NCBI GenBank assembly: GCA_020137815.1
Contig: CM035359.1
Location: 3,038,001-3,102,000 of the forward strand
Direction of reading: 5' to 3'
DNA: 64,000 nt
From: Hormiphora californensis
Taxonomy: Eukaryota > Animalia > Ctenophora
This document shows, one piece after another, positions 1 through 64,000 of the stretch (its first letter is position 1; every line of letters starts with the position of its first letter). Below the pieces are notes generated by a model that saw only the letters and a list, made by a program, of their open reading frames with translations, was not told the DNA's origin and made no database searches. A program made the position numbers and the translations under genes.

Positions 1-1
1 C

Positions 2-3000
2 GAGGTCTACGAAAATGATATTACACAATCCGAGGGCGAGATTTTCCTTGACTTCCTCAAATTCTACGCGTGCGAGTTTGACAGCGCTAAGAACGCCGTT
101 GATATCCGTCCTGAGCACGTGACGAAAGTCTCCACCGGTAACGGGGCAATATGGACAATCGAGGATCCGATTGTTGAGAAGAATCTGGGGAGGACAATGC
201 CGCCTGGGAGAACGTATGAGATGAAACTGTTTTATTACAACCTTCTTGTAATGCTGAGTGATCACCGAATGAATGAGGAGTGTCTATTGAAGGAGATAGA
301 ACAGGGAATTCAGATTTCAAAGAGACCAGACATCAACCCTCTCGCGAGTGAGTTTTGTTTCTTTTGCTTTATGTAACAGGTGTTAAGTGCTGTATACTAT
401 ACAGTACCAGCTGTTACATGTATGCAGCTATTAGTAACCCGACTCCAACATGTACATATATTTCATAACAACACTGCATTATAGTTGCCATGGTAACCAA
501 CCCACCTCCCTTCTTCAGAACCAGATAAGGTGAACAAACAGCAGCAAAATAAGAAACAGAATAGACGAGATAGAAAGAAGAAACCCAACCAACAGGAGGG
601 ACAGGAGGACGGCGATGCTGGACCATCATCATCTTCACCATCCAAGAACACCAAACAACCTGACCCGAAATCTATCACAAAAACGATCGAGAACAAGCCC
701 ACCGCAGGAGGTTCGGCCAAGAAGCAGAGAAACAAAAAGCAGGGAACTAGTTCGTCCGAGGGTGACATTGTCGTCATCAACGATGAGTCTCTCGACCAAA
801 TGATGGGAGAGTTGAAAATTGAGGACAATTTGACACACACAAAACAAGGTATTATGGTGACGAATACTCTTGGAATTATTTCATTTCCGGCTCTCGGTAT
901 TTCACGTTCACCGGAAATTCCCCCGATGAGACCTTTAGTAAACCGAGTAGTTTTACCTGTTTTGGAAAGAACATTGGTGGGAAATTTAAGAATCTGTAAT
1001 AGATGGTCAACAGCAGTTGTTAGTTTGATGGCCGGCTGCCTCTTGTTCTCCTCGCGTCGGAGAAAAAGAGTTTTGTAGCAGATAAATTTACAAGAAAACG
1101 GTTCAAAAACACAATTTTTACAAAGATTTTAGATTTTTTTACGGTTATTATAATCGTCGTTTCCCTTGGTCTTATCTCGCGGGGAGTAACAGTGCTCACC
1201 CTTATCTTCTTTTTCAGAGAGAAAGTCCGTGAAGGCGATCATGGAGGAGAATTTCACGAAACTTTCGGTGAACTCAGATTGGAAGGTATGTGATCTGCTG
1301 ATTGTGATTTCTGATAATTCATTACCAACTGAAGAATTATCGTAAGAAATGTCGCGTGTAATAGTTCTACCCGAAAATATAACAAGAATTATTGCATTAT
1401 GTATTCATAATGCTGTGTTTCCCTGCCCTACCGTTTCACGTGTCAGTGACATTGTCACTGCCAACAGGATCAAGGCTTGGTCATAATGTAATGTGAGATG
1501 CATACGATCTAGCTGTCAGTATACCAATTAAAGAGAAACAACGATTTTGCAGTACTAATATTCAATTAAGAACAGGAGCTTTCGACTGATCTATGTCAGA
1601 CGTCTTCAGCTATAACAACAATGAAAATGAAAGTGTTTATGTAGTGGAGAAGAGGATATGAGATCCGGGGAGGGGAGGAGAGAGGAAGGGATGAGATCCG
1701 AGAAGGAAGATGCGATCCGAGAGGAGGGGATGGGGGAGGTGATCCACGGGAAGGGAGAAGAGGTGATCCGAGCTGAAGAGAATTAGGAAACAGGTTTGGG
1801 AGATCTAGGTTTGATGGAGATGCCAGCAGGTCGGGGTTTGAAGGAGTTACCAATCCTGGGGAGAAGGTGAGTCCATTGGAGGTTGACAGTAGGAACTTTA
1901 TCTGTTCGGTTAATCGCCGGTTAAAGAGTGTGAATAGCCGCTTGTTCCAGTAGATTTAGACTGAGGCAGGAGGAAGAAGAGGAGAGGATAGATGTAGAAT
2001 TCCAGTCCATGGTGTGTCCAAATTCCCGAGCGTGGATAGCAGGATCAGTATACTTCTCACATAGCTTAGAGTTACAACGAAGTAAAACAACTACGTATTT
2101 GGTACGCTTAGAGTTAGCTAACTCCCAATCACATGACACTTGCTAACCAGCTTTTGACATTCCAACTTAACTACTTATCTAACATCTCACACTCGACTCG
2201 CAAGATGAAAATGTGTATGTAACACGCGAAACGCGCGGCAGAGCATTTCATGTTTTGTTGAGTGGCGCGCACACACACGTCCATCAAACTGTGTCAATGA
2301 GGTGTTTGATGAAGGAGTAGCTCGTCACTGTGTGCGCGGCTCTAGTTGCTACACCGTTGCCCCCGCAACGAAAGTGTGACCAAAAAATGTCCCTCTACCG
2401 ATTAGTTAGTATACCAAAATGTCGTTTTCGAATTCTAACCCTGCTATGCCTTTTTACAAAGTAAAAAGGCATCCGGGTGAATGCCTTCGGCATTCACCCG
2501 GGCAGGGAAAAAATCATATATTAATATTAATATACAACCCGTTTCAGGTGGTTTACTATTCAACTGTGGGACAAGGATGTGGAGATAACAGATCCCTACT
2601 AGTTATTCCCATCCTAGCTGCTTTGGGGCTGAAAGTACCTGGGCTGCTAGGTAAACACACAAATACAGTGTTGTTTAATTTGAGTTTCACCCTCTTCAAC
2701 TTGATAACCAGAACTATACTTTCATTACTTGGTAACGCAATTACCCCTACCTTGCAGGCACGCTAAAACGTGCCTTACTATCGCAATTCTTTATTGTAGA
2801 GGAGTAATTTCGTTATCAATTTCATTACATGTGTTGGCTCGGTTAAAAATCAATCAACTCCTTTCAGCTGACAGTGCGGGATCGCCATTGGAGAAGTTAA
2901 AGTGTATACCTGGATTCAGGGGCAGTCTGTCTGTTGAAGAGATGAACAACCTCCTTGAAAATGTGGGCTGTTTCATCGCCACTACCAAGGTATGACGTCA

Positions 3001-3940
3001 TTGTTATCAGGAACCGACCGAATTAAGTAAACAGCCAATCAGAACTCGTTATTTAGGTCACGTGACTGGTTATCAGCCAATCAGGGACCAGTATTTCCTG
3101 ATTCGGTCGGTTCCTGATTGTTATAATTGCCCCTCATTGCGAGTAATAGGGATGACTTCTTAACCAATGGGTATAACACTCCTTACTCAATCACAGACTC
3201 AGTGATGTACACCAGGTGTGTCATCTGGCTGCGTGTACACTTTATCTCATATACTCATGCACACCTCCGTATAATATTGATCGAAATCCACCTATATATA
3301 TATATCATATTCACTTACGTACGCAATACTCATATAATCATATTCACTCACGTACGCAGTACTCATATCATATTCAGTCACGTACGCAATACTCATATCA
3401 TATTCACTCAGGTTGAGGAACCCGCCACAACCTCTGATCCCTATCAGGAAAGTGAGAAAAAGAATTCTGAAGACCCCGACTGGAAGGCGGCCCTGATTGG
3501 CTCAACAGGCGCTCAGTATGTAATGGGTGAAGTTGGGTGTATTGGAAAGGATACCGTGATTGGGCAAAAGAAGATGCTCCGAGGGCTGAGAAACTCACTT
3601 GATAAGGTAATAACTTATATAATCCACTTCCAATTGTGTCTTATTTTGATAAACTTAGATTGTTTCTATGTTTCTGGATTCTCAAATCGCCTGCTATGTC
3701 TTTTACGATGAGCTAATATAATTTGGGTTAATATTTTAACATAGTATAACCATGTGCCATAACATATATTCCTTTCTGCAGCTTGAAGTATCGAGTGTTC
3801 TCCAGCTGACAGACAGTAACATTCCTCTTGGAAACAGTTTCGGTTATTGTCTTGAACTTTTTGAAGTTATGCAAGCACTTGAAGGTAGGCCAATACTGTA
3901 CCCTCCATCTCTCTGTCTCTCTCTCTCTCTATCTTTCTCC

Positions 3941-4017
<77 letters not shown>

Positions 4018-5643
4018 CCAGGTTCTGGGACCCAGGAGCTGATATATACAGTCACCCGACAGTGCGCCACTTTACTAACATTCTCCAAGCATGTCACTAC
4101 CGCTACAGAGGCTGATAAGCAGGTTGGAATTTGATGCCATTAGTCATTATGTAGTCATTGGCAGTTGTTGTAGTCATAGGTAGTAGTTGTAATTTATGAG
4201 TCTGAAATTCCCTCGGTTTTAGATGAAATCAGTCAGCAAGTCAATAAATTTTGCCCTAATTCCCCAGGTTCGAGAAGTTTTGGCGAATGGAGCAGCAAAA
4301 TCTAAATTCTTTGAGATGTTAGCCGGTCAGGGAGTATCTCCGGAAACAATCACTGCCTTGAAAGAGAAGAAGGATGTGCTGAAACTGGCCCCAGAGAAAA
4401 CCGTGATCAAGGCGCCTTTCCCAGGTACATGTTTTCGCTGTTTTCAATTGGACCAAAAGAAAAGCACCCTTCCCAGTTAGGGATCTATCTATCTATCTAG
4501 ATAGACAGTTAGGGATAATGAATTAGTTTAAACTCATTTTGGCTGGACCAAAAGTAAGGTACCCTTAGTTCCCAGGTAGAATTAAGGTGGTCTGATAAGA
4601 ATGTCACAGTGCCTTGTTTAACATAAAATATAGTCATCTCCCGTTATTTAAAGTTACCGTCACGGGCATGTCACAGAACCTTTATCATCAGTGTTAAATT
4701 CAACACTACTTCATTTCTACCGTTATGGGTTACTTCATTATATCTCCATTATCAGGTACCGTTATGGGTTGCACTACCGAGAATGTGGAGCGGGTTCTAA
4801 GGGGCCTTGGAGGGTACGGGGCATCTGGAGATGGCCTGGAGGTCCTCGTGGAATCTGGTGATAGAGTGACATCAGGGACTCCTATCTTACGAGTTCACCA
4901 TTCTAACCCGGTAATTCTCTTTCTATCTCTCTCTCTCTCTCCCTCTCTCTCTATAGATATACGTATATCTCCCTCATTCCCCCACTAGATATCATATCTC
5001 ATTCCCCCACTAGATATCTCTAGATAATATCTCATTCCCCATCCAGATATCTCCTAAATTGATGACAGCTGTTAAAAAGATGATCCAAATAGAGCGGAAA
5101 TCATCTCGGGTCCTCTTCACTCTCCGCAATGATCTCACTGCAAGAAAACAAAGGGCAGCAAACGGTATGAGGTTATCAAAAACAATTGCATCATACGATT
5201 TTATTTTCATATCTTTTTAAATGTTTTACTTACGTTTGCTAACTCTCTTTCTTTTACAACAGGAAAGGAGAAGAAGAAAGTGGAAGTTGTTGCAGTTTCA
5301 GACAGTACTGACTTGGTTACTACTCATGATCCAGTTGGCCCAACAAGTAGTCTTGAACCAGCTCTTGAAAATCCAACGAATATGCAAGAAGATGCAAGCG
5401 ATTTTGTGGTGGTAGCCACCCCTGAAGGTATGTACGTACTTTTGTACAAGCTGTGAAGATTTTGCACAAACTTTTATAACCCCCTTGTATCATGAAATGA
5501 AGCTTAATTCTGCAAGTGTCTTGAAAATTAGTTAGGAGTTGCAGAATACAGTACAGCTCGGTTCCGTGAACTGCACTGATGAATTTAAACCAAGTTTCCA
5601 TTTTATTTCAGGTGATATCCGAAGTGTAGAGGCCCTCAATTAA
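2..5643 (+). CDS. 5'-truncated multi-exon gene: Cid1/TENT-family PAP-associated domain + disordered linker + degenerate thymidine/pyrimidine-nucleoside phosphorylase domain
   Basis: Phase-consistent GT-AG exons: <2-347, 519-848, 1218-1285, 2548-2650, 2868-2989, 3412-3606, 3782-3884, 4022-4122, 4268-4424, 4756-4909, 5047-5164, 5263-5427, 5612-5643 (TAA). Exon 1 reads SEGEIFLDFLKFYACEFD..AVDIR..WTIEDPIVEKNLGRT (PAP_assoc pattern). Later exons read GDNRSLLVIPILAALGLKVP, LEKLKCIPGF, PLGNSFGYCLELFEVMQALEG, LANGAAKSKFFEMLAGQGV and GLEVLVESGDRVTSGTPILRVH, collinear with TYMP/PyNP. Confidence 0.75.
1540..2060 (-). mobile_element. Penelope-like retroelement 3' remnant (GIY-YIG C-terminus + CT-rich UTR)
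   Basis: Minus-strand AIHAREFGHTMDWNSTSIL...LLEQAAIH, then frameshifted NRTDKVPTVNLQW; resembles the PLE endonuclease tail. Ends in a hammerhead motif. Confidence 0.65.
1572..1613 (-). ncRNA. minimal type I hammerhead ribozyme motif
   Basis: Minus strand: atag CTGAAGA c gtctga cataga tcagtc GAAA gctc ctgt. Conserved core, stem II with one mismatch, palindromic AGCT stem III, 4-bp stem I. Confidence 0.6.
3008..3116. mobile_element. 109-bp hAT-type MITE
   Basis: TIR CAGGAACCGACCGAAT; 8-bp TSD ATTGTTAT on both sides. Confidence 0.85.
3905..4018. repeat. (CT)n microsatellite forming the polypyrimidine tract of the 4022 acceptor
   Basis: Long CT run ending in ccccag. Confidence 0.9.
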
Positions 5644-6266
5644 AATGACTCCTTGATACTGGGAGTGTGATAATTGTAAGGGACTTTTCTGTGTGTGTAT
5701 TGGTTATATATCTAATTTTAAGAACAAAATGTTAATTTTTAATCTATTTTATATCAAACATACGTCATACATATTGTGTGCTACATAGTTTATTCTCTAG
5801 TGCATCTATATAATGGTGCCAATTGAAAGGGGCGTTATTGTCGGAATTGTTTCAATGGGAAGTTCCCATTGGGAACTGTTGCAGTTGATCCACTCTGGAG
5901 TATATTTAAATTGAGTGTGTTAAATTACACTGAGTGTGTTCGTGTACAATGTTTTGAAGGGCATGTTTTTGTTAGACAACGTATATTATATTGTCTTTTC
6001 AACTACATGAAGCTTGTTTATATCAAGGGGCTGCCGTTTTTCTACTAAAAAATATATACTGGAGTGAGTTCCATTAAATATCTGGAACCCACTTCAGTTA
6101 GACTGCCATTCATGCGCCCCGCAAAGCAATGGAACCCAATGGAACTAAATTACTTGGGTCGGTTGGTCCAGCACAAGTTCCACTAACACTCGATATATCT
6201 CTCCAAGCTGTATGAATCCACAGTACACTAATGGAAGGGTGTTAACAGCGGTTAGGAAGTGAAACT

Positions 6267-9200
6267 ATGACGGAAGGAGCCAGTAGTACACCAAGTTCAG
6301 ATTTAGGTTAGTTCACCATGCTGCACGGTTCAAAACTGTGTTAGACAACTTTCAAATTGCAGTGATTAATTGGGTTCAGGGTTGTTGCCAATAAATATAT
6401 CAGTGGGTAATTGGTTAGTTGCCAATCAAAATATCAGTGTTAATTGACACAGGTCGGATATCAGCGGATCTCATATCAACTGATCACGAATTAAAGGAGT
6501 TAAAGAAGGATTTAAATGCGACACAAACTGCTTTTGCAACATTTCGAGAAGACTATAGGTACGTGGTATTAGTGAGAATATAGTACAGGGTGTTCATTTT
6601 GGATCTTTACAAGCGTTGGGCTTCACCCAGAAAAAAGTTGACAAGATTAGGTCATGAAACTTCATACTTGCACTATTCTATACCCTCATTCAAGGTTCCT
6701 GGGGGTTTTGGAGCTTTAGGACCCTGGGAACTGTGTTTTTGGCATCACAACTACCAGAAGGAATTTTTTGCTGGTGCTAAGACTTTGCTAAAATGTTTTT
6801 TGGGTATTTTCTATGTCAATCCTAAAGTTTCATAGAGATTGGATGTGTTTTTCAGACTCAAAATTTCGTAAAAAGTGGCTGGAAAGACTCAATTTTAGCC
6901 GTTTTTGAGCTGTTTTCGAGCCTTTCCAGCCACTTTTATCGAAATTTTGAGTCCGAAAAACACATCCAATCTCTATGAAACTTTAGGATTGACATAGAAA
7001 ATACCCAAAAAACATTTTAGCAAAGTCTCAGCACCAGCAAAAAATTCCTTCTGGTAGTTTTGATGCCAAAAACACACTTCCCGGGGTGCTAGAGCTCCAA
7101 AGCCCCCAGGAACCTTGAATGAGGGTACAGAATGGTCCACGTATGAAGTTTCATGACCTGATCTTGTCAACTTTTTTCTGGGTGAAGGCCAACGCTTGTA
7201 AAGATCCAAAATGAACACCCAGTATGTATATAAGTTCGTCATTCTTATAATAAAATAAATAATAATCACTTTACCAAACTCGCAATTTAACCCTTTCCCT
7301 AACCACTCACAAGTTAACCACTCGCCAGTTAACCACTTGCCCCTCTATTTTCAGTCAACCGTTAACCACTTGCCCCTATATTTGCAGTCAACTGTTAACC
7401 ACTTGCCCCTCTATTTTCAGTCAACTGTTAACCACTTGCCCCTCTATTTTCAGTCAACTGTTAACCACTTGTACCTCTATTTTCAGTCAACTGTTAACCA
7501 CTTGTACCTCTATTTTCAGTCAACTGTTAACCACTTGCCCCTCTATTTTCAGTCAACTGTTAACCACTTGCCCCTCTATTTTCAGTCAACTGTTAACCCT
7601 CTATAATGATACCAACAATGAACTACAAAAACTCCTTCATGAACGAAGTTTAGAGGGCGCCGCTGTTCAGGTGAGAAAAAAATGAAAACTACAAACTAAA
7701 AAATTTGGCCTTATCTAAAAAAACTCAGTTTTTAAGTTCTAAGAACGAAATCGAAGACTTTCAAGTTTCAATTAGTTTTTAGATAGAAAAACTAAAATAA
7801 ATTGGTTTTGCAGGAGCTTGCAGAAAATGTCGAGTTACGGGATCGGTGTAGATCTTTAGAGATTGAAAAATGCAAATACAGAGAGGTAAATAAAACGTAT
7901 TTCCCAGTGTTTTCAAGAAAAATATTGATTTTCTATTGCGATTATCTAATAACTACCTCTTAATTAACTCTTAATTAATTAACTCCGTTAATTATCAGAT
8001 GTACGAGGCAGCAATGGAAGATGCCCACACCAGACCACCACAACAAACAACATCCCCATACAATAACGATTCTGAGGAACTGAGGGAACAAATACGGGAC
8101 ATGGCGGGGCAAATACAAGAGCTAGAAATCGTAAGGGCAGATCTGGGAATGCGTCTACAACATCAAAGTAAGTGTGTCAGGGGTGTGCCAGGGGTTTTAA
8201 AACTATCATTATTTCTTTTTATATCAAGGAGCTCTGTCCCCTAGGCCCCCGCCGGGGCTGTGCCCCTGGACCCCCTGGTGGGGGGGTTTTCACGGCCCCA
8301 CTCCCCCTGACTGGGGCTGCCACCCCTAAAATAGGGGTCCGCTAAATAGGGGGTCAGGCGAATAGGCGTTTTCGTAAATATAGGTCTGGTACGTTGATTC
8401 ATTAAGCTGAGTCCTACACCTTCCCATTACACTGCCCCTTCCCTCTCTTGATCAGATCTGGTGAACTGGTGAAGCTCGGTAATAACTGAGCTCTGGTTAC
8501 ACTAAACACTAAACAACAATTATCCCTCTCTCTCCCTCCCCTCCCCCTGGCTCCCATCTCTCACTCCCCCTGTCCCTACAACAATGTACAATGTTGTACA
8601 TATTCTTTGTCACAAAACAACAATACAAGCCGTTCGTTGTCCGTGGAATTTATGCACTCTGCATGTTGCTGCAGAAGTTGATATCTCCCCACTCCTGAAT
8701 TGGAGAAAGACGTAACGCGCGATAACTGGGTTGTGAGCAAAGATGGTTTGTTTGCGCGCGGATGGCGCTTTCCATTCCCCGCGGACTCTCTGGACTCCTT
8801 CCAACAACTGTTTCACCCCACAGTTTGGGGCCAAATAAAACCCTCATGAGCCACACTGACAACCTTAACAAGTGCTCTATTATCTAATTGGAACTAATTA
8901 CCCCCAATTAGCGGTAGAGCAAAATGAGACTATGGATGACCTGGCAAGATGCCGAGTAGAGCTAGAGGCAGTGGAGGGAGCCCACACTGAGGCGAGGGAG
9001 GAGGCAGACTTCTACAAAGAGCAAATAGAGGTCATGAAGGTAGGTTGGAGATTGTGCTGAAGTGCACACTTTCATGATGGTGATACCGTTTTATTTGTCG
9101 GTAGACATTGTTCATAATTCATTACACTAGAAACAAAGCATGTTTCTTGAAAAGATTTTAACACCAAATTTCACAATTATTCCCATGTTCACAGTAAACA

Positions 9201-12200
9201 GTTGTAGTACATGTTAATATGGTATTCACTTGTCCGTTCTTTGTTACACCATGCACATTAGACCCTGCAGCTGATCCAAAGGGCCCCCTCAACTGTAGGC
9301 CCCTCATTCCACTCCGGACAACTCATTTCCTCCTTATCAAAGAAAAAGAACCCAAAACCATCAGTAAACTTCCGACCCACCAGCTGACAGGGATCGAGTG
9401 AGACCACAAGTTGTGAAGCTCCCCTAGGAAATTCAATATTGTGTACCAAGGGAGGTCCAGCAAGACCAAGCTGAATCATCCCGCTCGGTGATAACACTCC
9501 CTGTGGTCTGGTTACATCGCCCACAGTTGATGCAAATACATCCTCCGAATCTTCTTCTCCTTCGCGTCTAGATTTATTATACCCCGCCAATCTACAAATC
9601 TTCCTCAAGATATTTTTGTTGCTCAGTAACTCCTCCGTGGCAAGGACCGTTCCCGTTTTGGCCCGATAATGAACCTCACGAGGGGCGCCTGGTACTGTCA
9701 TCGTGTCTAGGTTCAGATCGAACACAACGAGTCCTTCAGCCCGGTCCCCCGTCTTGTAAGGCTGAATCTTTGGCTCCTTGCCAGAGGAATCGAAGTTGCT
9801 AAGCAACCTAACTCCCTTCAAACCCCACCTGTCTGGCCGGTTTATACACCCAATAACGAGCGTGTCATCGGCAGTGCAGTCTGTACCATCAACAATTTGA
9901 CAGTCCTCTATTGAAGTTCTCGGATGCCAGGGACATTGGAATGCCACGATGGGCTGTTTGTTGAAACTCCTAATTAGTGCACGATCGTCAGCGTCCCAGT
10001 ATTTCTGAAACATGGCCGCCCTTGTGTACCCTGCCCTTCGACACAACTGTTCGACGTGAGAAAGGGTGAGGTTCCGATAGCACACAAATGCAGATACAGA
10101 CACATCATTCAGTTTCAATTTAACCTCCACACTACCAATATCCATTTTTGTCATCCTCCAATCTTGTTCTATATACTTGCCACCGGACCTCAGGGACACC
10201 CGAGTGATGTTCCCAAATGTCAGAGGTAGAGCCATACCAAGGTAATCCACCTCCTCTGGGCCTTCCGTGGTCAGGGATGCAGAGGTAGGAGTGGGGGTGT
10301 ACTGGGAGGATACTACTGTAAAGCAGCAGCCCCATAGAAGGAGAAGAGCAACAAACTTAAACCGCATATTTTGTGAAATGGCCCGCAAAAATATTCCTTG
10401 GAATCTAATATATATATATTGCTTTGACTTATTAGTTATTACTTCCGCCCACTGTACATAACGTTATTATGTACCCCTCCCGGAATTTTAAAAATGTTAT
10501 GAGACACGTGGACAATAATTTGGTAACGCAATTACCCCTACATTGCGGGCACGCTAAACCGTGCCTTACTATCGCAATGCCCTATAACAGAGGGGTAATT
10601 TCGTTACCAAGACAATAATGCGTGACTAGAAATCCCTTTGAAGTAGAGCACCCGTTGACCCGAATCCCCACACTCTTCCTCACCCAGCAGGAGCACCCCT
10701 CTCACCCGCTGCACCAACCCGCACGTGCAGCCTTCAATCACCCGCTGCGTAGGGATGAAAGGTATTGGTATGCTTTTCCAGCAGAAACTCCATTATTAAT
10801 CCTACAGCTACAGACATGCATAGATATTAGACCTTGGTGTCACATGAAGATTATTTCTCTCTCTCACTTATAATACCGATTTATTCATGTTGTGATCGTC
10901 CTATCTATATCTGTATTTTGTTCCAAAAGATGATCAAAAGATGATACAATCAGTTAATTCTCTGTTCACATCAGTAGCAACAATACTATATGTGTAATGT
11001 ACTCTTTCTAGAGTTTGAACTGAACAGTAGTTTGAACTGAACAGTAGTTGATATATTAGCTACTAAACAACTTTACTTTTCTAGAGTTCAGTAGTTGATA
11101 TATTAGCTACTAAACAACTTTACTTTTCTAGAGTTCAGTAGTTGATATATTAGCTACTAAACAACTTTACTTTTCTAGAGTTCAGTAATTGACAAACTAC
11201 GCAAGGAGTTCGGGGAGATGGGGGATGAAAATAGCCGGCTAAAAGATGAACTAAGAAGAAGAGAGGAAAGGAAAGAAAGTCAGGATGAACTGGTTTGTAC
11301 CGCTAACGCAAATCAAGAGGATCTGGTTAGGGAGTGCAAGGTAAAAACACCAGGGGAGGGGAATCTGGTTAGGTTTGTTAAGTAAGTTAGTCAAGAAAGT
11401 TAGGTATAGATAATTTCTAAAATGTTTAATGTGATATATATTAGAGTAACTCCCCCTCCTCAATATTTAGACGCTACAACAAAAGTTTACCGAAACCGAG
11501 GAGAGAGAACAGGAGGCCCTGGTTTACATCAAGGACTGTCTGAAACTCGTAGAACAAACCCACCACGAGAAGGTTTGGATAATTGGTTGGATAGCCAGCT
11601 TGTAGGAATTGTGAGCAGCGAGTCGGCAAATAATCAATAGTCAACACACATCACCTTCTTGGCCTACTCGATCATCTTTCTCGCCCGGTTCAGAGAGGAC
11701 AGTCTCTTGTTTGTAAAAGAAGATAGAACAATGCATAATGATAATGTAACATATACAATGTAACATATATGAATATTCACCCTTTTCAGAAACAATTAGA
11801 GATGCAGGTAGCCCAAGCTAATGCGATGCAGTCCCAACTAGAGGGAAACTTCTCGAGTCTCGTTGATGAAGCCAGCAGGAGGACTGTTGAAGAGGTAATT
11901 TCCTAGGGTGTTACTAGGGTGTTACTAGGTGTAACTAGGGTGTTACTAGGGTGTTACTAGGTGTAACTAGGGTGTTACTAGGGTGTTATTAGGGCAAACT
12001 AAGCCAACAGGAGGACTGTTGAAGAGGTAATTTCCTAGGGGGAGTGTCGAATTCCTATGCTAGGAAACTAATCAATAGACTAATGAAAGGTGAAGTGAGG
12101 TACGATCTGTGGTATCCGGGCAGGGGAAATAAAAATGTTATAACAAGACACATGTAACATGTGTAATATACAGGTGGAACGTGTTAGGACCTGTGTAATA

Positions 12201-15200
12201 AACAGGACCTGTATATTACACATATGTTACATTATATGTACCTGTATTACAGGTGGAACGTGTTAGGACCTGTGTAATATACAGGACCTGTATATTACAC
12301 AATATGTTACATATGTACCTGTATTACAGGTGGAACGTGTTAGGACCTGTGTAATAAACAGGACCTGTATATTACACATATGTTACATTATATGTACCTG
12401 TATTACAGGTGGAACATGTTAGGACCTGTGTAATATACAGGACCTGTATATTACACATATGTTACATTATATGTACCTGTATTACAGGTGGAACATGTTA
12501 GGACCTGTGTAATATACAGGACCTGTATATTACACATATGTTACATTATATGTACCTGTATTACAGGTGGAACGTGTTAGGACCTGTGTAATATACAGGA
12601 CATGTATATTACACAATATGTTACATTATATGTACCTGTATTACAGGTGGAACGTGTTAGGACCTGTGTAATTTACAGGACCTGTATATTACACATATGT
12701 TACATATATGTACCTGTATTACAGGTGGAACGTGTTAGGACCTGTGTAATATACAGGACCTGTATATTTCACAATATTGTTACACTAGAAAGCCCATTGT
12801 TAAGTCCTACAACAGCCCCCCCCCCCATCCGTCTCTATGTCGCTCTCCCCCTCTCATTCTTTGTCTCTCCATGTCGGGGTAAAGAAAACGGAGGTTGGTA
12901 GTGCTAGAGCGATGGTGATAAACATCAAGGGAAATCCCGCTGAATAACATGTAGAATCAGGCGATATAGATCCGTAGAATTGTAGCTGTGTAGAGAATCA
13001 ACGGGGTACGTAGGTAGAAAGGCTTTGGCAATCATGGGGGCCCCAGCAGTAGATCCTAAAACACCACACAGGAACACGCAACAAACAAACAATAACATGC
13101 ACGTGCAGTATCCCCTCCAATACCCCTTCCAAGCCACCTCCCAGGGCAACCCCCTCTATTTGCACGTGTGGATACTACATCATCACCATCACGCCACGCA
13201 TTTGCAAATTATAATAAGGACTAGAAAACCCGTTGAAGTAGAGCACCCGTTGACCCGAATCCCCACCCCCTCACCCAGGAGCACTCCTCTCACCCACTGC
13301 ACCAACCCGCACGTGCAGCCTTTAATCACCCGCTGCGTAGCTGGGCTATGGCACCTCCTTGGCAACCCCCCACCATTTGCACGTGTGGATAGGTCATCAT
13401 CACTACGACGTTCATTTGTACTTTATAATAAGGATATGTACCTGTATTACAGGTGGAACGTGTTAGGACCTGTGTAATAAACAGGACCTGTATATTACAC
13501 ATATGTTACATTATATGTACCTGTATTACAGGTGGAACGTGTTAGGAACGAAGGGAATAGGAACATGGAGGCCCTGTTACTCGACTGTGCCCTCTACCAG
13601 GATCGACTGGCTGAGGCTGAAGCGGAGATAGAGGAGATGAGGGAAAAAGAAAAGATGATCGTTCTACCAAGTAATGTTATTGTTTATTTTACTAACATTA
13701 ATGAGATGTATTTTAGAAATGATTCGCCTTGTTAGACCCAGTGGTGCTCCGTCATATTGGTCGCACGCTTAAATGATAAAGCGTCCTACTGTATAACCCG
13801 GTAAATCGGGGTCCCACTGTATGACCGTTATATCGTACTGCAGACAGGGTTGAAGCAGTCGCCCTGGCGGATAGGGATGCAGTTATTTACAAGCTACGGG
13901 AACACGTTACACGACTTGAGGGAGACAACACCAACCTTACAGATCAGGTAACTAGGCTGTATCTAGGGATGTAACCATGGGGTGTAACTAGTGTGTAACT
14001 AGGGATGTAACCAGGGAGTAACTAAGTAGGGTGTAACCAGGGTGTAACCATGGGTGTAACCTGGGTTTAGCCCCTTTTCAGCTGTTTAATTCGACCATTT
14101 TTGCAGCTGTTGGAGGTTACGAACACCTTACGGGCAAGCAAGGAACATTTTGACAGTAAACTAGCAAGATTGGAATCGAATCTTAAAAACACCAAGGTAA
14201 TCCAGGTCTTCTGGTGTAACTAGGGTGTAACTAGGATGTAACTAGGTAATCCAGGTCTTCTGGTTTAACTAGGGTGTAACTAGGTAATCCAGGTCTTCTG
14301 CTTATATTCTCGTTTGTGGCCATCTTCGGCGAGCGACTAATGGTTGGATTCGATTTGCTTCGAGTTTGTGAGTCGTGAGGAAAAGAGGGTAACCAGACTA
14401 AAAACGATCCTTTTTTTCTTCACCAAAATAATCCCCTCTCTAAGTACTCATCACATCCAGGGTAAATTGGAGCGTACAATTTCTGAGAAAGAGGAAACGC
14501 TACAGAGACTGACAGAGAGCAAGGACGCTGAACTACAGATGGGAGTCCAATATAAACAGATGAAGGGAAAGATGCTACAGTTGAGGTATTGGACTTTTTA
14601 AACTGCCACTTATTATAGGTGGCCGACGTAAATCCATATACCGTGTTTATATTCATTAATAAATACAGTGTCCAATGTCCATGGAATCCGGAACTGATAT
14701 AACTTTCTCTATCACCCCCCTGCTAATTCCTTTATTAGATCCTGTGTTAATAATTAACAACATTAACACGACCCCTCCCCCCACCATTAGATCAGAGCTC
14801 TCCTCGGTGGAGGAACGACATGCCTCAGAGACACGTGATGTGGAGCTGAGAGAGGAGGAAAAGAGAGAGGAGATAAAAAGGGGTTGTGGGAAAACGATAG
14901 AGGATCTAAGGAGGGGACTATTACTGAAACAAAATGAGGTACATGAGGGAGTAAATTGGGAAAATGTGCCACATGCTGCCAGACCAAACACACATAACAA
15001 GGAACCGAACCAAACCCCGAAGAGCTGATCTAAATTCCTTTCATCTCTAGATATCTGAGTTAAAGGAGCGGCTTGACAGTTGCTCCCACGAGAACAGTGC
15101 CGTGGTATCACAACTAAATGGTAATGTAGTGGAACTGACTAGACAACTAAAAGAGAGGGCCAAGAAGCACAAATCTGCCGTTGCTGAGGTGAGGAATTTT

Positions 15201-16060
15201 ATTATTTGTGCAAAAATTACTATCGCTTTTTTTATTGTTAAATGTGTACTCGTCCCGGCACTCTTTTCTGTACACCTGTATACCGGATACGAGCGTCAAG
15301 CTATATTGACTATTACTAGAATCAAGAATTAAAACTACATAATACATTCCAGGGTGATAAGCTAAAAGACAAGTTACGGGCGGAACAAGAGGCAAGGTTT
15401 AAAGCTGAAAGCAGATTGCGGGCCGTAGAAATGCAGTTAGCATCTTCTTCCACACAGGTGGGTAGTGCCCCCCCCCCCCCCTTGTACAGGGGCACGGCAT
15501 GCAATTTATCTAGAATCCAATCAAACTTTTGCTGAAATTCGGGTGTTTAGATTCCTATCTAGACATCTATACTCTGAACAATTAATTTCCTACAGGTGGA
15601 AGCAGTTACAGAGAACGAGGCAAGATTATGTTCGCGCCTCAAGGAACTCCAACTAAAAGTAGATGAACTTGAATTCGACCAAAACCGTTCCCGTCTCGTT
15701 TTGAACCACTCCGGGCTAGAAAACCTGAAACACCAAACCTCCGCTGCCGGTGGTGGTGGGGTAGTTACCATGGCAACCGTAAAACAAAAACACCGGAAAT
15801 CATCTGCCCGATCAGAAAAGCGGGATCGAAAGGAGAAGGAGGAGATCAAGAGGGTGTTTGGGAGGGGAGTGAAAAGTAGCAGTAAAACAACAACAAAGCG
15901 AACAATGGCTAGTACACCCCGGTCAGAGAGAAGTGACGTCACGATAAAGTTTACTGATAATCAACAATGTGATGGTGGGGATATTGATGGAGTTGAGCAG
16001 TTGGAGTTGAGTAGAATTCAAACGGACCTTAGCAGACAGTTAGTTAGTGATATCACGTGA
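6267..16060 (+). CDS. SCLT1: SCLT1-like centriolar coiled-coil protein (~17 exons)
   Basis: Approximate exons: 6267-6306, 6453-6558, 7586-7670, 7814-7885, 7999-8167, 8912-9039, 11179-11340, 11470-11571, 11790-11894, 13532-13670, 13843-13947, 14107-14196, 14461-14585, 14791-14938, 15051-15188, 15353-15457, 15596-16060. EALVYIKDCLKLVEQTHHEKKQL...SSLVDEASRRTVEEVERVRNEGN resembles the conserved SCLT1 segment as I recall it. Coding status is firm; orthology is moderate. Confidence 0.6.
6586..7222. mobile_element. Tc1/mariner-type foldback MITE (whole element is an imperfect palindrome)
   Basis: TA|CAGGGTGTTCATTTTGG ... CCAAAATGAACACCCAG|TA; arms ~310 bp. Confidence 0.85.
7327..7598 (+). repeat. 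33-bp tandem repeat (~8 copies) spanning a splice acceptor
   Basis: Unit gttaaccacttgcccctctattttcag|tcaact; the last copy is continuous with exon 7586-7670. Confidence 0.9.
9258..10367 (-). CDS. intronless secreted protein with two divergent SRCR-like domains, nested antisense in an SCLT1-like intron
   Basis: ATG at 10367, signal peptide MRFKFVALLLLWGCCFTVVSS. Domain 1: VSLRSG..GSVEV..VC..LCRRAGY..FQC..IEDC..C..LVIGC. Domain 2: VRL..EGLV..GTV..ICRLAGY..ALWISC. Confidence 0.75.
   Translation of the reverse strand: MRFKFVALLLLWGCCFTVVSSQYTPTPTSASLTTEGPEEVDYLGMALPLTFGNITRVSLRSGGKYIEQDWRMTKMDIGSVEVKLKLNDVSVSAFVCYRNLTLSHVEQLCRRAGYTRAAMFQKYWDADDRALIRSFNKQPIVAFQCPWHPRTSIEDCQIVDGTDCTADDTLVIGCINRPDRWGLKGVRLLSNFDSSGKEPKIQPYKTGDRAEGLVVFDLNLDTMTVPGAPREVHYRAKTGTVLATEELLSNKNILRKICRLAGYNKSRREGEEDSEDVFASTVGDVTRPQGVLSPSGMIQLGLAGPPLVHNIEFPRGASQLVVSLDPCQLVGRKFTDGFGFFFFDKEEMSCPEWNEGPTVEGALWISCRV
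11003..11190 (+). repeat. 47-bp tandem repeat spanning a splice acceptor
   Basis: Unit ...tttacttttctag|agttcagta..., 3-4 copies; coding exon starts at 11179. Confidence 0.85.
12165..12784 (+). repeat. 77-79-bp tandem repeat (~8 copies, resumes 13435-13547) spanning a splice acceptor
   Basis: Unit includes tattacag|gtggaacgtgttagga, identical to the start of exon 13532. Confidence 0.9.
12785..13434 (-). mobile_element. two head-to-tail non-autonomous Helitron-like units
   Basis: Minus strand starts TC(CTTATTAT) and ends CTAG; inserted between A and T with no TSD; internal CTAG|TC junction at 13220/13221. Same family as 53271-55109. Confidence 0.7.
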
Positions 16061-16205
16061 TATAGTAACTGTCACGTGTTAAAGTCTTATCCTTGTCGGG
16101 AGAAGAGTGAAGCGGAAAAGAGAGAAAGTACCACAGTGAGGTATCATGATATACCCTTGCAGGGCTTGATTACCGCAGTACCTTTCACCTCGTATACCTA
16201 GGCTG

Positions 16206-16314
16206 TAGGAACCGACCGAATCTGGAAACACTGGTCCCTGATTGGCTGATAACCAGTCACGTGACCTAAATAACGAGTTCTGATTGGTTGTTTACTTGTT
16301 TCGGTCGGTTCCTG
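16206..16314. mobile_element. 109-bp hAT-type MITE
   Basis: Same family as 3008-3116; TSD CTAGGCTG. Confidence 0.85.
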
Positions 16315-16477
16315 CTAGGCTGAAAGTACTTATTATTTCACAGCTTGTGTAATTGTTGTTCAGATCATCACACATGTATGATATTATTTACTTCATGCAG
16401 TTATGGAACTTGTTTCACAAACTAAATAAAATGTTGACACCAACGCTAAATTATTTACACAAAACATTAATTTTGTG

Positions 16478-16586
16478 CAGGAACCGACCGAATCAGGAAA
16501 TACTGGTCCCTGATTGGCTGATAACCAGTCACGTGACCTAAATAACGAGTTCTGATTGGCTGTTTACTTAATTCGGTCGGTTCCTG
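16478..16586. mobile_element. 109-bp hAT-type MITE
   Basis: Same family; TSD ATTTTGTG. Confidence 0.85.
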
Positions 16587-17479
16587 ATTTTGTGGTATGA
16601 AATTTGAAAGGTGTCAACATTTCATGTATACCTCTTGGGACCGTTTGTAGTTGTACTGGTTCTGTTTGTCTCTAACCAATTTCCCCATTTAAATTTCTTC
16701 AGAAAAGCCGACAGTAAACGCAGTGTCTGAGATCGGGTACTGTTGTCAAGGATTTTGTTCAAGCCCAGAGAGAGAGGACCACGCAAGCTGCAATAAGGGT
16801 TGTAGACCAGCTTAAATTATTGGAAAAATTAAAGGGTAAGAATACCTTGAGACAAACACAATTTCGGTTTTCATGACAGCTTTTACCCCCTTGTACCTGT
16901 TTCATTCTAACCCCCCCCCCCCCCCCCCGATTTCTTTGATTCTATTATTTCTTTGTATTGTTCAAACGGGGTCGAGCAAGGCAATTATTTCTTTGATTGT
17001 TATTAAACATCAGTTTATTTTTCAGAAATCCCGATGGATCGGAGAGTAATATGAGTGGAGATTGTCGGAGCATTGGCCTGACAGAGTGGAGGTGTTTTGT
17101 GAAGGGAGTCAAGACAGAAGACCTCTGAAATATTGTAAGTACAGTTCCCAATTAGTCAAATTAAAACAATACTAATCCAGGTTCAATTTTGCCTTGTTCG
17201 ACAAAACAGATTTAACTTTCACCATAATTCAGAGTAAATCATAGTCACAAAAACAGCCATGTGTATTAAAATCAGTAAAAAAATCAAGGTGGCACACTGA
17301 ACTCACTGACTGTCTTTGCAGTTCTGGTAGATCTCATAAAACTCTAATATAACGAAAATTAGTAAACCATAGTGAGGTGTTCAAAGTATTACAGTTTGGT
17401 TACCTTAATTCAATTAGTGTAACCAAAGTGTAACCAAAATGTAACCAAAATCAAAATTACAAGCAATATTTTAAAATTC

Positions 17480-19254
17480 TCAGAATCTACACGCTACAAC
17501 AATCAGCTGGGTCAGGTTGTATCCCTTGATATCCATTGCCCCCAATAGTTCCTCTTGGGAGGTAGCGCATTTTAGTAAACTCAAATCAACACCAGATTGT
17601 TCGTCTGCTGGTGTCGTTAAATGCTTTATCTCTGCATCGCTGAAACTCTTCAGAATATCCCCAAGGTCTTTCTGAGGGAGAAATAGTTTAACTCATTGAG
17701 TGACATAGTAACTAGTAAGGCCAGAGCTGTCTGAGATTTGAGAATCAAATTGGGGTCTGGCGCCGCCAGACAGGGCCATAGGGACCGAGGGGGTCTAAAA
17801 CTTCGGGCTTTGGATTGAAGTGAAAGCTATAGGGTCAGTTACAGACTGAAGAAATGAAAACTTACACTCGAATGGGAACAGATGAACTTGAAAAGAAGGA
17901 GTTTATCATTTCGTTCGATGGCCCTCTTTAATATTCCCTTTAGTGTACAGAGCCGCTGGGCAATACTTCCACTACTGTGACAATACTCTGAAATCATTGC
18001 ATATATTAGTGATTAGGGTTGCAGTTGCACATGAAAATTATAGTTTGAAAAGGTCAAATTGACTTTTTGAATTGTGAACTGTATTTAGGGCTCAGCTAGG
18101 TTTTGTCCACGGTAATTTGGCAATTGTCAGCGAGCTATGATATATACTTACGGAAAGTCTTCCTCAGATCAAATGTCCCCCGTTTATAGGCACCCTCCTC
18201 CTCATCACCAGTAAAGGGATCCCCCAAATCCCCTTCTTCTTCCGGGTCCAGGATCACCTTTACAGCGTTTTGTATAGCGGGGTTATCAAACTGTGCGGCA
18301 GAGACAATGGCCTTGTTTAGATTCAGTTGAACACCAGCACCGTCCTTTATCCTGTACTGATCCAAATACTGAGGAGTTTTAGTGTTAGAGATGGATCAGT
18401 GATATCTGTGTATAACAATTCAGTTAGATATTATCCTAGAAACTTGATTAGGGTCGATTATTCAAGTACATACCTCTCTATTGACTGTACAAATTCCCTC
18501 CTCCAAATATTTGAATTTCTCCTCATCAGAGATCTCCATTTCGAGCATGTTCTTTAGAAACCGCTTTTCGAATTCAGGAAAGTTTCCAAGACACCTGTGT
18601 GATAACAAGGTTATTTGATATTGTGGAAGATCGGTTCTCGAACTGTTATACCCTGCCTGGTCTTGCCTAGCTAGACCCTGTTTAGTGAGCCCCAAATGTA
18701 AAGGGAGGGTTAAGGGAGGGTTAGAATATAACATGCCTGGTCCCTGTCCCTCGTTCACGGCTTGTTCCCTTGCCCTAAATGTTATACCCATAAACCTGCA
18801 CCGATCGCTACAGCTGTAAACTTACTTGAGGGCGTCCTTCAATTGACTGAGATCAAGGTCTGGTGTTGCCACCTCATCTTTTACCAAACTATCGAGAACT
18901 TCTTCGTCGCAGAACTGAAACAAATAAAGTGTTAAAACGATTAAAAAATATTAAAAAGTAATAAACTGGATTAAATTTAGGGTGAAAGATGGCTTTTTCC
19001 CCCGCTTTTTCCAGGTTCGTGTCCTATAAAAAATAAAAAGAAAGACACGTGTTCACACGGTAACTTACCACTGAGTTTCTCTCCCTCGAATCTCTAAACA
19101 AAATATCTTTAATCCAATCGGAGGAAACCTCGTCATTATCTCGCAACTCTTCCCGTATCTCATCCAGATCTTGAAGGTCATCTTCAGCGGTATAGTCTTC
19201 CAAATCGATGGTCGGAGTGTACCCTTCAAGTCGAGAGTTGCGGAAGTTTGACAT
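17480..19254 (-). CDS. uncharacterised acidic protein, ~310 aa, 6 exons
   Basis: Phase-consistent exons ~19254-19069, 18914-18826, 18594-18473, 18369-18152, 17987-17866, 17671-17480, mostly with gtaagt donors. MSNFRNSRLEG...LIVVACRF*. No domain recognised. Confidence 0.7.
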
Positions 19255-21939
19255 AGTTTTCAGACTGGAATAAATTGGAATCAGTTTTGACAAGCATTAT
19301 GTTGATAACCATATGATACAATAAAGGTACAATCGGTACACAAATCACGTCCAAAATAGGTTCACCGCAAAAGAAGTGAACCGACAAGGGCTATTATACC
19401 GTCCGAAGAAAAACAAAAAATTTCAGACTGGAATACAAGGACTACGGTGGGTAAAATGAGATTTTGCAAAAACGTATGTTTTAAACTCTACACAGAGTGT
19501 TGACATATATATATGTACCATACTGACAGTTTTACTTCTCGGGGTGTAATTCTGGTAGAGAAACGTGGCAGCAGGCAAGGTGTTAAAGAGAAAGAAGACA
19601 ATAATTAAACTGTACAATAAGTACAAAAAGTGTCAAGTTAGCAAAGGGGTTGACTTCCGCGAGACCCCCTGCACACACTGTGTGCCACACAGGGAACAAT
19701 TGTACTCAACAACAAAAAACTGTTTAGAATAAAAAGAAAGTATGAACAATTCAAGTCGCTTGACACTGTGAGCTGTATGAACACTGTATGAACAATTCAA
19801 GATATCTGTAAGATCTATATTGAAGTCTGGAGATCTAGGTTATATACTGTGCTCTGATCAGTCTCATGACAGGTCCCTGTAGCGCCCTCATTAGGAGATC
19901 AGATCTAGTTATCACATGACGGATCTCCTGTCATGACGGATACGTGACCTCCCGGTCCTTAGCACTAATTGCTAATTACATTCCAAAATCTGCCCAGTCT
20001 AGGGTGGTGATCATGAATTGGGCAGTGCTTCCGGATGTTGTTTGTTCAGTACCCCTTACACAACTAGACAGTGCTACAGATATACCATGATCATATAACT
20101 ATGCTACGAATATTATTCGAATGTGAACATGTCTATAGTATAAGTAGAGCAGAAACCCCCACCCTCGTAGTACCTGTACCATACATTCCACAAATTTCAT
20201 GAAAAAAAGAAGTGTAGTGCTGGCAAAAAGAGGGAGAGAGATAGAGCGAGAAAATAAGATGCATTATACATGATAAAAGCTTGAAGAACTAGTCAAGGGA
20301 GAGATTAATAAACTGCAGGCTAAGTCAAAGAGAAAGAGAAATGTAGAGGCCTAGTGACCAGAATGATTGTATAGTTAGAGTGAGATATTATAGAACACCA
20401 GGTGTGCAGCACAATACACACACAGTATACATTGTATGTACCAACTAGCTATGAGGGCAAAACGCATCATGATGTACCACAACACAGTAAAAAATACTGC
20501 CCTAATTGTTTTAAAGAGCAACGAGAACCAATGTCCGCAAGTATACAGCTAGCTATGTCGCAACTTTCACATATTGCATGAGAAAAGAATATATGTTCAT
20601 GCCGCCACACCGTAATAATACTCTGATTTTGAAAACGAAGTGTGTTAGGACTTCCGAACTTTACTTGTTAAGTCCCCACTCCCCTCCGCCCCTTAGCTTT
20701 CTGGCGGCACCATTACCCCGTTTTGATTCTCAGTGCGGTGAGATATATCGGGTTGGTGCCACCAGACTGCCCCTTAAACTCAACAAGGAAACACAACACG
20801 GCAAAATACACAAAGTGGTATAGGTATCTTTACTAAAAGTATAAATGGGGTGTGTAGGAAGAAGAGTTTGTGGAATGATATTGCTTGCTTTGGCTGCTGA
20901 GGTCACCCCCTTCTTCTCTTATAATAGGAGATAGCAGAGGTGAAGCATGTACAATGTAGGGGAGACTTGACCCATATATGGCTGCAGCAATTATACCACC
21001 ACCTAGAAGGATGGTAAAGTCCGAAAAACGTTGATGAGTAGTTGTCACGAAGGCACGGCTACCCATTTTACTCAAAGTTACTATTGCACTATATTTTACA
21101 ATCTCCATCCGTCTCAATTGGTCTTTTTGTCTCTCAACTTTTATTCCACGAGAAACCATCACCCACGGAGAGCTAAAAATAAGCAAAGTGTGCCTAGGAA
21201 CAGTCCAATATTCAAATAACTAACACCATGAACCATCCTCCTCTCCTTCTTTACCTCTCTTCCAGAGTTCAGCAACTTCTCAACTTCGTATACACATCTA
21301 TCAGGTTTAGTATCAACTATCAGGTGTTCTCCAAAATAACTCCTTGGCCCTTGTCAGCGCTGGACGGTCCTCCTCAAACAACCCTAATGTCTCTCTCACC
21401 GCACTCTCGGTCACATTTTCCTTCAGTTTTCTTGAATAATATGCCCGTTCATGTGTGTTTACCGTTTGCCAGAACTTTCTGATCGCGCCAGAACCTATTT
21501 TAGTTATCCGATTCAAAAGGTATCCAAGCCGCGGCTCGATATTACACCCGTACGAGCTGAAGCAGTACAGATCTATCAGTACCCAGATATACAAGTGAGG
21601 CATGCAGTAGTACAAACAATATTGCAGAAACTCAAACTGTGAGACGCATGGTAGTAGGATACATTGTACAATTACACAATTCATGTGTGACAATTCAAGT
21701 GTGACAGAAACGTCTTCCTGGATTTTCTATGTATCGTCCTTGTTGTCTGATAATTATTTTCAGTGAGAAAAGGTCAAGCAAGAAATGTAAAATTGCTGAA
21801 ATGCAAAATAGAATAAAGAGCAGGGAACATTATCTCATTACAAAATTACCCTTTCTGTTTCTCTCTTTATCTCTTAGGTTGAGAGAGGGAGAGGAGGTTC
21901 TCTGAAGGGAGAGAGAGAGAAGAGGAGCGATCTCTTTCC

Positions 21940-22084
<145 letters not shown>

Positions 22085-23818
22085 GGGGGGGTTCCAACCT
22101 ATTTGTTGTATGTTTGTACGGAAAAAAACAAGCTTTTCCTCAAACAAAAAAATACAAAAAATACAAAAAAGTACAAAAAAATACAAAAAAAATAAAACGG
22201 GGTATAAATGATTAAACAAAGCTTTTCTGATCGTTGAAACTTTAGTTTATGATCATAATTGTGTCATAAATTCCTATTAAACTGTGGTTTCATACAAAAT
22301 TAGCAACTTTTTCTTATAATTGGAAGATAAAAACATGTTTTAATCATGTTTTAATTGTTCTTTATCAAAACACAAGGAAATATTCTATTCAAAATTTTCG
22401 AAATCTGAATCAATGATGTTTACTTTTTCGAATTTCGAATGAAAGATAATAAATACACGACAAACGTTCCTAGGTGGTACATTAGCACAAAAGGAACCCG
22501 TCCATGAACTTTTACTAGGCACCCACCTCCATAATTTGTTGTACTTTTTTGTACTGTTTGTACGAAAAATCGGAATTTCTAAGAGAGAGAAATTTTCCCG
22601 AATCGCAATTTCTTACCGAGAAAATTTTCTCGAATCGTATTTTCTAAGCGAGAAATTTACACGAATCGCATTTTCTTACCGAGAAAATTTTCTCGAATCG
22701 TATTTTCTAAGCGAGAAATTTACCCGAATCGCATTTTCTTACCGAGAAAATTTTCCCGAATCGTATTTTCTAAGCGAGAAATTTACCCGAATCGCAATTC
22801 CTTACCGAGAAAATTTTTTCGAATCGTATTTTCTAAGCGAGAAATTTCCCCGAATCGCAATTTCTTACCGAGAAAATTTTCTCGAATCGTATTTTCTAAG
22901 TGAGAAATTTCCTCGAATCGCAATTTTTTACCGAGAAAATTTTCTCGAATCGTATTTTTTAAGCGAGAAATTTCCCCGAATCGCAATTTCTTACCGAAAA
23001 AATTTCTCGAATCGTATTTTCTAAGCGAGAAATTTCCCCGAATCGCATTTTCTTACCAAGAAAAATTTTCTCGAATCGTATTTTCTAAGCGAGAAATTTC
23101 TTCGAATAGCAATTTCTTACCGAGAAAATTTTCTCGAATCGTATTTTTTAAGTGAGAAATTTCCCCGAATCGCAATATCTTACCGAAAAAGTTTCTCGAA
23201 TCGTATTTTCTAAGCGAGAAATTTACCCGATTCTCATTTTCTTACCGAGAAAATTTTCTCGAATCGTATTTTCTAAGCGAGAAATTTCCCCGAATCGCAA
23301 TTTCTTACCGAGAAAATTTTCTCGAATCGTATTTTTTTAAGCGAGAAATTTCCCCGAATCGCAATTTCTTACCGAAAAAATTTCTCGAATCGTATTTTCT
23401 AAGCGAGAAATTTCCCCGAATCGCAATTTCTTACCGAGAAAATTATCCCGAATCGAAAGTGATCTCCAACTGAGAAAATTTTCTCGTAATCGTAATCTGA
23501 ATCAATGAATTTGCTTTTTCAAATTTCAAAAACGTGTACTTTTTACATACCTTTTTAGTACTTTTAGCAGGAAAATGGATGACAATGGAACTAAAAACGT
23601 TCATATATATATAATAGGTGGTACATGAACATAAACGGAACCCAGCTATGTATTATTTATACTTTTATCAGGCACCCACATCCTTCAATATTTTTTTGTA
23701 TTTTTTTGTATTTTTTTGTATTGTTTGTATGGAAAAAAACAGGAATTTCGGATACTTTTATGTATGGTCCGTACAAAAAAGTACAAAAAAATACAAAAAA
23801 ATAGGTTGGAACCCCCCC
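22085..23818. mobile_element. non-autonomous TIR element (GG termini, 8-bp TSD; Merlin/MULE-like) with internal 63-bp tandem array
   Basis: GGGGGGGTTCCAACCTATTT ... AAATAGGTTGGAACCCCCCC; TSD GTCTCTCT; array ~22570-23460. Confidence 0.75.
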
Positions 23819-23912
23819 GTCTCTCTCTATTATTCATAAATATTGGAGGCATATAATTGAGTCTGTATAGATATTGAATAACTAAGTAAATATTTTCTTA
23901 ATAAACAGTACT

Positions 23913-26900
23913 TCATGTGGGGCATGTCACGTTATCGGTTGAATCTGCCCAACAGGGGTATTCAGAAAGTCCCAAACCAGCGTATATCCACGTTGAAGTT
24001 GCCATGACAGTTATCAATACGGAGATCAAATTCATGACAAGACCAGTTTTTATCTGAAAAGATAAATATATCATGAATTCCATGTGTATATCGGACTTCG
24101 ATATACCGCGATGCTCGGGGGAAGCTGCGTATCGGTCCTAGAATGATGGGTTACATACCATATCCATGACCCTGAGTTCCTTGAAGGCGAAGACGAGGGC
24201 ATTAGGTCCAGTTGCGGAGGGCAGGCAGAAGGCAAGAGAAGCAGAGATTGTGCCAGTTATCATCAGATATAGCGGGTGAACCTGAGGAAGTGTTACAGGG
24301 ATTTAGAAACTTCTTCATTTGTAAAAACCACATCCATGATAAGTCATAAGACCCCATGATATGACAAGACAAATTCAAGACATTCAACTAATTGCCACGG
24401 CAGTTGAACGTGTGTCATTTACCCGTACCTTAATTGCCCTACTAAGGGATATCAATACAATACCCGTACCTTGATTGCCCTACTAAGGGATATCAATACA
24501 GGAAGAAGGAGGGTGGTTGAAGCAGTGTTGGAGGCGAACTCAGTCAGCACTGCCATCATTGAGGCTACAACAAGGGCTATCAGGACGTGATGGGAGTTTT
24601 GGAGGAAGCTAAACTGCTCCCCAATCCAAAGAGACAAACCAGAATCCTGGAGAGGGTTAGTTAGTTAGTTAGGAAGCTAAACTGCTCCCCAATCCAAAGA
24701 GACAAACCAGAATCCTAGAGAGGGTTAGTTAGTTAGTTAGGAAGCTAAACTGCTCCCCAATCCAAAGAGACAAACCAGAATCCTGGAGAGGGTCTAATTA
24801 TTGAAACGAAAACGATTATTGATTTATTATGGTTACAGGAGTTGGCCGCCTTAAAAAAGGTGGACATACTATCAAGAAATATATTTACCTTACACCCTGC
24901 AGCTATTGCATACCCTCCACCCAGAATGAATAGGACATCCCAAGGAGTTTTATCCATATAGGTTTTTTGGGTTAGTAACCGCTCCAATCGCTCCAATTTG
25001 GATCCTTTATCTGGGGAATGGTTGTTGGCGGTTGGTCCCTTACACGACAAGTTGTTGGCGGATTCGTCACGAGATTCAACAAATCGAAATGGATATGGAT
25101 TTCTACCAAAAACAATTATCCATGTATGTCTAAAGAGAATATGTAATCTACCTGGTTTACAGCTGCCCCTAAGGGGGTTTCCTGAAGGCAGTACCTGGTT
25201 TGCAACTTCCCCTAAGGTTGGATCCATCGCATCCTATTCTCGCTCCGCGAATAATGTGAGATCGATCTCGGTCGCTGCGCGACCTCGATCTCACTCAGGC
25301 ATCAATGTGGCCAACCCCTAAGGGGGTTTCCTGAGGGCAGTACCTGGTTTGCAACTGCCCCTAAGGGGGTTTCCTGAGGGCAGTACCTGGTTTGCAACTG
25401 CCCCTAAGGGGGTTTCCTGAGGGCAGTACCTGGTTTACAGCTGCCCCTAAGGGGGTTTCCTGAGGGCACAATGAAGAGAAGGAACACAACCATAACCGCT
25501 ACCCAGGTGTCTTTTAGGTAGATCTTGAGCTTCCCCCCAGAGTCCCTCCTACCAAAGATCTCAGCATGTTTCTGGGAGGTGTAAGTAGTTTTAGAGAGGC
25601 AGTTTTGCACCCTTTTCTATGAACCATAGAACAGCTCAACTACAAGTACAAGTACAGCTGGCTGCCATTTGCCCATTTTATTTGTTTAACAATTATACCT
25701 GAGCCCACCCGGGGAACTGGTCGGGCAGCATAAAGAGCCACAGAAAGACCAACAGGAGCACAATTAGTGTCAGGAGGATTTCTGTGAACCTCATTGAACC
25801 CAACGTCTTGTACTCTACTTGGATGGTACGGTTGATGTGGTTCCACTTTTCACGCTCTTTATTCTCTCCTGGAATATCAGGATATCATTCAAGAAGGCGT
25901 GATTAATTAAACTCGGTAGACAAGGGAATTCTGCAAATAAAATGTTTTCCCGCGTGTACCTGATCTATCGCAGCACAATTTGAAAGTAATGAGGTTCAGC
26001 CAGCTGGTTCGGGCGTATACCAAACACAAAACGGTCCATCCCACAATAAGGAGTATTGCGGACAGGGGGAAGGCCATGAACAACCATGTTTTGTAGTCAA
26101 TTGAGGGCTGGTCGGGGAAGGACGCCTCGAAGATCGTTTGTAGAACCAAGTTCGGTGGGGTACCTGCAATTTACACTCTTTTAGTATTTAGCAACATATC
26201 TAATATACTCAATCGGCGCTGATCACCCAATCTGACGATATATGTAAAGATAAGAATTCAAAAGGGCTGTCATCAGACAATATTTCTTCCATAGTCTCTG
26301 GTCGCATCAGCCGTTGGCGTATGGCATTAACACTTTACGCTATACCTGTTAGCGTGGCGATTCCCCCAATGCTAGCCCCATATGGCACACAGAGAAGGAG
26401 ACCCTTGGTAAATCTCTTGAATTCCTTCTCCTGCTTTCTACTGAACTGCCCTCTCTCCTGATCACCCTCCTGATCCGGGCTGCCCACTTTTGAAAGTTGA
26501 ATATCTTGCCTCGCTGTTACCTCCCGCAAACTGTCAATAATTGCATCTGAAACAAGTTATAACAAAATTGAAAGTTATAAAAGCAATTCACAAGAACCCG
26601 TACATAAGACCAAAACAGGGACATGGAACCTCTGCTTCACAGGGACACGGAACCCCTGCTTCCCGGATTTACAGGGACACGGAACCCCTGCTTCACAGAC
26701 ATGGAACCCCTGCTTTACAGGGACACGGAACCCCTGCTTCCCCTTCCCTTACCAGCTATTGGTAGCATCATGGCCGTTGTGGCAGTATAATTGTCCCTGT
26801 AAAGGGAGGGTTAGAACATAACAAGATTTACCAGCTATTGGTAGCATCATGGCCGTTGTGGCGGTGTTACTCATGAACATGGACAGTAACCAAGTACAAA

Positions 26901-27814
26901 TCATTGCTCCCAACATCAGTAGTGCTTCGCCCCGACCTGAGAGACGGAATGGATTTGTTGAGTGTGGAACAATATGAGAAATCCAAACAGCAGGGACTCT
27001 ATTAATATAGAAGTGGACGAAGGAAATGGCACCATCCATGATTCTACAACACTAAATTTTGTATAAACAGATTAGACTTACCTAGGACGGACAAGATTTT
27101 AAGGGCAAGTCTCCGGTGAAGACCACATCTTTCAAAACTTTCCGCAATCAGGAGGGTAGCCAGCATGAGCATACTGACGTAGTTGAAATACTTGCCACAT
27201 ACTTCCTTCGTGTCCATGATCCCAAAGAAGGGAAACAGGAGGGCGGGAAGAAGACCTGACATGATCAGGGGAATATGAACACAGTAATTGGACTTATGGG
27301 GATGCTCGGGGGGAAAGGGTTTTGCCCGGTATATCAGGGTTCCGGGAAATCGGGGTCCGACTGTATTATTATAAATTTAAACCCTTAACCCGGCCTAATT
27401 TTCCATGCCAAATCAGGCTCTAATTTGTTGGAAACTAACCAGTGATCATGAGAGGGATCGCCTCAGTCATCCAAAGAAGTGCTGTGGCTAGAATCACACA
27501 GGCCGCCCTGCCTTTGGTCTCCTGAAATGAGATCTTGTAGTTGTACAAAGGAACCCCCAATTGCTAATAAAGGCTTAGCTTTAGTGGAATTACCATAGCC
27601 AATGAGGTTTAGCCAAGGCGTGCTTAAATTGCTATTTGCTTCTTGAACAAAACTAATCTTTCAGCGCCAAGTTTACCTCAACTGGTAGTGACATGCCAGT
27701 GATGACAGCAACTAGCAGCACCGTTACTGTTACAACTGTTTTCCATCGTGGCAACACTGTATACTCCACCACCTCCACTTCCTCGGGCTCTTCTTCAATC
27801 ACTGGTTCGTACAT
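23913..27814 (-). CDS. SLC13: SLC13 Na+/dicarboxylate-citrate-sulfate cotransporter (INDY-like)
   Basis: Motifs LWMTEAIPL, HRRLALKIL, SMFMSNTATTAMMLPI, YGASIGGIATLTG/TPPNLV, PWDVLFILGGGYAIA, TEFASNTAS, LAFCLPSATGPNA, KTGLVMN. ATG 27814, TGA 23913; ~13 exons. Confidence 0.92.
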
Positions 27815-30800
27815 AGCACGTGTCCTTTATACTACACCTGCAAGACGTGGACACAAGAGGTGGACACATGAACGGTTTAGTTTTCCGTACATAAAACAGC
27901 TCCTGTTTTTTAGAGTCTGAACAAGCTTCAAAGCAAAAAAGATCGTAATCAAGGGAAATCTTAAAAGTTTCTTGCTTAAAAAAGAGAAAATGACGGCATG
28001 AGGCCCTAAAATATTAAGGATAATTTAAGGCATTCAGTTAAAGAGCCGTTACTGGTAGAGCAATATCAGAGGCCAGAGGACAAAAAATCACTTTCAGGAG
28101 ATACATTATCCAATTACCAACCCCCTTATTCCTCAACCCAGGGAGAGAGAGTGCTGAGGGAATTCAATATACGAGCCATTGGCAGTGCTTCGTTAGGTTC
28201 ACTGTAATTAAAAATAGGAAATATAAAAGGTTTATAAAATTGGATTTCAAGCAATTGAGTTTGCAGAAATCCAATTTTTTGAACCTTTCATCAAAAGCTT
28301 TTGCAGTTCTAAATAATAATGTTGATTCTCTGGTGGTAACTATACTACTGGAAGTGGGAATAGGAAGCACAAATATATTTGAGAGACACAAATATATTTG
28401 AGAGACAGTGGTCAGAGTTTATGGGTTATATACCCTGCTTTAGTTGTTTATTTCAAGTATTACACACCAACAAGAGAGAGAACACTAATCAAAACACACA
28501 AAGAGAACTGAGAAATAGTTAAAAACACGTCACAATTGAGTGTACACTGTTTGGTAACAGTTACTAAGCAGTTGCTAAGGAAAGAGAGTAAAAGAAATAG
28601 CCTGATAAGGGGCATGTCACAAATAACACAGAGAAAGAGATAGTGAGACAAAAGGGGAGATAAAGAGAGAGTAATTGACGGAATGTGTCCTTTCTTTCTC
28701 TCCAATGTAGTGTGTAAGTGTTGCACATAGTGTTCCCTCTGTATTTTAGTAAGAACTGATCATTTACACACACTTTGAATGTTACGTAGGAGTTAAAAAT
28801 AAATAACCTGCCAGTGGGAAATAATCTGCCGCTGGACTGGCTGTTTACTGAGAGCGCGCTAGTGGGAGTTCTCGCCACTGGCGCATTATTTAAGTTAGCA
28901 GGGTATATAGTAGGGTATATGCAGCACACTCTTCAAACACGCATTCTTTGCATTCTTTGCAAGCAGTTCAGTTTCACAGCATCTAATAAAAACACACAAT
29001 ATGTTCCACCGCATGTGAAACATACCATATCGGTGAAGCTGTAATGTTTAAACAAACATAGAAGAGCCCCACTAAGACAGGATATATTGTATTTAGTCAA
29101 GCGTATCGAATCTCAATACTAAAGCGTGTGTACAACCGTGTGTAGAACCATATTATTCAAGAAAACACGGTGACTTTTGGGGCTGTGGCATTGCCACCAC
29201 AGTTGAATATAACATCGCGTTCTAGTGGTCGAGTATCAAATGTGCTGCAGCTCCCTTCATTAAATGAGCTAGATCATTGTCAAATATATCCTCTATACAT
29301 TTAATAAACTAATTACACAATTAAAACCCTTTCTTATTGTGCTAGGGTGTACGTCTTCCTTTCGCCCTAGGCTCCTAGAACAATAGAATAAGGAGCTGCG
29401 TTAAGGAGTGGCGGACCTCTGTCTCAGTCTGGCAACACCAACACCGACCACTATCTTGGTAGTCAAATACCTTGCTCGACCCCTTTTCGCGAGCTCCGAA
29501 ATGTAAAGGGAGAGTTAGAACATAACAGCAAATGCCCAATAGGTGGTCATTGGTCGCATTGCAAGGCCCACAGCCCCACATAAACGATGGGTCGCCGGGA
29601 ACAAACTAAATGCATTTCAACTTCCTATATAGAGTGAGAAGCATCGTGAAGAAATGTCACATCGGGTCTGCAGCATGGTGTCTGTATATAGAGGAGAAAT
29701 AGGGGCGGAATAAATCAATATGTTGTATTTTATATGTGCATACAAATTTATGCACACACGTCATACAAGAAAATGTGACAGGTTATCCTGGATTCATACT
29801 AGTAAGGGAATAATAGTATACTTGTGCACGGTACTAAACCTGCACGTGCAAATGTTGCTTCATTACTTCTATCATCACTGTACTATAACCAACCATCTGC
29901 CTTTTTAAATAAACTAGAGCCCAACGTTCTCGCAATAGTAACAACAGCTGATTCAAAGTGATTCATATGTTGAAAAAATCAATTTTTGCACGATTTTGAG
30001 ACGTTTTACGTCATAACTCGGCCATTTCTCAACCAATTTCAAATTTCCTGGGATCTTTAGAAAGAGGGGATCGAGCTCTTTCCCATGAGCTATAAAGTTT
30101 CAATATTGCTCAAGAACTCAATTTGCACGTGCACACTGCACGTCCCTACCATCGCCGGTTGAACCCCTCCCAGCCCATCTGAGCTCCTACTAAACTGCAC
30201 GTGCAAATGTTTAGTCATCACTACCAACCTTCTGCCTTTTTTAATATAGATGATAGAAAGCCTGCTAAAGTAGAGCACCCGTTGACCCAAATCCCCACAA
30301 TCTCCCTCACCCGGGAGCAACCCTCACGCCCGCTGCACCAACTCGCACGTGCAACCTTTTATAATCACGCGCTGGGTAGGGCCTATGGCACCTCCTTGGC
30401 AACTCCCCTCTATTTGCACTCCATCACGAAGTTTCTACTCCATCACGAAGTTTCTACTTTATAAATATCAGCGGGTGAAAATTTGTCTGATATTATACCC
30501 CGCCCGCTATAAAAAGCAAGGATTTTTTTTGCCGCTGAAAATTATAATCAATAAATCCTTGCTTATAGAAAGTATTTAAACCCCTCCCTTTGGTCGGGTT
30601 TTATACCATATACCACCCTCCCTGCTTCGCAGGTCGGGCAGTATATGGTGTAGCGAATCACCCTAGCGGGTGACCTGCTACATATAAACCCGGGTTTATT
30701 GATTATATATAATAGATGATTATAGTAAGATTTCTCTTCAATAAACGTTTCTCGATCTATTTTTAGGGGTGCTAGCGCACACATTTCCTTTTTGGACATT

Positions 30801-30834
30801 TCTATATCTATCTCTACAATAAACGGTCCTCGAG

Positions 30835-30839
<5 letters not shown>

Positions 30840-30905
<66 letters not shown>
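30840..30905. repeat. (CT)n microsatellite
   Basis: Direct. Confidence 0.95.
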
Positions 30906-30908
<3 letters not shown>

Positions 30909-31758
30909 CCGATTCCCCAAACTTAGCAAGGTCAGCTAAGTCTCTATATATCTCTCTCTATCTCTATTGCTCTATCTCTAGTCTCTGCTGCTGATTCAGT
31001 CTGCTCTCCCTCTTTTCAAATCCTCTCCTATAGTTCTTGAGGTAGACTCTGTTCTGCAGTACTGATCGTTGCCTTCTCCCATTGGCTGAAAAGCTGTCAC
31101 ATGAGGAACACGCGCCTGTTTTCTAGCACGCCATTGGCTGACACGTTATAGCAATGGTTTTTTTTCTCTAACAACGCCCTGTACTGCAGAACAACAAGCT
31201 AAATCGAGCTCTCCCTTCACACAGTGCCAAGCGTGTCGAGCTCTCCGGTCTCCCCTGTTTGGATGATCTTTGTACTTTGTAGCTGAGTTCCCTCCTTTAT
31301 AAAATGCATGAAATTCATATAATCAGCACAAAAATGGCGGAATTTCGGCGCAAAATGCACGTTTTGAAGTTAAAAATTTTGTGCCATTTTTGTGACGATT
31401 TCAAAATTCTTGAGCTGTACGGAACGTACTCAATGCTCTTTTTTCCAAAATAAAGCAATTTTGCCAATGTCAAGAAATGAAAAAATGTACGTCAAATTTT
31501 TAAAAACGCTTTAGATGTACTATTGATCAGTAGGGCGTGTGTGTGTGAGAGAGAGAGATCTTGTTAGAATATGCACAATTTTTGTTTATATCGAGGTTTG
31601 GCTACGATTATAATATGTAGGGGAGACCCATATGTGAACCACTATCATGTTTAGGTGTGTCCTGTTCAACAATTTAATACCTATTTTTTGGTAGATGGTC
31701 ATTAAATCGTTCATTTTATTTCCCCAATGTGTCATTTACAGCTTAAAATAACCCCTGA

Positions 31759-32413
31759 GGGGGACCACATACAGCACTGTACTGAAATTCGCACCGCCGT
31801 ATGTGGTGCCTCTAACTTCAGTTCTCACTAGCACATACAACACTTTCGGTGCAAACTCCAGTACACACTGCCGTATGTGGTGCCTCTTACTGATAAATAT
31901 CGGTGGGACTATCAGTACACAATCTCACGTGAGCTTAGCTCAGAAAAGATCAGTACGGTGCTGTATGTGCTCTTCGTACTGAACTGAAAGGTCACGTGGG
32001 GGTCACGTGCGCGCACTAGCCAATGACAGACCTGCATCTCACAATACACACACACACCCACACCACAGCAACCAATAAGAGGTGCACGCACTCTCACTAC
32101 GACAGAAAGGGCCACACCTAGAACAAGGGCGAGATTATCCGACATATCGAGAAAATATGTGCTGCAATCGGGAAAGAAAAGAGAGAGATAAGTGGAGATA
32201 AACATAACAAGAGAGAGAAAAGGAGGTAGAGAGAGTTCGGTATTAGTGAGAGGAAGATATTTCACAAAAAATTACGTGTTTTTAGCTTGTTTTGAAGGTT
32301 TTTTATTGATTGTTCAGTAAGAGGCACCACATACACTCACTGTACTGAAGTTTCCACCGACAGTATGTGGTGCGACGTTCTGGAGTTCGCACCGGTGCTG
32401 TATGTGGTCCCCC
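31759..32413. mobile_element. MITE (possibly Harbinger-type)
   Basis: TIR GGGGGACCACATACAGCAC ... GTGCTGTATGTGGTCCCCC with subterminal repeats; flanks TGA/TTA (imperfect TSD). Confidence 0.65.
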
Positions 32414-33775
32414 TTAGTAGAGATATGCTGGTATGTATTCCATTTGGAAAAAAACTTACAGCGTTGAATGGGTCAAGTTTGCCAAGTCAGACTGTTTTAA
32501 TATAAAAGAGTTTGTACAAAACAAGGTCAAGTCTCCCCTACATACTTTTGCTTTCGTATACCACGTGGCTATCAAACATTTAATCTTGTGCTTGTTACTT
32601 CCTATTTGCAAACTCTCGATACATTTTTCTTATGTTCATCTCATTCTCGCAAAAATATTTTTTAGACACTTTAGTTGTAACATACATATTAGCAGACATT
32701 AATTAAAAAGTTTATAAAGTTTACTTAACAATAACACCCACTTTTATTAAGTGATATGTGTGTTAACATGATACGTCTCCTTCTCTTTACAGCTGCATTA
32801 TGTGGAAGTATTGTTCTTGCAGGTTCGTCAATATCGGTAGGCGGTAAATGTGTGCACTCACAGCATCTGGTAACGTGATAAGCACATGCCATTAAGATTT
32901 ATCGCGTGACCTATCACGTGACCAGATGCTGTGACACGTCTTCTGACAGGAGTAGGATTAGGAAGAGTCCACACGTCGCTTACAAGCGACAACTACCACA
33001 GTACCACACAAAAGAATGGATTCACCATTCTCTTACTCTTGCTAGAAAATAAGAGTTATTTTGGAGAACAGTCAGCACCTGTCGCTCACTCCAGTTAAGC
33101 GATTGCGAAATCAATCAGCACCTGACGATTGTCGCTTACTTCAATTCAGTAAGAGTCGTATGATTTATTGATTTCCCTCAGTGAAAACCTGTCTCATATA
33201 AGACTGTCCTCTTCGTACCGGGCCGAAGGCCCAAAGGCTCCGTGAGGACGCGATGTACAGTCAGTGCCTGATATGACAATCAGAGCATTGGCCTGAGCGT
33301 GCGAGAACTGTGATCGCAGAGCATTTGCCTGACACTGACAATCTGGCGCTCTGATTGCTCTCGTCTTACCGTTTTTCACTGTCAGTGAAAGTGAAAAACG
33401 GTAAGACGAGACCAGTCAGAGCGCCAGATTGACAAAACGTGTGTCCTGTCGACACCGAAATATATATGTATTTCAAATATATATGCATTTCAGAAACCAT
33501 GTTATTCAGACACCGCATTCCCACTACAACTGAATACAAGCAGGATAATAAATTTATTTTCTTTAGTTTAGTATTAATAATTCATAATATTTTTATTGCA
33601 CTTCAGACTGGACAGCTGTAAATCGTACTATACCCTGGGACCTGGAGACAACACCTCTCCAGATAAAGACAGACTCTTTACTGGGCAATGATGATCATAA
33701 GATTTTGGTTTTGATGCGCGACAAGAACAGCGGCTGGGTGGGTGATGTGCGTGTGAGGTTTTTCTCTCCGATTAA

Positions 33776-35053
33776 GGGTACACCTCGGCAAAATTTTTGT
33801 CGAGTGCCCGCTTAGCTCTCCATATGGGGTTGTAGGGCATACCAAGCCGACCTCAAATATGCAATTTTAGCCCTTAACTCGAATTCATATTTTTGCTACA
33901 GCCCCTCAAAGTTTGACCCTAAAAACCGGTTTTTAAGGTCCCTAAATTTTATTTTTAGGGCTAGAAAGCTGAAAATTTAGGGATTCATAGAGGATACCAA
34001 GGTGTATAGCTCAAACAGAAATTTTTTGAAATGGAGCTCAATTTTTTGTCTGAGACTATTTTACTTTTTTTGACTTTGAGGCCATATTTGGACATGTTCC
34101 TATGGACCGTTAAGGCTAAAAATTGGATATTTGGTGCTCCTAACAATTGTCAAAGTAGCCACAAATTTTAAGGAGGTCCGAATTTGAAATGTGGCCTACA
34201 GGTTTCTTTTTGTAAAGCACATATTTTAGGAAAACTTAAAATGGCTATATCTCAAAAACGGTAGGTTCTAGCGATCTAATTTCGTGCTAAATCGATTCAG
34301 CGGGTCCGATTTTGGGGGGGTCGTCTCTTAGACATTTTGCTCTAAGTCTAACCGTTTTTTCAGAAATCGTATTTTAAGGTTTGTACATGTTTAGCAGAAA
34401 TAGGTAAGATTAGCTCTAGCTAGAAGCATTTCTGCTAAACATGTACAAACCTTAAAATACGATTTCTGAAAAAACGGTTAGACTTAGAGCAAAATGTCTA
34501 AGAGACGACCCCCCCAAAATCAGACCCGCTGAATCGATTTAGCACGAAATTAGATCGCTAGGACCTACCGTTTTTGAGATATAGCCATTTTAAGTTTTCC
34601 TAAAATATGTGCTTTACAAAAAGAAACCTGTAGGCCACATTTCAAATTCGGACCTCCTGAAAATTTGTGGCTACTTTGACAATTGTTAGGAGCACCAAAT
34701 ATCCAATTTTTAGCCTTAACGGTCCATAGGAACATGTCCAAATATGGCCTCAAAGTCAAAAAAAGTAAAATAGTCTCAGACAAAAAATTGAGCTCCATTT
34801 CAAAAAATTTCTGTTTGAGCTATACACCTTGGTATCCTCTATGAATCCCTAAATTTTCAGCTTTCTAGCCCTAAAAATAAAATTTAGGGACCTTAAAAAC
34901 CGGTTTTTAGGGTCAAACTTTGAGGGGCTGTAGCAAAAATATGAATTCGAGTTAAGGGCTAAAATTGCATATTTGAGGTCGGCTTGGTATGCCCTACAAC
35001 CCCATATGGAGAGCTAAGCGGGCACTCGACAAAAATTTTGCCGAGGTGTACCC
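33776..35053. mobile_element. 1.28-kb palindromic Kolobok-like element
   Basis: TTAA|GGGTACACCTCGG ... CCGAGGTGTACCC|TTAA; near-perfect foldback centred ~34414. Confidence 0.8.
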
Positions 35054-35330
35054 TTAAGTATTATATAAGCGACTGCGAGTATTACACAGCCCTGCCAGTG
35101 GCGCCCCCGGTGGAGGTGGATAAGATCTGGACGATCTCCAAAACAGAGACCGCCATCATCATCACATGTAACAATGTGGAGGTGCTGAACTATCTTTTCA
35201 AAGATAGTTCAAAAAGCGACTGTGTTTCAAAGTGGGGCGGTGATGTTGTGGAGAAGATTAGTTTTCACGAGGCTGACTTCGCATCCGACTTCTACAGAGC
35301 AGATAAAGGTATGATATTTATGTGTATACC

Positions 35331-36970
35331 CACGGTGCACCAGAAGGATCGTCAACCCAAAGTTGAGCCCGCAAAACAAACTTTTGTTGGGGGTGACCCA
35401 GGAGGCCTTCCTGAACATCCCCACGGTGAGAAAAGTATATGTTATCGGGGAAAATTTTTGTCAAAATCGAAAAAACTGGTTTTTGGTCCAAATTTGTGCA
35501 TAACTTACTTGACTGCCGTTTTATGAAATATCTGATTGACATAAAATAAGTATACAAGACCTATTTTTGCACGAGGAATCGATTGCCGGTGGAGAGAAAT
35601 CTCTAAAATGACCGGAAAATTGTCAAATATGGGAATTTTGTCATTTTTTTGAGGTTTTTGGCCCTTTAACCATTGAAAACGTTGAGATAGGAAGTTGGCA
35701 ATAGCGCCAATCGTTAAAATGGTCATTTTTCTACGGGATCCCAAAATTTCATGTATATCCGATTCATTGTTAGATTTTGGCAAACTATTGAGATGTGCTT
35801 ACTGAAAAAAGGATAACTTGATTTTCTCGTTTTTTGCGATTTTTTAACTTTTGACAGAATTCTGATTGAAATGGCCAATCACGGCCATGCTAAAGTTGTT
35901 TATTGGACAATTTTCGACCAAAATCCAAGATTTCATGAAAATCCAATTACAGATCATTGATTTATAGAAAGTTGAAAAAGGCAAAAAAGGCCAATTTTTA
36001 CCATGAAAACAAAAATACACATTTTTTCTTGTCAATTTCCATCAGCAACTGGTACCCTACCTATTTTTGCACGTAGAATCGATTGCCGGTGGAGTGGATC
36101 CTCTTTTAAATGATTGGAAAGCGGTCGAAATGCCATTTTTTGGAGGCCAAAAAACCGCCAAAAAATGGCATTTCGACCGCTTTCCAATCATTTAAAAGAG
36201 GATCCACTCCACCGGCAATCGATTCTACGTGCAAAAATAGGTAGGGTACCAGTTGCTGATGGAAATTGACAAGAAAAAATGTGTATTTTTGTTTTCATGG
36301 TAAAAATTGGCCTTTTTTGCCTTTTTCAACTTTCTATAAATCAATGATCTGTAATTGGATTTTCATGAAATCTTGGATTTTGGTCGAAAATTGTCCAATA
36401 AACAACTTTAGCATGGCCGTGATTGGCCATTTCAATCAGAATTCTGTCAAAAGTTAAAAAATCGCAAAAAACGAGAAAATCAAGTTATCCTTTTTTCAGT
36501 AAGCACATCTCAATAGTTTGCCAAAATCTAACAATGAATCGGATATACATGAAATTTTGGGATCCCGTAGAAAAATGACCATTTTAACGATTGGCGCTAT
36601 TGCCAACTTCCTATCTCAACGTTTTCAATGGTTAAAGGGCCAAAAACCTCAAAAAAATGACAAAATTCCCATATTTGACAATTTTCCGGTCATTTTAGAG
36701 ATTTCTCTCCACCGGCAATCGATTCCTCGTGCAAAAATAGGTCTTGTATACTTATTTTATGTCAATCAGATATTTCATCAAACGGCAGTCAAGTAAGTTA
36801 TGCACAAATTTGGACCAAAAACCAGTTTTTTCGATTTTGACAAAAATTTTTCCCGATAACATATACTTTTCTCACCGTGGGGATGTTCAGGAAGGCCTCC
36901 TGGGTCACCCCCAACAAAAGTTTGTTTTGTGGGCTCAACTTTGGGTTGACGATCCTTCTGGTGCACCGTG
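35331..36970. mobile_element. 1.64-kb palindromic Chapaev-like element
   Basis: TACC|CACGGTGCACCAGAAGG ... CCTTCTGGTGCACCGTG|TACC; 4-bp TSD, CAC termini; mirrored ORFs on both strands; centre ~36150. Confidence 0.8.
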
Positions 36971-38171
36971 TACCATTTATAATTACATTATAAGTGGCCA
37001 CGGCGTGCCTGGTGAAACTTCAACACGACCTAGCATGCTACGGGAAACTACCACTTGTACGTGGGTCTACTATGCTAGTGCTACGGTAATCGTATCAACC
37101 ACAGTGGGTTGATAATAGGAATAGGTCCTCAGGGCCGAGAACTCGACTGGGAAATACGAGTGCTTATAAGCAAACACTTGTGTTTGAATTTGTAAAATGT
37201 GTTACATGAATTTGTTTAGATTTACTTTTAATGGTTTGTATATTTATTGCGCTTCAGACTGGACAGCTGTAGAGAGAGAGGGATGGCCCTATGACCTGGA
37301 GGCAACACCTCTCCAGATAAAGACGAACTCCACACTGAGCAGTGATGCGTACAATTACATCATGTTTTATTTGTACGACAGTGACAACAATGAAATCGGT
37401 GATATACGAGTGAAGTTCTCCTCGCCTAATGCAGTATTATATAAACTACTGCTCCAGCGGTTACACAGACCTGCCAGTGCAACCCCCGTTGGAGCTGGAT
37501 AAGATATGGACGATCATCAAAACAGAGACCGCCCTCATCATCACATGTAATGATGTTGAGGTGCTGAACTACCTGTTCACAGATAGTTCAAAAAGCGACT
37601 GTGTTTCAAAGTGGGGCGGTGATGTGGAGCAGATCCAGTTTAGCAGTGCTGACACAGCATCTGACTTCTACAGAGCAGGTAAGGGTCTAAATTAAATCTT
37701 AAAACCGACTTTGGCCATTTCGAATCACCCTAGTTAGTAAGTGGGCGACCCGCTATATTTAAACCTTGGCACCATTGCTACCTGTCTGCTTCACCTCAAT
37801 CTCGCTCACACTAGGTGTCAATGTCACCAAATTTAAACCCGGGTTATTTATTGATTATAATATAATCTCGCACAAAAAAAACGATGTTATACCTAATGAA
37901 CTCACACATATTTTTATTCTGTTCCAGTCGAGTGCCCCGCCTTTACTGTTGACGGATCAATACAAGGAAACTGGGCTGCTTCAACAATAGGAACAACTGC
38001 CACCATCGAATGTGCTGCAAACCATAACCTTGTGGGAAGTGCAATATTGACATGTCAGCATGATCTATCATGGTCAAGTTATGTCAAGTGTGATCAAATT
38101 GGTAAGTTCATTTAGTAATTAATGCAATTTAAATTTCTTGAGTGGGTTACGTTTCGGTGATAAGGTAGCTT

Positions 38172-38412
38172 ACACGGGGGATTACGGGGGCCCGGATGAG
38201 ACGCCCGTATAGATCGCCCGTACCAGTCCCCCGTACATTTGCTTTGCGCATTACGTTTCATCGCACTTTCACCACAACAAAACACTCGCGCGTTACGCGC
38301 ATGTGTTTTGTTGTGGTGAAAGTGTGGTGAAACGTAATGCGCAAAGCAAATGTACGGGGGACTGGTACGGGCGATCTATACGGGCGTCTCATCCGGGCCC
38401 CCGTAATCCGCT
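38172..38412. mobile_element. palindromic MITE (related element at 38727-39083)
   Basis: GGATTACGGGGGCCCGGATGAGA ... TCTCATCCGGGCCCCCGTAATCC. Confidence 0.7.
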
Positions 38413-39490
38413 GCCTAATTGAATTGTTCATACTTTCCGAGCACGAAACACAGCTTGTCCGGCGACTCAAGTAGCTAACTCTGCGAGGTTTTTAAACCGC
38501 TTTTTGTTAATATTTTTCGCTTTCAGTTTGTCCAGGTCTGACGATTGCTAACAGTGCACTCATCCAATACGAATCGGCGGAGATTGGAGATGTCACGACA
38601 GTTTCCTGTGCAGATTTCTTTGAGTTACAGGGTGAGAGCGTTCTTACTTGTAATGCTGTCTCTAGTACTGATGCAGAGTGGAGCAATGATGCGCCTATTT
38701 GTACCAAAGGTAATTTCTAACTTAGTCAGGGGATTACGGGGGCAGAAAAATATCCCGGACCAACCGCCCGTACCAGCAGCCCGTACTCTCTTGCTCTCTC
38801 TCACTCACTAGCTGCATTCTGATTGGCTGCAATATGGTACAACATGTAAAATCCTGCCAGCGCCCAAGATGCACGTGCCAATGCGCCGCGCGTTACTATC
38901 TTGCTCTCTCTCACTCACTAGCTGCATTCTGATTGGCTGTTATCTATCACATGTGCGCAGTCACAGGCTACCCCTGTGCACTAGGTCTTATCACGTGACC
39001 TTTCATTATTGTGCAAAGCAGATGTACGGGCTGCTGGTACGGGCGTCTGGTATGGGCATCTCATCCGGGCCCCCGTAATCCTGCCTTATCCCCCATTGTG
39101 TTCACGGCAAAACGATTATCGGATGGATAGAAACTAGTCAAATTAAGCATCACTTTTTACACTATTCAGGTTGCCCTGAGTTTTCCATCACCAACTCTGG
39201 TTCCTGGGGCCCAATCCAAAATGACGGAGATACCCTGACTGTTACCTGTTCCCGTGATGGGGATATTCTAAATCTGGTAGGGGATGAGGTCGTTACCTGC
39301 AGTTTCTCAGCGGGTACTAAAAAGTACACCACTTCAGACTTGCCTACTTGTGAATTCAACAATCGTAGTAAGTCTTCAACATCCAAATTAAGTTGGGATA
39401 AAAATGACATATCACACAACAACTGATAAAACGACTAATTATAAATGACAAGGACATCAGACTCCCAACTCATTGGACAAACTCCCCTCA

Positions 39491-40707
39491 GGCTATAAGC
39501 ATACTGATCGTGATGATCATAATCAGGTCAGTGTGCGGAGATTTTGATGGTCACCATCAAAGAAGCGCACACACTGATGGTTATCATCATGATGGAGGCT
39601 TGATGCATCATGATGTTCTCAAACCATAGTGTGTTCACGTTTGATCATCATAAACCATAGTGTGCGCACGTTTGATCATCATAAACCATGCTCAACTTGC
39701 CTTTTGATCATGATCATCAATGATGATTCATCATGACCAGTGTGCTCAGCATGATGATGCTATCTCCCCCTTGCCTAGTCGCGCGCTCTGAGAGGCTGTT
39801 GCATATCACGTGACCTGTACAACAGCCTCTCAGTGCGCGCGATTCGTACCACGTGGTACATATCACATGACTACAGTGCAGCCCTCCATAAGAATAAGAT
39901 CAGAACGTGCGCACACTAGGTGTTGATGATCATCATCCAACTTAAGGCTATAAGCATACTGATCGTGATGATCATAATCAGGTCAGTGTGCGGACGTTTT
40001 GATGGTCACCATCAAAGGAGCGCACACACTGATGGTTTAACCATTGGTTATCATCATGATGGAGGCTTGATGCATCATGATGTTCTCAAACCATAGTGTG
40101 TTCACGTTTGATCATCATGAACCATAGTGTGCTCACGTTTGATCATCATAAACCATGCTCAACTTGCTGGAACTTGCCTTTTGATCATGATCATCATGAC
40201 CAGTGTGCTCAGCATGATGATGCTATCTCCCGGGAGCTCCCCCTTGCCTAGTCGCGCGCTCTGAGAGGCTGTTGCATATCACGTGACCTGTACAACAGCC
40301 TCTCGCGCGCGCGAAGTCGTACCACGTGGTACATATCACATGACTACAGTGCAGCCCTCCACAAGAATAAGATCAAAACCTGCGCACACTAGGTGTTGAT
40401 GATCATCATCCAACTTAAGAGACGGCTCCAGGGCCAGCTCTTACGTGATGATCATAATGTTCCGCACACTGTAGTTTTTTGCAGATGATGATGATCAAAA
40501 CCATGAGCACACTTCATCTTTTTAACTGATTATGATCATCACGATCAGTATGCTTATAGCCTAAGAGACGGCTCCAGGGCCAGCTCTTACGTGATGATCA
40601 TAATGTTCCGCACACTGCAGTTTTTTGCAGATGATGATGATCAAAACCATGAGCACACTTCATCTTTTTAACTGATTATGATCATCACGATCAGTATGCT
40701 TATAGCC
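39491..40707. mobile_element. Harbinger-type MITE with a copy of itself nested inside (39946-40561)
   Basis: TIR GGCTATAAGCATACTGATCG; outer TSD TCA, inner TSD TAA. Confidence 0.85.
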
Positions 40708-40796
40708 TCACACAGCTCATATCACGTCATATCTCTGCATAACATAGATCATCTGAATTAGCAACCTCAGCTTATACCACCCTAAACCACTTCTCT

Positions 40797-43031
40797 CTCT
40801 TTGACGGCGACAGAGCATATATGCTACAGTCTATTCTAGGCGGCCTGGAAGTCCTTATGTTTTATCTAGGTGGCCCATATTTTGTCACAAGCTAGTTTTA
40901 GGGATTATGAACCTAAAACCACGTCCAGATCAGCTCAGAAAATCAAGAAAAAATTTTTATAGCCCTTCTAAGGAGGCTAATTTCGGCCTTTTTTTAAAAA
41001 CATTTCTCATTTTTTTGTTTTTTGGGGGCACAACTAATCCTTTGAAGGAATAAAAGTGCTCGTCATAACCGACCGAATGCAAAAAGCCGCATCAAAAAAT
41101 ATTGAAAATTGAATGAGTTATTAACATTTAAGGGGCCGTATCATATATGATACTATCGCCCGTAAGGGAATTCTAGTAACAAATCTAAATTGTACAAGTT
41201 TGTGGGTGCTATGGCATAAATTTATGCTTTCATGTGGTATGTAGCTACAAGTTCTACAATCGTGAACGGTTTTTACCAGGAAAAGAACCCAAATTAGAGA
41301 TTTGTATCATATATGATACTATCGTCCAAAGGGTAAATTCTCCTAAAACATACATAATTCGGGCTAGAAAAGGAGCTAAGAGACAAATCAGGGCACTAAA
41401 ATGTGTAGAATCATCGCATTAGTGGGGGTAGAGCACATATTTAGGTCGCTATCTGGATCCCTAATTGAGATAATTGGATAATTAGCTAATTATCTGTCCC
41501 GTGCATGCTAATTATTCATGAAACTTTGCTCTGGGAAGGAGTTATGAGACAAATGGGGGCACTAAAATGTGTAGAATCATTACATTAGTGGGGGTAGAGC
41601 ACATATTTAGGTCGCTATCTGGATCCATAATTGAGATAATTGGATAATTAGCTAATTAGTTGCCCTGGAGCGCTAATAAATGAGACTAGGCGGAGTATCC
41701 AAGACAAGTGAGGGCACTAAAATGTGTAAAATCATCGCCTTAGCGGGGGTAGAGCACATAGCTGAGTTTCTATTCCCACTCCTAATTGAAATAATTGGAT
41801 AATTAGCTAATTGACGGTTGCACACCGTCCACTTTTCACCAAATCCCGTCGTTTCTAGGTAATCCTGAGCTCTTTTGCTCAATCTAAGGATCTTCTGACA
41901 ACCCCTAACCCCATTTGTATCACCTTTGACTCGTTTTACACAATAGTATAGCACTCGATACAACCCTAGACACTGCCTTCAGCTCTTTAGAACCCTCTTG
42001 CTCCATCCTAGACCTCTCATACATCCAAGATCCAACTACAATCCTATAGAATTTTTATATCCTATTGCTCCTACAACACGTTCAACCTCTAATGTACTAC
42101 AGTTTCCCATATTTATTGTTTGGACACACGGTTATAGGGGTTTAGGGATATTAGGGGATGTCAGAAGATCCTTAGATTGAACAAAAGAGCTCAGGATTAC
42201 CTAGAAACCACGGGATTTGGTGAAAAGTGGACGGTGTGCAACCTTCAATTAGCTAATTATCCAATTATCTCATTTAGGAGTTGGAATAGAAACTCAGCTA
42301 TGTGCTCTACCTCCACTAAGGCGATGATTTTACACATTTTAGTGCCCCTACTTGTCTTGGATACTCCACAAAGTCTCATTTATTAGCGCTCCAGGGCAAC
42401 TAATTAGCTAATTATCCAATTATCTCAATTATGGATCCAGATAGCGACCTAAATATGTGCTCTACCCCCACTAATGTAATGATTCTACACATTTTAGTGC
42501 CCCCATTTGTCTCATAACTCCTTCCCAGAGCAAAGTTTTATGAATAATTAGCACGCACCGGACAGATAATTAGCTAATTATGCAATTATCTCAATTAGGG
42601 GTCCAGATAGCGACCTAAATATGTGCTCTACCACCACTAATGCGATGATTCTACACATTTTAGTGCCCCCATTTGTCTCTTAGCTCCTTTTCTAGCCCGA
42701 ATTATGTATGTTTTAGGAGAATTTACCCTTTGGACGATAGTATCATATATGATACAAATCTCTAATTTGGGTTCTTTTCCTGGTAAAAACCGTTCACGAA
42801 TGTAGAACTTGTAGCTACAAACCTCATGAAAGCATGAATTTATGCCATAACACCCACAAACTTGTACAATTTAGATTTGTTACTAGAATTCCCTAACGGG
42901 CGATAGTATCATATATGCTACAGTGGGCCCAGCAAAAACTACATGTCGGAATTACAAATTTCCTTTTCGAGGCGTTTTGTGTTGATAACATCTACTTATA
43001 AACGAAAAATTAGACAATTCTATCGAGCCAA
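40797..43031. mobile_element. piggyBac-like non-autonomous element containing ~0.77-kb inverted arms (~41140-41905 / ~42150-42918)
   Basis: CTTTGACGGCGA ... TCGCCGTCAAAGGG|TTAA; the left end is degenerate. Confidence 0.55.
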
Positions 43032-45429
43032 TCCTTCTCGCCGTCAAAGGGTTAACTGAATTTAACGAAGATATTTCCTTGATCAAACCCTTTCGAAGAG
43101 AGAGTGGGAGGAGCAATGCAAGTGCAACCTATTTCCAATATTATAGATTTGACTTCAGACTCAGTGATCTAAACCGCCTGGGAGTGGTGCAAAAACTCTC
43201 GGAAGCCAGATTATATATACAAGCGTCTGGCTGGCTTGTACTCGGTTAAGTCGAAACAAAGCTATAATGACGCCATTAGATACATTAGATTACGATTATC
43301 ATTTTGCATCCTCAAATCAGTACTCATTCAAATTCGAGGCTACCGAGGGTCTCTACCATTCTATCCTGATCTAATAGATATGAATCTAGTACCTTTATTC
43401 CTTTTATAAATCACGTTATTAGTATAACCTATTTCTATATATTTTGCGAGATGTTGTATAACATGACATTATAAATTTGTTCTATCTTTTCTTTATTAAA
43501 TACTTTCACGTATTACTGTCATTTCTTATTAGTGCCATTGATACTTTGTTATTACGTGTGTTGACAACATTTTTTGAATAATAATCACCTCTTTTGTAGG
43601 ATTCTATCACGTAGTCTATAGGCGTCAGTGCCAGTTTGGGACATATGGCTCCTCCAAACTCGCTGGCGATTGTGTTGAAGTTGAGTAGTCATGTTCACGA
43701 AACGTGGTGAACAGATCAAATTGATCAATCACACAACCGGCAGAGAGATGAATCAAGGATGCACGTGCAGTTTAAGGCTCAAGCTGGCAGGTTGCCAGGG
43801 TCCCTCTAGGGACAACACGTGCAAAAGGCCATTTCCAGGAATTTTGTGCCATATTTGGTTAAAAAAACGGGACATGGGATTTCCCTATTTGCTTTAATAA
43901 TAGTATGATAGATTTGACTTCAGTGTCAATTTTGACCCACTTCCTGTTGACAGACAAACTTCTCTGGTATTTTCCAGTGTAATAAGATCAATTTGTTTTT
44001 GCGACAAAGGCAAAAGCGGATGCAAATCGGTCCAGTGGATCGCGTGCAACATCCCTTGAAAGAAACGACCCTTTTTTGGGGGGTGGAGCGGACACCTGTG
44101 TGCGGATGTCGCGCCAGGTGTCTATGTCACCAATCTCATATAGCCAAAAAATGGTTATGCGCAAACCTAATTATCCAATTATCTAATTAACCAGATGAGA
44201 TAGAGACTAGATTTGTCTCTACTCTCTAGAGACAAATCTAGAGAGTAGAGACAAATCTAGTCTCTATCTCAGTGCCAATTTTTTTTGGTGGTTCTAGGGA
44301 CCTATTGGAGTGCCCTATAAGAAGTAGAATCACATTTAGATCAATTATTTTTTCTCTCATGCATCATATGACTGGCCTAAAATGTAATTTGCCATGCTAA
44401 GCTACCGCTACGCAGTCTGTCTGTTTAGTTCGGTTGCCGAACTTCGGAATGCAGTCTGGCGCCGCGACCCATCTGAGCGCACTGTTGAGATTCAATGAGA
44501 ATCAAATGGGCCATGAATGTAAGTGTGTATAAGAGTGAATGTGAGTGTGTATGTAACGCGCGAAGTCCACATTGGGTAATTGACGTAGCGCGCCAGAAAA
44601 CAACTTTTGTTTCTACGCGGCCCAATACTTCAGCTCAATGTTGCGCGCGTTTCGACTGTCATCTAAAAAAAATGATATGCAAAGTTTTTGACAAAAATCC
44701 TGTTTTTTTTGGAAAACGTTAAAATCTTGGCATGCGCTGCAGACCCCAAGTGCGCGCGTTTTCCACGGCTTCTAGGGGCCTGGGGGTTGGTACGCGCGGT
44801 AGACCCCCTTTGAGACACGACATAACTTTGCGGTGGAGATTTTGGCGGGCGCTATATCTCCGGCACCTGAAGTCCGTTTGACAAAATTCCAACGCCAGTC
44901 GATAGCCCTTGATGTCTTCTACCTCCCTGTTTTTAATTGAAGTTAATTGGCCTTAATTGGCCAGAGTTATGGCCAGTCAAAGTTTTCGCGCGTTACGTCC
45001 AAATGTCGCTTGCGCGGCTCGTTTTTTATTATTCACTGCGAATATTTCCGAGTTACGTTGACGTTTGACGTCATATCTCTCTCATTTCTTCATCAATTTC
45101 GACGTTCTAAAGCTTGCTAGATAGGAAATTGTCAGCTCTTTCCAACGGTTCTAAGAACGTGAAGATTGAACGTAAACTCGTGGAGATATGGTTTAAAACG
45201 TCACAAAGTTGATTAAATGACGCCGCGGCGCGTATTTAAGCGATATTTTTTCTTTTCGTCCCAGCTTGGCCCAGCTTTTGACTTCGTTACAGCTTTAAAG
45301 TCGACCCGTGGACACTTTTAAAATGTCTTTAGGACACCTGAAGATGACATATGAGAGAGCAGTGGGCCGGGTGACCTCTCACAGTACGTTGAGAGTACGT
45401 AATACCTTGCTGCCACCACTAGGGTTCAC

Positions 45430-45785
45430 TCACTTTACACTTTAGGTTGTTCGAAGCTGTAGAAGATCAGATCCTCTACTGCAACAGGGTCATCGCCTCG
45501 TGCGAACACCCTTCAGGTGTATCTCTCAGCCAGTCCAGCACTGAGTTGTTGTTCCTCCTACTGTAACCTTGAACAGGAGGTTCATCCGGGATTTCCTTGA
45601 AGTGCTTCGTAAGGGCCCGTTTGAAACTTTCGAACTTGTCAATGCGGCTGAGCTCTGCTGGGATACTGTTCCACAGCTTTGGTCCTATGACCGCAAAGGA
45701 CTCGTCATAGAGTGTTTGGTTTGCACTCGATCCTGTCTTCGTCATTGGTGGTACGACTGCCTTGATCCCTGTCCGACCTTTGTTG
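45430..45785 (-). mobile_element. 5'-truncated LINE (CR1/L2-like) ORF2 C-terminus and tail
   Basis: SFAVIGPKLWNSIP...SFKRAL...IPDEPPVQGY..NNS, followed by a short (TAAAGTG)2 tail. Confidence 0.75.
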
Positions 45786-46094
45786 TGTAGCTTTATCGGG
45801 TATCCTTACCATTCAATTTTCATCCTTGAATAACTGTAACATAATACTATAATACTATAATATAATACTAAATTCCAATTTCAAAGTAGCTATTGGATGA
45901 CAAAAGCTTCGATAATCGATATGAATGTGATGAGCACAAGGTGTGGTCAGTGGTGTGGAAGATACCATCTAAGAAGATACCAAGATCGTTGATCGTTGCT
46001 TTGATGCTCCTGATCTTCAATGCGATCAATTGGAGTTTTACTACTCTCTTTAAAACTGTAAGTTGAATTCCTTGATTTATTCACCTCATCTCTT

Positions 46095-46620
46095 TCTCTA
46101 TCTCTCTAGATCTCTCTTTAGACCTCTCTCTAGACCTCTCTCTAGATCTCTCCCTAGATCTCTCCCTAGATCTCTCCATGTCCATCTCCATCTCTAGATC
46201 TCCATCTGTAGATCTCCATCTGTAGATCTCCATCTGTAGATCTCCATCTGTAGATCTCCATCTGTAGATCTCCATCTGTAGATCTCCATCTGTAGATCTC
46301 CATCTGTAGATCTCCATCTGTAGATCTCCATCTGTAGATCTCCATCTGTAGATCTCCATCTGTAGATCTCCATCTGTAGATCTCCATCTGTAGATCTCCA
46401 TCTGTAGATCTCCATCTGTAGATCTCCATCTCTAGATCTCCATCTCTAGATCTCAATCTCTAGATCTCAATCTCTAGATCTCCATCTCTAGATCTCCATC
46501 TGTAGATCTCCATCTCTAGATCTCCATCTCTAGATCTCCATCTCTAGATCTCCATCTCTAGATCTCCATCTCTAGATCTCCATCTCTAGATCTCCATCTC
46601 TAGATGTCTATCTCCATCTC
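46095..46620. repeat. 14-bp minisatellite (TAGATCTCCATCTG/C)
   Basis: Direct; gives 14-aa periodic spurious ORFs. Confidence 0.95.
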
Positions 46621-47049
46621 CACCTGGCTGTGTAGTTCCTGATGGTGGGAGGGGAGGGGGAGCTACCATACTCTCGTTTTTTAAGAAACGCTTTAGTAAG
46701 AAACTTTTTTATAAGAAACTTTTCAAATGTAAATCACACAATTCAGAGACACCACAACAAAATAGAACACCCCTAATTTGTTTAGTTTCTTGATAAAGGA
46801 GAAATTCTTTTAGTTTTTGAATTGCCTACACCTGTAGTTTCCTAGAAAAAAAGTTTCTTATTTAAAAGTTTCTTGAAATATACGAGCTTGATTAACGAGA
46901 GTAAGGTATTCTCCTAGTGCCGGCGATATCGCTTCGCAGTTCGCGATAGTCCCCTGTAGGCTTGCCGTTGGAAAGCCCAGTACAGGCACTCCGTAGATAG
47001 ATAGATAGATCTCCATCTCTATCTCTCTCTCTGGACCCCAACTAATCAA

Positions 47050-50000
47050 CATATGGACCCCTTACAACCCACGTCTGAGCCCTTTTACCTCAGATCCCTG
47101 CTAACCCACCTCTGAATCCCTTCTAGCTCAACTCTAGACCCGCCTTTGAACCCCCTCTGATAGTTTTATCAAATGTTAGTAACAAAATACTCTCTCAGAT
47201 TCCGTTCCGGAAACCAAATTACTGGGTCAAGATACTATTACTGGGCTAACGTACTATGAGCTAAACAACTGAGTAAGGGAACCGTTCACAGCCGCTTCTC
47301 ATCGCCAACATATCTTTATTGATGGATTCACACTTCACAGACCCTAGTAAGTGGTTCTAGTCTAGAACTGGGTTAGTATGGATCCACCTCTGAACCCCTA
47401 CTAAGCAACATACATGGACCCCTTCTAACCCACCTCGGAGTCCTTTTACCTCAGCAGTCAGCTCCCTACTAACTCCCGCTGAAACCTCTCTATTATATCT
47501 CACCTCTGGACTCTTCTAACCCACCTTTGAAGCCCCTTCTAACCCAACTCTGAACCTCTCCTAAATCAACTCTTAATCCCTTTTAAACCACCTCTCGACC
47601 CCTACTAATTACTACCCCACTCCTCGAACCCTTCTAACCCACCCTTCAACCCCTTCTAACAAATCTCTCAGCTCCCTAATAACCCACCTCCGGACCCCTT
47701 CTAACTTACCTCTCGGCCCCTTTTTAACCACCTTTTGAACACTTTTAACCCAACTCTAGTACTAGTAGAGTCGATAACTACATCGACCTCTCCCAATTGT
47801 TCCAGTTTTTGTCACATCTGTTTGGAGCCTCGACACGACCTCTAAACAGATGTTACTTTTTCATAAACTGTTTTCATCTTGGTGTAATCAGCAGTTGAAA
47901 TGTTGCTAATCATAACAAAAACCTGACTAAATTTTTTCAACTTGGGGTAAAACCATGGGTGTCAAAAGTTAGCTCTACGTCCCCTGAGTAACCATCCGGA
48001 GACTCTAAAAGATATTTCAAGCCGTTCTCCTGTAATCATTAATCCCGGTAGAGCACATATTTGAGTATGGACGTACGTACAATTGCCTACAACCTCAACT
48101 TTAATGTATAACGTTAATGTGCGTCTCTGTCTTTTCTCCCCCTTGATAGTAGAGTCGATAACTACATCGACCTCTCCCAATTGTTCCAGTTTTTGTCACA
48201 TCAGTTAGGAGCCTCGACACGACCTCTAAACAGGTGTTACTTTTTCACAAACTGTTTTCATCTTGGTGTAATCAGCAGTTGAAATGTTGTTGATCATAAC
48301 AAAAACCTGACTAAATTTTTTCAACTTGGGGTAAAACCATGGGTGTCAAAAGTTAGCTCTAGGTCCCCTGAGTAACCATCCGGAGACTCCAAGAGATATT
48401 TCAAGCCGTTCTCCTGTAATCATTGATCCCGGTAGAGCACATATTTGAGTATGGACGTACGTGCAATTGCCTACAACCTCAACTTTAATGTATAACGTTA
48501 ATGTGCGTCTCTCTCTTTTCTCCCCCTTGAGAAAGAGTTATCTCGCGCGGCGCAACCGCACGTGCGGTTTTTCCAGAGAGAGTGAGAGACATACAATAAC
48601 ATGTAAACAGCCTGCCAGCGCTCACGTACGTCCGCATTGTATTTTTTTCTCCACCGGGATTAATGATTACGGGAGAACGGCTTGAAATATCTCTTAGAGT
48701 CTCCGGATGGTTACTCAGGGGACCTAGAGCTAACTTTTGACACCCATGGTTTTACCCCAAGTTGAAAAAATTTAGTCAGGTTTTTGTTATGATCAGCAAC
48801 ATTTCAACTGCTGATTACACCAAGATGAAAACAGTTTGTGAAAAAGTAACACCTGTTTAGAGGTCGTGTCGAGGCTCCAAACAGATGTGACAAAAACTGG
48901 AACAATTGGGAGAGGTCGATGTAGTTATCGACTCTACTATGAGAAAGAGTTATCTCGCGCGGCGCAACCGCACGTGCAGTTTTTCCAGAGAGAGTGAGAG
49001 ACATACAATAACATGTAAACAGCCTGCCAGCGCTCACGTACGTCCGCATTGTATTTTTTTCTCCACCGGGATTAATGATTACGGGAGAACGGCTTGAAAT
49101 ATCTCTGAGAGTCTCCGGATGGTTACTCAGGGGACCTAGAGCTAACTTTTGACACCCATGGTTTTACCCCAAGTTGAAAAAATTTAGTCTGGTTTTTGTT
49201 ATGATTAGCAACATTTCAACTGCTGATTACACCAAGATGAAAACAGTTTGTGAAAAAGTAACACCTGTTTAGAGGTCGTGTCGAGGCTCCAAACAGATGT
49301 GACAAAAACTGGAACAATTGGGAGAGGTCGATGTAGTTATCGACTCTACTATACTATTCTGACCCACCTCTTGACCCCTAGTAACTCACCTCTCGGCCCC
49401 TTCTAACCCCCTTTTGACCCCTGGCTTCTATGTTCTAACCCACCTCTCGTACCCCTTTTAACCCCTTCTATCCCACCTTCCGACCTCTACTAACCCATCC
49501 CTCGACCCTTTCTAACACAACTACCGATAGGTGAGTTAGAAGGGGTCAGAACTTCGAACTCTCGACCCCTTCTAACTCATTTTTCAACCCCTTTCAACCC
49601 ACCTCTCGACCCCTATTAATCCACCTCTCGACCCCTTTTAATCCACCTTTCGACCCCTTTTTACCCACCTCTCGAGCCCTATTAAGTACTTACCCTTCCA
49701 TCGACCCCTTCTAACGACTAACCCACTTCTCGACCCCTTCTAACTCATCTTTCAACCCCTTTTAACCCACCTCTCGACCCCTTTTAATCCACCTCTCGAC
49801 CCCTAGTAACTCACCTCTTAACCCCTTCTAACCTACCCCTAGACCCCTTCTAACTCACCTCTAGACCCCTTCTAACTCACCCCTCGACCTCTTCTAACTC
49901 ACCCCTAGACCCCTTCTAACTCACCTCTCAACCCCTTTTAACCACCGCACGAGTCTCCACCTCTTCTAACCCACCCCTAGACCCCTTCTAAGTCACCTCT

Positions 50001-50510
50001 CAACCCCTTTTTACCCACCTCTCCACCTCTACTAAGTACTTACTCTTCCCTCGACCCCTTCTAACCCACCTCTCGACCCCTTCTAACTCATCTTTCAACC
50101 CCTTTTAATCCACCTCTCCACCCCTACGAAGTAGTTACCCTTTCCTCGACCCCTTCTAACCCACCTCTCGACCCCTAGTAACTCACCGTGGACCCATTAG
50201 TCTTCTAAGTTTTAACCCACCTCTCGTACCCCTTCTAACCCACCTCTCGAGTCTCGTCCCCCTTTAACCTACCTCTCGTATCCCTTCCCTCGACCCCTTC
50301 TAAGTTGTTACTCACCCCTCGACCTCTTCTAACCCAACTCTCAACCCCTTCTAACCCATCTCTCGTACCCCTTCCAACCCATCTCTTGTATCCCAATTCT
50401 ATCCCATCTCTGAACCTCTTTTAACCCACATCTCGACCCCTACCAAACACCAAATCTCTTGACCCTTTCTAACCCACTGCACCTCTCATCACCTTTTATC
50501 CCACCTAGAT
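47050..50510. repeat. degenerate ~22-bp minisatellite (CCCACCTCTCGACCCCTTCTAA), interrupted by a TIR element
   Basis: Direct. Confidence 0.85.
47763..49351. mobile_element. Academ-like foldback element with a self-nested copy (48147-48939)
   Basis: TIR TAGTAGAGTCGATAACTAC; outer TSD TAC, inner TSD TGA. Confidence 0.8.
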
Positions 50511-53270
50511 TCTAACCTAGATAATATCTCTCTATCTAGAGATCTAATCTTTGCATCCCTAGATGCTATCTCTCCATCGCTAAATGCTACATCGCTATCA
50601 AGACCAACATCGCCATCTCCAACATTCATGTTAGTACCCCACCCTAATTTTAAAGCTACCGGCTACCCCATCCTCATTTATTACCCCATCTCTCAGTTAG
50701 CCCACGCTACCTCTCACTCTCAACTACTCAGGAGTCAGGTACCCTCTTTCTCTCCCTCCCCCTTCCCATAAAGAGAGGGTACACCGTGCCCAACAATTAG
50801 CCCACGTCACCTCTCACTCTCACCTACTCAAACACTATGTCTCAAGTACCCGGCATCTCTACCACCCTACCCGTTGGGTACCCCACGCTGCTAGATACCT
50901 ATGAAATTTTGCTATATGCCCCTAAAACCCCCCTAAATACACCAATATATCCACTAGAAACCCCTCGGACTCTACAAAATACCCCTCAAAGCATTATTCA
51001 CGAACGGACACTAACATCGTTACTAAAATCTCTGTCTTTTCTCAGGTATTATTGACCACGTTAGACCTTCCACGACCTTCCCCACGACAACTTTAAATTG
51101 CCAAGGTTTGTGATGAACTACAACGACATGGACACCTGAAATTCACGTGGGAGTCACGTGACACAACGTTATTTTATGTGCACTATCTCTCTCTATCTCT
51201 CAAATATGTAACGGTTTTCAATTCAGGTGTGATGATTGCGGCAGATAATCTAGACTCTTCCTATGGTTCCCACAATCAAGGGAGGGAGGACACATGTTTT
51301 TTCATCATCACGGGACTGTTGAAGTCGGTTAAGGCACCCACGGAGCTAAGCCGTAATCTCCCTGCTGTGCACCCGGTGCCCGGATTTTCAAAATTTTAGA
51401 TAAATACGATTTTCAAAAGTCAAATATGCTGCCAACTTTGTCCCAAAAATCGACGATTTTGCTGCCTAGTAAAATAAATGTCTAGAAAGTTTTTAGAAAT
51501 CATTTATAAATCATTTATAAAGTTTGAAAAAATTTTAAAAAAATTGTCCCACCCGGGCCCGGTCGGGAATCGAACTCGTGCTGCCGGCAGCACGGATCTA
51601 TCTTAATTAAGCTAAATACGTGCTGCCTCATGCTGCCTTCTATATCATGCTAAGTTTTACCGTTTTTCCCCGTTTATCGGTTTAGGCACTTGTTTATCGA
51701 TACTGTGGATGTCCCTGCACCGAATATTACCAAATTGGATGGGTAGAAGGGCGGGAATAATGGTACCCGAGGCAGCAGAAGGATTAAGAAAATTTGTGAC
51801 GTTCAATTTGTTTATTTCCTTCATATTCGTGTTTGGAATACTTCTTCGAATATAATAGCCGGAAAAGTAAAACTGATATTGCATAAAATGAGACTAAATT
51901 TTCTATGTAAATATGGGGTAAATTTGTGCTGCCTGTGCTGCCTCCACTCTGACGCGTGAGGCCCGGGTTCGATTCCCGACCGATCCCGGGTGGGACACTT
52001 TTTAAAAACTTTTTAAATGATTTATAAAGATTAAGCCCTGGCCCCCAGAACATTTATTACTGCCGATAGCGATATTTATTGAACTGCTGACTACTAGGCA
52101 GCTTGTCCAATATGCTGCCTCGTCTTTAATTTGCTGCCAAATTAAGGGCATTACTCTCTTGGGTATTTGCAATATCTGGGCACCGGGGCTGTGCATCAAG
52201 CTTACATTGGTCCTGAGATGGTCCTACCTCTGCTGATGGCTGTAAACTGCAAGGATTTCAGTGCAGTGGAGAAATTGACTTTTGAAAATATCTTATCCTG
52301 GAGCCCATTGAACAATTTTAATGTATTTCAAGAATTCTGAAGAGTTAGAGTGACTCTCTTGTACTTATGGTAGCATGACTTTTCCAAATTTAGTTTCTTA
52401 ACCTTGAAAATCGTTGTTTTGTTCGAACAAAGGAAATTTCTCATGTCCTATTTGTCACAGTTTGATATAACTTAACGTGTCGCGCGCGACGTTAAATCTC
52501 TTATCGAAAGTACATTCCTAAGCATTTCGATTTTCGCGCGTACGACCATCTAGGCCCTTTAAGGGCCTGTAGCATAGGCCAAGTTAAAATCTGGGTGCCT
52601 TCCATTGCTAACAATTCATCGATTTTGGCGGTCGAGACGGGTTAGGGCTGTTGTTAGGGTCGGGTTAGGGTTTTGTTTGGGGTTATCGGTTAGGGCTATC
52701 GATTCTCTATCAGATACCGTTTAGTTTACTCAAATCGGCCATGTGGTTGCGTGGCTATAGCCGTTTGAAAAAAGTCGGTCTAGGAAATAAAAGTGTACTC
52801 TTTTTGGTAGCGCGCACCTGTAAACACGCTGCAAGGCACCCAGATTATAATCGCGCCCGTTTTTTTTTGCCGGAGCCCCGTGTCGAACAGGGAAACGCTA
52901 AAAGCTGGGTGTTTTGAAAGTCAGCAGTCACAATTTTTAGGGCCCAAAGCGTAATATGAACGTTAATTGTAATATTTTAGTGCAGGGTACTTTTTTGGCG
53001 GTGCGGTGTGCACCTGTAAATTTTAATGCCCAGTTCGTAACGGCGCCCTTGCGTAAACCCAGTTTAAATACTTTTTCTAGGGATCCCTACTTGATTTGAA
53101 AATAATTGTAATCATTGCGAAAACGTCGAAATTTCCTGCCGGACCCCGATCCCTGCGCCCCTGCGCTTTCACCCCACGCCCTCAAGGCTGAACTCTTAGA
53201 CAGAGGATTGAGTCGGGCAAGTAATTATATGTAGTTTCAATCCTCGACCCCCCTTTAAAGATATTAGATA

Positions 53271-55109
53271 CTAGAAAGCCCATTGAAGTCCCTCAAACCC
53301 CCCCCACCCACCCGTCCCCATGTCTCTCTTCCCCTCTTACTCTGCGTCTCTCCATGTCGGGGTAAAGACTAAATAATACGAAGGTTGGTAGTGGTAGAGC
53401 GCTGGTGATCAAAGGAAATCCCGCTGAATAACATGTAGAATCAGATGATAAAGATCCGTAGAATTGTAGACATGTGTAGAGAATCAACGGGGTACGTAGG
53501 TAGAAAGGCTTTGGCAATCATGGCGGCCTCAGCAGTAGATCCAAAACAACGCAGGAACAACACAGGAACACGCAACAAACAACCAAAAACATGCACGTGC
53601 AGTATCCCCTCACAACTTCCAAAACCCATCCCAAGCCACCTCCTTGGCAACCCCCCTCTATTTGCACGTGTGGATACTACATCATCACGACGTTCATTTG
53701 TACTTTATAATAAGGACTAGAAAGCCCATTGCTAAGTCCTACAATACCCCCCCCCCCCCCCCCACCCGTCTCTATGCCCCCCCCCCCTCTTACTGATCTT
53801 CGTCTCTCCATGTCGGGGTAAACTGTAAAGAATACGGAGTTTAGTACTTGTAGAGCGCTGGTGATAAACATCAAGGGAAATCTCACTGAATAACATATGT
53901 AGAATCAGGTGATAGAATTGTAGTAGCTGTGTAGAGAGTCAACGGGGTACGTAGGTAGAAAGGCTTTGGCAATCATGGCGGCCCCAGTAGTAGATCCCAA
54001 AACACCACGAAACACCACACAGGAACACACAACAAACAACCAACAACATGCACGTGCAGTATCCCCCCTCCAATACCCCTTCCAAGCCACCTCCTTGGCA
54101 ACCCCCCACCATTTGCACGTGTGGATACTACATCATCCTCCTCACGACGTTCATTTGTACTTTATAATATAGACTAGAAAGCCCATTGCTAAGTCCTACA
54201 ATACCCCCCCCCCACCCGTCTCTATGCCCCCCCCCCCTCTCACTCTTTGTCTCTCCATGTCGGGGTAAAGAATACGGAGTTTAGTAGTAGTTTTGTAGAG
54301 CGCTGGTGATAAACATCAAGGGAAATTCCGCTGAATAACATATGTAGAATCATCAGGTGATAAAGATCCGTAGAATTGTAGCTGTGTAGAGAATCAATAG
54401 GGTACGTAGGTAGAAAGGCTTTGGCAATCATGGCGGCCCCAGCAGTAGATCCCAAAACACCACAGGAACACGCAACAAACAACCAAAAACATGCACGTGC
54501 AGTATCCCCCCACAACCTCCAATACCCCACCCAAGCCACCTCCTTGGCAACCCCCCACTATTTGCACGTGTGGATAGGTCATCATCACCACGCCACTCAT
54601 TTGTACTTTATAATAGAGACTAGAAAGCCCATTGAAGTCCCTCAAACCCCCCCCACCCACCCGTCCCCATGTCTCTCTTCCCCTCTTACTCTGCGTCTCT
54701 CCATGTCGGGGTAAAGACTAAATAATACGAAGGTTGGTAGTGGTAGAGCGCTGGTGATCAAAGGAAATCCCGCTGAATAATGTATGTAGAATCAGATGAT
54801 AAAGATCCGTAGAATTGTAGACATGTGTAGAGAATCAACGGGGTACGTAGGTAGAAAGGCTTTGGCAATCATGGCGGCCTCAGCAGTAGATCCAAAACAA
54901 CGCAGGAACAACACAGGAACACGCAACAAACAACCAAAAACATGCACGTGCAGTATCCCCTCACAACTTCTGCTGTCCAACAGTGGCCCCCACTCCAAGC
55001 CCTCACAACTTCCAAAACCCCTCCCAAGCCACCTCCTTGGCAACCCCCCTCTATTTGCACGTGTGGATACTACATCATCACGACGTTCATTTGCAAATTA
55101 TAATAAGGA
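53271..55109 (-). mobile_element. tandem array of 4 Helitron-like units (~446-490 bp)
   Basis: Unit borders at 53271, 53717, 54174, 54620. Each unit runs 5'-TC...CTAG-3' on the minus strand; array flanked by A|TC and CTAG|T. Confidence 0.75.
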
Positions 55110-55877
55110 TTAGGTCACTCAAGTTTCCTCAAGTCTCGAGTTTCCTGGTAGTCCGAGATCAAGCATCATCCTGATTCCTGTTCCTGGGTACAGTTAAAAG
55201 TACAGGGGACACGCTAGCATTATTTGGGGGCCTCTCATCTCTAACAAGGGAGACTAGGGATAGTGGATGTGTAAGGGAGTCATGAATGGGTGGCCCAAAA
55301 CTGTGACGAAATTTATACGAACTGATCCCGTTTCAAAGACAAACTGTTTCATGTTATTTAATCAGAGGTTTAAATTGCGAAATAAGACATAAGTGTGAAG
55401 TGAAGTATGTGTGTATGCGTGTTTTTAATTAACTTATTAACTACTAACTTATTAACTTATCAACTAATTATCTAATGCATGAAGATCTGGACTCTAATAG
55501 CTATATAAAATGTATATACAAGGACTTAATTGACAGCAGACATTAATTATTCTAATTAGTTTCTTGAATTGTGTGTATTGGAGCCTCCTTCGAATGGCCT
55601 GGGCCTCTACAATTGTGTGTGTTACCGAGCGATTCGAAGTAGGCTCCACCGCTTTAGAAAGTCGTTAGTTTTGCCTGTGTGTGATTTAGCATATGTAAGT
55701 GCTCTTCTAGCAGTAGACTACAAAGCGGAATCTCTATTATAATTTGGAGATGAACGTCGTGATGGCCGTTCGTTCAGTGCGTTTCTACTGTCGTTCACAC
55801 TTTTGGAACTTCCAGTGGAAGTTAATTAATATTTTCGAATGACTTTTGACATGCCAGTCCCCATAGTTACCAATTCA

Positions 55878-55891
55878 GTTGCCATGGCAAC
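55878..55891. promoter_or_regulatory. RFX X-box
   Basis: Perfect palindrome GTTGCCATGGCAAC ~320 bp upstream of the first PCM1-like coding exon. Confidence 0.5.
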
Positions 55892-56213
55892 CGTGTTATT
55901 CACGTTGAAAGGGGCGAAAAAAAACACCCGGCGAAGCCGGGTGGGTTATTAGAAAGCCCTTACTTGAGGCGCACCCAATGGGTGCGCTAGTATTAAATAT
56001 TTGTATGATGATGATGATGATGAAGGCTCAACCGTAGCTGCCGCCCCTGGCCCCAGATACAAAGGGACATGCTTGGCCGAAGATCTGTCCCACCCCTAAA
56101 GTGATGACATCCGATTCCCGGCTGTAAAGGCTATGTCAATGCTGAATTTGCTCAGGGAACCCTATCATCTTGAGCGTTCATCGATGAATGACAGATCATT
56201 TAATATTTTAGCA

Positions 56214-63158
<6,945 letters not shown>

Positions 63159-64000
63159 GTACATGACCGATTCTGAGATGTTCGGGGGGATGGGGGAGTG
63201 GCTGGGGTGTTTGAGCAGTCATATTTCCTTGTTATGTTCTAGCCCTCACCCCTCCTTTACATTTGGGTGGTGAAACAGGGCCGAGCAAGGTAGTACTAGT
63301 TGATGGGAGTGGGAGGACGGAGGTGGGAGGGCCAGAGGGGGAGGAACATTTGATCAACATGCGGGCCTTTGGGGTGCATGTCGTGTGTGTGTACACATTC
63401 TGTATTCTTGGTGCTTGACATGTTACCAACGTTTCCTCTCTCAAGATCTTACTTCTCTTTCTTTATTCCTATGTTTCTCTTTCTCATTCTCTCTTATTCT
63501 CCCTCTCCATCTATCTCTCTCCCTCTCTCGGGTCGCCCACACCTAAAATTTAGAACCTCGTACTACCCCCAAAATCCCAAGCCTTCGGTTCAATACTGTC
63601 CTTATCTTTACTTTTTTCTAATCCGTCTTTTTTGTACCATCGTCTGTTTGTCCGTCTGCAATTAATACTCAACATGCATGGAAGCTGTATATGTTTCGAT
63701 AGATAGAAAAAAGAGAGAAAGATAGAAAGATAGAAAAAGAGAGAGAAAGATAGCTTGGGAATATAGATAGGGATAGAGTATTTGGACGGAAGAAGAAAAC
63801 AACGGATGTCCACATTGTGTATTACTGCTGCACTGATACGTTTACACAACTCGTACAGTACAACTCATACAGTTAGTTGATTACGAAGTTACCCCTCCCG
63901 TGCGGGGTTATTTCGTAACCAAACTACAGAGTGGAGGAAGGGCAAACACAGCTCTACCCTCTTACCACCAAAATTTGAGTTCGGTAATCTGTAAGGGGAA

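What the first reader, a model, noticed from the sequence alone, without database searches (positions are those of the whole stretch)
2..5643. Terminal nucleotidyltransferase (Cid1/TENT PAP-associated domain) fused in frame to a thymidine-phosphorylase fold
Seen: all 12 introns are GT-AG with matching phases (e.g. 347/519 a|aa, 848/1218 g|ag, 1285/2548 phase 0). This gives one ORF running from a PAP_assoc domain, through a K/Q/S-rich linker, into a PyNP/TYMP alpha-beta domain plus PYNP_C. Known: TENTs normally partner zinc knuckles or RRMs; I know of no PyNP fusion. Inference: an RNA-tailing enzyme with a repurposed nucleoside/phosphate-binding or scaffold module, potentially linking pyrimidine status or RNA ends to tailing.
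Basis: partly seen in the sequence, partly recalled or inferred. Interest (0 to 1): 0.88.

Follow-up and report, generated by a model that had tools for sequence, protein, structure and literature searches.

The report
RNA-tailing enzyme fused to dead thymidine phosphorylase
This comb-jelly gene really does join a complete RNA-tailing enzyme to a copy of thymidine phosphorylase that has lost its catalytic residues, and the same fusion occurs in at least two other comb jellies, so it is a real, conserved and so far undescribed enzyme architecture whose function is unknown.

Summary

- **Gene model.** There are 13 exons and 12 GT..CAG introns with matching phases. The coding sequence is 2,685 nt (894 aa). 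Exon 1 starts 689 nt upstream of the window and encodes a complete Cid1/TENT core: palm domain with GS, DxD and the third Asp, plus PAP_assoc.
- **Downstream exons.** They encode a basic K/Q/S-rich linker and then a very diverged thymidine-phosphorylase (TP) domain. Five separate exons hit TP models collinearly.
- **RNA evidence.** A contig from an oligo-dT environmental RNA library joins exon 2, exon 3 and exon 4 exactly at 848|1218 and 1285|2548.
- **Fused orthologues.** A 2,796-nt intron-less contig (L020) carries one 912-aa ORF with the same architecture. Mnemiopsis leidyi has an annotated 925-aa "hypothetical protein" with it as well.
- **Fold.** The AlphaFold model of the L020 TP-like region matches human TP residues 77-466 (Z 39.9).
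- **Pseudoenzyme.** The TP phosphate- and nucleoside-binding motifs are intact in this genome's canonical TP gene on contig 6. They are replaced in the fused copy, and the first alpha helices are missing.
- **Selection.** 23 of 27 exonic variants in environmental RNA contigs are synonymous.

The exon 1-exon 2 joint was not seen directly in RNA of this species. It rests on the orthologues and on a splice donor conserved across the family. The function is inferred. Novelty: a new variant of a known kind, restricted to ctenophores as far as the searches reached.

The parts
1..347 (+). Exon 1, window part. The exon starts at an ATG 689 nt upstream of the window (G000:C10:3037312). It encodes the whole TENT core (palm plus PAP_assoc) and ends at a phase-1 GTGAGT donor.
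519..848 (+). Exon 2: basic K/Q/S/N-rich linker with a conserved motif at its 3' end (IVVINDESLDQMMGEL). It is phase 1 at both ends, so skipping it keeps the frame; the Mnemiopsis isoform P0167 lacks the equivalent exon.
   Evidence: (last 28 nt spliced to exon 3)
1218..1285 (+). Exon 3: TP homology begins here (the last helix of the TP alpha region, ending SDWK).
2548..2650 (+). Exon 4: degenerate first phosphate loop. It reads VYYSTVGQGCGDN where canonical TP has DKHSTGGVGDK.
2868..2989 (+). Exon 5: degenerate second loop (LLGADSAGSP where canonical TP has GRGLGHTGGT), followed by the conserved LEKLKCIPGF.
3412..3606 (+). Exon 6: replaces the TP nucleoside-binding segment and has no detectable TP similarity. 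The RNA contig uses an alternative in-frame acceptor at 3448.
3782..3884 (+). Exon 7: TP alpha/beta domain.
4022..4122 (+). Exon 8: TP alpha/beta domain.
4268..4424 (+). Exon 9: end of the TP alpha/beta domain and the link to the C-terminal domain.
4756..4910 (+). Exon 10: PYNP_C-like domain.
5047..5164 (+). Exon 11: end of the PYNP_C-like domain and start of the charged tail.
5263..5427 (+). Exon 12: acidic tail ending in the conserved DFVVVATPE motif.
5612..5643 (+). Exon 13: last 10 codons and the TAA stop.

Best explanation
This is a single protein-coding gene of 13 exons encoding 894 aa. From N to C terminus the product has four parts: (1) a complete, probably active Cid1/TENT ribonucleotidyl transferase, closest to the TUT4/TUT7 catalytic module; (2) a disordered, strongly basic linker encoded by one exon that can be skipped without breaking the frame; (3) a thymidine/pyrimidine-nucleoside-phosphorylase fold domain that lacks the first ~45 (bacterial numbering) to ~76 (human numbering) residues of TP and has lost the phosphate- and nucleoside-binding motifs, so it is a pseudoenzyme; (4) a charged tail with a conserved DxVVV..E.G motif. 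The fusion predates the split between pleurobrachiid and lobate ctenophores and is under purifying selection. Shown: the exon structure, the exon 2-3-4 splicing, the orthologous fused transcript and gene model, the intact NTase triad, the TP fold in the orthologue, the loss of the TP motifs, and the synonymous bias of variants. Inferred: the enzyme adds untemplated nucleotides to RNA 3' ends; the TP-derived domain is non-catalytic and acts as a docking or regulatory module that selects partners or substrates; the basic linker may bind RNA or direct nuclear import. The architecture is near-certain (about 0.93). The functional part is roughly 0.55-0.6.
For: Gene model: all 12 introns are GT..CAG and in phase. 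RNA: an oligo-dT RNA contig of 179 nt consists of 28 nt of exon 2, all 68 nt of exon 3 and 83 nt of exon 4, and six further joints were seen. TENT core: MTPAP-like_central 58.8 bits and PAP_assoc 27.1 bits. TUT7 and TUT4 are the best PDB hits, with GS, DxD and the third Asp aligned. D89, D91 and D145 are invariant in 13 family members. Conserved donor: all 11 relatives that reach the end of exon 1 show a read-through NGT-AAG (C-[G/S/C]-K) tail exactly where this gene has A|GTGAGT. This was verified in DNA for the same-genome paralogue (TGC T|GTAAGT). Orthologues: L020 carries one 912-aa ORF with the same architecture. The genomic ORF P0163 is 99% identical to L020 residues 1-350 and diverges exactly after HPFC. 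Mnemiopsis leidyi ACHWQZ_G001544 exists as 925- and 796-aa forms. Every window exon from E1 to E11 maps collinearly on both orthologues. TP homology: per-exon hits; genuine TPs hit the orthologue region at E 6e-11; the AlphaFold model has pLDDT 78.9 and matches human TP at Foldseek E 4e-26 and at VIA Z 39.9 over TP residues 77-466. Pseudoenzyme: the canonical TP on contig 6 keeps DKHSTGGVGDK, SGRGLGHTGGT, and YATRDITSTV followed further on by SKK, whereas the fused copy does not. Selection: 23 of 27 exonic variants are synonymous and 21 of 27 lie at third codon positions (p = 3e-6). Exon 2: it is open in the model frame only, which happens in 0.3% of shuffles, and it has no in-frame ATG before position 800.
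Against: The exon 1-exon 2 joint (347|519) was not covered by any RNA contig from this species or its close relatives. The exon 2 side of the bridging contig is only 28 nt, just under the tool's 31-nt rule. The RNA data are environmental contigs, not reads of the sequenced animal. Spliced-leader trans-splicing is common in the likely source species (PMC8527503), so a downstream-only mRNA cannot be excluded as an additional product. The AlphaFold model was built from an alignment that was mostly genuine TPs, which biases it toward that fold, and it is a model of the orthologue, not of this protein. No activity, RNA target or ligand has been tested. The spliced protein of this window was never assembled, searched or folded.
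Confidence: 0.72

Rival explanations
1. There are two adjacent genes: a stand-alone ~354-aa TENT that ends at the stop at 374-376 inside 'intron 1', and a separate TP-like gene whose mRNA starts, perhaps by spliced-leader trans-splicing, at 519 or 1218 and is translated from the ATG at 800 or in exon 3. On this view the fused ORF is a coincidence or a rare chimera.
For: The closest database relatives are 306-382 aa long. The read-through ORF stops 9 codons after the donor. Exons 2 and 3 contain in-frame ATGs. Trans-splicing is found on at least 56% of mRNAs in Hormiphora. No RNA covers the 347|519 joint.
Against: The short relatives are ORF-caller read-throughs of a conserved phase-1 donor. 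A natural transcript and a curated Mnemiopsis model both carry the fusion. Exon 2 is conserved coding sequence with no start codon for its first 94 codons. The one RNA contig that contains exon 3 has exon 2 in front of it, not a leader.
Confidence: 0.04
2. The gene is fused, but the TP-derived domain is still functional as a ligand binder or enzyme. It would bind a nucleoside, base, phosphate or ribose-1-phosphate and couple nucleotide-salvage status to tailing, or it would act on the 3'-terminal nucleoside of RNA.
For: The whole NP-II fold is retained over roughly 370 residues. The LEKLKCIPGF loop is identical in three species separated by about 50% divergence in the TENT part. The TP-like exons are under purifying selection.
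Against: Both glycine-rich phosphate loops are replaced: Lys and His of KHSTGG become Tyr-Tyr, and GHTGGT becomes ADSAGSP. The RD.T.TV / SKK segment is unrecognisable in exon 6 and differs between species. Part of the alpha domain, which closes over the active site in TP, is missing.
Confidence: 0.12
3. The fused mRNA exists, but in this species the main product is the exon-1-only TENT made by retention of intron 1 (tail SEFCFFCFM), and the long form is a minor isoform.
For: Intron 1 read-through stays in frame for 9 codons and then stops. No coverage data exist for positions 348-820. Mnemiopsis already shows isoform variation around this exon.
Against: The downstream exons are under purifying selection and conserved across ctenophores. 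The donor and acceptor are both consensus sites. The read-through tails are unconserved even between near-identical relatives.
Confidence: 0.1

Closest known systems
Mnemiopsis leidyi hypothetical protein ACHWQZ_G001544 (P0166, 925 aa; P0167, 796 aa) and the environmental transcript L020 (912 aa)
   Same: They are orthologues with the same order of parts: TENT core, basic linker, TP-like domain, charged tail. The split after HP.C / NPLA falls at the same place. Every window exon from E1 to E11 aligns collinearly.
   Different: Identity is about 49% in the TENT part and 28-69% per TP-like exon. The linker sequences are largely unalignable. Neither orthologue has been described functionally.
TUT4/TUT7 (ZCCHC11/ZCCHC6) catalytic module, GLD-2, CutA, URT1, Cid1 (non-canonical TENTs)
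   Same: Pol-beta-type palm with GS, DxD and a third Asp, followed by PAP_assoc. These are the best PDB sequence hits (E 7e-18 to 1e-7).
   Different: This protein has no zinc knuckles, no N-terminal inactive NTase copy and no RRM. Where TUT7 has NHN, this protein has EKN; that this His is the one said to favour UTP in Cid1 and TUT7 is from my own recall of the literature. The C-terminal partner domain is a TP fold.
Thymidine phosphorylase / pyrimidine-nucleoside phosphorylase (NP-II family; human TYMP, bacterial DeoA/PyNP)
   Same: The alpha/beta domain and the PYNP_C domain are retained in collinear order. The orthologue model superposes on human TP residues 77-466 (Z 39.9, rmsd 3.5 A, 361 residues). 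The L.KL..IPGF loop is of the classical type.
   Different: The first alpha helices are missing. The phosphate loops and the nucleoside-binding segment are replaced. Scores are below the Pfam cut-offs. Intron positions differ from those of the canonical TP gene of the same genome. The domain is fused to a TENT.
Same-genome paralogous TENT at G000:C6:2544351-2545295
   Same: It is 32% identical, encoded on a single large exon, and ends in the same phase-1 GTAAGT donor. A predicted S/P-rich second exon follows, also phase 1 at both ends.
   Different: No TP-like exon was found within about 8.7 kb downstream. Its C-terminal partner is unknown.

Membership tests
Cid1/TENT non-canonical nucleotidyl transferases | Pol-beta-type palm domain with the hG[GS] motif and the catalytic DxD plus third Asp | tested here: met
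   MTPAP-like_central scores 58.8 bits against a cut-off of 27. YGSCINGFGSKNSDVDC and IEMDVSF align with the TUT7 catalytic motifs. G77, S78, D89, D91 and D145 are invariant in 13 relatives.
Cid1/TENT non-canonical nucleotidyl transferases | PAP-associated (PAP_assoc) domain after the palm | tested here: met
   PF03828 scores 29.7 and 27.1 bits against a cut-off of 22.6.
Cid1/TENT non-canonical nucleotidyl transferases | Untemplated nucleotide addition to RNA 3' ends | not testable with these tools
   This needs a recombinant enzyme assay.
Thymidine/pyrimidine-nucleoside phosphorylase (NP-II) | Glycos_transf_3 alpha/beta domain | tested here: inconclusive
   Scores are below the Pfam cut-off: nothing per exon and 21.8 bits against 27 in the orthologue. 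However, there are collinear NCBIfam hits on exons E4, E5, E7 and E9, genuine TPs hit the orthologue at E 6e-11, and the orthologue model matches TP at Z 39.9. The fold is present; family-level sequence thresholds are not reached.
Thymidine/pyrimidine-nucleoside phosphorylase (NP-II) | PYNP_C C-terminal domain | tested here: inconclusive
   Exon 10 scores 19.4 bits against a cut-off of 27 and 17.3 bits in the genome scan. It aligns to human TP 418-445. In the orthologue model this region is covered by the match to TP.
Thymidine/pyrimidine-nucleoside phosphorylase (NP-II) | N-terminal alpha domain (Glycos_trans_3N) | tested here: not met
   PF02885 has no hit in the window, whereas the canonical gene on contig 6 is hit. 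The structural match starts at human TP residue 77 and Salmonella TP residue 45.
Thymidine/pyrimidine-nucleoside phosphorylase (NP-II) | Phosphate-binding loops (KHSTGGVGDK and GHTGGT) and the nucleoside-binding RD.T.TV / SKK segment | tested here: not met
   The window copy has VYYSTVGQGCGDN and ADSAGSP. Exon 6 has no TP similarity at E <= 10. The canonical TP of the same genome keeps all three motifs. The roles assigned to these residues come from the TP structural literature as I recall it, not from a test here.

The most novel reading that the evidence does not exclude
The TP-derived domain is not inert. It would keep a remodelled pocket that binds a nucleoside, base, phosphate, ribose-1-phosphate or the 3'-terminal nucleoside of RNA. 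This would make the protein an RNA-tailing enzyme regulated allosterically by nucleotide-salvage metabolites, a metabolite-to-RNA-3'-end link invented in ctenophores.
Probability: 0.1. Interest if true: 0.8.

Novelty: new variant of a known kind. Interest (0 to 1): 0.55.

Why it matters
TENTs gain their specificity from accessory domains such as zinc knuckles, RRMs and inactive NTase copies. A metabolic-enzyme fold recruited as the accessory domain is a new solution. It has been retained under selection across ctenophore lineages, and no paper describing it was found in the two searches run here. It also adds a clear case of a nucleoside phosphorylase turned pseudoenzyme. The finding gives ctenophore RNA biology a concrete, testable lineage-specific factor. 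It also carries a practical warning. In ORF-called protein databases this family appears as stand-alone ~350-aa TENTs, only because the callers read through a conserved splice donor.

Tried and rejected
1. Pfam scans exon by exon were almost blank for the TP part. NCBIfam full-length TP models worked better.
2. A genome-wide Pfam scan found only the canonical TP on contig 6 and a weak PYNP_C hit in the window.
3. A tblastx comparison of the window against the canonical TP locus was swamped by (CT)n microsatellites; only exon 5 gave a real match.
4. The top 150 TENT representatives contained no TP-like segment. I first took this as a sign of stand-alone TENTs. I rejected that reading once the C-[G/S/C]-K tails were recognised as read-through GTAAG donors.
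6. The search for homologous proteins with the exon 5 ORF found no candidates.
7. The first metagenome scan, with the single protein as query, found nothing. The scan with the family alignment succeeded.
8. A codon-usage frame test prefers the model frame for exon 2, but it mostly reflects stop-codon counts, and some introns show similar spreads between frames, so I give it little weight.
9. No TP-like exon was found downstream of the contig 6 TENT paralogue.
10. The spliced protein of this species was therefore not searched, aligned as a whole or folded. The natural orthologous transcript L020 and the Mnemiopsis protein were used instead.

Full report
**Where the window lies.** The window is G000:C10:3038001-3102000 of a 110.7-Mb assembly in 45 contigs. 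That size agrees with the published Hormiphora californensis assembly, 110 Mb in 44 scaffolds (PMC8527503).

**Checking the observation.** I re-derived the exon model from the raw sequence and verified it by script without joining the exons.
- There are 13 exons: 2-347, 519-848, 1218-1285, 2548-2650, 2868-2989, 3412-3606, 3782-3884, 4022-4122, 4268-4424, 4756-4910, 5047-5164, 5263-5427 and 5612-5643.
- All 12 introns run GT..CAG. All phases are compatible and no exon has an internal stop.
- The frame continues upstream of the window. Exon 1 is a single open stretch starting at an ATG 689 nt before window position 1, immediately after a ...TTTTTTCTCTAG acceptor-like site.
- The complete coding sequence is 2,685 nt, or 894 aa.

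**The TENT part.** The 345 aa encoded by exon 1 form a complete TENT core.
- Pfam gives MTPAP-like_central at 58.8 bits and PAP_assoc at 27.1 bits.
- The best solved relatives are the TUT7 and TUT4 catalytic modules, then GLD-2, CutA, URT1 and Cid1.
- The GS, DxD and third-Asp motifs align with the catalytic motifs and are invariant across 13 relatives.
- Where TUT7 has NHN, this protein has EKN. That His is, from my recall of the literature, the one that favours UTP. Uridine specificity should therefore not be assumed.

**The TP part.**
- Pfam per exon gives only a sub-threshold PYNP_C hit on exon 10.
- Five separate exons each have a TP model as best NCBIfam hit, at collinear profile positions.
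- Human TP is the top PDB sequence hit for exons 4 and 5 and the second for exon 10, at residues 120-142, 151-185 and 418-445.
- Exons 6 and 8 give nothing.
- The genome also holds an ordinary TP gene on contig 6. Its exons keep DKHSTGGVGDK, SGRGLGHTGGT, and YATRDITSTV followed further on by SKK.
- The fused copy reads VYYSTVGQGCGDN and LLGADSAGSP, and it has no recognisable counterpart of the nucleoside-binding segment.
- It also lacks the N-terminal alpha helices.

**Is the fusion real? RNA evidence.** No run of the animal itself was usable, but four environmental RNA libraries hold near-identical contigs.
- In an oligo-dT library, one 179-nt contig consists of the last 28 nt of exon 2, all 68 nt of exon 3 and 83 nt of exon 4. 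Its GT..AG joints fall exactly at 848|1218 and 1285|2548.
- Six further predicted joints are present in these contigs.
The orthologues align from 3412, so both acceptors may be used.
- No contig covers positions 381-820, so the exon 1-exon 2 joint was not seen directly.

**A misleading first result.** The nearest TENT relatives in the protein databases are all 306-382 aa long. That looked like evidence for a stand-alone TENT.
- All of these relatives end in ...HP.C-[G/S/C]-K followed by unconserved tails.
- The motif C-[G/S/C]-K corresponds to TGY-NGT-AAG, which is a phase-1 GTAAG splice donor read through by an ORF caller.
- This gene has NPLA|A-GTGAGT at the aligned column.
- The same-genome paralogue shows the donor in DNA (TGC T|GTAAGTT) and is followed by a plausible phase-1 second exon.
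- The donor at the end of the TENT exon is therefore ancient and conserved.

**Decisive evidence from orthologues.** A scan of JGI metagenome contigs with the family alignment returned L020, a 2,796-nt contig with one uninterrupted 912-aa ORF.
- Its order of parts is TENT, then after HPFC a basic linker, then the TP-like region (VVYYKATDVMGDSR ... SLEKLKCIPGF), then a charged tail.
- The genomic ORF P0163 is 99% identical to L020 residues 1-350. It diverges exactly after HPFC (GKFVVVGFS-stop versus EPDIEKP...), which demonstrates the splice in that species.
- Searching with the TP-like region of L020 found Mnemiopsis leidyi "hypothetical protein ACHWQZ_G001544". It exists as a 925-aa form and a 796-aa isoform lacking the linker exon. 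It is 63% identical to L020 in the TP-like region and carries TENT Pfam domains at the N terminus.
- The next hits in that search are genuine TPs at E 6e-11 to 1e-3.
- Every window exon from E1 to E11 maps collinearly on both orthologues, including the end of exon 2 (IVVINDESLDQMMGEL against IIQNDPYLLEDMMKEI). By eye, the C-terminal DFVVVATPEGD motif also matches DYVVVVNTEDGE in L020.

**Fold.** AlphaFold2 was run on L020 residues 455-860 with a 14-sequence alignment and gave pLDDT 78.9 and pTM 0.79.
- Foldseek puts TP and PyNP structures first (human TP E 4e-26, TM 0.77), with anthranilate phosphoribosyltransferases far behind.
- VIA-align gives Z 39.9, rmsd 3.5 A and 361 aligned residues against human TP residues 77-466, and against Salmonella TP residues 45-427.
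- Two caveats apply. The alignment was mostly genuine TPs, and the model is of the orthologue, not of this protein.

**Selection.** Of 27 exonic differences between the window and the environmental RNA contigs, 23 are synonymous and 21 lie at third codon positions (p = 3e-6). They are spread over the TENT exon and the TP-like exons. Exon 2 is open only in the model frame, which happens in 0.3% of shuffles, and it has no in-frame ATG in its first 94 codons, so it needs an upstream coding exon. The codon-usage test adds little.

**Interpretation.** The gene encodes a probably active TENT tethered by a basic, skippable linker to a TP-derived pseudoenzyme domain. I consider a non-catalytic docking or regulatory role the most likely one for that domain. 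A remodelled ligand pocket is not excluded (about 0.1). Two separate genes are now very unlikely (about 0.04). An additional exon-1-only product or a leader-capped downstream-only mRNA cannot be excluded, because trans-splicing is common in this animal.

**Novelty.** Two full-text searches found no paper linking TENTs or PAP-associated domains with thymidine phosphorylase, or describing ctenophore TENTs of this kind (also 22). The Mnemiopsis protein is deposited only as "hypothetical". I class this as a new variant of a known kind. As far as the searches reached, it is restricted to ctenophores.

Noticed in passing
window:3006-3118: A 113-bp MITE-like element lies in intron 5, with 25-nt terminal inverted repeats at 3006-3030 and 3094-3118 (88% complementary). 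Summed contig depth in the environmental RNA libraries reaches about 4,000 here, and many contigs break exactly at its ends, so it is a very high-copy element.
   Followed up: partly
window:1525-2128: Environmental contigs skip 1524->2106 or 1524->2129 (non-GT..AG joints, with 10-21 replacement letters). This suggests a ~580-600-bp insertion nested in another repeat inside intron 3, present in this genome and absent in other copies or relatives.
   Followed up: no
window:3412-3448: Exon 6 has two possible in-frame acceptors, CAG|3412 and CAG|3448. One RNA contig uses 3448, another contig begins exactly at 3412, and the orthologues align from 3412.
   Followed up: partly
window:5260-5330: In one environmental RNA contig, a relative has the exon 12 acceptor shifted 3 nt upstream (one extra Ala) and a 6-nt in-frame deletion at 5324. 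These are in-frame indels in the acidic tail.
   Followed up: no
G000:C6:2544351-2545295 (L008 1480-2535): A paralogous TENT (32% identity, 351-aa exon) ends in the same phase-1 GTAAGT donor. It is followed by a predicted S/P-rich exon (L008 about 2651-2849) that ends in another phase-1 GTGAGT donor. Its further exons and C-terminal domain are unknown, and no TP-like exon lies within 8.7 kb downstream.
   Followed up: partly
G000:C6:3898613-3902998 (minus strand; L006): This is the genome's canonical thymidine phosphorylase gene. It has many introns and intact catalytic motifs, and its intron positions differ from those of the fused copy.
   Followed up: partly
window:6590-7269 and L002:7279-8088: Pairs of near-identical ORFs lie on opposite strands: window 6590-6835(+) with 6973-7269(-), and L002 7279-7449(+) with 7918-8088(-). 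These are inverted duplications flanking the gene on both sides, probably transposon remnants.
   Followed up: no
window:3900-4020 and 4911-4967: Long (CT)n microsatellites lie in introns 7 and 10. They caused the read tool to skip these stretches and swamped translated searches.
   Followed up: no
P0167 (Mnemiopsis leidyi, 796 aa): This annotated isoform joins the TENT exon directly to the first TP-like exon and omits the linker exon. The same skip would stay in frame in this window (exon 1 phase 1 to exon 3 phase 1).
   Followed up: no
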